A stretch of 64,000 bases of DNA from a bacterium SCSIO 12741 (GTDB lineage Bacteria; Bacteroidota; Bacteroidia; Flavobacteriales_G; Salibacteraceae), in the NCBI GenBank assembly GCA_024398055.1, contig CP073749.1:1238594-1302593 (forward strand), written 5' to 3'. The notes under the pieces are model-generated. The model had not been told where the DNA came from. It made no database searches and worked only from the letters and a program-made list of their open reading frames with translations. The stretch's first letter is position 1; each line of letters starts with the position of its first letter. Positions 1-64,000 of this stretch are shown here, in pieces. A program made the position numbers and the translations under genes.

Positions 1-150
1 ATAGAAAAGAGACAGGGCATGAAAATCTCCTGTATCGAAGAAATTGCCTGGCGAATGGGCTACATCGATGACGATCAATTCCGCGAAGTGGCGCAACCGC
101 TCATCAAGAGTGGTTACGGTCAGTATTTGTTGGAATTGATGAATAAGTAA
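1..150 (+). CDS. rfbA: glucose-1-phosphate thymidylyltransferase, C-terminal end (5' partial)
   Basis: In-frame translation ...IEEIAWRMGYIDDDQFREVAQPLIKSGYGQYLLELMNK* matches the conserved RmlA C-terminus (EEIAxRxGxID...GYGxYLL); the gene starts upstream of the window. Confidence 0.6.
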   Translation: MEKRQGMKISCIEEIAWRMGYIDDDQFREVAQPLIKSGYGQYLLELMNK

Positions 151-157
151 ATTCTAC

Positions 158-1134
158 ATGCACACCATAGAAGAACTCCGTTCGCGGTTTGAAGCAGCTT
201 TGGAATTAACCGAATTCCGCAACAAGCCAAGCGAACTCTATGAACCCATTCAATACGCTCTACAGGGCGGAGGAAAGCGAGTAAGGCCGGTATGCTTACT
301 GGCGGCTTGCGAAATGTTTGGGGGACAAGCCTTTGATGCCGTAAACCAGGCATTGGCAGTGGAAATATTCCACAACTTCACCTTGCTCCACGATGACATT
401 ATGGATGAGGCCCCTTACGCAGAGGACGCGAAACGGTGCACATCAAGTACAACACCAATGTGGGTATTCTTTCAGGCGATGCCATGATGATTATCGCGTA
501 TCAGTATTTGAAGAAAAACGCTGAGGACAAGGCTTACGAATTGCTTTCCTTCTTCAACAAAACGGCTATCGAAGTATGTGAAGGGCAGCAAATGGATATG
601 AATTTTGAAGATCCAAATGCGGAAGTAGGCCTGGAACAATACCTGGACATGATTGCGAAGAAAACCGCAGTATTGTTAGGCGAGTCTTTGCGACTGGGTG
701 CAAAAATGGCGGGAGCTGATGAAACCAATTGCCAGCTGATCTATGAATTTGGAAAGAACTTCGGTATCGCTTTTCAGCTTCAGGATGACCTTTTGGATTT
801 GTATGGTGATCCCGAAAAATTCGGCAAGCAAATTGGCGGAGACATTCTAGCTGGAAAGAAGACTTTCCTGTACCTAAAAGCGCTGGAAGTAGCCAGTAAA
901 GAAGAGGCCGATCAATTGAAGCACTGGTATTACAACGAGCAATCTTCAGCGGATGAAAAGATTGAGGCGGTCAAAGCCTTGTTTGACAAACTGGACGTCA
1001 AAGGTCTTACTACTGCTGAGATGAATCGCTTCTACTTGAAATCAGGAATGGCCCTTCACTCCATTACGGTGGAAGACGACCGAAAGAAAATCCTGAAAGA
1101 GTACGCTGAGAGCTTGATGGTAAGAGAGATTTAA
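158..1134 (+). CDS. polyprenyl (geranyl/farnesyl/geranylgeranyl) diphosphate synthase, reading frame broken by a 1-bp homopolymer deletion near 411-414
   Basis: ORF 158-487 carries GGKRVRP and the first Asp-rich motif LLHDDIMD. ORF 436-1134 continues in another frame with RRGRETVHIKYN and the second motif FQLQDDLLD. The frames rejoin if one C is added to the cccc run at 411-414. Confidence 0.8.
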
Positions 1135-2492
1135 AGATCTTCCCACTTCTTGCGAATGCCAGGTTGAAAAAGGATCATGAGCAAAGCGAGGTAAGGCAAC
1201 AACCAAACGATTCGCGCCATGTATCGATTTACGGTGGTTCCAAAGAGGTCCACAATTAAGGCATTCCCCAGAATTCCCAGGATGATGAGTAGCAAGGCTA
1301 ATCTGAAATAGACTGGCCAGGTTTTCCAGGATCGAATCGAGAAGAAAAGCAGGGCAGCTAAAGACAGCATAACCACTATCCATTGAATGGTGCTTACGGC
1401 ATCGAAGGTGAGCGCAGCTTCATACTGTCGTGCCGCTTGATAGGCAGGCAATTCCCGATTGATTCGGTTTTCAATGGCATAAACCACCGAGCTACCTTCC
1501 CGCTCCGAATTCAAGTGTCCGATTTCAAAATCACCCAATTGGCGGAAAAACTCCAGACCATAATAAGAAATGAGCCTGGCTCGGTATCTCTCATCGGTGA
1601 AAAGATCCCCCACTATGACTCCAAGCTCATCGTTGCGCACCTTCCAGCAATTGCTCCACCCCCCATTACTTATGCAAGTAGAATCATACAAAGGGCTTTC
1701 CAATACCCAGAGCATTTCATGGCAATGATTAGGCACATCATTTACCCGTTCGCATAGAAAATAGCCCTTCTCATCGCAGTTTTCCTTGAGGTAATCCTGC
1801 ATAATTCCACTGTCGAGCGTTCTTCCAAAAATGAATACGTTACCGGCTGGAGACAACCTCCAATGCCCCGAATAACTCCATTGAATAAACATGAGCAAGA
1901 CTAGGGGAAGGATCGCTAATGTGGAAGACTTGAGCAGAGACTTCAGCGGTAGCTGACGAAAAACAACCAAAAGGGCGACTACAAGAGTTAGCCCTATGGC
2001 CAAAGCCGCAAAAGCCATGTGTGTGCTAAACAAGTATGCCGTAAAAAGGAAAACCAGGTAGTCGTACCATTTAAACTCCTTCTTCAAAACCAGGGCAACA
2101 AATCCAAGCAAAGCCAAACCTTCTAAAAGATCGGCCATGATTTGCGAGGTAAAATTGGACAAACCTGTGAGCAAAGCCAATGGGATCAGCAATACCGAAG
2201 ACAGCAGATAGGGGCGTTTGAACCAGGTTGAAAGAAAGTAACCCGAATAAAACCAAACCATAACGGCCTGAACAATGATGACAAACCAGAGGGAATGCTC
2301 CATACTAATGTGCCGCACCAAATAGGAATAGGTCACCGGGCGATCAACCGGCAAAACATGCTTAAACCCTGAATTGATGTAGGTTCCGGAATCGGAATAA
2401 ACCAAGGGGTAACCATTGTACAAGGCCGGCCATAGTAAAGCCAAAACGGTCGCTACCAATAAAGCAAGGGCAATCCAGTGTTTTCGATTCAT
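1131..2492 (-). CDS. polytopic integral membrane protein, function unknown (possibly GT-C-like glycosyltransferase)
   Basis: 453-aa ORF with more than 10 hydrophobic segments and an N-terminal WPALYNGYPLVYSDSGTYI motif. No catalytic motif recognised. Confidence 0.55.
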   Translation of the reverse strand: MNRKHWIALALLVATVLALLWPALYNGYPLVYSDSGTYINSGFKHVLPVDRPVTYSYLVRHISMEHSLWFVIIVQAVMVWFYSGYFLSTWFKRPYLLSSVLLIPLALLTGLSNFTSQIMADLLEGLALLGFVALVLKKEFKWYDYLVFLFTAYLFSTHMAFAALAIGLTLVVALLVVFRQLPLKSLLKSSTLAILPLVLLMFIQWSYSGHWRLSPAGNVFIFGRTLDSGIMQDYLKENCDEKGYFLCERVNDVPNHCHEMLWVLESPLYDSTCISNGGWSNCWKVRNDELGVIVGDLFTDERYRARLISYYGLEFFRQLGDFEIGHLNSEREGSSVVYAIENRINRELPAYQAARQYEAALTFDAVSTIQWIVVMLSLAALLFFSIRSWKTWPVYFRLALLLIILGILGNALIVDLFGTTVNRYMARIVWLLPYLALLMILFQPGIRKKWEDL

Positions 2493-2527
2493 TGCGAAAT
2501 CGAAAGTAAGAAGTTTTGCGCCGTTTC

Positions 2528-3427
2528 TTAAAGTAAATCTCGCAAGGCCGAATGGAGATCTGGATATTGAAATTCAAAGCCCAGATTCCTGATTTTTTCG
2601 CTGGATACGGTAATTCCTCCCAGGAGCATTTCGCGGGCCATATCTCCAGCAGCCATTTTCAAAAGACCACCAGGAATAGCAGGAGCCCACATAGGACGAT
2701 TCACCACTTTGGCAATGGTCCGGATAAAATCCTTTTGAGTACGAGGTTCCGGGGATACGGCATTAAAGATTCCTGTTTGGTCATTCTGAACACAAAACAA
2801 AAACAGCTGACAGAGGTCTTCTAAATGAATCCAGGACATCACTTGACGTCCGTTGCCCATCGCTGAACCAACACCCCATTTCACGGGAAGTGCTAACTTG
2901 GGCAAAGCACCTTCCGGCCCCAGAACTACTCCAATTCGAATTCGGGTAACGGGTATACCTTGATCTTCCAAGGGCTTTGAAACACCCTCCCATTGACGGG
3001 CCAACTCACCCAAATAACCAGGACCAACCGGATCCTCTTCAGTATAGGAATGATTATCGGGTTCAAATCCGTAGTAGGCGATTCCCGAAGCAGTAATAAA
3101 CTGATCCAAGGAGATACCCAACTTAAGACTGGTCTTAACCAAAAGCTCCCCTGTTTTCAAACGCGATTCAGTCAGAATTTTTTTTCGGGACGCCGTCCAC
3201 AAGCCATCAGCCACGGGTGCCCCAGCCAGATGAATAACTTTAGAAACGCCCTCAAATGCTTTTTCATCAATTTCTCCGGTCGGGTAATTCCATCGGAATC
3301 CAGTAGCTCCCTGTGGAGCACTCCCCGATCGACTCAGGTTATTTACCTCGTAACCAGCTTTGAGAAGAAGAGCCGTCAAACGCCGTCCCACCATACCCGT
3401 TCCGCCTGAAATCAAAATCTTAGCCAT
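2528..3427 (-). CDS. NAD-dependent epimerase/dehydratase family protein (TIGR01777 / YfcH-like, SDR39U1)
   Basis: N-terminal Rossmann motif MAKILISGGTGMVG, and a C-terminal DUF1731-like tail GGITVSSEKIRNLGFEFQYPDL; 299 aa. Confidence 0.75.
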   Translation of the reverse strand: MAKILISGGTGMVGRRLTALLLKAGYEVNNLSRSGSAPQGATGFRWNYPTGEIDEKAFEGVSKVIHLAGAPVADGLWTASRKKILTESRLKTGELLVKTSLKLGISLDQFITASGIAYYGFEPDNHSYTEEDPVGPGYLGELARQWEGVSKPLEDQGIPVTRIRIGVVLGPEGALPKLALPVKWGVGSAMGNGRQVMSWIHLEDLCQLFLFCVQNDQTGIFNAVSPEPRTQKDFIRTIAKVVNRPMWAPAIPGGLLKMAAGDMAREMLLGGITVSSEKIRNLGFEFQYPDLHSALRDLL

Positions 3428-3547
3428 CGTATATTTACTATTTTCGTTGAACTACTTTTTAAAGGTATGAGACAATGCGCCCTTTCTAAAAGGAAATTAA
3501 CATCGCATTAAATATTTTGTTGAACAATCAAGATTGCAATCGGGTTT

Positions 3548-3913
3548 ATGAATGATGCCATCCCCGACATCAATGGTTACAAAAACCGGCTAATGGTCAT
3601 CCAAAAAGTGGCGGAGCAATTGGAAAAGGACTTGCAGTTAAACCAGTCAATTCCGCTTAGCGGGGATCCGGATAAAGCCTACCCTGAATTGGAGCAACAG
3701 GTTCAACCCTTGGTCAAAAACTGGCTGCAACAAGACTATTCCTGGCTGATGCATACCTTATATCGAATTGATGTTTCGGAAAAAAAGCTGGCCAGGGCTC
3801 GCATCGAATTCTCCGACATGCCGGAACACGAATTAATCACTCATCTCATTCTGGAACGTGAACTTCAAAAAGTAGTCCTTCGGATGTGGTACAGTAAAAC
3901 CTTAGATTCCTAA
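3548..3913 (+). CDS. hypothetical protein; stop overlaps the start of the downstream sensor kinase
   Basis: 121-aa ORF with no recognisable motif. Its stop overlaps the kinase start at 3913, suggesting translational coupling. Confidence 0.5.
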   Translation: MNDAIPDINGYKNRLMVIQKVAEQLEKDLQLNQSIPLSGDPDKAYPELEQQVQPLVKNWLQQDYSWLMHTLYRIDVSEKKLARARIEFSDMPEHELITHLILERELQKVVLRMWYSKTLDS

Positions 3914-6728
3914 TGAAAAACGGGTGGATCATATTCGGAATTCTGTTCCTCAGTCTATCGCTTAGTGCCCAGGAATTTCAAATGAGGCACTATGGTGTAA
4001 ACGAGGGACTGCCCGGATCTCAGGTATACGACATTCAACAGTCCCCTACCGGTGATATTTGGATCGCAACAGATCTTGGAGCTTGTCAATACAACGGCTA
4101 CTTGTTTAAGACTTACACAGCCGAAGATGGCTTAGCCGATAACTCCATCGTAAAGCTTGCCATCCAAGATTCTGGAGTGGTTTGGATGCTTGGATTTAAC
4201 CGGAAACTTTCGTGGGTCGGCGATTCTGCCCGAGCCTACCAAGGAAACGAATCACTACTCGAAAAGCTGGGAACGGATCAAATCACCTCCCTTGGGTTTA
4301 ATGCATCTAACAAGTTGTTGCTCGGAGTTCAGTCCGGCAGCCGAAGAGAGGGCTATTTTGTTTTGGCCGATCAAGAGGGCAACTGGAAACCTACGCCGGC
4401 TGCACCAGGCATCTCCTGGGATTCCGAATCGGGCGTTTTTGGCGGGTCTTTAAAAGATTCTCTGTTTGAACCCTTGCAGAAATCACCAACCATTGCTCTA
4501 CCTTCTTCCGGTCGGGAGATGATCCGAAAAGTGGAATTCGATTCGACTCGAAAATGCTGGTACATCTTAACCCGACATGAGCTTTGGCAATTGGGAATAA
4601 ACGGTGATCTACGAACCTTGGATCTCAAAAGCAGAACCACTGGTGCGTTGATTCAGGATGAATTTGGCAATCTATGGATTGGCTCCTATCATGGTCTCTT
4701 GGTTACTCATCCGGATCGATGGGGGAAGTTAATCGAATTTTGCCTCAGCATGCTGTTTCGGCCCTTTGCCAGGATCAGCGAAAAGGCATCTGGATCGGGA
4801 CCTATTCGGATGGGGTTTATCACCTGAAAAACCTTTATATGGTTCATTACCGATCCATTTCAGGTATTGAAGATCCCGACGTTAAGCGAATTCAAACCAC
4901 TGAGAAGGGGATTTACTTTTCAGATACCAGAAACGTGCTCTACGAATTGCAGTATGATCACTGGATATCGGGGCAAGCAAAACTCTTTTTGCAATCGGAG
5001 TCACCTATCAATGCTATCTACAAAGCTCAAGGCAAAGACTACCTGCTTTGCAACACGGTGAGCCAAAAGGAACCTTTTTCTTCTCCTATCAGTGGACTCT
5101 GTATTGCCCCAGGTAAGAAGCAAGGAGAGTATTGGGTGGGTAAAATCTACAGTTTTGCCTACTTCGAGGGAGACAAGGAGACTTTCAATTCTGCGGAAAT
5201 CGGTTTTCAGGAACGGGTCAACTGCCTTCACCATGATCCAAACACGCAAAAGTTGTGGTTGGGAACCTTGAGTGGTTTGTACACATTCGATGGGGATTCG
5301 GTAAAACTATTCCCGGGCACTCAAGACATACGAATTGATGAATTGCTTTGGTCCAACGGCCGCCTTCTTCTGGCTACCCAAGGCAAGGGAATAGGAATCG
5401 TCAAAGAGGATAATCTTGAGTTTGTCGGTAAGTCCGAAGGTCTGCCCACCTCATTTGTTCGCGACTTGTTGGCCTTCGAGGATCGACTGGTTGTAGCTAC
5501 CAATAAAGGCTTGGTCATTTGGAGGGATTCTGTGGAACGCATTCTGGACCTTTCCGATGGCCTCATGAGCAACGAGATAAATGGTTTGGCTCGATCAGGA
5601 AATAACCTATTCATTGGTACGAGAAAAGGATTAACCGTTCTGGATCTGGACTACCTCGACCTTCAACCGGACAACCTTACTATTGAGGCCAAAATCAATA
5701 CGGGAGAACAATGGAAAGGTCAAGCAGGAAGTCTTCGGCTACCCCCTTCCGAAAACAGCATCACTTTCCGCTTGCTTACTCGTGATTTCCGAATTGAAGA
5801 TGCGATTCTCTACCGTTATCGATTGGAGCCCGACACTTCCTGGAACTACAGCACGCAACAAGAAATTAGCTACTCGGCCCTGTCTTCCGGCAGCTACACC
5901 TTTGTAGCCTCGGCTCAAAATGAAGCCGGTGAATGGTCTCAGGAACCGGTGAGAATTCCATTTGTAGTGGAGCAACAATTTTGGAGACAATGGTGGTTTA
6001 TCGCCTTGATGCTCTTGGCTTTAGCAGCCATTGTACGTTTAATCATTAGGCGGCAGGTGAATAAAGTACGGAAGGAAAACTTCCTCCAAAACCAATTGAA
6101 CTCCTTAAAAATTAAAGCCCTGAGTGCTCAGATGAATCCGCACTTCATTTTCAATTCACTCAACTCCATCCAAAACTTCCTTATCGAAAATGACCTCAAA
6201 CGCTCCAATAAGTACCTCACCAAATTTGCTCGGTTAATGCGATTGGTGCTGAACAACTCAGACAAAACCTTCTCCCCATTTCGGGAGGTAATTCATTCTC
6301 TGGAACTGTACATGGAGCTTGAAAGAATTCGATTTAACGAGCAGTTTGATTTCGCCATTCAGATTCAACCCAATGTGGATGCCGATAGTCTAAAAATACC
6401 AGCCATGCTCATGCAACCCTTTGTAGAAAATGCTATCCTCCACGGCATTCTTCCTGGTCAGAAACAAGGACAAATCACCGTTTCCATTTCACGGGCCGGA
6501 GAACATGTTTTGAACTGCACCATAGAAGACAACGGAGTAGGTCGGGATTTTCACGCAGGCAGACAATCCAAAAAGTTTAAATCCCAAGGTCTGCGTATCA
6601 CCCGGGAGAGGCTCGAAGCCTTCCAGGCCATATTCGACGACCAGTTTCACTACGAAATCATCGATCTCAAAAATGAGTCCGGTGAACCGAGAGGTACGAG
6701 AGTTGAACTCTTAGTGCCCTGCCGTTAA
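3913..6728 (+). CDS. sensor histidine kinase: signal peptide, two-component-regulator propeller (Y_Y_Y) repeats, TM segment, LytS/YehU-type His_kinase and HATPase. Frame broken in the ggggg run at 4721-4725
   Basis: Propeller-style repeats (GDIWIATDLGA, GNLWIGSYHGL, KGIWIGTYSDGVYHL). The H-box LKIKALSAQMNPHFIFNSLNSIQ is typical of LytS-family kinases. ORFs 3913-4827 and 4674-6728 overlap and join as ...THPDRW(G)EVNRILPQHAV... with a 1-bp indel in the G5 run. Confidence 0.8.
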
Positions 6729-6790
6729 GCGATACTGGCATTAACCGCCTACTTATTCGTATTTTTGAAAGAGTTCCCAAAAACACATCT

Positions 6791-7546
6791 ATGTCGCAAT
6801 CTATTTCTACTGTAATTATTGATGATGAAGTCAATGCTGTAAACGTACTCTCAAAGTTTCTGGAAATGTATTGTCCGGAAATTGATGTACTGGCTACGGC
6901 CCACAATGTGGAAGATGGAATTGCAGCCATTGAAGCCAATCAACCGAAGTTGGTTTTTCTGGATATAGAGATGCCTCTGGGAAGCGGCTTTGACCTGTTG
7001 GAAAAAGTAGGCGATCGCAAGTTTCACGTGGTGTTTATCACGGCTTACGATCATTACGCGATTCAGGCCATTAAAAACGAAGCCATTGATTACGTCCTTA
7101 AGCCTATCGACATTGATGACTTGAAAACGGCAGTAGACAAGGTTAAAGCAAAATTGAGCCAGCCTCAGAATGTGAAGGAAGTTCTAAAACGTGTAGCCTT
7201 GGAAGAAAAAGCCAAGTTGGCGATTCCTACCTTGTATGGGCATAAGTTTTTGGATCCTGAGCACATTGTTCACATCAAAGCGGATGGAAGTTATTCTACG
7301 ATTTTTACCGATAATGAAGGCGAAATCATGGTCTCCAAAAATCTTAAGAGCATCGAGTCTGCCTTGAAACAAGACTATTTCCTACGGGTGCACCGATCGC
7401 ACATTGTGAATTTGGAAATGGTGAAGGAATACCACAAAAATGATGGTGGATATCTCATTCTAAACAATGGTGAAAGAGTGGAAATTGGAGCCTCGAACCG
7501 CCCGGCTATCATGGAAAAACTCAACGAACGCCTGAACTTCATTTAA
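6791..7546 (+). CDS. LytTR-family response regulator (REC + LytTR DNA-binding domain)
   Basis: N-terminal receiver (IIDDE...LVFLDIEMP), and a C-terminal LytTR domain (IVHIKADGSYSTIFT...FLRVHRSHIVNL). Confidence 0.85.
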   Translation: MSQSISTVIIDDEVNAVNVLSKFLEMYCPEIDVLATAHNVEDGIAAIEANQPKLVFLDIEMPLGSGFDLLEKVGDRKFHVVFITAYDHYAIQAIKNEAIDYVLKPIDIDDLKTAVDKVKAKLSQPQNVKEVLKRVALEEKAKLAIPTLYGHKFLDPEHIVHIKADGSYSTIFTDNEGEIMVSKNLKSIESALKQDYFLRVHRSHIVNLEMVKEYHKNDGGYLILNNGERVEIGASNRPAIMEKLNERLNFI

Positions 7547-7677
7547 CGGTTTTTTCGGTCCGTCAAGACCTCGTATCCTTTTTGGAAAATTCTTTTCGTT
7601 AACTTTGTTAGTACGGTTGCTTACCTGGTCAGCCTACCTAGTTAACTAAAATTGTCAATCTTAGCCTCGAAACCAAA

Positions 7678-8427
7678 ATGGATAAGATCAAAGCCTTGAT
7701 CATTGATGACGAGCCGAATGCAATCCAGGTAATTGTAAAACGACTCCAGAAGTATTTCCCTCAAGTTGAAGTAATAGCCACCAGCCAAAACTCGGAGGAA
7801 TTCCAGCACCTTACTCAAACCTATAAACCCGATTTACTTTTTACTGACATTGAAATGCCTGATCGAAACGGGCTCGAAATGTTAGAAACCCTCATTAACC
7901 CGAGTTTCGAAACCATCGTAGTAACGGCCTATGAGAAATACGCGGTAGAAGCCTTCAAAAAACAAGCGCTCGGCTACATTCTCAAGCCCGTGGATCGCGA
8001 CGATTTTATCAAAACTGTATCCCGTGCTTTGGATCGAATCGCCCGAAGTAAGCAGCTCAATCAAGTCATTCAATCGGGGGCCGCAGAAGAACCCGGAAAG
8101 TTTGCCATCCCTTACAACGGTTCCTTTCGAATTGTTGATTTAAAGAATGTGCTTTACCTCAAAGCTGAAGGAAGCTATTGTAAAATCGTAACTACCGAAA
8201 ACGAGTTTCTGATTTCCAAAAACCTCAAACATTTAACTGATACACTTCCAGAAAACAATTTTCTGCGAGTGAGTCGATCCTTTGTGGTCAACATGGCGTT
8301 CATCCGCAGCATTTGCAAAAAAGATGGTGGATTGGTAACCATGGAGAATGGTACCGAAATAACCATTGGACGGAAAATTCGCAGCGAGGTAATGGAACGC
8401 ATTACCGACCGGGTCAATTTTATTTAA
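7678..8427 (+). CDS. LytTR-family response regulator, paralog of the upstream one
   Basis: Receiver (LIIDDEPNA...LLFTDIEMPDRNG), and LytTR domain (VLYLKAEGSYCKIVT...FLRVSRSFVVNM). Confidence 0.85.
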   Translation: MDKIKALIIDDEPNAIQVIVKRLQKYFPQVEVIATSQNSEEFQHLTQTYKPDLLFTDIEMPDRNGLEMLETLINPSFETIVVTAYEKYAVEAFKKQALGYILKPVDRDDFIKTVSRALDRIARSKQLNQVIQSGAAEEPGKFAIPYNGSFRIVDLKNVLYLKAEGSYCKIVTTENEFLISKNLKHLTDTLPENNFLRVSRSFVVNMAFIRSICKKDGGLVTMENGTEITIGRKIRSEVMERITDRVNFI

Positions 8428-8918
8428 CGACGGGCCCGAAAGAAGGTCGTAAGAATATCAGCACATTCTTGTTCCATAATGCCTGAAACCACTTCGGTTT
8501 TTGGGTGAAGTACGCCCGCCCCTAATCGAGAAAATCCACGTTTGGAGTCCCCGGCCCCGTATACGATTTTACCCATGTGAGCCAGGTGGGTTGCTCCTCC
8601 ACACATCACGCAGGGTTCGAGCGTAACGTACAAAGTACACTCATTCAAATATTTTCCTCCCAGGAATTCGGCAGCTGATGTAATAGCCTGCATTTCAGCA
8701 TGTGCGGTCACGTCGGTTAGCCTTTCGGTAAGGTTATGGGCACGAGCAATAATGGTTCCTTTACAGACGATAACAGCTCCTACCGGAACCTCTTCCAGGT
8801 CTCGGGCTTTTTCAGCTTCTTGCAAAGCCTGTTTCATGAAATGCTCGTCTGACTGAACCGTGATCATACCGCTTGAAATTTGCTTCAAAAGTAGTGCAAA
8901 ATATTCCCTCGATTCCAT
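8424..8918 (-). CDS. tadA: tRNA-specific adenosine deaminase
   Basis: CMP/dCMP deaminase zinc motifs HAEMQAI and TLEPCVMCGGA, with VPVGAVIV upstream; 164 aa. Confidence 0.85.
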   Translation of the reverse strand: MESREYFALLLKQISSGMITVQSDEHFMKQALQEAEKARDLEEVPVGAVIVCKGTIIARAHNLTERLTDVTAHAEMQAITSAAEFLGGKYLNECTLYVTLEPCVMCGGATHLAHMGKIVYGAGDSKRGFSRLGAGVLHPKTEVVSGIMEQECADILTTFFRARR

Positions 8919-8971
8919 GCCCGTTTCCTTAGCTTATATCCGTAATTTCGCGCGAACAAATTGGAAGCATT

Positions 8972-10722
8972 ATGTATCGTACACACCACTGTGGAGAACT
9001 CCGTTTAAGCGATTCAGGAAAGGAAGTAACTGTATCCGGTTGGGTACAAAGAGCCCGTGATTTAGGGGGACTAACTTTCGTGGATCTCAGAGATCGTTAT
9101 GGCATCACTCAGCTTGCCTTCAACCTCGATTTGAATGAGGAATTGTGCAAACAAGCTCGATCCCTAGGACGTGAATTCGTAGTTCAGGCAAAAGGCACCG
9201 TGGTGGAACGGGAAAATAAAAACCCGAACATGGATACAGGAGATATTGAGATCCAGGTAACAGAACTTCGTGTTTTGAATGCCGCTCAAACACCTCCCTT
9301 TACCATCGAAGACGAGTCGGATGGCGGTGAAGAGCTTCGCATGCAATACCGATACCTCGATTTGAGAAGAAATCCTTTGCAAAAGAACCTTCGATTAAGA
9401 CATGAATTGTCTCTATCGGTTCGCAAGTTTTTGGACCGCCAGGGATTTATGGAAATCGAAACTCCGGTTTTGATTAAATCTACCCAGAAGGGGCTCGTGA
9501 TTTCATCGTTCCATCTCGTATGAACAGTGGTGAGTTTTACGCTTTGCCTCAATCTCCACAAACCTTTAAGCAGCTATTGATGGTTGGTGGCTATGACCGT
9601 TACTTCCAAATTGTTCGTTGTTTTAGAGATGAAGACCTTCGTGCTGATCGTCAGCCTGAGTTTACTCAAATAGACTGCGAAATGGCCTTTGTAGAACGAG
9701 AAGACATTCTGCAAACTTTTGAAGGGTTGGCGCGCTACCTTTTCCAGGAAGTAAAAGGAATCGACTTGGGTGACTTCCCCAGAATGAGCTATGACGATGC
9801 CATGAAATACTACGGCTCGGATAAGCCCGATGTTCGTTTTGGCATGCGCATCACTGATTTAAATGACCTGACACAAAACAAGGGCTTCAACGTTTTTGAT
9901 CAAGCCGAATTGGTAGCTGGAATTTGTGTTCCTGGCGTGGCCGATTACACCCGTAAGCAATTGGACAAACTCACGGATTGGGTAAAAAGACCTCAAATTG
10001 GTGCGAAGGGATTGGTTTACGTAAAATGCAACGAAGACGGATCATTCAAATCTTCTGTGGATAAATTCTACACGCAGGAAGACCTGGCAGAATGGGCCGC
10101 CCGATTGGAAGCCAAGCCTGGTGATCTTCTATTGGTTTTGTCAGGTCAGGAAGCTGGAACCCGCAAGCAATTGGGCGAACTCCGATTGGAAATGGGTAAC
10201 CGTACAGAATTGCGCGATCCTAATACTTACGCTCCTCTGTGGGTAGTGGACTTTCCATTGGTTGAATGGGATGAGGACAGCAAACGCTGGCACGCCATGC
10301 ACCATCCATTTACTTCTCCAAGACCAGAAGACCGCGATTTGATGGCGACCGAGCCTGGCAAGGTAAAAGCCAATGCCTACGATATGGTGATCAACGGTGT
10401 GGAATTAGGTGGTGGTTCTATTCGTATCCACGATAAGGATCTTCAGCAGGAAATGTTCAACGTGCTTGGATTTACCCCGGAAGAGGCTCAGGAGCAATTT
10501 GGCTTCTTGATGAATGCCTTCGAATATGGTGCGCCTCCTCACGGCGGTATCGCCTTCGGATTTGACCGTTTGTGTGCCATCTTCGGAGGAACAGATTCCA
10601 TTCGCGACTACATCGCCTTCCCGAAAAATAACTCCGGAAAAGACGTGATGATTGATGCACCATCCAAAATTGATGTAGCTCAATTGGATGAATTGAACCT
10701 GAGCCTGAATCTCGAAGAATAG
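8972..10722 (+). CDS. aspS: aspartate--tRNA ligase, reading frame broken by a 1-bp deletion in the ccc run near 9483-9485
   Basis: N-terminal anticodon-binding region [11 protein letters not shown]...[24 protein letters not shown]. Class II motifs [18 protein letters not shown] and GGGSIRIH...GFDRL. ORFs 8972-9523 and 9520-10722 join as [15 protein letters not shown] if one C is restored. Confidence 0.9.
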
Positions 10723-10808
10723 TTTTCGGCGCTTTGAGCAAAGCTTCCAAAATTTTCTTGATTGCAGCGAATCGAAAACTTTCTTTCGATTGGATTGTAT
10801 AATCTCAA

Positions 10809-11465
10809 ATGCCATCAAAAATGAGAACACTTCTTACTCTTCTGGTACTTATCCTTCCCACGAGCTTGTTGTGGGGTCAAAAGGATTTATTCGATAGCGG
10901 CCTTAACGTAGGATTCCACTATTATCATCCGGGAGAATATTTTGAGTTTTCTGATATGGAAGCCAAGCAGTATTTGGAAGAAAAGTTTTCTCGTCAAACC
11001 ATAGGTTTTGGTAGCCAATTTGGTCATTGGGTGTATTTTAACGATATCAACCTGGGAGAGAAATTCAGAATAGGCCTTGACATTGCTTATTTCCGTTTGA
11101 GCTTTCTCAGCGCTGATTATGAATTTGAGTCCGTTTATGACTTCGATGGAAGTCCTTATCGGGAAAGAGCTCAATTCCTCTTCTTAGGGACCGAAATTGG
11201 GCCGTTAGTTGCCTTTCAGGTGGCAGAAGATATGGGATTGAGTTTGGGCTGTCGTTTCGGGCCTCAAATTGCCATCGGGATCAACTCTCCCTTTGGCGGG
11301 TTGCTAACGGAACAAATTGGTCTGCGGTTTCGTGCTGTTCCAGCGTTCCGCTACCAATACAAAATGTTCTTTACCGGAGTTGACGCCAGCTTTGGAGAGT
11401 TAGGAAATACATCAACCGCCACCGGGTTTACCGCTTGGAGATTATCTTTGGGAATCAAGTTTTAA
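10809..11465 (+). CDS. putative outer-membrane beta-barrel protein (OmpW/porin-like), first of a tandem paralog pair
   Basis: Signal peptide, alternating amphipathic strands, and a C-terminal ...LSLGIKF ending in Phe as outer-membrane barrels do. About 35% identical to the next ORF. Confidence 0.55.
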   Translation: MPSKMRTLLTLLVLILPTSLLWGQKDLFDSGLNVGFHYYHPGEYFEFSDMEAKQYLEEKFSRQTIGFGSQFGHWVYFNDINLGEKFRIGLDIAYFRLSFLSADYEFESVYDFDGSPYRERAQFLFLGTEIGPLVAFQVAEDMGLSLGCRFGPQIAIGINSPFGGLLTEQIGLRFRAVPAFRYQYKMFFTGVDASFGELGNTSTATGFTAWRLSLGIKF

Positions 11466-11644
11466 AACAGCTCCTTACTAAATCACTTTCCTTCAATCCA
11501 TCACTTCCTTACTTAGGTGAAGTTAAATAATCCAACCCTGCTTCACGATCCTTAACGGACTCCTCTACGGTGGAAAGAAATCAATGGGCACGATAATTGA
11601 TCTAAATGGATTAATTCTACAACCCATGCAAACTAATCAGACTT

Positions 11645-12289
11645 ATGTACCGTATTCTTTTTACTCTACTCTTAGCGATTCTTTGTCAATCTACCTATGC
11701 CCAAAAAAAGGCGTTTAAAAATGGATTTTCTTTAAGGCTTCACTACTATTTGCCAGGTGAGCACTTTGAGGAGGCCGACTTAGATGCTGAAAACTACGAG
11801 CTGGATTTGTACCGGCGACAAGCCAACGGTTTTGGATTTCAGATTGGCAACATGTTCTATTTAAACGGCATCCCATTAGGAGAACGCTGGCGACTCGGTA
11901 TTGATGCCGCCTATTTAAAAAACACTTTTGTTCGAAGCCGATACACACCGCTCGATCCCAATGAGGAAGATGCTGAGGGCTTCAGTTATTACATTACCAC
12001 CGAAGTGGGTCCTTTTATTAGTTATTCTCCCAGATCTGATATGGCCATTGATGCGGTTGTTCGCTTTGGTCCGCAATTGGTCCTGGGATGGGCTATTCCC
12101 GGCAATGGGGGCCGATTAGGTGAAACAGCTGCGCTAAACCTACGCACCATTCCAGCGGTATACTACCACTACAAAATATTTATGGCAGGCGTGGAAGGAA
12201 GCATTGGAAGATTAGGACACCCCAGCCAGCAAAGTGGCTCAGGAATCGGGTTTACTTCCTACCGGCTTGTTGCCGGATTTAAATTCTAA
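11645..12289 (+). CDS. putative outer-membrane beta-barrel protein, second paralog
   Basis: Signal peptide MYRILFTLLLAILCQSTYAQ; shares HYYLPGEHFE and a C-terminal ...LVAGFKF with the upstream paralog. Confidence 0.55.
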   Translation: MYRILFTLLLAILCQSTYAQKKAFKNGFSLRLHYYLPGEHFEEADLDAENYELDLYRRQANGFGFQIGNMFYLNGIPLGERWRLGIDAAYLKNTFVRSRYTPLDPNEEDAEGFSYYITTEVGPFISYSPRSDMAIDAVVRFGPQLVLGWAIPGNGGRLGETAALNLRTIPAVYYHYKIFMAGVEGSIGRLGHPSQQSGSGIGFTSYRLVAGFKF

Positions 12290-12317
12290 TACGTAAAAGT
12301 GAGGGATCGGGTGAGGC

Positions 12318-12881
12318 TTAGATCGACATGATGTCGGCTTCTTTCTCTTCGATCAGCTTGTCCACCTTATTAATATGAGCATTGGTAATGGACTGAATTT
12401 CTTCTTCTCCATCCTTCGCCATATCTTCTGGCAATCCGTCATTCTTAAGCTTCTTAAGCTCATCATTGGCTTCCTTACGGAAAGAGCGAACAGAAACTTT
12501 GGTCTTTTCGCCTTCGGCTTTTGCCTGCTTTACCAAATCACGGCGACGCTCTTCAGTAAGAGGTGGAATATTAATGATGATCATCTCCCCATTGTTCTGA
12601 GGATTGAAACCTAAATTGGAGTTGATAATCGCCTTTTCGATAGGATCCAGCATCTGCTTTTCCCAAGGCTGAATCGAGATCATTCTGGCATCTGGCGTAT
12701 TCACATTGGATACTTGACTCAGAGGAGTATTGGATCCATAGTATTCTACCATGATTCCATCGAGCATTCCTGGTGTAGCTTTTCCAGCTCGAATTTTTAG
12801 CAATTCTTTCTTCAGGTGGTCCAGGGAACTATTCATTGAATCCTTGGCCATATCGTATACCATTCCTAACTCTTCTTCCAT
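12318..12881 (-). CDS. frr: ribosome recycling factor
   Basis: 187 aa; conserved RRF motifs (NLGFNPQNNGEMIIINIPPLTEERRRDLVK, SVRSFRKEANDELKKL). Confidence 0.9.
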   Translation of the reverse strand: MEEELGMVYDMAKDSMNSSLDHLKKELLKIRAGKATPGMLDGIMVEYYGSNTPLSQVSNVNTPDARMISIQPWEKQMLDPIEKAIINSNLGFNPQNNGEMIIINIPPLTEERRRDLVKQAKAEGEKTKVSVRSFRKEANDELKKLKNDGLPEDMAKDGEEEIQSITNAHINKVDKLIEEKEADIMSI

Positions 12882-12922
12882 ATCTCAATCAGTTTTAGGT
12901 GCCGTAAAAATAGAAATTTCCC

Positions 12923-13630
12923 TTACACATCAACCAGGGTACCCACTTCGTCGCCTACTACAACCTTTCTCAGGTTACCGGGCTTATTCATATCAAACAC
13001 AATGATGGGCAATTTGTTCTCCTGGCAAAGAGTAAAGGCCGTCTTATCCATTACGTTAAGCCCCTTAAGCAGTACTTCTTCAAATGAAATCTTGTCGAAA
13101 CGTTTCGCTGAAGGATCCTTTTCGGGATCGGCTGTGTATACTCCATCCACGCGGGTTCCTTTTAGGATAATATCCGCATCAATTTCGATAGCTCTCAAAG
13201 AAGCAGCCGTATCTGTTGTAAAATAAGGGTTTCCTGTACCTGCGCCAAAGATCACAATACGGCCTTTTTCCAAGTGACGTACCGCTCTTCTTCGGATGAA
13301 AGGTTCAGCGATTTGTTCCATTTTAATAGCGGAAAGCAAGCGGGTTTTCAGACCCACCCCTTCCAGAGCAGATTGAAGTGCCATAGAATTAATCATCGTA
13401 GCCAACATACCCATGTAGTCGCCTTGAACGCGATCGATGGCACTGTTGTCCGATTGCACGCCACGGAAAATATTTCCTCCGCCGATTACAATGGCCAGCT
13501 CCACTCCCGTTTCCATAACCTGGATGATATCTTCGGCATAAGTCTGCAAACGATCGTGATCGATTCCAAAATCCTTATTGCCCATTAAGGCTTCTCCACT
13601 GAGTTTCAACAATATCCTCTTGTACTTCAT
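12923..13630 (-). CDS. pyrH: UMP kinase
   Basis: [58 protein letters not shown]. Confidence 0.9.
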
Positions 13631-13654
13631 ATCATCCTTTTGAATCGGAAAATT

Positions 13655-13692
13655 AGGACAAAAAAAAGAGAGATGGCTGAGCCAATCTCTCT
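13655..13692 (-). terminator. rho-independent terminator after tsf (bidirectional hairpin)
   Basis: Inverted repeat agagagatgg / ccaatctctct with a T-run on the minus strand (A8 on plus strand), between tsf and pyrH. Confidence 0.45.
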
Positions 13693-13717
13693 TTTTCTAA
13701 CAGTTTATTAAAGATGA

Positions 13718-14536
13718 TTACGACAGGGTAATCAACTTAAATCCTTCAACGACTAAATCGCCGTCAACTTCTTTCAAGTATTGCTTTACAGTCTTCTTGC
13801 TTTCTTTGATAAACTCCTGGTTCATCAAAGTTTTCTCTTTGAAGAACTTGTTCAATTTACCAACAGCAATTTTCTCGGCAATTTGCTCAGGCTTACCTTC
13901 TGCGATAGCTTGCTCTTTACCGATTTCCATTTCCTTCTGCTTAATTTCTTCAGAAACACCAGACTCGTCCAAAGCAACAGGAGCCATAGCTGCTACTTGC
14001 ATAGCAACGTCTCTTCCGATTTCAGCATTTTCTTTGTTGATTCCAACCAAAGAAGCCGTACGGTTACCTGGGTGGTTGTAAGCTACAACACACTCAGCGG
14101 AGATCATTCCGTAGTCAGAAACTTCCAACTTCTCACCGATCTTACCCATTTGGTTTTCGATTGCTTGAGCAACGGTTTCACCACCCATGTCCAAACCAGC
14201 CAACTCTTCTTTCGAAGAAGGAAGGTTGTTCAAAGCCAGGTCAGCAATAGCGTTTGCAAAGTCAACAAAATCCTGGTTTTTAGCAACGAAGTCAGTTTCG
14301 CAGTTCAATACCAAGCTGATTCCGCTTTTTCCGTCGGTAGCAGTTTTAGCCACTACATAACCTTCGGCAGCATCATTCTCACCACGTTTAGCGGCGATCT
14401 TTTGTCCTTTCTTTCTCAGAATCTCGATGGCTTTTTCAAAATCACCCTCAGCTTCAACCAAGGCGTTTTTACAGTCCATCAAGCCCAATCCGGTTTGCTT
14501 TCTGAGCTTATTAACTTCTGCAGCTGTTACAGCCAT
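13718..14536 (-). CDS. tsf: translation elongation factor Ts
   Basis: N-terminal UBA-like MAVTAAEVNKLRKQTGLGLMDCKNALVEAEGDFEKAIEILRKKG; 272 aa. Confidence 0.9.
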   Translation of the reverse strand: MAVTAAEVNKLRKQTGLGLMDCKNALVEAEGDFEKAIEILRKKGQKIAAKRGENDAAEGYVVAKTATDGKSGISLVLNCETDFVAKNQDFVDFANAIADLALNNLPSSKEELAGLDMGGETVAQAIENQMGKIGEKLEVSDYGMISAECVVAYNHPGNRTASLVGINKENAEIGRDVAMQVAAMAPVALDESGVSEEIKQKEMEIGKEQAIAEGKPEQIAEKIAVGKLNKFFKEKTLMNQEFIKESKKTVKQYLKEVDGDLVVEGFKLITLS

Positions 14537-14565
14537 TTTTCTCTTTTATTGAAATGTTAGTGTAA

Positions 14566-15306
14566 TTATGCTTGTTCTTTTTCCTTAGCAGCTTCAGCTT
14601 GGCGCTTTTCTTTGATCGCTTTGCGCTCAGCCAAACCTTCGCCAATCGCTCCGGCAACAATGCTCAAGATCTTGTCGATAGACTTGGCCGCATCATCGTT
14701 CGCAGGAATTGGGAAGTCGATCAAACTTGGATCAGAGTTCGTATCCACGATAGCGAATGTTGGGATGTTCAAGCGACGAGCTTCTTTTACTGCAATGTGC
14801 TCTTTTTTCACGTCAACGATGAAAAGAGCAGCGGGCAAACGGTTCAAATCGGAGATAGAACCTAAGTTTTTATCCAACTTGTCTTTTTGACGCTTAAGCA
14901 ACAAACGCTCTTTTTTGTTTACACCGGTAGCTTCTGGATCGTTCAGTACTTTTTCGATTTGACCCATTTTGCGAATCGCCTTGCGAATAGTCACAAAGTT
15001 GGTCAACATACCACCTGTCCAGCGCTCAGTTACGTAAGGCATATCTACAGAAGAAGCAGCTTCTGAGATAACATCACGTGCTTGTTTTTTAGTAGCAACA
15101 AACAAAACTTTCTTTCCAGCAGCAGCAATTTGTTTCAATGCGTTGCAGGACTCTTCCAGTTTTGCTACGGTCTTGTGAAGATCGATTACGTGGATTCCGT
15201 TGCGCTCCATGAAGATGTAAGGAGCCATGTTGGGATTCCACTTTCTTTTGAGGTGTCCAAAGTGAACTCCTGCTTCCAGAAGTTCTTGATAATTGGTTCT
15301 CGCCAT
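14566..15306 (-). CDS. rpsB: 30S ribosomal protein S2
   Basis: MARTNYQELLEAGVHFGHLKRKWNPNMAPYIF..., and a C-terminal acidic/basic tail. Confidence 0.9.
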   Translation of the reverse strand: MARTNYQELLEAGVHFGHLKRKWNPNMAPYIFMERNGIHVIDLHKTVAKLEESCNALKQIAAAGKKVLFVATKKQARDVISEAASSVDMPYVTERWTGGMLTNFVTIRKAIRKMGQIEKVLNDPEATGVNKKERLLLKRQKDKLDKNLGSISDLNRLPAALFIVDVKKEHIAVKEARRLNIPTFAIVDTNSDPSLIDFPIPANDDAAKSIDKILSIVAGAIGEGLAERKAIKEKRQAEAAKEKEQA

Positions 15307-15438
15307 GATTAACTATTTAAAAAATACTCCTGGAATCTGCCAGGCCAGCGTCAGGTTCTCATTCCAGCGACTCCACCAAAAAGGAGCATCCTGTAGCACG
15401 ATGCCACAGGATTGGATACAGAACCTCTGAAAAAATTC

Positions 15439-15825
15439 TTAACGTTTAGAGAACTGGAATTGCTTACGAGCTTTCTTCTGACCCGGCTTCTTACGCTCAA
15501 CCATACGAGGGTCACGTGTCAAAAGGCCTTCAGCACGCAAAGCAGGACGATACTCTTCGTCTACTTTAACCAAAGCTCTTGCGATAGCCAGACTCAAAGC
15601 TTCTGCCTGTCCGCTCATTCCACCACCACTGGCGTTAACTTTTACGTCAAACTTTCCAGCATTCTCTGTTACCTGAAATGGCTTATTGATGATTTGCAGG
15701 TGCTCTGCAGAGGTAAAATATTCATTAACCGCTTTCTTATTAACCGTGATGGATCCTTTTCCCTCGGTCATGTAAACACGGGTAATGGCTGTTTTTCTTC
15801 TACCTACTGTATTAATGACTGCCAT
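15439..15825 (-). CDS. rpsI: 30S ribosomal protein S9
   Basis: C-terminus [19 protein letters not shown]...[25 protein letters not shown]. Confidence 0.9.
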
Positions 15826-15831
15826 AAATTC

Positions 15832-16287
15832 TTATTTAATGGTATTAATATCAAATGAAACAGGCTTCTGAGCCTCGTGGCTGTGCTCGCTTCCAACCAC
15901 AACGTGAAGGTTGCGGTAAAGCTGGCTTCCCAAACGATTTTTAGGCAACATACCTTTAATCGCTTTTTCAAGCACACGCTCAGGATGTTTTTCCAACATC
16001 TCTCTTACTGAAGTAATGCGCTGTCCACCTGGGTATCCAGTGTGACGAACGTATTCTTTAGTATCCATCTTGGCTCCGCTCAGGGTAATCTTCTCGGCAT
16101 TCACAACAACTACGTTGTCTCCGCAGTCCGCGTGAGGTGTAAAGCTAGGCTTGTGCTTTCCTCTCAACAAAAACGCCACCCGTGCAGCCAATCTTCCCAG
16201 AGTTTGTCCTTCAGCATCTACAAGCAGCCAATTCTTGTCAGCTGTTTCCTTGTTTGCTGAAACTGTTTTATAACTCAAAGTATCCAA
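15832..16287 (-). CDS. rplM: 50S ribosomal protein L13
   Basis: WLLVDAEGQTLGRLAARVAFLLRGKHKPSFTPH; 151 aa; immediately upstream of rpsI. Confidence 0.9.
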   Translation of the reverse strand: MDTLSYKTVSANKETADKNWLLVDAEGQTLGRLAARVAFLLRGKHKPSFTPHADCGDNVVVVNAEKITLSGAKMDTKEYVRHTGYPGGQRITSVREMLEKHPERVLEKAIKGMLPKNRLGSQLYRNLHVVVGSEHSHEAQKPVSFDINTIK

Positions 16288-16318
16288 AACTCTTCTCTTT
16301 TAATTGTTACTAAAAACA

Positions 16319-16342
16319 AACACCCCCAAAATCGGGGGTGCA
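16319..16342 (-). terminator. rho-independent terminator downstream of the YceI-like gene, ahead of the rplM promoter
   Basis: Perfect hairpin cacccccaaaatcgggggtg, followed on the minus strand by tttgttttt. Confidence 0.55.
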
Positions 16343-16441
16343 AATTTAGAATTTATATTTTGAATGTACAAAACTTTCCTACACAGATAACTCACAAAAT
16401 CTTTTGAGGATAATTTTGCACCTGTAAATACAGTATACCAA

Positions 16442-17101
16442 TTAGTTGCACTTCTTCTCCAGAAGGGCCTTTACGGTAATATCCACATCATTCCAAAGCT
16501 TGGATACGCCGTCTTCTCCTTTGTGCAATTCGTAACATACAGCGTTGAGTGAATCAACTGCAGCAGTAGCTTCCCACTCAGCCAAATCAACTGAACCTTT
16601 CAAAGTGAGGGAAAGACCGTCGATTTCATAATCCATAGTTACAATTTGCTGTTTTCCGTTCATCGTCAAACGTACTTCCACCAAATTTTCCTCCTCATTC
16701 ATGGCCACAACCTCACCCTGCATCATCTCACCATCGGTTAGGTTACCGAAGAAGCGGTTGCCAATTTTCTTATCGCGATCAGCATTGTTACTATTCACGC
16801 TCGAGGTGTAAATACTCAATTGAGCGTCGTTGAGCAGCTGAGCAGGGTTTTCCTTTGTACCATTGGCTACTACGCTCACAGAATCAAAGGTTCCGCCAAC
16901 GCCAGTCCTTTCGGTAAACTTAAACGCCGTCCAATCCACACTAACCGACGCTGGGTCGATGGTGTAGCTGCAGCTTTCGCTGTCGAGTTTTAGGTTTTCT
17001 TTTTTTGTTTCGGTTTCATTCGACCCCGACTCACCACCACAGGCGGTCAGCATAATTGAGGCCACCATAAATAGACCTGTCCAGTACTTCATGATTTCCA
17101 A
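16442..17101 (-). CDS. YceI-like lipoprotein
   Basis: Lipoprotein signal ...MLTACGG, and a YceI-like block SNNADRDKKIGNRFFGNL. Confidence 0.5.
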   Translation of the reverse strand: MEIMKYWTGLFMVASIMLTACGGESGSNETETKKENLKLDSESCSYTIDPASVSVDWTAFKFTERTGVGGTFDSVSVVANGTKENPAQLLNDAQLSIYTSSVNSNNADRDKKIGNRFFGNLTDGEMMQGEVVAMNEEENLVEVRLTMNGKQQIVTMDYEIDGLSLTLKGSVDLAEWEATAAVDSLNAVCYELHKGEDGVSKLWNDVDITVKALLEKKCN

Positions 17102-17148
17102 TTGAGAGATTTGCTAACAAATTTGGTACAAATCAGCCAGCAAGCGGT

Positions 17149-20100
17149 TTATTTTCCCTGGATTATTTTTCCAGCCAAATCGCTTTCGGAAGAATGGTAT
17201 TGATAGAGGTACAATCCCTGAGACCAGGATTCGTGTGCTACCCGGTGCTCTCCGGCTTCGAGTCTTTCCCACTGATAGCTTTCCAAAACCTTACCGTTAA
17301 CATCCATCACATCCAAACGAACGTCCTCTTCTCCACGTGGTAATTCCAACACCCATTCTAATCCTGTATCATAAATGCGGATAGAAGAAGCAGAAGTCAT
17401 GTCGGCAGACAAGGTGTTTCCAGATACCACAACTTCCTGGGTTAGTACCTGATAACATTCGGCATTTACTAAAGCCAATTGAGATACGGTATACACTCCC
17501 TCCTCTTTAAATATATGTGTAGGATTCGTTTCATTCGATGATTCACCATCACCAAACATCCAGGCGATGGTTCGCATTCCTTCACTTTGATTATAAAAGG
17601 ACACCTCGGTTTCACCAGCCAAATCAGCTCCCAAATTCACCACTTCAAATGCAGCAAAATTACCTGGAGCCTCAGTGATGGTTATAAATTCAGTTTGAGA
17701 TTCGCACTGTCCCTGTACATCGGACACTACGGTCTTGTAAATTCCTGGCGCCAAATCTTTGGCCTTTTGATAATGTCCGTCTACTTCTATTAGCTGACTG
17801 TTTCCCTGAAGATCAAACACACTAAGGGACCAATTTGCAGGATCTACATTACTTAATAGAATGTCACCATCTTCTTTTCCCTGGCAAGTCTCGGTGGAGT
17901 AATACAACTCTTCATAAGGTTGAGACACCTGAAGGACGTAGCGGTGAACATTTTCATTTGCTGTTAAAGAGAATCGGATAGTATCTCCTTGTGACAAGGA
18001 ACGGTAAGTATTTTCCTTTTTGTCATAAAGCACCATACAGAAATTACCCTCTGGCACCTGATCTACATGCAATTCAAATTGTCCGGATTCATGGCAACGG
18101 GTAATTAATGGAACTTCCAGCTTTTTTATTCCAGCTGGAACAGCGCTTACCTGTAATTCATCTCCGCCCATAGCAAATCCTAAGTCAGGAATAGCTCCAG
18201 GATTACCTATGATATAAGCATCGTGCTTGCCATCGAAATCAAGCGTTGCATCTTGCTTGAAATCCAAAGCACAATAAGTAACAATGTCTTCTCCCAAGTT
18301 TTTCAATGACAACTTGAAGCGGTTACTCAATGGCGCCGCTTTGCGGAAAGCTGCATCGGTATCCACTTTGTCATTCTCCTGGAAGGATATGGAATTGGTG
18401 GCACTATTAACGTGTACAAAGAATCCCTGATACTGTGCAATGTAGTTGGAAGGAGAAAGCAAATTAGTAGCTACATAACCACCACCGGTAAATACATAAC
18501 CAACTGCATCAACTCCAACCAAGCTCACTTGATTCCAATCGATGGATGATGGATAAGGATTACCAATCAAGTGCCATCCCATTCCGCCAGTAAAGCTCAA
18601 GTTGGACAAAGTAATGTTTCCTTGATTAGGAGCTCCACTTAAGCTAAAGTCATAGGAAGAGAAATTAGGACCACCAGAATAATAAGAGAGTACATTCAAG
18701 TAGTTGTTGGAATTTCCAATGGACGATGGAGCTTGCCAGCCGTCATTAAAGCTTCCTGATGAACCAGCTGCCGCTTCATTGAAATAGAAGCAGGAAGATA
18801 TTCCAGCACTCGGATTATTAGACCCAGAGAAGCCGTAGAAATACATTCCATTTGGATTGTTGGTCGCATCATACTTAATATCATTCAAAGTAGAGTTGGC
18901 GATCGGTGTTGAGATGTGGCGGTAATCCACTGAGTTTACAGCAGAAATATGTCGCTGAGAAGTAATGGTTCCTGATAAGCTACCTGTAATCTCACCAATG
19001 CTTGCTGTTCCGGACGCATCAGAGATTAAGGTTATTCTTCCCCCCGCGTTAAAATTACCGGTAGTAATCTCCAAACGGGTGCGGATCGATGTAGAACCGG
19101 CTACCACAGCCACTCCAGCTGAGTTGTCAATTTCCAAGACCCCAAATTCTGTCGTTCCGCTGATTTGCTGAGCCGAAGTTCCATTCATCACAATGGATCC
19201 GTTTCCATCGATTTGACCGTAACCGGACCAATCGCCTTCCACGTTCAGGTCATTTCCAGCAAGATCAATCACTCCGCCATTGTTCACAGAGACGGAACGA
19301 ACGGTAGTGGCGGACATTACGGTAACCCGGTGACCAGGTAAAATGGTCACGTCGTCAGTAGGCCCTGGGACTGTTCCTCCCGACCAAGTGCTGGCCGTAT
19401 TCCAGTCTCCATCCTGATTGGACTGGAAGGGCAGATCATCGCCTCCGGTAAATGTTCCCAACTGGGTTACACCTGTAGCCGAAAGCTGGTTAGAGGCTGT
19501 TTGGGCAGAACCAAAGCTGCTCCACTGGTTTGTAGGATCCAGAAAACGGGCAACTATTAAGGATTCCGTTCCCACAATATCAATGTCTGCATAAGACAGG
19601 GTCACATTGTAGTTGAAGTTGCTCACGTTGTTTCCGCCAACAACCCAGTAACGGGTAATTCTATTGGTAGGCGTACCTAAACTTGGGTGATTCTGGTCTA
19701 CAGAACGGAAGGAGAAATAAGCTCCTGAACCCAAGGTAGCCGAGTTTAACGAGAAGGTAATCGGTGTGAACTGAGAGTTATCACCTACAGGAATGGTAAT
19801 CGTAGAACCTGCACTGGAATAAATTTTACGAATCTCACCGTTTCCACTGGCCTGAATGTAAGCCGTGGATTGCCCCCCTGTAATAGTGGCACTGGCGTTC
19901 AATATCAAATTGCTGTTTGCCAATCTCAATCTACCAGAGTTAAGCACTAAACCTTCGGTAAGTGTCAAATCATTGGCCAGCGTAAAGTCTCCGATTATAT
20001 TGAGCTCCAGGTATTTCAAAATGATGTTGGGCATGTTGGATGGAGGCGTAGTTCCTGATGGAACAATCACACTATCCTCAGCCAAGGGCACCTGACCATC

Positions 20101-22353
20101 AGCCCAGTTACAAGCATCAAACCAATCGGTGCTGTTTTCACCCGTCCATTCACCGTGAAGGCCACCTCCAATGATTCCGATTGAAACCACGTTGGAAATG
20201 TGCGTTCCACAAGCAGCAGAAGTTTGAACCCGGTAGTATGTTCGTGCCGCCAAATTAGAGGCGTTGTAAACAGTATCGGTAGCTCCAGAAATATTCGAAA
20301 AATTAGTTCCATCAGAAGAGCTCTGCCATTGAATCGATCCTTCAGAATCAACTACTTCTAAAGTGGTTCCACTTGAAGGACAAATCAATGTATCGGTAGC
20401 AGAAACTACACCGGCAAATACACAAGGCTCAAATTTGATATCGGCCTGACCATAAACCGTGGAGGTAATAATATTGGTAGGCATATTGTTCGTAGAACTG
20501 GCGTAGCAAGATCCATTAATGGTAATCTGCCCGCTGGTGGTCGGCATAGAAACCGAACCGTATAATCCAGAGCTCTGGCTATTCAAGCGAACGGCTACAA
20601 CGTACTGCTGTCCACTGGTTAGGCTCACTGGAGAAATACTTGCGTAAGACCAATCTCCGTTGCCCGTAACATTGGTAGTAGCCAAAACAGATCCAGAAGG
20701 ATAGGAGTACAAGCGAACAGTATGAGTAACTCCGTCTCTCCAACGGCCACCTAATTCAGTAACATTTCCATTGGCGTTGGCCGTGAACCGATAGCCCATA
20801 TTGTAATTCCAGTTCAGGTTTTGAGCCGTGATTGGAGGATTCAAAGCCTGAAGTGGGTAATCCGGGTCGGTTACAGTAATCGTCAAAACGGTAGAGGTAT
20901 CACCAGAACAACCTCCTCCCGAAACGTAAGTTCTATAGTGCATGGTTTGACCCAGAGGTCCGGTATTGTAGGAAGATCCTGTTGCACCACTGATGTTAGT
21001 AAAGTTGCTTCCATCCGTAGATTGTTGCCATTGAACGGAACCAATATTGTTGACCAAATTGATGGTCACACTATCCCATTTATTCAGAGAAGTTTGGCTC
21101 GCACTCAACAATCCGGCATAAGCACATGGCTCGAAACGCATATCAGCTAATCCATAGACATAGCTAGTAGTGGAATTTGTTGGCATCACATTGCTTGAAG
21201 AAACATAAGTTCCATTCAAAATCTCAACCCCGGCCGAATTTTGTGGAGTGGATAGGTTAGAATAGGTTCCGCTCGACTGCGCATTTAACCTCACCGCCAC
21301 TACATATTGCTGTCCGCTGGTCAAATTAACTGGAGTAATAGAGGTGTATGCCCAATCCATAGATCCAGTCACATTAGCCGTAGCTAAAACGGTTCCCGAT
21401 GGGTAAGCATAAAGACGAACGGTATGCTGAACGCCGTCTCTCCAGCGTCCACCCAATTCAGTTACCTGTCCGTTTTGAGTGGCCTCAAAACGATAACCCA
21501 TGTTGTAATTCCAGTTTAGGTTTTGTCCGGTCACAGCAGGATTTTGCACCCGCAAAGGATAAAATGGATCCTCCCGGGAAACAACTAACATGTTTGAAGT
21601 ATCGGAACCGCAACCTCCAGAAGTGGTACGTGTTCTAAAGTACATTTGAGAAGTGATGGCTCCAGAACTGACTTGAATTCCAGTTGCACCAGGCATGTCT
21701 GTAAAGTTCACTCCGTCTGATGAAGATTGCCATTGAATACTTCCAATGTTGTTTTGTACGGTTAGGGTCGTACTATCTCCTTCAATAACTTTTTCTGAAC
21801 CGGCAGTAATGGTACCGGCGAAAATACAGGGAACGAAAGTAATGTCTGCCTGACCATACATGGCCGTGGTCACATTATTGGTTGGCATGTTATTGGATCC
21901 GAAAGCGTAGGAGGTATTTGAAATGGTAATTCCACCTTGATTAATCGGAAGAGCGATGTTGGTTCCGGATGAGTAACACCCGCTTGACTGGGAGTTTAAT
22001 CGAACCGCTACCACGTACTCCGAACCGGCAGTCACGTTTACCGCTGTTCCTAATGTGTTGTAGGCCCAATTAATAGAACCGGTCACATTCGTGGATGCCA
22101 GCAGCGTACCCGACGGATAGGAATACAATCGTACGGTGTGAACCACTCCATCGGTCCATCGACCACCGAGTTGGGTTATCTGTCCATTCACATTTGCAGT
22201 GAATCGATAACCCATATTGTAATTCCAGTTAATATTCTGGTTTGTCAAAGTGGGGTTTTCCAGCTTCAGCGGACTCACCTGCGAGTACGCAGTTGTTACC
22301 CCAATAAATAAAGTTGCAAGCCATAGTAGGCTCGCCATTTTGAATTTCGTCAT
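17149..22353 (-). CDS. giant cell-surface adhesin-like protein (1734 aa) with a T9SS C-terminal sorting domain and three tandem ~240-aa modules
   Basis: Signal peptide; the module NWNYNMGYRF...LGGRW(R/T)DGV.HTVRLYSYPSG..LA.TNVTG..W.Y...VAVRLN.QSSG occurs three times. PKD-like segment later in the protein. C-terminal ~80 aa resemble a Por/T9SS sorting domain. Confidence 0.8.
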   Translation of the reverse strand: MTKFKMASLLWLATLFIGVTTAYSQVSPLKLENPTLTNQNINWNYNMGYRFTANVNGQITQLGGRWTDGVVHTVRLYSYPSGTLLASTNVTGSINWAYNTLGTAVNVTAGSEYVVAVRLNSQSSGCYSSGTNIALPINQGGITISNTSYAFGSNNMPTNNVTTAMYGQADITFVPCIFAGTITAGSEKVIEGDSTTLTVQNNIGSIQWQSSSDGVNFTDMPGATGIQVSSGAITSQMYFRTRTTSGGCGSDTSNMLVVSREDPFYPLRVQNPAVTGQNLNWNYNMGYRFEATQNGQVTELGGRWRDGVQHTVRLYAYPSGTVLATANVTGSMDWAYTSITPVNLTSGQQYVVAVRLNAQSSGTYSNLSTPQNSAGVEILNGTYVSSSNVMPTNSTTSYVYGLADMRFEPCAYAGLLSASQTSLNKWDSVTINLVNNIGSVQWQQSTDGSNFTNISGATGSSYNTGPLGQTMHYRTYVSGGGCSGDTSTVLTITVTDPDYPLQALNPPITAQNLNWNYNMGYRFTANANGNVTELGGRWRDGVTHTVRLYSYPSGSVLATTNVTGNGDWSYASISPVSLTSGQQYVVAVRLNSQSSGLYGSVSMPTTSGQITINGSCYASSTNNMPTNIITSTVYGQADIKFEPCVFAGVVSATDTLICPSSGTTLEVVDSEGSIQWQSSSDGTNFSNISGATDTVYNASNLAARTYYRVQTSAACGTHISNVVSIGIIGGGLHGEWTGENSTDWFDACNWADGQVPLAEDSVIVPSGTTPPSNMPNIILKYLELNIIGDFTLANDLTLTEGLVLNSGRLRLANSNLILNASATITGGQSTAYIQASGNGEIRKIYSSAGSTITIPVGDNSQFTPITFSLNSATLGSGAYFSFRSVDQNHPSLGTPTNRITRYWVVGGNNVSNFNYNVTLSYADIDIVGTESLIVARFLDPTNQWSSFGSAQTASNQLSATGVTQLGTFTGGDDLPFQSNQDGDWNTASTWSGGTVPGPTDDVTILPGHRVTVMSATTVRSVSVNNGGVIDLAGNDLNVEGDWSGYGQIDGNGSIVMNGTSAQQISGTTEFGVLEIDNSAGVAVVAGSTSIRTRLEITTGNFNAGGRITLISDASGTASIGEITGSLSGTITSQRHISAVNSVDYRHISTPIANSTLNDIKYDATNNPNGMYFYGFSGSNNPSAGISSCFYFNEAAAGSSGSFNDGWQAPSSIGNSNNYLNVLSYYSGGPNFSSYDFSLSGAPNQGNITLSNLSFTGGMGWHLIGNPYPSSIDWNQVSLVGVDAVGYVFTGGGYVATNLLSPSNYIAQYQGFFVHVNSATNSISFQENDKVDTDAAFRKAAPLSNRFKLSLKNLGEDIVTYCALDFKQDATLDFDGKHDAYIIGNPGAIPDLGFAMGGDELQVSAVPAGIKKLEVPLITRCHESGQFELHVDQVPEGNFCMVLYDKKENTYRSLSQGDTIRFSLTANENVHRYVLQVSQPYEELYYSTETCQGKEDGDILLSNVDPANWSLSVFDLQGNSQLIEVDGHYQKAKDLAPGIYKTVVSDVQGQCESQTEFITITEAPGNFAAFEVVNLGADLAGETEVSFYNQSEGMRTIAWMFGDGESSNETNPTHIFKEEGVYTVSQLALVNAECYQVLTQEVVVSGNTLSADMTSASSIRIYDTGLEWVLELPRGEEDVRLDVMDVNGKVLESYQWERLEAGEHRVAHESWSQGLYLYQYHSSESDLAGKIIQGK

Positions 22354-22513
22354 TTTCCCTAATCCTAAATTCAGACGTATATATCAAAACTATACGACGA
22401 GATTGAATAAAGGTTTTAATTCAGCTCAATTTGCCGCGTATTTCGATGAAAATCAATTTGATTCCACAAAATCTTAGTTCAACAATTATTTTATTCAGAT
22501 TTTAGCGGAGTCT

Positions 22514-22924
22514 ATGAAAACACTGAAGCTTCTGATCATTCTGTGCCTGTCAATTTTAACACTTAAAGGCCATGCGCAAACACCGGTAAAAAAATTGACG
22601 ATTTCTTATTCGAACCTATCTACTTCGGATGGAAAAATCATGGTTTTGATTCAAAATGAGTCGGAAAAGGATGTTTCCAAAATGGTTTTACCCGTGTACA
22701 ACAACGAAGCCTCCGTAACCCTTTTCTTAAAACCCGGAAAATATGGAGTCACTGCTTACCATGATGTTAATGGCAATGAAGAGCTGGACACCAATTTCTT
22801 GGGAGTTCCTACCGAACCCTATGGCTTCTCCAATGATGCCCGCGGAACTTTAGGCAAACCCGACTACCAGGATGTTTTATTTGACCTTTCCGAAGACCAG
22901 ACTATTACCTTTGAATTAAAGTAA
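22514..22924 (+). CDS. DUF2141-family secreted protein
   Basis: Signal peptide; motifs YHDVNGNEELDTNFLGVPTEPYGFSNDA and GKPDYQDVLF typical of DUF2141. Confidence 0.6.
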   Translation: MKTLKLLIILCLSILTLKGHAQTPVKKLTISYSNLSTSDGKIMVLIQNESEKDVSKMVLPVYNNEASVTLFLKPGKYGVTAYHDVNGNEELDTNFLGVPTEPYGFSNDARGTLGKPDYQDVLFDLSEDQTITFELK

Positions 22925-22935
22925 TTCTTTCCTAC

Positions 22936-24120
22936 ATGATTTCCATTGAAGAAGCCTATCAGCGGGTGATCAACAACACCGAACTGGCATCTGAAGAATT
23001 GATTTCGGTTTCCGAATCGCTCCATCGACGGTTGACCCGAACTTTGGAGGCTCCCATACACCTACCCCTTTTCGACAACTCAGCGGTGGACGGCTATGCC
23101 CTCGGTCCGAATGTAAATCCTGCTGGAGCTACCTTTGAAATAGCGTATGAAGTACCTGCAGGTGACACTCAAAAAAGAACCTTAAATCCGGGTGAAGTGG
23201 CTCGAATCTTCACCGGAGCTCCAATACCCGAAAACACCGCATCGGTGGTCATGCAAGAGTTTACCCAAAATGATGGAAATACGGTAAGCTTTGCGGAAAA
23301 CACTCCCTTTAAAGAAGGTAACCACATCAGGCGAAAGGGAAAAGAAGTAGAAATGGGCAAAGAGCTTTTTGACCGGGGATGGCACATTAATCCAGCCACC
23401 ATTGGATTTCTATCTTCTCTCGGCATTGATCAGGTTCCCTGCTACACCGAACCTCAGATAACCATACTTTCTACCGGAAACGAACTGGTGGAGCCCGGAA
23501 AGGAGGTTAAACATGGAGAGATCTACGAATCCAATTGCCGTATGCTCATTGGTGCCTTGAATCAACTTGGAATTAGGCGAATCGAGGCACAAAAATTAGG
23601 CGATGACCTCGAACAAACGCTAAAGACCTTGAAGGCTGCCCTCAATCAATCAGACTATGTGATCATCTCCGGAGGAATATCCGTTGGGAAATACGATTTC
23701 GTAAAAACAGCCAATGAGCAATTAGGCGTAGAATCTTTATTTTACAAAGTGCGTCAAAAGCCGGGCAAGCCTCTATTTTTTGGAAAGAAAGAAAGCTGTC
23801 TGGTATTTGCCTTACCTGGAAATCCGGCAGCAGCTCTTACCTGTTTTTACCGCTACCTCAAACCTTCACTGGAAAAACACGGAGGCTCTAAAAACTTCGA
23901 CCCATCTTTTCTAAAACTTCCACTGCAACAAGATTTTTTCAAAAAAGGAGACCGCGCCGTAATGCTCAAAGCATCTATTCAAAATGGTTCCGTTAGCCTA
24001 TTGGATGGGCAAAGTTCGGCCATGCTCTACTCCTTCGCAGAGGCCAATGCACTGGTGCAACTTCCGACTGAAGAAAAGCAATACCATACAGGAGATGAGG
24101 TTTTGGTGATTCCCTTGTAG
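22936..24120 (+). CDS. moeA: molybdopterin molybdenumtransferase
   Basis: LFDNSAVDGYAL, ILSTGNELVEPG, GGISVGKYDFVK, LPGNPAAAL. Confidence 0.85.
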   Translation: MISIEEAYQRVINNTELASEELISVSESLHRRLTRTLEAPIHLPLFDNSAVDGYALGPNVNPAGATFEIAYEVPAGDTQKRTLNPGEVARIFTGAPIPENTASVVMQEFTQNDGNTVSFAENTPFKEGNHIRRKGKEVEMGKELFDRGWHINPATIGFLSSLGIDQVPCYTEPQITILSTGNELVEPGKEVKHGEIYESNCRMLIGALNQLGIRRIEAQKLGDDLEQTLKTLKAALNQSDYVIISGGISVGKYDFVKTANEQLGVESLFYKVRQKPGKPLFFGKKESCLVFALPGNPAAALTCFYRYLKPSLEKHGGSKNFDPSFLKLPLQQDFFKKGDRAVMLKASIQNGSVSLLDGQSSAMLYSFAEANALVQLPTEEKQYHTGDEVLVIPL

Positions 24121-24147
24121 TTTTTCCGGATTTCGTTCGTTAAATTT

Positions 24148-24738
24148 GTGGGTATGAGCCACAACGAGTGGAACACCGGAATCATTCTTGCTGGGGGAAA
24201 AAGCTCAAGAATGGGAAAGGACAAAGCTTCGTTAACCCACGGAGGTCAATCCCTTCTCGAAAGACAACTGAACCTAGCCAAGCCTTTTTGCGAAGAGGTG
24301 TATGTATCTAGTAGCCATACTCGACATGAACTCAGCGGTACCTCAAGAATTCCTGATCAAGATCAAAACGAAGGTCCGTTAATGGGGCTCTACTCTTGTC
24401 TGCTTCATTCGCAAACGGATTGGAACCTGGTTATGACCTGTGACATGCCAGCCATTACCGGTACCGATATAGAGCTCTTATTAGAGAATAGACCTTGTGG
24501 AAAATCGATTATTTGCTACGCCAATGAAGATCGACTTTTTCCTTTCCCAGGTTGGTATCACCGTTCCCTTCTTCCGCATCTAAAAACCCTGCTTGATACA
24601 GGTCAGCGGCGAATGATTTCATTCGTGGAAAAGAACGATCCTGAAAAAATAACACCCAACACAGAAACCCTAAGCCACCTGATAAACCTCAACACGCCGG
24701 AAGCCTTTAGCGACTGGCAGGAAAACCTGGTGCAATGA
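24148..24738 (+). CDS. mobA: molybdenum cofactor guanylyltransferase
   Basis: GIILAGGKSSRMGKDKA, MTCDMP. Confidence 0.8.
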   Translation: MGMSHNEWNTGIILAGGKSSRMGKDKASLTHGGQSLLERQLNLAKPFCEEVYVSSSHTRHELSGTSRIPDQDQNEGPLMGLYSCLLHSQTDWNLVMTCDMPAITGTDIELLLENRPCGKSIICYANEDRLFPFPGWYHRSLLPHLKTLLDTGQRRMISFVEKNDPEKITPNTETLSHLINLNTPEAFSDWQENLVQ

Positions 24739-24971
24739 CCCTGACCATAAAGTACTACGGCCCCTTTGTGGACCTCATGAAAAAGAAGGAAGAAATCCGC
24801 CCTCTTCCGGCAGCGACCACCGTTCAAGGAATTCGAGATGCCCTGATTTCGTTTTACCCTCAGCTGGGTGAAACCGCCTTTCAAATAGCCGTAAACCATG
24901 AGTTCGTATCCGAAGATTGGGTAGTAGATCAGGATGCGGAAATCGCCCTATTTCCTCCCACACAGAGTTAG
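24735..24971 (+). CDS. MoaD/ThiS-family small protein; lacks the C-terminal Gly-Gly
   Basis: 78 aa with a beta-grasp-like pattern (IAVNHEFV...DEIALFPP). Ends ...FPPTQS rather than ...GG. Start overlaps the mobA stop. Confidence 0.55.
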   Translation: MTLTIKYYGPFVDLMKKKEEIRPLPAATTVQGIRDALISFYPQLGETAFQIAVNHEFVSEDWVVDQDAEIALFPPTQS

Positions 24972-24972
24972 C

Positions 24973-25962
24973 ATGAAAGCTATAATCCAATCCGCTTATG
25001 GCGAACCTGAAAAGGTTCTCAGTCTACAAGATGTCCCCACTCCAGAACCCAAGGAAGGAGAAGTTTTGATCCGAGTTCATGCCTCAGCCATCAACGATTA
25101 TGATTGGAGCATGTCGAGAGGAAAACCCCATCTCTACCGGCTTCTATTTGGACTCACAAAGCCTAAAAATCCTATCCCTGGAATGGAGGTTGCAGGAACG
25201 GTAGAAAAACTGGGCCCGGGCACCACCCAATTTAAGCCAGGCGATGAGGTGTATGGAGACACGTCTGATCATGGATTTGGCACCCTGGCCGAATATATTT
25301 GCTTATCGGAAAAATCGCTGATAATCAAACCTTCAGCGATGTCTTTTGAGGAAGCCACTACCCTACCTCATGCCGGTCTGCTCGCCTACCAAGGATTATT
25401 TGAAATTGGGAATCTGCAAAAAGGACAAAAACTTTTGATCAATGGAGGCGGCGGCGGAGTTGGCACCCTTGGATTGCAACTGGCCAAAGCCTTAAATGTG
25501 GAAGTGACCGGCGTGGATACTGGGGGCAAATTAGAGATGATGAAATCACTCGGGTTCGATAACGTGATCGACTACAAAAAAGAAGATTTTACCCGAAGTG
25601 GAAAACAATACGACCTTATTCTGGACTGCAAAACCAGTAGACCTCCGCGCTCCTATTTGAGGAGCCTGAGCTCCAATGGGCATTATGTAACCGTAGGAGG
25701 CCATCTTAATCGACTGATGCAATTTGCCATTGCCTCACCACTCGTAAATCGCACATCATCCAAAAAGCTGAGTATCCTCTCCCTAAAACCCAATAAGGGC
25801 CTATATGAAATAAATCGATTGTTTGAAGACGGTAAAATCAAACCGATCGTTGACGGGCCTTACCCCCTGGAAAAGACTCCTTGGGCCATTCAATACTTTG
25901 GAGAAGGGCTCCACTCCGGCAAGATTGTAATTTCAGTTTTAGACTCAAGATCAAAGGGGTAA
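24973..25962 (+). CDS. zinc-type alcohol dehydrogenase / quinone oxidoreductase (MDR superfamily)
   Basis: MKAIIQSAYGEPEKVLSLQDVPTPEPKEGEVLIRVHASAINDYD; GGGGGVG nucleotide-binding glycine motif. Start taken at the second in-frame Met. Confidence 0.8.
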   Translation: MKAIIQSAYGEPEKVLSLQDVPTPEPKEGEVLIRVHASAINDYDWSMSRGKPHLYRLLFGLTKPKNPIPGMEVAGTVEKLGPGTTQFKPGDEVYGDTSDHGFGTLAEYICLSEKSLIIKPSAMSFEEATTLPHAGLLAYQGLFEIGNLQKGQKLLINGGGGGVGTLGLQLAKALNVEVTGVDTGGKLEMMKSLGFDNVIDYKKEDFTRSGKQYDLILDCKTSRPPRSYLRSLSSNGHYVTVGGHLNRLMQFAIASPLVNRTSSKKLSILSLKPNKGLYEINRLFEDGKIKPIVDGPYPLEKTPWAIQYFGEGLHSGKIVISVLDSRSKG

Positions 25963-26067
25963 AGTCAATTTTTCTATTTTCGTTGTCAGTAAACCAATGG
26001 ATCAACATGATTCTACACCAAACCAATAGAATTAGAATCCAATCATTTATCTACAAAACCAAACAAG

Positions 26068-26907
26068 ATGAACATCAAGCTAACATTTTCATGTGTGTTT
26101 TTTTTAGCACTTTTCAGCATTAATTCCTACTCCCAAATCCAATTGGTGAGTAATGGCGATTTTGAAAACAACACTTTTACCGGAAACCTTAAACTCTGTA
26201 CCAATTCAGGTCTTTCAGACTGGACAGTAACCAGCCATGAAATTGATGGAATAAATGATTCCTGGTCGGCCAACAACAATTGGCCTGACGGCACGGGATG
26301 GTATGTCGATCTGGTAGGCTCCTGCTCTGGCAACTCAAGCCTCGGAGTGCTCAAAAGCAATTCCTTTGACCTTAAGGCCCACCACAGCATCAAACTAAGT
26401 TTTCAATATGGATCGGAACTAGCCCAGGTAGACGCTAAGGTTTCTATAAAAACGGCCGCAGGCAACACGCTTAGAAGCTGGACGGTTCAATCACCAAGCA
26501 TCAACACCTGGTTCACCTTTGAAGACAGCCTGATTGTTTCGGAAAGCGAACCCGGTTGCTACCTTGAATTTGAAGGAACCATGCCCTCTTTTCAAACCGG
26601 AGGTGTGGCCATCGACAACGTCTCTCTGTTATCTGAAAGCTTGGAAACATCGGTTACTGAATATGAATTTGGTCAAAAAATTCGCTTATTCCCCAACCCC
26701 TCACAGGCTAAATTTACCATCGATCTTGGAGAAACAACATCCAACGTTCACCTAATCATTACTGACATAGCAGGCAAGCAAGTAAGCGAAGCAAGGTTTA
26801 AATCCGTTGAACAAATCCATGGAAGCGTTATGGAACCTGCTGGAATATATTTCATTACGATCAAGACGGATAACAATATCGCCACCATGAGATTTATAAA
26901 ACGGTAA
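26068..26907 (+). CDS. secreted protein with T9SS C-terminal sorting domain
   Basis: Signal peptide; C-terminal LFPNPSQAKFTIDL...AGIYFITIKTDNNIATMRFIKR. Confidence 0.7.
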   Translation: MNIKLTFSCVFFLALFSINSYSQIQLVSNGDFENNTFTGNLKLCTNSGLSDWTVTSHEIDGINDSWSANNNWPDGTGWYVDLVGSCSGNSSLGVLKSNSFDLKAHHSIKLSFQYGSELAQVDAKVSIKTAAGNTLRSWTVQSPSINTWFTFEDSLIVSESEPGCYLEFEGTMPSFQTGGVAIDNVSLLSESLETSVTEYEFGQKIRLFPNPSQAKFTIDLGETTSNVHLIITDIAGKQVSEARFKSVEQIHGSVMEPAGIYFITIKTDNNIATMRFIKR

Positions 26908-27056
26908 AAGCTTTATAAAAAGTAAGCGGTAAAAATTGTGGGATCAAGAGAAGAGATGTAGCCGCAAAGACTAAGAATGAGTGTGAGCACGAAAACGAAG
27001 AAAATCAGATTCAAGTACTCCTCGCTTCTCGCTTCTCGCACTCGAACCTGATTTAG

Positions 27057-27128
27057 TAGCCTCATCAGGAATCGAACCTGAATCTTGGGCTCCGGAAACC
27101 CACATACTATCCATTGTACTATGAGGCC
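27057..27128 (-). tRNA. tRNA-Arg (anticodon CCG)
   Basis: Minus-strand cloverleaf GGCCTCA-TA-GTAC-AATGGATA-GTAT-G-TGGGT-TTCCGGA-GCCCA-AGAT-TCAGG-TTCGATT-CCTGA-TGAGGCT-A. G1:U72 wobble at the top of the acceptor stem; CCA not encoded. Confidence 0.65.
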
Positions 27129-27164
27129 GGAAAAGATTTTGCAAGTTTAGTGCAATTTTTTGTT

Positions 27165-28898
27165 CTATTCTATAGGAAATTCGAGGTTTAGTCTTTCCGC
27201 CCAGTCCAATTTCTTAGGCAGTTCGCGGGAATTAAACTCCAGATGAATAACCCTTCTTCTCTTCTCGGTTTTGGATTCAGCGGAAGCATGTAGCAGCAGA
27301 GGCTTCATCAACATAACCCCTCCAGCCGGAACTTCGGCAGTATAGGGATTGGACAAGGTAGTGATCAATCGAATTTCCTCGTCGGTCAGTCTTTTTTGGT
27401 GAGATCCGGGAACCACTTTCAAGGCTCCATTTTTATCGTCTGTATCATCCAGGTGAATTCGGATAGTAAATCCACGTTGGTTAATTTCTAAAGGTGGGCA
27501 AACGCTAATCACACCGGATTTTTCGGTCCAGGAAGTAAAGTCTTTTACCTCTTTTTTCTTGTTGACGTTAATGGGAACATCCTGATGCCAGGTAACATAC
27601 CAATTGGCTTTTGGTGGTTTGTCAAAATAGATCGCCTTGGTTAAAAAGGCCTTGGGATCAATGGTACGAATAACGCGTAGCATATTTTGATTAAGAAGAG
27701 CAGAGGACAGATCAGGAACCTCCTGCAACAACCTTCTACAAGCGAATGTTTTTCCGTTCGGATCAATCACGGGATCCAATAGCGCCAATATTTTCCGAAT
27801 TTCCCGACTGGTGTACAATTGATTCAGCTTGGCATAACCCTGCTTTTTCAATTTTTTTCTGGCCTTCACCAAGCCCTTCTCCGAAAGTTCGGTATCGTAC
27901 ATATCCACCGCTCCTTTCAACCGATATCGAATGCTTTGCTTCAAACTATCAGGTGCGATTACTTTCATTCCGTCACCAAAGGCCAAAATCTCTTTTTCCA
28001 ACTCAAAGTTGTGCTGCACCTTCATGGAAATTACCGCTCCGTTCGAATCCCGACTAACCATTTTTTGGGAGGGATGCAAAGGCTTTGTTAATACGTAAGG
28101 GGCGTGTTTCGGCGAAACCAGTAGGGTCACTTTCACCGGATCTTTACCGGCAGCAACCGTTACTCCAATTGCATGTTTAAAATAACTGAGCGCATCAAAG
28201 CCCGGGTAATCGCGGTACCTTTTTTCGGAATGCTCAATTTTTACGATCCGGTCAATGGCCAGGATCATGATGTCCTCCTGCTTCTTTTTCCGTCCCATCA
28301 AAAACCATCGGTTGCGGTACTCTTTGAGCAAAAAGGGATGAAAGTCAAAAGAATTAGCCTGCCTGGCCTTGAAGGATTGGTAGGTTATCCGCAAGGCTTT
28401 CTTGTTTATAATGGATTGGTAAAGAAAGTCGAGATGCTCAAGTCCTTTTAGATCTTCATTCTTTTCAAAATCGATCACCGGTCGGGTATTCGTCTTTTGG
28501 GAATAAATATGATCCTCCAGCTTTTGGACCATCCCGTCCAATTCTCTGAAATGCGAGAAGCCCTGAAATTGCTTCATGAACTCCACCGCTTCACTCAGGT
28601 GACTTAAATCCTGATCGGTAAGCGGAATATTGGTGATACTGTAATTGGGATCTTCGTAGGTATAATACTTCCGATCCACCACTATAATGGGAGCATTGTA
28701 ACCCAGCTTGTCGCTCCTCATCATCTGGATATCAGCCTGAACGGATCTTTTACTCACCCCTTTATCGATACCCTCGTAATCGTATAAGGCTTCTGAACAA
28801 GCCTCAATAAGATCATCAAGAGTCCATTTTCGGTAGCGGTTTTGTAGGCACTTATCAAGGGTTTTGTATCGGATCAGTGCATTTCTATTGACGGGCAT
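27165..28898 (-). CDS. fusion protein: N-terminal HTH + WYL-domain regulator module joined to a C-terminal PhyH-like Fe(II)/2-oxoglutarate dioxygenase domain
   Basis: N-terminus MPVNRNALIRYKTLDKCL...SKRSVQADIQMMR (wHTH typical of WYL proteins). WYL core ITYQSFKARQANSFDFHPFLLKEYRNRWFLMG. C-terminal ~200 aa carry WHQD (HxD) and ...NGALKVVPGSH, then LLLHASAES (distal His), as in the phytanoyl-CoA dioxygenase family. Confidence 0.75.
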   Translation of the reverse strand: MPVNRNALIRYKTLDKCLQNRYRKWTLDDLIEACSEALYDYEGIDKGVSKRSVQADIQMMRSDKLGYNAPIIVVDRKYYTYEDPNYSITNIPLTDQDLSHLSEAVEFMKQFQGFSHFRELDGMVQKLEDHIYSQKTNTRPVIDFEKNEDLKGLEHLDFLYQSIINKKALRITYQSFKARQANSFDFHPFLLKEYRNRWFLMGRKKKQEDIMILAIDRIVKIEHSEKRYRDYPGFDALSYFKHAIGVTVAAGKDPVKVTLLVSPKHAPYVLTKPLHPSQKMVSRDSNGAVISMKVQHNFELEKEILAFGDGMKVIAPDSLKQSIRYRLKGAVDMYDTELSEKGLVKARKKLKKQGYAKLNQLYTSREIRKILALLDPVIDPNGKTFACRRLLQEVPDLSSALLNQNMLRVIRTIDPKAFLTKAIYFDKPPKANWYVTWHQDVPINVNKKKEVKDFTSWTEKSGVISVCPPLEINQRGFTIRIHLDDTDDKNGALKVVPGSHQKRLTDEEIRLITTLSNPYTAEVPAGGVMLMKPLLLHASAESKTEKRRRVIHLEFNSRELPKKLDWAERLNLEFPIE

Positions 28899-29104
28899 TT
28901 CTGGGAATTTTCGAGAAAATTAAAAAAAAGATTTTGCCACGCAAAAAGATTGCGCAATAGCCCTATACGTTTGCTTCGTGAAATTGAAAAACAACCAACA
29001 CATGGGAGGATAAATCCCAACCAATAAGAATCAGATTTCAGCTTGAGGAAGCCGACCATAACCATCCAAATCAACCTCCTCAGGTGCAACCAAAATCTGA
29101 TTTT

Positions 29105-29176
29105 GGAGCGGTAGCTTAGTTAGTCAAGCGCCCGGTTGAAGCCCGGGAGTCAGGGGTGCAATTCCTCTCCGCTCCA
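29105..29176 (+). tRNA. tRNA-Phe (anticodon GAA), with atypical D- and T-loops
   Basis: GGAGCGG-TA-GCTT-AGTTAGTC-AAGC-G-CCCGG-TTGAAGC-CCGGG-AGTC-AGGGG-TGCAATT-CCTCT-CCGCTCC-A. Position 18 is A and position 55 is G, where G18/U55 are expected. Confidence 0.6.
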
Positions 29177-29505
29177 CAACTGACCATTCTAACCATTCTT
29201 CGGAATGTAAAGCAATGGCCACGGAATTCTTATCTGCTGAATATCGAAGGGACGCCCAAGATGTAACGGATAAGGAATTCCAACATTCGGAGAAAGATCG
29301 GTGGAAGCACTACTGGCGCTGGTGGTTGGTAGTTTGCATCAGGAAGTGGTTAAAGTCCACGGCTCTTACACCAAGCGGGAGCCACAGTTTGGAAAAGTCC
29401 TGATGACTGCTGAAACCAATCTTATCTGAATTTGAGAGTCGAGATTCCAGACTCGAGCTCCGATTGCTGTCGGACGAGAGTCGAGGACAGGCTTTCTCTT
29501 GATCT

Positions 29506-29577
29506 GGTCCTTTGGGGTAATGGCTATCCTTCCTGACTGTCTATCAGGCGATACGGGTTCAATTCCCGTAAGGACCG
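29506..29577 (+). tRNA. tRNA-Asp (anticodon GTC)
   Basis: Acceptor GGTCCTT/AAGGACC, anticodon arm CCTGA-CTGTCTA-TCAGG, T-arm ACGGG-TTCAATT-CCCGT, discriminator G. Confidence 0.6.
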
Positions 29578-29597
29578 CAATTTCAGGGACGAGTTTG

Positions 29598-29640
29598 AGA
29601 GGCGAGGACGATCTTTTTTTCGAACTCGCCTCTCGTTCGT
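29598..29640 (+). terminator. hairpin terminator after tRNA-Asp
   Basis: Inverted repeat gagaggcgag...ctcgcctctc, then gttcgtttta; lies between tRNA-Asp and the convergent KA-rich gene. Confidence 0.45.
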
Positions 29641-29641
29641 T

Positions 29642-30328
29642 TTAGGCTGCTTTCCTTGGGGTGTTTTTTTTCTTTCTGGCCACCACCTTCATCTTCTTTT
29701 TGGAAGGAGTTTGGTTCTTGACTGGCTTTTTCTTGCTTGATGCCACCTTTTTGGCCTTTGTGGATTTACTGCTCTTGATTTTCTTCCTGGAAGTAGGCTT
29801 TTGCTTTTTGGCTTCCGACTTTTTCTTGGATAGCGTTTTCTTCTTAGCCTCTGCCTTCTTTTTGGCGACCGATTTTTTCTTCTTGAGTTCAGCCTTCTTC
29901 TTTTTTGCTTCGGCTTTTTTCTTTTTCAATTTGGCTTTCTTCTTCGCTTCTGCCTCTTTCCTGGCCAGCGCTTTTTTCGCTTTTAACTCGGCCTTTCTTT
30001 TCGCCTCTGCTTTTTTCTTCGTCAAAGCCTTTTTCCTCTTTAGCTCAGCTTTCTTTTTCGCTAAGGCCTTCGCTTTTTTCAACTCTGCTTTTCTTTTTGC
30101 TTCTGCCTTCTTCTTGGCAAGTGCCTTTTTCTTTTTCAACTCGGCCTTCTTTTTGGCTTCTGCTTTCTTTTTAGCCAAGGCCTTTTTCTTTTTGAGCTCC
30201 GCTTTCTTCTCTTCCTTCTTCTTGGCCAAGGCTTTTTTCTTCTTCAACAGAGCCTTCTTTTTCAATTCCTCTTTTTTAGCTTCTTCCTTTTTCTTCTTTG
30301 AATTTGTCTTCTTTTTAGAACTACTCAT
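29642..30328 (-). CDS. lysine/alanine-repeat basic protein, histone H1-like (putative nucleoid-associated DNA-binding protein)
   Basis: 228 aa, almost entirely K/A/E/L in degenerate ~13-aa AKKKAELKKKKAL repeats. The Phe/Ser/Leu-rich ORFs on the opposite strand are artefacts of the low-complexity DNA. Confidence 0.55.
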   Translation of the reverse strand: MSSSKKKTNSKKKKEEAKKEELKKKALLKKKKALAKKKEEKKAELKKKKALAKKKAEAKKKAELKKKKALAKKKAEAKRKAELKKAKALAKKKAELKRKKALTKKKAEAKRKAELKAKKALARKEAEAKKKAKLKKKKAEAKKKKAELKKKKSVAKKKAEAKKKTLSKKKSEAKKQKPTSRKKIKSSKSTKAKKVASSKKKPVKNQTPSKKKMKVVARKKKNTPRKAA

Positions 30329-30906
30329 GGTATTTGATTTTAGAACCGCAAATTCACTTGATCAAGGTGAAGCGGAAGGATTCATATTAATTTGACTAAT
30401 GCCAATTTTCTGACACGCCAACAAAGTTAATTTAGCATTTACGCAATGTTAATGCACTGTTAAGCAAAACAATTAAACATGAGGTGTTAAAAACCTTACA
30501 AAACCATATAAACCAGCAATTTAAATCAAACACACATAAAACTAAAGCCACTTCAATAATTATAAATAATGACTACAAAAACCGATAATACGTATCATGT
30601 CTGCGTTTACATTTATGGAGCCTAAAGATTGATTCGCGGCAATCAGCATGGCCGCTTTTCACTGATTATCAGCAACTCTCAAACTATTTTTCAAAAAAAA
30701 TATCGATACGCAATTAGGCTGCGTATTGCCATTTCACCTTTGTCTCATCAAATTAAAAAACGTTCTTTTAAAATATTGTGCTGAGGCACGGAAGACAGTA
30801 AATCATTCTCTCTTGGAAAACCTGACCAGGGTTTCTGTATAGCCCGGGGGTGTAATTAGGACTACCTATTTATATGCCGTTTCCAGGTTAGGATATTTAC
30901 TACCAC

Positions 30907-30984
30907 TCTGTAGGTCAAGGGTTCGAATCCCTTATTCCGGATAACCGGAATTAGTTCAGTTAGGTTAGAACAACAGACTCAGGG
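30907..30984 (+). ncRNA. tRNA-like gene in permuted order: canonical 3' half (30907-30941), TAA linker, canonical 5' half (30945-30984)
   Basis: 3' half: TCTGT-AGGTC-AAGGG-TTCGAAT-CCCTT-ATTCCGG-A. 5' half: CCGGAAT-TA-GTTC-AGTTAGGTTA-GAAC-A-ACAGA-CTCAGGG. All four stems pair perfectly between the halves (acceptor 7/7, D 4/4, anticodon 5/5, T 5/5), but the 3' half lies upstream of the 5' half. Confidence 0.5.
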
Positions 30985-40820: not shown

Positions 40821-40996
40821 ACGTTTAAGGGTTTGAGTGAATAAAAAATAACACCGTAAACGTATAGCGACTCTGAACTATCGAAAAGGGCAGAAATGAC
40901 CATTTTCAAAAACCATCATTTCTACTAAGAATAGGCTTATTTACTTATAAGTTGAGCTCGGAAAAGTCAGGAGTTAAGCGAAAATTCTACCCTTGG

Positions 40997-42223
40997 TTAT
41001 TTGGGATTTTGAATCATCTTCAGCGTTAGTCCGCCCAGAATTAAGATGACCAGAATCATAACAGCCCACAACCATTTTTGATCGGTTATTAAGGGGTTCA
41101 ATTGTTCCTTTTCTTCTTTAGGCTGCACCTGTTCTTCTCCTACACCAATTTGCTCCTTTACCTCACTCACCGTATCTGAAAAATGAGCGATGTCGTAACT
41201 GGGGCTGGAAGCTTTGGACCAGCCATAAACCAAAAAGTAATCGGCAGGTTGATCGATTCGGGTAATCAAGGTATTGACATGAGAACCTACCCTTTTTACC
41301 TGAAGTGTAAGAGGCGCATTGTCCCTATTTTCAACCAATACTTGTACGCGACCTGTTACCTGCATGGGAAATTCGTAGCGGTTTTCTTCCAGTGAACTAA
41401 GGACACCTGCCGTTAAATTTCTATAACGATATTTCCACCCCTTCTCTGTCTTAATGCTATCTCTCAAACACTTAATGGTAACCTTTCTGTGAAAGTCGTA
41501 ATCTTCGTAAGCCCCTAATTGAATAAATGATATGGGGTACTCTTCGTCCAAATCAAATTCCAGTAGACTCCTTTTTCCTTCAGCCGAACTGGATGTAATG
41601 GATTGGGGTTCAAAATTCCAGTATTTCCCAGATTCCGATCCAGCCTTAAAAGCCTCTACCCGGACCTCAGTTGGCTTCATTCCCTGAATTCTCAACCGCA
41701 AAAAACGATACTTGGCAGTCGGAAATTTCAGCGTGGTATACCGGTATCGGGTTTGATCATTCTGAATAGCCAGGATGCGTTGATCCTGAACAATGGAGTA
41801 CCATTCCTTCTGGTCCTGACTTCCTTCTACATCTACACGAGCATCGAAGTTGTTTTCGGATAGATTTAACTGAAGCTGATTTACTTCCAACGAATCGGGC
41901 ATGGACAAGGTGAGGTATTGACTGCCCTCCCGAGTTGTGGCATTCAACTCTTTAAAGCTGATCCGATCTAATTTCCCTTCCTCTTTCTTCTCCCTAAATA
42001 AGTACGGAGCTTCTACTGTATCTCCAGCTGCATTAATTCCATAAATCCGGATGTCGCTCCAATGGGAGTTTAGGTTCTTGAAAATTTCGGGAGGCAGCTC
42101 CACTTCATTCCACCCCTTATCCAGATTGGCCAAGGCTCTTTTGTAGGTATACTTCTCCATTTGAGCATGCGTCAAGCCAATCCACAATACACCTATGAGC
42201 GATGCAATAACGGTCTTATTCAT
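40997..42223 (-). CDS. DUF3999-like protein (signal peptide, C-terminal TM anchor)
   Basis: 408 aa, N-terminal signal, single C-terminal TM (WLWAVMILVILILGGL). Start overlaps the stop of the DUF2339-like gene, a known gene pairing. Confidence 0.5.
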   Translation of the reverse strand: MNKTVIASLIGVLWIGLTHAQMEKYTYKRALANLDKGWNEVELPPEIFKNLNSHWSDIRIYGINAAGDTVEAPYLFREKKEEGKLDRISFKELNATTREGSQYLTLSMPDSLEVNQLQLNLSENNFDARVDVEGSQDQKEWYSIVQDQRILAIQNDQTRYRYTTLKFPTAKYRFLRLRIQGMKPTEVRVEAFKAGSESGKYWNFEPQSITSSSAEGKRSLLEFDLDEEYPISFIQLGAYEDYDFHRKVTIKCLRDSIKTEKGWKYRYRNLTAGVLSSLEENRYEFPMQVTGRVQVLVENRDNAPLTLQVKRVGSHVNTLITRIDQPADYFLVYGWSKASSPSYDIAHFSDTVSEVKEQIGVGEEQVQPKEEKEQLNPLITDQKWLWAVMILVILILGGLTLKMIQNPK

Positions 42224-44654
42224 CGGGAAAAATGATTTGTTTGTACTTGTTGTAAAGGAAAGACATAATTAAGAGCAGAATCCCAAGGGACACAAATACG
42301 ACGGTTTTTGCCAGCGTGTTGAGGTGAGCAATATCGTAAAACACCAATTTGATAAGGATAACAGCAAACCACACCATGGCAGCAATTCTGAGATGGCGTT
42401 TCTTTTTCCAAATTCCAAATCCTACCAAAAGCGCTGAGTAACAACCGGAAAGAATGCTTAGGCCTAATTTGTAATTATGTGCCACTCCGCCAACATCCAT
42501 CCAGGTTAGCAATTCACTGCTCAATACCCAAAGAATGGTCCCATGAACAACTATTTCCAGGGCCTGATCCATACGAAGTTTCATGTAAGGCTGCTTAAGT
42601 AAGCGGTGCGTGATCCACAGCATACCCGCAATAAGAACAATGCTCAAGTAACGCAACATCATGTTTTCAGGACCGTGAATGAAATTGCTATCAGCAGCAG
42701 GTCTCAAGTAACTTTCCCGCAACTCGCTCAGTTCATAAAGGCCAGTGGTTAGGAAGAGTAAAAGCAAAAATCCATTGATGATTACGTTGACCATTCCGAG
42801 ATCCATTTTCTTGTACCAACGCAAATTGACCCAAGTAAAAATAGAGGCAAAAATCAAGGAGTAGTGAAGCAACCAAAGAGATTTGAAACCTCGAATATCT
42901 TCATCCCCAAGGTAGCGAATGGGGCTGTCGGGCCACAATGGATTTTCTACCGAAGTGGTCCAATAGAGGCGATCAAAGAAATAACCAATCTCCAAGAAGA
43001 AAGAGGCAAAAAGAGTAATCACCAGAGCACCGGGTAAGCCATAACTCAACAAGGATTTCAAGGTGATATCCTTAAAGGCTGAAGGCGCCACGTGTTTGGA
43101 CAAATGCACCCTGTTAATCCAAGCCAGACAGCCAACAAATAGCAGCGAACTCAGCATTTGCACATTGAAAACCGGCATGAAGAATTCGGCATCTTTCTGC
43201 CTTACAATGTCAATGTAAGTCGATCCCCAATCCTCGAGTAGACTGGCAAATGCAAGCATCATTAACAAGTAGGATATTCCCTCGTAAAAAGGAATCTTTC
43301 TTTTCCGACCGAGGGTAAACAATAGACTTGCCTGACCAATCCAGAGCAGGGTCACCCAATTTCCATCCAACTGAACCGGTATAGCCAAGGTAAGGAATAG
43401 CAAAACCATTCCAGTGATCATGTAAAACAGGTTTCGATCTCCCTGCTTGCGGCGATATATGATCCAGGCCACAACGAAGTGAATAACCCCATTCAACAAG
43501 GTAAACAAGCCCAAATAGGGTCTACTGGATGAATGATCATCCAATACCATGTAGCCGAAACCAAAGAACAAGAAGGAATTGACCGATACCCAAGCAATAT
43601 CCGAGTACTGAAATTTTTCCTTCTTAAGCAGCTTGTAACCCAAAAATGTAGCGTAGAAAATGGCAAAGAAGACAAAGCCAAAAACGAGGGCAATCCAATC
43701 TTGACCCGAACGCATTTCGATTACTGCCCAACTGGAATAAATCAACCACGTGAGCACGAAAGCCACCACATACAAAGCTTTCCAGTATCGCCGTATAGCT
43801 ATGACCAGAATACCGGCATTAATCAACGCCATATAGGTAAACAGAATCTCGACCTGCCCTGAGTTATTGCTCAATAGGAAGGGAACAGCGTAGGCCCCAA
43901 CCAGGCCAATGTGCGCAATAATCTGCCGGTTGTAATGTATCGCTGTAAATACCGTAAACCCAGTGTATATCACCATGAGCGCAAAGGCCAGCATTCGCGG
44001 TATAAAGTCATAAAAATCGTAGGCGGCATAGGTATCAAAATAGATGATTGCCATGGCACCACTGACCAATACAGCACTGTAATTGTGGTACTTATTCTTG
44101 AGTTTAAAACCCACTCCAATCAAACCAATACCCACGAAAAAGGCCATAATAACCCGGGTAAGAGGATTAATAAGGTCGTGATCAATGGAATACTTAACTC
44201 CGATTGCCACACCGATTACGGTAATCACAATTCCAATTTTGTTGATGAGGTTCTCACCTACAAACTTCTCGAGGTTAGACCTTTTGGCTTTTACGGGCTC
44301 CGTTTTTGGGGCCTCGGCCTGATCATCCATTGGACGCTTACCCACTTTCCAATCCGACATTCCCTTTTCGCCATCCAAATTCAGAAGAGGAACAGGTTCG
44401 GGCTCTTTTTCCCAAGTCTCCGATTTCTCTTCTTGAGTAGGTTCTTCTGCGGGGTCTTCTATAGGAGTTTCTACCGGCTCAGCATCCGATTTAAGATCGG
44501 GATCCACCGTTTCAGCAGGTTCAGGTTCTGCCCATTGCAAACGATCTAATTCCCGTTTGATTTCTTCCACCGATTGGGAAAATTCGGCTTGTTGACGGAG
44601 AAGAGCATCCAGCTTTTTCCGTAGCTCTTCTATGCGGTTTGGATTATCTGCCAT
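42216..44654 (-). CDS. DUF2339-like polytopic membrane protein
   Basis: 812 aa: N-terminal coiled-coil/acidic region followed by more than 15 TM segments. Confidence 0.5.
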   Translation of the reverse strand: MADNPNRIEELRKKLDALLRQQAEFSQSVEEIKRELDRLQWAEPEPAETVDPDLKSDAEPVETPIEDPAEEPTQEEKSETWEKEPEPVPLLNLDGEKGMSDWKVGKRPMDDQAEAPKTEPVKAKRSNLEKFVGENLINKIGIVITVIGVAIGVKYSIDHDLINPLTRVIMAFFVGIGLIGVGFKLKNKYHNYSAVLVSGAMAIIYFDTYAAYDFYDFIPRMLAFALMVIYTGFTVFTAIHYNRQIIAHIGLVGAYAVPFLLSNNSGQVEILFTYMALINAGILVIAIRRYWKALYVVAFVLTWLIYSSWAVIEMRSGQDWIALVFGFVFFAIFYATFLGYKLLKKEKFQYSDIAWVSVNSFLFFGFGYMVLDDHSSSRPYLGLFTLLNGVIHFVVAWIIYRRKQGDRNLFYMITGMVLLFLTLAIPVQLDGNWVTLLWIGQASLLFTLGRKRKIPFYEGISYLLMMLAFASLLEDWGSTYIDIVRQKDAEFFMPVFNVQMLSSLLFVGCLAWINRVHLSKHVAPSAFKDITLKSLLSYGLPGALVITLFASFFLEIGYFFDRLYWTTSVENPLWPDSPIRYLGDEDIRGFKSLWLLHYSLIFASIFTWVNLRWYKKMDLGMVNVIINGFLLLLFLTTGLYELSELRESYLRPAADSNFIHGPENMMLRYLSIVLIAGMLWITHRLLKQPYMKLRMDQALEIVVHGTILWVLSSELLTWMDVGGVAHNYKLGLSILSGCYSALLVGFGIWKKKRHLRIAAMVWFAVILIKLVFYDIAHLNTLAKTVVFVSLGILLLIMSFLYNKYKQIIFPDE

Positions 44655-44761
44655 AGGCCTTTGATTTTAGGTCGTTAGCACCATTGGTCACCGCAAGATA
44701 TTTGGTTTGCCCTGATAATGAAACGTTTGCTTGTATTTTTTAACGTTTGAGAAATTGGACT

Positions 44762-46819
44762 TTACTCCTCCTTCTCCTTGCGAATGGCCAATTTAAATCG
44801 GCTGGTCAATTCAATTTTTTGTAGCAGTTCAGGCTTCTTTTTATGGAAGATATATCCGTTGCGAGTCACCTTATTTTCAAGTAGTTCCTGCTTTTCGCTT
44901 TCACTGATGGTAATTCCTTTGAATTCATACGGAAGTGTAAACTTGCACCCCTTTTTCCAGTCGGAACAACCCCAGGCTTGTTTACCGGGTATGAGGTGAC
45001 CGATTTCACATTTGGGGCAGGCATCTTTTCGGGGTCGGTAGCCTTGTTGCTTTACCTGCTCGGTTAGATCCGTCACCATTTCATTCAGTTCCTTTTTAAA
45101 CAACTGAATGTCGTATTCTCCTTTTCCGATGTCTGAAATCTTCTTTTCCCAAACACCAGTTAGTTCCGCTGATTTGAGTAGGTCGTTTTCGATATGATCG
45201 ATCAGGTTTTGACCTACAGCCGTAGCCAGGATTCTCTTCTTCTGACGGACCAGATATTTCCGAGCAAACAATTTCTCAATGATGTTAGCTCGGGTAGATG
45301 GTCGACCGATTCCGTTTTCCTTCATTAAGTCGCGAAGTTCTTCGTCATCCACCAGTTTTCCAGCCGTTTCCATAGCCCGTAATAGAGAGGCTTCAGTAAA
45401 ATAACTGGGCGCCTTGGTATGCTTGCTTTGCAACTCCGGAATGTGGGGACCTTTTTCTCCTTTTTCGAATACCGGCATGACTTTCTCTTCATCATCAGCA
45501 GGTTTCTCAGCTTCCTTTCCGGATTCAAACACCACCCGCCATCCTGGATCGAGCAATTGTTTTCCGGTAGCCTTAAACTCTGGTCGGGAATCCATATCAA
45601 TTTCGCCCAGTACCGTGGTATTGCTCACCTTGCTATCCGGGTAAAACGCAGCGATGAAACGACGGGTAATGCGGTCGTATATTTTCTTTTGTTGGTAGGT
45701 CAATCCCACAGAAGAAGGATTCTCTCCAGTAGGAATAATGGCATGGTGATCAGTCACTTTTTTGTCGTTGAACACCTTGCTCGATTTGCGAATAGGCTTG
45801 CCCAATAACGGAGCGGTTAGCGATGAGTACGCGGATAGACGACTTAAAATCCCTTCAATTTTGGGATACTGATCATTAGGAAGATAAGACGTATCCACCC
45901 TCGGATAGGTAATCAGTTTTTGCTCGTATAGGTGCTGAACCGCATTGAGTGTTTCTTCGGCGGTGTATCCAAATTTCTTATTGCATTCTACCTGAATGGA
46001 GGTCAGATCAAACAAGGATGGAGGTGTTTCTTTTCCTTCCTTTTGGGTGTAGGACATGATCTCGAAGTCAGCTTCTTTGATCGACTCAACCAATTCCTCT
46101 CCTTTCGCTTTTTCAGAGATCTTTCCTTGGGTAGCCGAGAATTCAACGTCCCGATAAACCGTTTTGATTTCGAAATATTCCTCCGGAACAAACCGATCAA
46201 TTTCACGCTGCCGCTCCACCACCATGGCCAAGGTAGGCGTTTGCACCCGGCCCACTGAAAAAACCTGCTTCGAAGCTCCAAACTTGAGGGTATAGAGCCT
46301 GGAAGCGTTCATTCCCAGCAGCCAATCTCCAATAGCTCGGGCCGTTCCAGCCGCGTATAAGTTGTTGTAATCTTCTCCGGGCTTTAGGTTTCCAAACCCT
46401 TCTTTAATCGCTTCATCAGTCAGGGAAGATATCCAAAGGCGCTTTAGGGGTTTCTTGCTTTTGGCTTTAGACAGAACCCAGCGCTGAATCAATTCTCCTT
46501 CCTGGCCGGCATCCCCGCAGTTGATGACTTCCTCACATTTTTCTACCAGAAAAGCAATGGTATCAAACTGCTTTTTAACTCCTGAATTCGGAATCAGCTT
46601 AATCCCAAAGTTGTCCGGTATGATGGGTAGAGTCGGCATACTCCACGATTTCCAGGAGTCATTGTAATCCGCCGGCTCCTTCAAAGTACAGAGGTGCCCA
46701 AAAGTCCAGGACACCCAATAGCCATTTCCCTCCCAGTAACCATCCTGGCGCTGGTTTGCTCCCAATACTTGGGCAATATCTTTAGCCACACTTGGCTTTT
46801 CTGCGATACAGAGCTTCAT
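44762..46819 (-). CDS. topB: DNA topoisomerase III (type IA)
   Basis: TOPRIM N-terminus MKLCIAEKPSVAKDIA; active-site region with Tyr; C-terminal zinc-ribbon Cys cluster. Confidence 0.8.
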   Translation of the reverse strand: MKLCIAEKPSVAKDIAQVLGANQRQDGYWEGNGYWVSWTFGHLCTLKEPADYNDSWKSWSMPTLPIIPDNFGIKLIPNSGVKKQFDTIAFLVEKCEEVINCGDAGQEGELIQRWVLSKAKSKKPLKRLWISSLTDEAIKEGFGNLKPGEDYNNLYAAGTARAIGDWLLGMNASRLYTLKFGASKQVFSVGRVQTPTLAMVVERQREIDRFVPEEYFEIKTVYRDVEFSATQGKISEKAKGEELVESIKEADFEIMSYTQKEGKETPPSLFDLTSIQVECNKKFGYTAEETLNAVQHLYEQKLITYPRVDTSYLPNDQYPKIEGILSRLSAYSSLTAPLLGKPIRKSSKVFNDKKVTDHHAIIPTGENPSSVGLTYQQKKIYDRITRRFIAAFYPDSKVSNTTVLGEIDMDSRPEFKATGKQLLDPGWRVVFESGKEAEKPADDEEKVMPVFEKGEKGPHIPELQSKHTKAPSYFTEASLLRAMETAGKLVDDEELRDLMKENGIGRPSTRANIIEKLFARKYLVRQKKRILATAVGQNLIDHIENDLLKSAELTGVWEKKISDIGKGEYDIQLFKKELNEMVTDLTEQVKQQGYRPRKDACPKCEIGHLIPGKQAWGCSDWKKGCKFTLPYEFKGITISESEKQELLENKVTRNGYIFHKKKPELLQKIELTSRFKLAIRKEKEE

Positions 46820-47000
46820 GTTTGCGGGGAGGGTCAAAAATCCAAAACCCAAAGAAAAAGTCCAAACGAATTGAGAGCTGATTTTGGAAAGTTATCACCG
46901 GAAATCCAATACACCCTACTTCACCCAGTCAAAACCAACCTACACCAAGTTCAGATTGACAGACCTTAATAGCACTGCTACCTTGGCTCAAAATCTCGCC

Positions 47001-48224
47001 ATGAAAAGTTCTGTCCTCAAACTGCTCCCCTACCTATTCAGCCTCTCCCTATTCCTACCCAGCTGTGCACAAGATGATCAAACTCCCTTGCTAACTCGGT
47101 CGAATCCTGTCCCAACAACCCGTACAGCTCAGCATCCGACGATCTCAACTCCAAATTGGGGCCTCCCCTATGAAGTTGGGAATCGTTTTCGGATGGATAA
47201 TCTCGAAGTTTTTTTTCTCACCGGGAATCCGGAAAACCAAGAAAGCTATGTCACCCTGGACCAGGCTATGGAAAAAGAATACGTTAAGGTGAAGGAAACC
47301 GGCCAGGTCAACCAACTTCAGATCAACAATCTATCGGATCACTACATTTTTATTCACTCAGGTGACATCGTAAAAGGTGGAAAACAAGATCGTACGCTCA
47401 GCAAAGACGTCATCATACCACCCCATGCGCGCAAAGTAAATCTGGCCAGCTTTTGTGTGGAATCTGCTCGATGGACCAATCGGGGCGAGGAGGCAGTCAC
47501 CCATTTTCAAAGCAACAACTGCATGCTATCCTCCCGGGATTTAAAAGTGAGTTCCAAATACCGACAAGACCAAGGTAAAGTCTGGGAAAAAGTGTCTGAA
47601 GGCATGAATGAGATTAACAATGGTTTAGCCGTAAAGTACGGGTACTACTCCGTGAATGTATCCGACAGCGCTTCAGCCACGAGCCTACAATTGGCGCTGG
47701 AAAACGACACCTTAAACAAGGTAAGAGAAGAGATGATCCAGTACTTTACCGACCGGCTCATGGAAAGCGAGCAGGTGGTAGGATTCGGATACGCCATCAA
47801 TGGCGAAGTTTATGAAATCAACACCTACAACAACCAGCAACTCTTTCAGGATTTATGGCCTAAACTGATTGCCTCAGCCGTAACAGAGTCTATCTCTGAT
47901 TTTGACATAATGGATTCTCTGCAAACAGAAAAAATGTTGAGCCTGAACCAGCTGGATTCGCTTCAATGGATATCGCCAACGGATCCTGAAAAAGTAAATG
48001 ACATTACCCGTCTGGAGACCCAAACTTCAGGAGACGAAGCTGTCCTTTTGTTTACCACTTCTGATAACCGTTTTGCGGATCAGTGGCTACACCAAAATCT
48101 GTTGTGCCGGAGCGAAGAAGAGATGAAATCCATATCTCATGGCGGCCCCGCTTTCCAAAACTCAAATGCTCCCATTGACTCCATTCAGTGGAACGACTTT
48201 CCCTCAATGAGGCAAAGTCGGTAG
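47001..48224 (+). CDS. hypothetical lipoprotein
   Basis: Lipobox-like ...LFLPSCAQDD after MKSSVLKLLPYLFSLS. No family recognised. Start taken at the internal Met carrying the signal peptide. Confidence 0.5.
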   Translation: MKSSVLKLLPYLFSLSLFLPSCAQDDQTPLLTRSNPVPTTRTAQHPTISTPNWGLPYEVGNRFRMDNLEVFFLTGNPENQESYVTLDQAMEKEYVKVKETGQVNQLQINNLSDHYIFIHSGDIVKGGKQDRTLSKDVIIPPHARKVNLASFCVESARWTNRGEEAVTHFQSNNCMLSSRDLKVSSKYRQDQGKVWEKVSEGMNEINNGLAVKYGYYSVNVSDSASATSLQLALENDTLNKVREEMIQYFTDRLMESEQVVGFGYAINGEVYEINTYNNQQLFQDLWPKLIASAVTESISDFDIMDSLQTEKMLSLNQLDSLQWISPTDPEKVNDITRLETQTSGDEAVLLFTTSDNRFADQWLHQNLLCRSEEEMKSISHGGPAFQNSNAPIDSIQWNDFPSMRQSR

Positions 48225-48283
48225 GCTCGGAAACACGATTTTGGCCATTTCCTCGTTAGGAGATTTGTCCAATTGCACCTCAA

Positions 48284-48919
48284 GTGATCCCATTCAAATT
48301 CACCTTGCCGATTTTCATTCTAGGGATGGGGATTAATCCCCAATTACTCTTGGCTCAGGAATTTCCATTAATCGCTAAAACGATAGAATACTCGGACACT
48401 GTGGACATTCATCCTCAAAATGCCGGCATTCGCTTTAAGGTATATCATCGCTTGTGGTTCTTTGAATCTGGCACCTTTCGTTTTTATCCAAACAGACTCA
48501 CCAATCAAGACTCGTTAGTAGTCAATCCCGGTCCGCGTTATTTTAGGGTTTATCGGAAGTCTGGCTCCTTGCATTTTGAGGGAGGGAATAGCCGACATGC
48601 CACCGAATTGGAAGGCCGAGTCACCTATTACTACCCAAATGGAGTCATCCAAAAAACAGAGTTTTACGGGCTCGCTGACTACAACGTTGATGGTCGGTCG
48701 GAATACTTCGGCGATGGCCCAAGTAAGGTTGGTGCCTGGCAATACTTCAACAAAAAAGGTCGGTTGAAAAAAGAACGGGTTTACCTGGCCAAACGAGCGG
48801 AGGATGATCCCAAATACCTCACCTATGGGTTTACTCTAAAAAAGTATAACCGAAAAGGAAAGATGAATTCTTCCAGGTATCGTGAATTGATTCGAATCCC
48901 TGATTATGGCAGGAAATAA
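48284..48919 (+). CDS. secreted MORN-variant (YwqK-like) repeat protein
   Basis: Signal peptide; repeats of the type YYYPNGVIQKTEFYG / WQYFNKKGRLKKERVY. Confidence 0.5.
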   Translation: MIPFKFTLPIFILGMGINPQLLLAQEFPLIAKTIEYSDTVDIHPQNAGIRFKVYHRLWFFESGTFRFYPNRLTNQDSLVVNPGPRYFRVYRKSGSLHFEGGNSRHATELEGRVTYYYPNGVIQKTEFYGLADYNVDGRSEYFGDGPSKVGAWQYFNKKGRLKKERVYLAKRAEDDPKYLTYGFTLKKYNRKGKMNSSRYRELIRIPDYGRK

Positions 48920-48936
48920 TTGATTTCAGCCTATAG

Positions 48937-49698
48937 CTATTTTGACGCCGTAACCATAAAACACTGCGTATAAAGCTCATTATTTGTCAGCTGGATAGTA
49001 ACAGAATAAACCCCGGGTGGATACTCGCTTACATCAAAAACGGTGGAAGATCTTGAAATCCGTTCAATCTTTTGCTCCAGAACTAACTCACCAACCCGGT
49101 TGTAGATTAATACCGTGGCCGACTCACCAATATGTTCTTTCAACTCCAGCTGCAGTTGATCGCTCGTAGGATTCGGATAAATAATAAAGCAGTTCGGCTT
49201 AACCTCTTCGATCGATTCTTTTTCTCGCCTTTTGCGCTGCTCTTCTGGGCCAATACCCCTAATTCCTTCTTCCTGATAATCCGACTTCAATATTTTTCCC
49301 TTCACCAGTAAATCGGTCGTTGATGGTTCTGTATTGGCTATTAGATAGACCTTTTTGAACTGAAGTCCCATTTTTCCTCGGGTATCAAATACCACCTCAA
49401 TTTCACTGCTCTCTCCTGGCACAATGGGCACTTTGGGATAAAAAGGAACGGTGCAACCACAACTCCCCTTAGCACTGGCAATGACCAAGGGAACGCTCCC
49501 TGTATTGGTAAAGGTAAATACGTGGGTAACGGATTCGCCTTGGGGCACCTCCCCAAAATCATAGGTAGTTTCATCAAACTGAATGGTGGTTGTCGGCCCA
49601 GGGTCTACCGATTCTTTTTCGACCTGAGCCTGGGTGACGCTCACTCCCAAAAGAAAGGTCAGGGTAAATAAAAGTGGTTTCATACTCATCGTATTCAT
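48937..49698 (-). CDS. DUF1573-domain protein with T9SS C-terminal sorting domain
   Basis: N-terminal DFGEVPQGESVTHVFTFTNTGSVPLVI...GSCGCT (DUF1573 hallmark). C-terminal FIIYPNPTSDQLQL...GVYSVTIQLTNNELYTQCFMV. Confidence 0.7.
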   Translation of the reverse strand: MNTMSMKPLLFTLTFLLGVSVTQAQVEKESVDPGPTTTIQFDETTYDFGEVPQGESVTHVFTFTNTGSVPLVIASAKGSCGCTVPFYPKVPIVPGESSEIEVVFDTRGKMGLQFKKVYLIANTEPSTTDLLVKGKILKSDYQEEGIRGIGPEEQRKRREKESIEEVKPNCFIIYPNPTSDQLQLELKEHIGESATVLIYNRVGELVLEQKIERISRSSTVFDVSEYPPGVYSVTIQLTNNELYTQCFMVTASK

Positions 49699-49762
49699 TG
49701 GTTTATGGATTAAAACTACGCATTCTTCAACACTCCAGGTGGATTCTATGAGCAGGCACCCC

Positions 49763-52700
49763 TTACCGGGTCACCACCACCCGCTTATGAACCGATTCGT
49801 TCTCACAATACAAGCCAATTAAATAGGTCCCGGAGCTGAGTTGAGGAAATTCATATTCAAAAAGAAAAGGGTTCTCTTTTAGATGGCTCACATCTACTTC
49901 ATAGACTTGTTCCCCCAAGGTGTTGAACACTTTTAATCCCTTCACTTGCTTATCGTTGTTCATGGCTGAAACAGTAAACCTCCCTTTGGTGGGATTGGGA
50001 TCGATGCGAAAATCACAGAGCAAAGGAAGCGCTCCTGGTTTCCAGTGAACCTGAACGGAATCAATCAGGGAATCCCGACATCCATAAAATCCGGTGGCCA
50101 CCAGCTTTACTTCATAAGTTCCCGGCCTGGATAAAACCTCGGAGTAGTTAACCTCCCTGGATCTATGCTTGCCATCCAATACCCATGCATAATGGGTGGC
50201 TGAATCAGACAAGTTGGTAGTCGATAAATGGAAGGGCTGACTACCCTCTTTCGAGTTCAATTCAAAATCAGCCTTCACAGGATAATAATCTGGACTTAAA
50301 ACCGCCGAACGAACGCCACATCGATTGGTTAGAGTATAAGTGTATTCACCTGGTTGATCAATCTGTATCTCCGCGGAGTTATCGCCCGTGGACCATTCCA
50401 TGTCGGTAGTTGAATCATTCCCCACTCCAATCAATCTAAGAGGTTCACCTGGACAAAACTTACCTTCCGGCTTTTGCAAAATCGAGGGAGATGGTGGCAC
50501 CTGAAAATCCACTTGAATGGAATGAATGGAACTCTTACAAGGATTGGAAACTGTGACGAAATAGCGTCCTCTTTTGAGCACCGAAAAGTTGGAGGAAGTG
50601 CTACCATCCTGCCACAGATAAGTCGCTGAATGGTTAGCTGCATCGAGCTGAAACGGTGCTTGATCACAAATGACTGTATCCACAGGAAAATGGACGCTCA
50701 AGGTCGGAAAGGTATCGACCTTAAATCCAGCAGAATCAGCTCCGCAGCGATTGCTGACACGAAGTCCGTAGGATCGAACGGGTGTAACCCTGTGCGTGGA
50801 CATGGTGGATCCACTTGACCACAGGTATTGTGCCGAATCCACTGCAACGGATACAAGCAGCGTATCTCCTTCGCAAAGCATCGTATCTCGTAAGTCAAGT
50901 TGAGGAGTTTGGAGATATTGGACCCAAACTGAATCCTGAAATTCACCGCACCGCCCGGAGATGCTAACATGGAATAGCCCGGATTGCAAAACCGTGACAA
51001 TCGAGTCTGTAATCAACTGATTTTTCCACCAGTATTGGGCTCCCTTCTCACCCATTCCCGCCATCAGCGTTAAGGGAGAATGGGAACAGGTTAAAGTGTC
51101 TCTTCCTAAATCAGGCCAAGCGGGCTGATACAACGATGGGACGATCAAAGAATCTCTAAACACACCGCAATAATTCTTTACATCAACCCAATAAATGCCG
51201 GTCTGGGCAACTGGCTTTGGGCTCAAGGAATCCCCATCCCACCAGCGCACATCAGACCCAGGTACATTTAACCAAAGAGTATCGCTTGAACAAAGAACTG
51301 TATCCGACCCCAAATCGATTTGAAGGGAGTCATCGATATGGACCATCACCGAATCGGTATGACTTCCACACGGGTTGCTCACGGTTAAGTAATAGCTGCC
51401 CGTGGAATCAATCCATTGAGTGGAATCCATACTACCACCGCTCCAGAGAAAAGTACTTCCCAAGGATCCATTCGCTATCAAAAGCAGAGAATCTCCGCAA
51501 GATCCTGTATCCATCGGCAGTGTTGATTCGGGGTATCTATTCTCCGAAATGAAAATAGAATCCTGCCATTCTCCACATCGGTTGTAGACCTCAACCCAAT
51601 ACCAACCTCCCGAATCCACCAACAAGGAATCAGTAGCGGAACTATCACTCCAGAAAAAACGTGCCGGCGCATTATCCGTAAATCGTAGATCGATTGTATC
51701 GCCAAGGCAAAGCATGGTGTCGGCCGGAAGTTTGGGATTGAGAATAGAATCGATGAATACCGATTGAACCAGGGTATCAATACTTCCGGTACTCCATTTG
51801 ATTCGAGCTATAACGGTAAACTCTCCCACTCTGGAAAAGGCATGCTTTGCGCAATAGGAGGCCGCAGAATTTTGCCCCGATAGAGGGTCCCCGAAATTCC
51901 AAAGGACGGAATCTACCTGTGCGGTATCTTTCAAACAGAAAACCGTGGTGTCTCCCCAGCAGGTATACCTTACCTGGAAGGGCTCGAAATCATAAACCGA
52001 GGCTGGGAAAACCGGAAATTTACCAAAAGTAGAATGGGACCCTGGAGGCAACAGAAATAAGGAATCTTGGTAATCGCATTTCGGGCCGGTGCTATCGGGT
52101 TCATGGATCACACCTATTTGATCATAAAAATGGGACCAATAGATCTTTCCATCCAAGCCAAGCTGAACATCGTGTAAGGTATTATTGATGGGAACACCGG
52201 AGGGATAAGGAGCGGCCGGCTGGTGAACAAGATTGTACCTACTGGACCGAATGGCCTGCTGATTCCAAGAAGTCAAATCGAACTGAGCCAAGGATGCAAC
52301 GGGCTGCATAAAGGCATTTCGATACATGGGATAATCGTTGACATAAAGCTTGTTTCCTGATTTTGAAAAACACAGATGCATCGGGTTGGAGGATAAACCG
52401 TTGGACGCACTTGGAATGGAAATCGTGCTGGAAGCTTTGCCGGTTTTCGAATCAAAGCGACACAAGACCAATCGATTGACCGGCGATACTCCGGGATTGG
52501 TGTGATGAATATGGCTATTGGTCATCGCAATAATATCACCGTTGGGACTGATCCTTAGCTCGTCCCAAATCCGAGCGCTTAGGATTGTATCCAAAACCGA
52601 ATAAACCGGACGAGAAGATAGGCCACTACTATCTACCAAAAAAGCGACCAAGGTATCTGAATAGGAATGGAACATACTTGGAAGAGGAGCTTTTAAGGTA

Positions 52701-53257
52701 TGATGCATGACCAACCATAAATCACGACCATTGTAATGCCGGGTAACATCCATACCCATGGAATAATTGTGACCCAAGAACTGATTTTTTTGAGTGACTG
52801 CACCTAATCCATTGTTCAAGCTCATGTCCACTTCTGTAAAGAGCAAACTATCTGAAATTCGACTTCCAAACGGAGCTCTCGGATCAATGGAATCGTGATG
52901 AATGACCAAGTATTTATCATTGTTTCCAGGCAACTTGAGAATGATCTCATGATGACTTCCAAAACGTTGATTCAGGCTATCCCCATTGGGCATCAATTGG
53001 AAATTTCGATCATGAATAAACCCATCATTCACGGCAAATAAAAACTGCCCATCAGCACCAGAAACACATCCATTGCTGTAGCTACTAAAGTGCGTCACAT
53101 GGGTATCCAACGTGGGTACTTGCCTACCTTTATGAAACTCAATATGAATGGAATCCGAGCAAACCCAATGATTGGTTTCAAGCTGTGCATGAATCTCTAC
53201 CACCATCAAAAAGAGGGTGAACGAAACAAGGAATCTTATCGGGTAGGCCTGAAGCAT
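49763..53257 (-). CDS. large secreted protein (1164 aa): N-terminal beta-propeller-like region, seven ~45-aa Cys repeats, PKD-like segment, T9SS C-terminal sorting domain
   Basis: Seven copies of W..G.t.s.i.v...G.Y.V.V.N.CG...DS..V (e.g. FWSDSSATDSLLVDSGGWYWVEVYNRCGEWQDSIFI). C-terminal ...GTYLIGLYCENESVHKRVVVTR sorting domain. Confidence 0.75.
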   Translation of the reverse strand: MLQAYPIRFLVSFTLFLMVVEIHAQLETNHWVCSDSIHIEFHKGRQVPTLDTHVTHFSSYSNGCVSGADGQFLFAVNDGFIHDRNFQLMPNGDSLNQRFGSHHEIILKLPGNNDKYLVIHHDSIDPRAPFGSRISDSLLFTEVDMSLNNGLGAVTQKNQFLGHNYSMGMDVTRHYNGRDLWLVMHHTLKAPLPSMFHSYSDTLVAFLVDSSGLSSRPVYSVLDTILSARIWDELRISPNGDIIAMTNSHIHHTNPGVSPVNRLVLCRFDSKTGKASSTISIPSASNGLSSNPMHLCFSKSGNKLYVNDYPMYRNAFMQPVASLAQFDLTSWNQQAIRSSRYNLVHQPAAPYPSGVPINNTLHDVQLGLDGKIYWSHFYDQIGVIHEPDSTGPKCDYQDSLFLLPPGSHSTFGKFPVFPASVYDFEPFQVRYTCWGDTTVFCLKDTAQVDSVLWNFGDPLSGQNSAASYCAKHAFSRVGEFTVIARIKWSTGSIDTLVQSVFIDSILNPKLPADTMLCLGDTIDLRFTDNAPARFFWSDSSATDSLLVDSGGWYWVEVYNRCGEWQDSIFISENRYPESTLPMDTGSCGDSLLLIANGSLGSTFLWSGGSMDSTQWIDSTGSYYLTVSNPCGSHTDSVMVHIDDSLQIDLGSDTVLCSSDTLWLNVPGSDVRWWDGDSLSPKPVAQTGIYWVDVKNYCGVFRDSLIVPSLYQPAWPDLGRDTLTCSHSPLTLMAGMGEKGAQYWWKNQLITDSIVTVLQSGLFHVSISGRCGEFQDSVWVQYLQTPQLDLRDTMLCEGDTLLVSVAVDSAQYLWSSGSTMSTHRVTPVRSYGLRVSNRCGADSAGFKVDTFPTLSVHFPVDTVICDQAPFQLDAANHSATYLWQDGSTSSNFSVLKRGRYFVTVSNPCKSSIHSIQVDFQVPPSPSILQKPEGKFCPGEPLRLIGVGNDSTTDMEWSTGDNSAEIQIDQPGEYTYTLTNRCGVRSAVLSPDYYPVKADFELNSKEGSQPFHLSTTNLSDSATHYAWVLDGKHRSREVNYSEVLSRPGTYEVKLVATGFYGCRDSLIDSVQVHWKPGALPLLCDFRIDPNPTKGRFTVSAMNNDKQVKGLKVFNTLGEQVYEVDVSHLKENPFLFEYEFPQLSSGTYLIGLYCENESVHKRVVVTR

Positions 53258-53475
53258 GGTTTGGGGTTACGTCTATTCAAAGGTAATCAGGAAGGCTTCC
53301 TACACAAATCGAGTTGACAAACTGATTCCCATTACTTTAGGAATGGACTCCTGTTCCACTCATCCGTTGGGTTGCCCCCTTTCCCGATCGGAATAATATA
53401 CAAGGCAACTATTCCGAATCATTTTTGAGAATACATTTGGGAGGAATTAAAACCGCGCTAAAGCCTAAATGCTCC

Positions 53476-53988
53476 ATGGATTTCAAACTCACCCCGGCTC
53501 AAATCACCGATCAATCTCAAGCCCTTAGCTTCCTTCAATCAGCCGCAAAGAGTCTGGCCAAAAAGGGAGTGGATCAATGGCAATATTGGCTGAATCCACC
53601 TAAGGATGAATTAGCATGGTTGGAAGATGGATTACGAAATGGAGACTATTATTTCATTCAACTGAACTCCGATGAAATCGCTGGAATGGTACGCATTCAA
53701 ACCGAAGATCACTTGTATTGGGGAGAAAAAGCTGATCAAGCCTGGTACATCCATTCTTTAATTGTGGAAGAAAAATGGGCAGGGCTACAACTGGGAACGA
53801 ACGTTCTTGAAAAAATTGAACTGGATGCGATCGAAAGCAATCAAGATTTTTTGAGATTAGACTGCTTGGCTAGCAACGAAAAACTCTGCTCTTACTACCA
53901 GAATCAAGGGTTTGAAAAAGTGGGTCAGGTGGACCTTCCGCTCTCTACTTGCAACCTATACGAGAAAAAAATAGGGGCCTCGAACTAA
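53476..53988 (+). CDS. GNAT-family N-acetyltransferase
   Basis: Acetyl-CoA binding region YIHSLIVEEKWAGLQLGTNVLEKIE and the overall GNAT fold pattern. Confidence 0.6.
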   Translation: MDFKLTPAQITDQSQALSFLQSAAKSLAKKGVDQWQYWLNPPKDELAWLEDGLRNGDYYFIQLNSDEIAGMVRIQTEDHLYWGEKADQAWYIHSLIVEEKWAGLQLGTNVLEKIELDAIESNQDFLRLDCLASNEKLCSYYQNQGFEKVGQVDLPLSTCNLYEKKIGASN

Positions 53989-54025
53989 TCGAGAACCCCT
54001 ATCCATTGTTCGATTATTTAGGAAT

Positions 54026-55009
54026 TTACTCTACCGTTACACGGCTTACCGTTCCGTTATCTAAAACGTAAACCACATTTCTTGCAGCATAAATCTTTTC
54101 ACCGAGTTGAGGACCTGTGCTTACCCAGGTTTGGGTTGCGTTTTCCAGAATTTCAACCTCCATCGTTTCCGAGTTAATACCTAGTAGTCTTCTGCTTTCC
54201 GTACCAGCAATCATCGACATGGTTTTGCTACCGGCATTACCCCAATGATCGCCCCAATCGGGAGCGGTACCTGTGTAATACTGTACCATTCCACCAGAGA
54301 ACAACCCCCATGTTGCCTCGGCCGTACCAGCAAGCATTTCCAAGCCACCACCCATGGTTCCATCGGTAGCGCCATCCATCACATGTCCCTGGCCGTCAGT
54401 GCCAACCATAAAGGTCATGTCAGTTTCCAGAATAAACTTCGTGTTTGGCCACATCGGCTCCCAACGGTTATCCGGGTCTGGAAGCCACATGAATGATTCA
54501 TTGTCGGTAGAAATGTAATAATCGTTAGCGAATCCATATACCGCCTTTGCCGGTCCGGCGCCTCTGGGCTCCCATTGTTGAGGGCTTCCCTTATAGTACC
54601 ATAGACTCTGGTCGGTACCAATGGCGTAGAGATTATCTCCCGCTGCATAAATGGCATTGGCAGGGTTACCTACAACCTCCCAAACGTTATCGCCATCTAC
54701 CCAGGCTTCTACTCGATTTCCTTCAGCACGATTCAGTCGATACACGGTAGCAGAAGTGGCTGCAATCATTCCGGCATCAGCATCATCTCCCAAGGGCTCC
54801 CAGGGCAAGTCAACGCCCGCATCGGGAGCTGCAGATTGAACCATACCATCCTGTGATTCAGGCGTCATAGGGGTCGTTGATTCCATTTCGCCAGGAGCAA
54901 CATCCGAACCTTCAGTACCGGAGGATCCGCAACTGGTAACCGTCCATCCCATGGCTACTACGGCCACGGCCAGCACCCATTTTTTAATAGTCAAGTGATT
55001 TGTTTTCAT
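54026..55009 (-). CDS. hypothetical lipoprotein
   Basis: Lipobox ...WTVTSCGSS; Trp/Gly-rich repeats; no family recognised. Confidence 0.5.
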   Translation of the reverse strand: MKTNHLTIKKWVLAVAVVAMGWTVTSCGSSGTEGSDVAPGEMESTTPMTPESQDGMVQSAAPDAGVDLPWEPLGDDADAGMIAATSATVYRLNRAEGNRVEAWVDGDNVWEVVGNPANAIYAAGDNLYAIGTDQSLWYYKGSPQQWEPRGAGPAKAVYGFANDYYISTDNESFMWLPDPDNRWEPMWPNTKFILETDMTFMVGTDGQGHVMDGATDGTMGGGLEMLAGTAEATWGLFSGGMVQYYTGTAPDWGDHWGNAGSKTMSMIAGTESRRLLGINSETMEVEILENATQTWVSTGPQLGEKIYAARNVVYVLDNGTVSRVTVE

Positions 55010-55424
55010 AAACGTAAATTGAATAATTAAGATGTGTATTGAATTTGCGAGTCAAGAAGTTATAAGGGGGTTGAAGTTTAATTTGTAGGTCGGGTAATAA
55101 TAGAGTGAAACTCAAGGATTGACTCTTTGAGTCCACAGCCTGTATCCCAGTTAGAATCAAGGATACGAGCAATAGCCAAGGTAAATCGTTCAAAAGTTTA
55201 AGTTTCGGGTTCCCACTCAAATATATACAAATACCTAAATATCAATACATTCGAATTTATCCCAATCCTTTTGTACTTAAAAAGGTAAAGGAATCGCCCG
55301 TATAGAGGGTCTTTGAGTAAAAAATTGTTGAAGAGGGGGTAGCGGTTAGAAAGGGCTGGTATTGTAAGTTGGTTGGTGTTGTAGAAAAAAGAATCGGGGC
55401 AACCGAAGCCGCCCCGAATTCCAT

Positions 55425-56222
55425 TTATTTTTTCATAATAATCTCAAAGTCAGTAGATACTTTATCGTTCATAATATCCATCATACTGTACTCCAAAACC
55501 ACTTTTTTGCCTTCTTGAGAAATCACGTTAGTCCCTTTAACGGATTCCACTTCTTTGGGCAAATTGATCACCGTACGGAAGGTGCCTTCTCCAAACATTT
55601 CTTCCATCATTTTCTCTTCTTTGGCCTTTTCTTCAGGGGTCTTTTCTTCCTCATCTCCTTTTGACTTACTCTTCTTTGAAGTCCGAGAAATGAGGCGTTT
55701 CTTGAAGGTATAGGCACTGGTTTTTCCACTTAGGTTTAGTCCTTGAGTCTTTCTTGCCTCAGGGTTGTTCTTCTCCATCAACTCAAAAAAGGCTTCCAAC
55801 TCAGAAATATTGCTGAATCGGTAGTCCATACCCGACATCAATACGCCTTCTTCCTTCCCACCGCGTAGGAAACCGTTAGCATTTTCGATCACCGCCATTT
55901 TTTTCTTGTCGTTTAGGATGCTGTCTGGCAAGATCTCCTTGTAGTCAATAATGGAATCGATCTTTTCGGGAAACTTAGCCCAGATCATTTCCTCTACTTT
56001 GGCCATAATCTCCTCGTCTGACTTAGCTGGTTTGGTAGTATCAAGAGCGGAAAAAGCCTTGATCATTTGAAACGACATTTGTTTCATCATCGGAATCATG
56101 TCGTATTCTACGTGGTATGTACCGGATCCATCTTCTTTAATGGTAATCTCCTCGGTCACGTTTCCACAGGAAAAAAGACTCAGAGTTAAGGCCAACCCGA
56201 GTATCATTTTAAGTGCTTTCAT
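55425..56222 (-). CDS. hypothetical lipoprotein
   Basis: Lipobox ...LSLFSCGN; charged K/E-rich middle segment. Confidence 0.5.
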   Translation of the reverse strand: MKALKMILGLALTLSLFSCGNVTEEITIKEDGSGTYHVEYDMIPMMKQMSFQMIKAFSALDTTKPAKSDEEIMAKVEEMIWAKFPEKIDSIIDYKEILPDSILNDKKKMAVIENANGFLRGGKEEGVLMSGMDYRFSNISELEAFFELMEKNNPEARKTQGLNLSGKTSAYTFKKRLISRTSKKSKSKGDEEEKTPEEKAKEEKMMEEMFGEGTFRTVINLPKEVESVKGTNVISQEGKKVVLEYSMMDIMNDKVSTDFEIIMKK

Positions 56223-56301
56223 GGTTTTTTAATTTGCTGGCGAAATTAGGTAATCTCAGTCACTGGAAGGCCATAAATGGATTTAATAGGAACCCTTTGA
56301 A

Positions 56302-56688
56302 ATGTTCTATCTTTCGACATTCCATACCACGCCAACAATGAGCACCGAAAAAACCGGAATCCGAATTTTATACGTTGCAATCGCACTGTCCCTTCTTTTT
56401 GAAATTTTGATTGACACTCTTTTCTATTTAAAAATAGGCCCAGAGCGACTTCCCTGGCATTTAACCAGATCGGCCTTCCAACTTATTTTAATCGCATTTA
56501 TACTTTTAAAGAAGTCTAATCGAGCTCTATTTATTCTTTCCGGCTATCACCTCCTTTCAGCCCTTTGGGCCCTTGAAAAGGGATTTGATCAGAACCCTTT
56601 TTTGATAGGCATGATCATTTTCCAGATGATGTTATCACTGGTACTCTATTTCCACCAGGACATAGCCAAGTTCCTAAAATCAAAATAA
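56302..56688 (+). CDS. small integral membrane protein, hypothetical
   Basis: 128 aa with 3-4 hydrophobic helices. Confidence 0.4.
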   Translation: MFYLSTFHTTPTMSTEKTGIRILYVAIALSLLFEILIDTLFYLKIGPERLPWHLTRSAFQLILIAFILLKKSNRALFILSGYHLLSALWALEKGFDQNPFLIGMIIFQMMLSLVLYFHQDIAKFLKSK

Positions 56689-56839
56689 CCTCGGTGGGAT
56701 CAAAATCTATGTTCTTCCTCAAAAATTGACGAAGTGAATCCTCGAGTATCATTCGCAAGCTCCTAATGGTTACTTTCGTTTTCCGATGCGCGCATCACAT
56801 TTTAGGAGAGAAAAACTATTTAATCAAATTCCAATATTC

Positions 56840-59286
56840 ATGAACTTTAAGAACTACTTCTCCATCAAACAGGTGGGAAGGAAAACTTTGGCTCTGTTTC
56901 TGGCAGCATCTATTTTGGGTTGTCAACAACCGGTTAAAAACGAGCCTACGAAGGATGATGAGTCCTCGTTCAAAGGAAAAATCGCACTCGACATTCGCGA
57001 TTCTAAATCAGATTGGTCTGCCTTTACCCCAAAAGGGCCCCAGAGGGAGCACCTAACATTTTGTTCGTTTTGTATGATGATACAGGACTGGGAGCCTGGT
57101 CACCTTACGGAGGCCGGATTAACATGCCTACACTTGATCGTTTGGCTGCCAATGGTTTGACCTATACCCAATGGCATACTACCGCTCTGTGTTCGCCTAC
57201 CCGCTCCACAATCCTTACCGGACGTAACCACCACCTGAACGGAATGGCTGCCATTACCGAAACTGCTGATGGTTATCCTGGAGCTAATGGTCGCGTTCCA
57301 GACGACTGTGCCCCATTTGCCGAGATTTTGAGAAACAACGGCTGGAGTACTTTCTGGATTGGAAAAAACCACAACGTACCTGAGCAAGACGTAGCACCAG
57401 GTGGAAGCCGTGCTGAATGGCCTACCCAAATCGGATTTGATCGTTTCTACGGATTCCTGGGTGGAGAAACCAATAACTGGTACCCTGACTTGGTGGAAGA
57501 CAATCACTTCATCGAAGCCCCTGCCACTCCGGAAGAAGGTTACCACCTTTCCAAAGACTTGACAGACAAGGCCCTGGAAATGATTCGCAACCAGCAGGCT
57601 ACAAACCCATCTAAGCCTTGGTACATGTGGTTTAACCCAGGAGCAAACCATGCTCCACACCACTCACCAAAAGAGTATGCTGATAAATACAAAGGCAAAT
57701 TTGACGATGGGTACGATGCTTACCGTTCTTGGGTAACCGATAACATGAAGAAAAAAGGCATCATTCCTGAATCTACTGAATTGACTGGCTTCAATCCACT
57801 CCCTGAAAATGCTGCTAACCCAGCTGACTACGTTAGACCTTGGGATGAGTTGAATGATGACGAGAAAAAGCTTTTCTCTCGTATGGCTGAAGTTTACGCC
57901 GGATTTTCAGAGTATACCGATGTTCAGATTGGACGTATCGTAGACTACTTGGAAGAGTCTGGACAGCTGGACAACACTATTATCCTCTACGCTGCCGATA
58001 ACGGAGCTTCAGGAGAAGGTAGCCCGAACGGATCTGTAAACGAAAACAAATTCTTCAACGGATACCCAGATGAATTGGCTGAAAACTTGAAGTACCTGGA
58101 AACCCTTGGTGGACCAGAAACCTACAACCACTTCCCTACCGGATGGGCAGCTGCATTCTCTGCACCTTTCAAAATGTTTAAGCGTTATTCCAACTATGCT
58201 GGTGGAACCAATGACCCATTGGTAATCTCGTGGCCAAAAGGAATTAAGGCAAGAGGTGAATTGCGTCACCAATACCACCACTCGGTGGATATCGTACCTA
58301 CTCTTCTTGAGATTTGCGGTGTAGAAATGCCAGGTGAGTACAACGGAGTTAAGCAAACACCTCTTTCTGGTGTAAGTATGGCCTATTCATTTGATGCCAC
58401 TCCTGATGCTCCTACCCAAAAGGAAATCCAGTACTTCTGTATGTTGGGTACCCGTGGAATTTGGAAAGATGGCTGGAAAGCTGCAGCTGTTCACTCTCCA
58501 TTGAGCGGTAAAGGAAACTTCGATCAGGATCAATGGGAATTGTATCACGTAGCAGAAGACCGTTCCGAGTCTAAAGACCTGGCTAAAGAAAACCCTGAAA
58601 AACTTCAGGAACTGATCGACGCTTGGTTTGCTGAAGCCGAAAAGAACAAAGTGTTGCCATTGGATGACCGCAGTGCTGCAGAGATCCTTACCGTTGAGCG
58701 TCCTTCTCAGGAACCTGCAAGAGATCGCTACATTTACTACCCTTACACGGCACCCGTTCCTGAAGGTGTTGCTGTAAACGTTCGTGGAAGAAACTACAAG
58801 ATTCTGGCGAATGTCGAAATCACGGACAAAAATGCTTCCGGAGTATTGTTTGCTCACGGATCTCGTTTTGGTGGACACAGTTTGTTTATTAGAGATCAAA
58901 AGTTACACTATGTGTACAATTTCTTGGGCATTAAGCCAGAGCAAACCTTTATTTCCAGCAAAACCCTTGCTCCTGGAAAATATACTTTGGGAATGGAGTT
59001 CATTCGTGAAAAAGCGGGTGAATACGGTGAGTCTTTTGGAACCATGAAACTGTACATCGATGACGAAGTGGTAGCTGAAGGCCCTATGAAAACGCAGCCG
59101 GCCAAGTTTACCCTTTCCGGTGATGGACTTTGTATCGGATACGATAGCGGTGATGCTGTAAGTGAGCTTTACGAGTCACCAGGAAGGTTCAAAGGTGGAA
59201 TCATTCAATTTGTGGGAGTAACCGTAGAAGGAACTCCATACATGGATCTTGAATTGGAAGCCAAGCGGGTGATGATGACCCAATAG
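56840..59286 (+). CDS. arylsulfatase (sulfatase family, large form), reading frame broken by a 1-bp deletion in the homopolymer runs at 57027-57041
   Basis: Signal peptide/lipobox, then ...PNILFVLYDDTGLGAWSPYGG and the CSPTRSTILTGRNHH (C-x-P-x-R) sulfatase signature. ORFs 56786-57160 and 57013-59286 join as DWSAFTPK|RAPEGAPNI. Confidence 0.8.
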
Positions 59287-59747
59287 GAAATCCTTCCATA
59301 CCTCATACAAAAACGGTGCGGCCCTTGGGCTCGCACCGTTTTTTTTGGGTGGTTGTGCAGAATACTCCTGCTATACTATTGATGATTGTTCGGTACAAAG
59401 AGTCAGCTCCCGGTTATCCCAGATAAAATTTGCTGACTAACAAAATGAAAAGCCATGAGCATCAAAAACTTTTGATACCCATGAACTCCTTTTGGTTGTT
59501 GGGACACCCGTAGTGAAGAGAGCTGAACCCTCTAAGCGTCGTAAAAAGGAGGGATGAGTATGGTGTTGCATCGGCTAAAAGTTCATCAGCCCCCTCTGTT
59601 TCATTTAAGGTTTCATGTTTGTCGTCCGGCCTTTCAGCAGAACAAGAACAAAGTAATACCATGATTACCTGCTAGAAAAAGGAATTCCAGCCAAGGGAGT
59701 CATTTTGCCAGCGAATGGAGTGAAAAAAGAAGCGAACGGAAAAAAGC

Positions 59748-60476
59748 CTATAAATTCTGGCACCAATTCATTATCTGCTGTCTGTAGGTTTTACCTATTG
59801 GGATCAAGGCATTGGTATGCTTGAGACGCAATCCAGATGGGGAAAAGGAAGTAATAAACTTCTTGTTAACCAGGTAAGAACGATGCACTTGCCAGATGGA
59901 TTCAGGATCCATTTTTTGGTGTAGTCCAATCAAAGTTCCTAATTCCACTTTTCGATTGAGACGCGATTCGTTGTTGTCCCAGTAATGCACCTCACATCCA
60001 CCTTGATCGGAATGAACGTAAACAATATCCGAAATAGGAATGAGGAGGGTGAAATCCTGCTTGTCTTTTACCTGAAGCATATTTCCTCCGTCCAACTTAG
60101 CCGGTTTTGCCGCAGCGGGCAAAGCCGAGAACAGAGCATTGCGAAGAGTTATAAGAGACACCGGTTTTTCCAGGTAGTGCGCTGGCCGACCTTCCATCAC
60201 CGTTTTAAACGTATTCGCATCCTGTAAATCCGATAAGACGATAAAAGGTATTCCCTTTTGATGAAGCAAAGGAGCCAGGTCCAATCCACTTTCTACGCCA
60301 TTAAGATCAATATCCAGCAACATAGCATCCGGCTGCTGATCTTCGACCAATTTCCGAGCCTTAGTCAGGTTATTCGCTACTCCGCAGCAATCAAAATTGA
60401 GGGTTTCGAGGTAATCTTTTAGCAGTTCCGCAACCAGCGTTTGATCCTCGACAATTCCAATGTTCTTCTTTAACAT
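59748..60476 (-). CDS. LytTR-family response regulator
   Basis: REC (IGIVEDQT...MLLDIDLNGVESG) and LytTR (IVYVHSDQGGCEVHY...QVHRSYLVN). Confidence 0.8.
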   Translation of the reverse strand: MLKKNIGIVEDQTLVAELLKDYLETLNFDCCGVANNLTKARKLVEDQQPDAMLLDIDLNGVESGLDLAPLLHQKGIPFIVLSDLQDANTFKTVMEGRPAHYLEKPVSLITLRNALFSALPAAAKPAKLDGGNMLQVKDKQDFTLLIPISDIVYVHSDQGGCEVHYWDNNESRLNRKVELGTLIGLHQKMDPESIWQVHRSYLVNKKFITSFSPSGLRLKHTNALIPIGKTYRQQIMNWCQNL

Positions 60477-60496
60477 ATAGTTTAGTAACCCAATAA

Positions 60497-62461
60497 GTGG
60501 TTATTTTGGCCCCTTACCAGATGAAATCTCTCGTTTCAATATTAGCAATATTCTTTTGGATGGGGGCATGGGCTTATCAAACGCCAGCTCCGGTTGAGCC
60601 AAAGCCAATAACTCCCGAGTTCAAACAGGCTGTGGATTCGTTGATGAAGAGAGGCTTGGGGTTTCTTAAGAGGGCCAAATATGACAGCGCCGCACTATCT
60701 TATTCTGATGGTGTCAAACTCTACACAAATAACCCCAATGATTCCAATTTGGCAATTTTTCATAACAATTGGGGCGTTGCAGAATATTACAGGGGGAATT
60801 TACCTGGATGCATCGAACACTACGAAATTGCTAAAGAGCTCTATAATGGCTTTGGATTTCAGGATAAAGCCGCCCAAACCAAGTATAATTTAGCCTTAGT
60901 TTATAGCAAAATGGGCATGTATTATAAGGCCTATGATCTCGTAATATCGAGTCAGGAACATTTCAACAAAATAAACAGTTCTGCAGATATTGCAAGAGGA
61001 TATAATTCCCTAGGGAACATCCAAATGAATTTGGAAGATTACGACCGTTCAATTCAATTTCATAAAAAAGCTCTAAAGGTCAGAGTGAATATGAATAATG
61101 AATTTGGCATCGCTTCCTCATTAAACAACATTGGACATGCTTATCTTTTAAAAAATGAATTAGATTCTGCTGAAACAAATCTGCGTCAAGCACTGAGGCT
61201 CAAAAAAAGAATAAAAAATCCAAGCTTTATTGCTTCAACTCAATGGCTTCTTGGAATGCTCTATTTCAAGAACGAAAACTTAGATAGCTCGAAATTTTAT
61301 TATGAAAAAGCCTTGGAAAACAGGCAAGTTGTTGGTGATGAAATAATGATTGCTTCAACAATGGCCCATTTAGCCAATGTTCTAATCTCTGAAAACCAAC
61401 TATCCATCGCAGATTCACTTCTTGAATCATCATGGGTTTTGGCCAAAGAAAATGACGCAAATAAAGTTTTACTTGATATTGCTGAAATTAGAATAAGCTG
61501 GAGCGAGAAAAAGGCAGATGCAAAATTGATTTCGAATTGGTACACAACATACAATTCAATACATAGAAAAATTGTAGGAATAGAAAAACGGGAAGCGGTT
61601 GAGAGGCTGCAGGTTGAATTCGATGTCAAAAGAAACTTAGAAGCTTTGGCTTTTGAAGAACAACGAAGTCAACTTTTAGAGGAAAAGAATGACCGACTTT
61701 TTCGCACCAATACCCTTTTGACCTTGGGCATTATTACTCTCTTTTTGTTAACAGCAGCATTGATTTATTTACTCAAAATCAACCGTGACAAAAACCGAAT
61801 ACTGCAAATTCAGGGTGTAAAATTGGAGCATCAAGCTGAACAAATTTCTTTGCTTCATAAAGAATATAAACACCGAACCAAAAATCACTTCGCTATCATT
61901 AGCGCCATGTTTTTGATTCATAAACGCTCATCCCCTTCATCGAATCCCAAAGAATTGCTTAACGAATACCGTGGACGAGTCGACGCCTTGGCTATGATAA
62001 ACCGTCACTTGGTTCGGGAAGAAAGTCAAAAAGAGGAAGTAGATTTAGCCCCTTACCTAAACGAACTAATCCAAAATACCGAACTTGGCTATAGTGGAGA
62101 CCGCGATATTGAAGTAGAAACGGATCTGGAAAAAGCTCTGGTTAAACCTGATATGGCTATGAAGTTAGGGATTGTGGTCAATGAATTGATGACCAATTTC
62201 TTTAAGTATGGCATCTCTCCGGACAAAACACCTATTCTAAGAATTACCACCAGCTTGTTTAACGGATCTCTCGAAATAGTGGTAGCTGACAACGGTCCTG
62301 GTTACCAATCCTCAACGGGCAAAAAAGACCCGGATTCCGGCTTTGGACAAAACCTGATCAAAACCTTTATCGAAGAACTGGATGGATCTTTGGAAGTATT
62401 CGAGAATGAAGGGCTTACCTTCCTGGTCAAAATTCCACAAAAAAAGGCGGCCCCTTACTAG
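60497..62461 (+). CDS. sensor histidine kinase with TPR repeats, one TM, HisKA_2-type H-box and HATPase
   Basis: Signal peptide, TPR-like repeats, TM segment LLTLGIITLFLLTAALIYLL, H-box EYKHRTKNHF, ATPase G-boxes ADNGPGY...GFGQNLI. Confidence 0.75.
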   Translation: MVILAPYQMKSLVSILAIFFWMGAWAYQTPAPVEPKPITPEFKQAVDSLMKRGLGFLKRAKYDSAALSYSDGVKLYTNNPNDSNLAIFHNNWGVAEYYRGNLPGCIEHYEIAKELYNGFGFQDKAAQTKYNLALVYSKMGMYYKAYDLVISSQEHFNKINSSADIARGYNSLGNIQMNLEDYDRSIQFHKKALKVRVNMNNEFGIASSLNNIGHAYLLKNELDSAETNLRQALRLKKRIKNPSFIASTQWLLGMLYFKNENLDSSKFYYEKALENRQVVGDEIMIASTMAHLANVLISENQLSIADSLLESSWVLAKENDANKVLLDIAEIRISWSEKKADAKLISNWYTTYNSIHRKIVGIEKREAVERLQVEFDVKRNLEALAFEEQRSQLLEEKNDRLFRTNTLLTLGIITLFLLTAALIYLLKINRDKNRILQIQGVKLEHQAEQISLLHKEYKHRTKNHFAIISAMFLIHKRSSPSSNPKELLNEYRGRVDALAMINRHLVREESQKEEVDLAPYLNELIQNTELGYSGDRDIEVETDLEKALVKPDMAMKLGIVVNELMTNFFKYGISPDKTPILRITTSLFNGSLEIVVADNGPGYQSSTGKKDPDSGFGQNLIKTFIEELDGSLEVFENEGLTFLVKIPQKKAAPY

Positions 62462-62492
62462 GAACCGCCTTTGCGTGATATATCGAGATTTA

Positions 62493-62882
62493 CTATATCT
62501 CTATGGTCATATGGGTATTTCCAGTCAAAGAGAAAGTCCCTGTATTGACTGAGTTTTGAACACCCGGAGTAACTACGATGTAGTAATCTCCTTGAGCCGC
62601 TTGGAATTGGAAGATCCCGTTGGCATCAGAAATGTCGGTTGCTACGGGAGTGCCATTTCCTTCAACAAACAATTCGACAGTTGCTGCGCTCACAGAACCT
62701 CCGTTGGCATCAACGATGTTTCCTTGGACTACCGGGTCGCCATCTTCACCACCAGATTTCAAAGTTCGCATCACTACCTCTGCAGTGCCTTTATCGTTGT
62801 TCATTTGTGGGAGTGGTTCTTTTTCGCATCCCATAAATCCAAATAGAGAAATTGTAACAATTAATAGAATTAACCTTTTCAT
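62493..62882 (-). CDS. hypothetical lipoprotein (carboxypeptidase-regulatory-like beta-sandwich?)
   Basis: Lipobox ...LFGFMGCEKE; the motif GNIVDANGGSVSAATVELF...GDYYIVVTPG resembles CarbopepD_reg-like folds. Confidence 0.45.
   Translation of the reverse strand: MKRLILLIVTISLFGFMGCEKEPLPQMNNDKGTAEVVMRTLKSGGEDGDPVVQGNIVDANGGSVSAATVELFVEGNGTPVATDISDANGIFQFQAAQGDYYIVVTPGVQNSVNTGTFSLTGNTHMTIEI

Positions 62883-64000: not shown

Follow-up and report, generated by a model that had tools for sequence, protein, structure and literature searches.

To our knowledge, operons with RtcB, Ro60 and Band-7 are widespread, and their triggers and repair targets are little known outside Enterobacteria. Among WYL-domain transcription factors, DriD of Caulobacter crescentus and PafBC of actinobacteria are activators of DNA-damage regulons. 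DriD recognizes the operator CGAC-N7-GTCG, which takes the place of the -35 element at constant spacing to the -10 box; DriD is autoregulated and dimerizes through WCX, the dimerization domain of DriD-type regulators (DriD structure paper). In Enterobacteria, the rtc operon (rtcBA or rsr-yrlBA-rtcBA) is governed by RtcR, whose CARF domain senses broken-RNA fragments. The literature treats CARF and WYL as analogous sensors, and a later paper from the Burroughs & Aravind group says that RNA-repair pathways are under the control of some WYL transcription factors. RNA-repair operons uniting RtcB, Band-7 and a ‘band-7-associated tRNA’, as well as Ro60/Y-RNA operons, are described by Burroughs & Aravind 2016, as quoted in bioRxiv 10.1101/312249.

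Here, we analyzed a 577-aa protein encoded in a 64-kb stretch of DNA (the window). Our preferred reading, to which we assign a probability of roughly 0.55, is that of a dedicated RNA-repair transcription factor, acting as an RNA-damage-responsive activator, with an attached RNA- or ligand-directed oxygenase. The protein shares with DriD and PafBC the module order wHTH-helical linker-WYL-WCX, and these two are the best structural matches for its N-terminal half. It differs from them in sequence (only ~15% identity), in regulon—RNA repair (RtcB, Ro60, Band-7, RlaP, tRNA-like RNAs) as opposed to DNA repair—and, by analogy, in its likely signal, which would be damaged RNA rather than ssDNA. Moreover, DriD and PafBC lack an enzymatic domain, whereas ~230 additional amino acids follow the WCX domain here. 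With RtcR, the common ground is the operon type (RtcB, in some cases accompanied by Ro60 and Y RNA). Sequence and fold are unrelated: RtcR is a sigma-54-dependent CARF-AAA+-HTH protein devoid of an attached enzyme, and Pfam and NCBIfam searches returned neither CARF nor AAA+ (sigma-54) domains in the 577-aa protein. The resemblance to RtcR is one of function, not of descent. The joining of a ligand sensor to a catalytic module is also seen in WYL-Cas3, WYL-nuclease and WYL-helicase proteins and in CARF-nuclease effectors. The partners in those fusions are nucleases, helicases or nucleotidyltransferases that usually replace the HTH, whereas the present protein remains a full transcription factor to which an oxygenase—in paralogues, Tpt1/KptA—has been added.

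A DriD/PafBC-type regulator extended by a dioxygenase domain

The gene and its domains occupy the following positions.

27165..28898, minus strand: gene of the 577-aa regulator, wHTH-helical linker-WYL-WCX-PhyH-type dioxygenase (ORF, Pfam, AF2, Foldseek, homologues)
28629..28898, minus strand: predicted winged-HTH DNA-binding domain, ~residues 1-90 (AF2, Foldseek against the DriD wHTH)
28233..28439, minus strand: WYL domain, predicted nucleic-acid/ligand sensor, residues 154-222 (PF13280, PADLOC)
27909..28139, minus strand: WCX domain, residues 254-330 (PF25583)
27249..27848, minus strand: PhyH-type Fe(II)/2-oxoglutarate dioxygenase domain, residues 351-550 (PF05721, Foldseek, profile alignment)

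An ORF check confirmed that an ATG opens the reading frame at 27165..28898 (minus strand) and that the product comprises 577 aa. The sequence-only reading had described a WYL regulator fused to a PhyH dioxygenase, and Pfam (WYL, WCX, PhyH), AF2 and Foldseek agree on this. The Pfam matches to WYL (PF13280; residues 154-222, E 3.7e-12), WCX (PF25583; residues 254-330, E 5.8e-12) and PhyH (PF05721; residues 351-550, E 5.9e-15) all lie above the gathering score. The last of these covers profile positions 2-213 of 213, that is, the full length of the model, and together with the Foldseek matches it places the C-terminal half in the PhyH fold, as had been proposed. A PADLOC WYL model matched with an E value of 1.3e-26. 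Pfam HTH models gave no match in the protein; the predicted wHTH, which completes the three-module layout, was confirmed by AF2 and Foldseek. In the AF2 model (pLDDT 84), the N-terminus folds into three helices and a beta-wing between residues 5 and 81 (H5-19, H27-42, H50-61, E71-74, E78-81). Full-length DriD and PafBC superpose on the whole N-terminal half (Foldseek E 5e-14), with full-length DriD chains aligning to the 577-aa protein at a probability of 1.0. Many wHTH residues are invariant in the homologue alignment, including M60-R61-S62 and the run from K64 to I71, as is N196-R197-W198-F199 of the WYL domain. On these matches, we class the protein as a wHTH-WYL-WCX regulator of the DriD/PafBC type, joined to a dioxygenase.

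The same three domains recur in more than 120 full-length homologues of ~573 aa (59-67% identity) and the same fusion at 37 loci of a species-representative genome collection. Judged by this distribution, the fusion is not rare: it forms a conserved family across many Bacteroidota, Flavivirga, Algibacter and Wocania among its carriers. A literature search found no publication describing a WYL-dioxygenase protein; the 2016 RNA-repair comparative survey may already note the regulator, its operator or the fusion. That a sequencing indel might have run two genes together into this ORF, as had been considered, has a negligible probability: the >120 independent homologues are of equal length and domain order, and the 37 loci carry the identical fusion. 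Since the homologues align colinearly and without a break through the junction (residues 330-360), the 577-aa ORF is not an indel artefact. The merged-ORF candidate was rejected on the recurrence of the wHTH-WYL-WCX-PhyH architecture.

RNA-repair genes are the conserved neighbours of the regulator

The following RNA and protein genes lie around the regulator.

27056-27128, minus strand: tRNA-Arg(CCG), flanking the regulator gene
29105..29177, plus strand: tRNA-Phe(GAA) (ARAGORN; Rfam 59.4 bits), ~130 nt downstream of the predicted site-1 promoter
29506..29578, plus strand: tRNA-Asp(GUC) (ARAGORN; Rfam 57.6 bits), downstream of tRNA-Phe
30850..31080 (approximate), plus strand: YrlA-like/tRNA-like noncoding RNA (Rfam), upstream of Band-7
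31455..32546, plus strand: SPFH/Band-7 protein, 363 aa (PF01145, E 6e-35; neighbour cluster 2)
32663..33823, plus strand: RtcB RNA ligase, 386 aa (PF01139, E 8e-106; neighbour cluster 1)

Among informative loci (those whose upstream sequence spans 3 kb or more), genes for RNA repair (RtcB, Band-7, Ro60 or RlaP) are divergent from the regulator in 50 out of 62, irrespective of whether the regulator is fused. Counting RtcB, Band-7 or Ro divergently upstream, the numbers are 27/31 for fused and 23/31 for unfused loci. By Pfam, the recurrent neighbours are RtcB (cluster 1, found in 45 loci), Band_7 (cluster 2, 24 loci), TROVE+vWA_Ro60 and RlaP. At 43 unfused loci, a separate PhyH gene was looked for within +/-8 kb of the regulator and not found. 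In the window, the regulator stands ~2 kb away from the Band-7/RtcB unit rather than adjacent to it. The noncoding RNA at 30850..31080 contains tandem T-arm, D-arm and anticodon-arm modules. It reaches 41.5 bits (E 7e-8) against the Rfam YrlA model, short of the gathering score of 69, and 30.9 bits against the tRNA model (gathering score 29), with a fold z of -2.4; comparable low-scoring tRNA-like matches occur at two other loci (L003, L035). The window unit (tRNA-like RNA, Band-7, RtcB) and the Ro60 and RlaP variants elsewhere match the published descriptions of RNA-repair operons.

The sequence-only reading had placed the gene between two tRNA genes in an island-like stretch, which would make it a WYL regulator tied to defence or mobile elements and inserted beside tRNA genes. 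Both flanking genes, tRNA-Arg and tRNA-Phe, are indeed where it had put them, and CRISPR-associated WYL models of PADLOC match the protein. The latter matches, however, are to generic WYL domains only. The GC content is flat at 0.42-0.47, the conserved RNA-repair neighbourhood extends over many Bacteroidota lineages, and the recurrent neighbours come without integrase or defence genes. Nor do the tRNA genes mark an integration site: tRNA-Phe and tRNA-Asp stand behind one of the regulator’s own predicted operator/promoter units, and tRNA genes do so in other loci, too. We therefore consider a genomic-island origin very improbable. In the search for the same fusion in other genomes, recurrence across Bacteroidota was borne out and tRNA genes were present in some loci, but the neighbours proved to be RNA-repair rather than defence genes. 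Unlike the defence-associated WYL regulators BrxR, CapW and CRISPR-associated WYL proteins, the 577-aa gene has no defence system beside it.

A predicted operator and promoter rule outline a probable regulon

The predicted family operator is a palindrome, ACTRCGCA-N7-TGCGYAGT, with strict half-sites in 55 of 79 upstream regions. Its core occurs 115 times across 81 loci (1.126 Mb), where ~2 copies would be expected. Copies directly precede RtcB, Ro60, RlaP and tRNA/Band-7 units, and another adjoins the regulator gene. At 77 out of 112 sites, TTTG, the predicted Bacteroidota -7 box, follows the core at a distance of exactly 14 nt, in the direction of the repair genes, which would centre the operator near -33. 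An operator centred at -33 would suit a repressor, too. The window holds three core sites, as compared to 0.10 expected by chance.

28936..28958, plus strand: operator site 1, GCCACGCAAAAAGATTGCGCAAT, core 41-57 nt upstream of the regulator ATG
30705..30727, plus strand: operator site 2, GATACGCAATTAGGCTGCGTATT, predicted promoter of the RNA-repair unit, TTTG at 30739-30742
63499..63521, minus strand: operator site 3, third predicted promoter, TTTG at 63484-63487 (minus strand)

Together with the TTTG at 28970-28973, site 1 forms a predicted plus-strand promoter towards tRNA-Phe. The same operator-to-tRNA layout is found at four further loci (L005, L008, L011, L030), and tRNA-Phe(GAA) is a probable member of the regulon; tRNA-Asp is possibly co-transcribed with it. 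Operator-driven tRNA-Phe and tRNA-Asp genes would fit the published ‘band-7-associated tRNA’ idea. The site-3 promoter points into an ORF-poor stretch from 63470 to 62900, in which there was no Rfam match, only tiny ORFs and no significant fold (z -1.5). The predicted regulon in the window hence consists of tRNA-Phe/tRNA-Asp, the YrlA-like RNA with Band-7 and RtcB, and one target of site 3. From operator and neighbourhood together, we regard it as very probable that the 577-aa protein regulates an RNA-repair regulon.

The similarity to DriD extends to the predicted operator, a palindrome with a 7-nt AT-rich gap and one site at the regulator’s own gene. Its predicted placement, where a -35/-33 element would stand and at constant spacing to a putative -10/-7 box, would match the DriD layout as well. 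By analogy, we lean towards an activator. Alternatively, the protein may be a repressor that sits on the -33 region and is released by a ligand, like BrxR or CapW, with the dioxygenase destroying or converting the inducer and so restoring repression. Several characterized WYL regulators do repress (BrxR, CapW, sll7009), WYL transcription factors have been described as negative one-component regulators, and the operator overlaps the core promoter. Yet the nearest structural matches are the activators DriD and PafBC, and the predicted target promoters combine a strong -7 box with an operator in place of the -33 element, at fixed spacing, which is the signature of a DriD-dependent promoter. Repression appears possible, if doubtful.

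Active site, conservation and relatives of the dioxygenase domain

H438 and D440 (WHQD) together with H537 (LLLHAS) form the metal-binding set, and S539 and R548 contact 2-oxoglutarate. The facial triad proposed from the sequence is hence complete with respect to the WHQD and LLLHAS motifs, but the histidine of VVPGSH is no ligand: H500 is replaced by Gln in 4/25 close homologues and does not occupy a PhyH ligand position. In profile alignments, H537 corresponds to H264 and R548 to R275 of PhyH, while H438/D440 align to the HxD of MysH. H438, D440 and H537 are invariant in 25/25 close homologues and kept in the window as well as in 26/27 of the loci L001-L027 (L019 being the exception). S539 and R548 are likewise invariant in the active clade, in both homologue and locus alignments, so that the 2-oxoglutarate binding set suggested earlier is complete. 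The domain resembles the PhyH class (human PhyH, EctD, SnoK/SnoN, FtmOx1, AviO1, MysH) in its fold, the HxD...H ligands, the Ser at H+2 and the Arg at H+11. Strict conservation of the catalytic set throughout the large main clade implies that the chemistry is under selection there, and the domain of the 577-aa protein is quite probably catalytically active.

Of the 37 fused loci, about 10 (L019, L028-L029, L031-L037) have lost metal ligands but kept the domain; at L030, HxD is retained and the distal His gone. Because the domain persists after ligand loss, catalysis would be dispensable for at least part of its role. Repeated loss of catalytic residues across lineages is only suggestive, as it was read from an NJ tree of the N-module without support values.

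With respect to the substrate, the evidence is divided. Foldseek matched the domain to SnoK, proline hydroxylase, FtmOx1, AviO1 and EctD (E ~1e-10; target-normalised TM-scores 0.5-0.7). All solved PhyH-class relatives found in this way act on small molecules or amino acids, which speaks against a nucleic-acid substrate; identity to them is at most 18%. These enzymes differ further in that they are stand-alone proteins, whereas the domain here is strongly basic and part of a DNA-binding fusion. Neither an AlkB nor a TET/JBP profile or fold was detected in Pfam, NCBIfam or the 50 best PDB fold matches. Action on RNA, if it occurs, would be that of a PhyH-class enzyme, a novelty. Conversely, the WYL-enzyme fusions listed in the literature all act on nucleic acids.

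A competing explanation keeps the same regulator and regulon and takes the dioxygenase as a metabolic or redox co-sensor without nucleic-acid action. DNA binding would be tuned by the domain’s binding of, or turnover with, Fe(II), 2-oxoglutarate, O2 or a small-molecule substrate, or the domain possibly hydroxylates the regulator itself; RNA-repair expression would thereby follow the iron, oxygen or carbon status of the cell, or the presence of a toxic small molecule. Besides the small-molecule chemistry of every solved relative, this explanation is favoured by ligand-less versions being kept in several lineages, as for a binding or allosteric module. It is also favoured by stand-alone relatives (35-50% identity) with identical active-site motifs: in the four genomes sampled, these had no RNA-repair context, their neighbours being variable and uninformative. 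Rare wHTH-dioxygenase proteins without WYL also exist. One of them, P0175, is encoded by an intact ORF preceded by an operator-like site, yet RtcB is missing from its vicinity and the 2-oxoglutarate-binding Arg is gone; in another, P0252, the metal ligands are gone. As proof of sensing by the dioxygenase alone, both were set aside as rare offshoots. Against a mere co-sensor stand the strict conservation of the catalytic set in the main clade, the paralogues that carry the RNA-end enzyme Tpt1/KptA at the same C-terminal position (L061, L067), and the far more basic character of fused domains (mean pI 9.5, net charge +9.6) vs. stand-alone relatives (7.5 and +0.6). The basic charge could simply come from closeness to DNA. 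All in all, we deem the co-sensor explanation unlikely and propose, tentatively, RNA or a nucleotide-derived ligand as the substrate.

Proposed mechanism

The general idea of an enzyme coupled to ligand sensing, already voiced in the sequence-only reading, stays the best prediction. WYL and CARF transcription factors have been proposed in the literature as RNA sensors regulating RNA repair. Under our preferred reading of an RNA-damage-responsive activator, the signal would, by analogy, most likely be broken RNA, such as tRNA fragments or cyclic-phosphate RNA ends. The PhyH domain would act on or bind the sensed nucleic-acid or nucleotide-derived species, either modifying or repairing it oxidatively or consuming the signal and so resetting the switch; in ligand-less lineages, it would stay as a binding or regulatory module.

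A more far-reaching version, which we hold to be rather improbable, would have the transcription factor act chemically on the very RNA-damage signal that it detects, its oxygenase being the first of the PhyH class to be directed at RNA or nucleotides. WYL would recruit the PhyH domain to broken or chemically damaged RNA (tRNA fragments, for instance, or the tRNA-like RNA of the same regulon), where it might repair or mark the RNA oxidatively, or use up the inducer to time the response. The ordinary-looking tRNA genes of the regulon would then serve as replacements for cleaved tRNAs.

Implications for RNA repair in Bacteroidota

As predicted from sequence, this family would supply RNA repair in Bacteroidota with an identified regulator, an operator of 23 bp and a rule for its promoters. 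The operator and the promoter rule make the whole regulon predictable from sequence. With a dioxygenase attached, or Tpt1/KptA in its sister proteins, the regulator may itself be an enzyme of the pathway. This hints at an oxidative step, with RNA or a signalling nucleotide as its target, which current models of RNA repair lack.

Architecture and conservation of the fusion protein

The regulator is encoded by a single reading frame, and its three Pfam domains all scored above the gathering score.

27165-28898, minus strand: regulator, ATG start, 577 aa
Residues 154-222: WYL domain (E 3.7e-12)
Residues 254-330: WCX domain (E 5.8e-12)
Residues 351-550: PhyH domain (E 5.9e-15; profile positions 2-213 of 213)

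An AF2 model computed from an alignment of 25 homologues reached a mean pLDDT of 84, with the dioxygenase half mostly >90. Foldseek searches against the PDB matched the N-terminal half to full-length DriD and PafBC (E down to 5e-14), and the C-terminal half to PhyH-class Fe/2OG enzymes (SnoK, a proline hydroxylase, FtmOx1, AviO1 and EctD; E ~1e-10, identity ≤18%). Domain and fold assignments thus bear out the fusion layout proposed from the sequence alone. The facial triad proposed with it held for the WHQD and LLLHAS residues: H438 and D440 (WHQD) and H537 (LLLHAS) are the predicted iron ligands, and S539 and R548 would bind 2-oxoglutarate. In the domain profile alignment, H537 and R548 correspond to PhyH H264 and R275, and WHQD aligns with the HxD of MysH. 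The His of 'VVPGSH' is replaced by Gln in 4 of the 25 homologues and is therefore not a ligand.

A protein database search returned >120 clusters of ~573 aa with the same three domains at 59–67% identity, from Roseivirga, Flexithrix, Limibacter, Wocania, Winogradskyella, Psychroserpens and many MAGs. Together with a homologue alignment unbroken across the WCX-PhyH junction, this rules out an assembly artefact. Surveying one genome per species yielded 80 loci, 37 of which carry the fusion; the other 43 encode wHTH-WYL-WCX alone at similar identity (53–63%), with no PhyH-like sequence within ±8 kb. Public-database annotation reads only 'WYL domain-containing protein' or 'YafY'.

The regulator adjoins RNA-repair genes

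Clustering of neighbouring ORFs, followed by Pfam identification of recurrent clusters, revealed RtcB RNA ligase, SPFH/Band-7, Ro60 (TROVE + vWA_Ro60) and two RlaP nucleotidyltransferases, all upstream of the regulator and on the opposite strand. Where ≥3 kb of upstream sequence was available, at least one divergent RtcB, Band-7 or Ro gene was present in 27/31 fused and 23/31 unfused loci, the intergenic gap to the divergent neighbour often spanning only 33–260 nt. The window contains two of these genes.

31455-32546, plus strand: Band-7
32663-33823, plus strand: RtcB

Around the regulator, GC is flat at 0.42–0.47 save for one AT-rich intergenic kilobase, and PADLOC matched the regulator to generic WYL models only. 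Given these results and the conserved RNA-repair neighbours, the island-like setting and the defence or mobile association suggested by the sequence-only reading are unsupported.

Two further ORFs occur in the window. Between regulator and repair unit is a Lys/Ala-rich, low-complexity, histone-H1-like ORF of 228 aa (29642-30328, minus strand) without a Pfam match; Flavobacteriaceae loci carry a poly-Lys-tailed TPR protein (cluster 8) at a similar position. A 1734-aa ORF (17149-22353, minus strand) with a signal-peptide-like N-terminus and three ~260-aa internal repeats ('...QNLNWNYNMGYRF...RLYSYPSG...') probably encodes a large protein that is secreted or surface-exposed and has no connection with the regulator.

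A conserved putative operator at a fixed, predicted promoter position

Enriched words in the 250-nt upstream regions of regulator genes pointed to an inverted repeat, the putative operator ACTRCGCA-N7-TGCGYAGT, typically centred ~50 nt 5' of the start codon and present in 55/79 loci under a strict half-site pattern. Its 17-nt core, RCGYA-N7-TRCGY, occurs 115 times in 1.126 Mb of locus sequence, with at least one copy in 73/81 loci; window shuffles, using the slightly stricter form RCGCA-N7-TGCGY, gave a chance rate of 0.10 per 64 kb, or ~2 expected copies. Extra copies lie directly 5' of RtcB (L001, L003, L007-L010, L016, L049), Ro60 (L001, L043, L060, L065, L069, L077-L079), RlaP (L012, L022) and the tRNA/Band-7 unit (L008, L011).

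On the repair-gene side, 77 of 112 sites have a TTTG exactly 14 nt past the core, and another 4 have it at 15 nt, with no comparable peak on the regulator side of the same sites. Bacteroidota -7 promoter elements (TAnnTTTG) end in a conserved TTTG, so the fixed spacing would centre the 23-bp operator near -33, replacing the -33 element. DriD likewise recognizes a palindrome with an AT-rich N7 gap (CGAC-N7-GTCG), has a site at its own gene, and acts at promoters that lack a -35 element and carry its site there instead, with constant spacing to the -10 element. This threefold likeness (N7-gap palindrome, site at own gene, predicted replacement of the upstream promoter element) leads us to favour an activator, as the somewhat better bet from comparison with DriD; a repressor bound at the same promoter position is a less probable but serious alternative.

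Three predicted units in the window

Exactly three core copies occur in the 64-kb window, and all obey the spacing rule.

28936-28958: operator site 1, core 41–57 nt upstream of the regulator ATG; TTTG at 28970-28973, plus strand
29105-29177, plus strand: tRNA-Phe
29506-29578, plus strand: tRNA-Asp
30705-30727: operator site 2, TTTG at 30739-30742; 5' of a tRNA-like segment, then Band-7 and RtcB
~30850-31080, plus strand: tandem tRNA-like modules (T-arm, D-arm, T-arm, D-arm, anticodon-like arm) upstream of Band-7
63499-63521: operator site 3, TTTG at 63484-63487, minus strand; 35 kb from the regulator

Site 1 is directed towards tRNA-Phe and tRNA-Asp. Behind site 2, the tRNA-like segment matched Rfam YrlA below the gathering score of 69 (41.5 bits, E 7e-8) and the Rfam tRNA model just above its gathering score (30.9 bits), with a fold z-score of -2.4 and no ARAGORN tRNA call; it is probably a 'band-7-associated tRNA' or a Y-RNA-like cofactor RNA. 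Site 3 points leftwards into ~500 nt (63470 to 62900, minus strand) devoid of a credible ORF, an Rfam match or a significant fold.

An operator leading to a tRNA is seen again in L005, where the tRNA is Lys, and in L008, L011 and L030, where it is Tyr each time; low-scoring tRNA-like RNAs lie between Band-7 and regulator in L003 and L035. Both observations agree with the 'band-7-associated tRNA' and Y-RNA proposal credited to Burroughs & Aravind 2016. The tRNAs adjoining the regulator are thus probably parts of the system rather than insertion landmarks.

Ordinary-looking tRNA genes lie 90–150 nt past the operator and -7 box, before Band-7, in the window and in L005, L008, L011, L030, L080 and L002; those behind operators are Phe, Asp, Tyr (three), Lys (two), Asn and Pro. 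Anticodon nucleases classically target several of them; speculatively, the genes could supply damage-induced replacement tRNAs. On the regulator's other side, tRNA-Arg(CCG) (27056-27128, minus strand) lies 36 nt 3' of its stop codon on the same strand, and L015, L016 and L026 likewise have tRNA-gene arrays 1–3 kb past the 3' end of the regulator gene, a layout that may reflect either lineage synteny or function.

Possible roles of the dioxygenase domain

H438, D440, H537, S539 and R548 are invariant in the window protein and across L001-L027 except L019, pointing to an enzyme under selection in that clade. HxD...H and the Arg have been lost from about ten divergent fusions (L019, L028-L029, L031-L037); L030 keeps HxD and lacks the distal His. 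Their C-terminal domains are still related (22–42% identity), the operator is present and RtcB, Ro or Band-7 still adjoins them, and a rough NJ tree lacking support values scatters them among active forms. Judged by these residues, the regulators of L019 and L028-L037 retain a catalytically dead domain.

In two loci, the same C-terminal position is occupied by a Tpt1/KptA RNA 2'-phosphotransferase (PF01885; E 4e-48 and 3e-52).

L061, 8001-9608: wHTH-WYL-WCX-Tpt1/KptA fusion
L067, 1750-3354: wHTH-WYL-WCX-Tpt1/KptA fusion, 3' of RtcB on the same strand

No operator lies near either fusion gene. Both are recent paralogues of the unfused regulator that adjoins RtcB; L060 and L061 derive from one and the same Mucilaginibacter MAG.

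Stand-alone relatives of the dioxygenase domain (247 representatives at E ≤ 1e-30; ~235 aa; 35–50% identity) share its motifs and carry no annotation beyond 'phytanoyl-CoA dioxygenase family'; the contexts sampled, in four genomes, were variable, without an informative pattern. They are near neutral (pI 7.5, net charge +0.6), whereas fused domains are basic (mean pI 9.5, net +9.6), including most ligand-less ones. In Flavivirga abyssicola and Zunongwangia, stand-alone relatives adjoin long small-gene arrays (L081 8900-16700; L084 640-7760) with nearly no Pfam matches (two DUF matches, in L084). Two proteins, P0175 (L085 6001-7209) and P0252, lack WYL and WCX and join wHTH to the dioxygenase by a linker. 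The ORF of P0175 is intact and has an operator-like site 58 nt ahead of it, with no RtcB nearby; P0252 has lost the metal ligands.

The Tpt1/KptA swap, the basic charge and the enzymatic partners of WYL domains in literature lists (all nucleic-acid-acting, none an oxygenase) favour a role directed at nucleic acids or nucleotides. We tentatively propose as substrate class RNA or a nucleotide-derived species sensed by the WYL domain: the dioxygenase domain would bind and oxidize it, so that RNA is repaired or marked, or the signal turned over, and in lineages that lost catalysis the domain would be kept as a binding module. Retention of the domain without ligands in about ten proteins, and the small-molecule habits of its PhyH-class structural relatives, speak instead for a sensory or allosteric role; we consider such a metabolic or redox co-sensor, the main rival, somewhat less likely. 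That the regulator both oxidatively processes the RNA signal it senses and commands replacement tRNAs is more doubtful still.

A probable RNA-repair controller

As a transcription factor, the regulator agrees with the DriD/PafBC class in the features that can be judged from sequence (wHTH, WYL followed by WCX, palindromic N7-gap operator), its predicted promoter layout also matches that of DriD, and it has no kinship with RtcR. That WYL transcription factors may sense damaged-RNA species, and that some regulate RNA-repair pathways, has already been stated in the literature. We found no published description of the dioxygenase fusion, the Tpt1/KptA fusion, the operator or the -33 promoter rule; Burroughs & Aravind 2016 may cover the regulator. 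The sequence-only reading was right about the architecture and about the lack of a published account as far as we found, and mistaken about the genomic context. Taken together, conserved neighbours and operators indicate, with a probability of about 0.9, that the regulator is a conserved chromosomal controller of an RNA-repair regulon, bearing an apparently active oxygenase module. For specialists this would be a moderate surprise, and it makes both the control and the chemistry of RNA repair in Bacteroidota directly testable.
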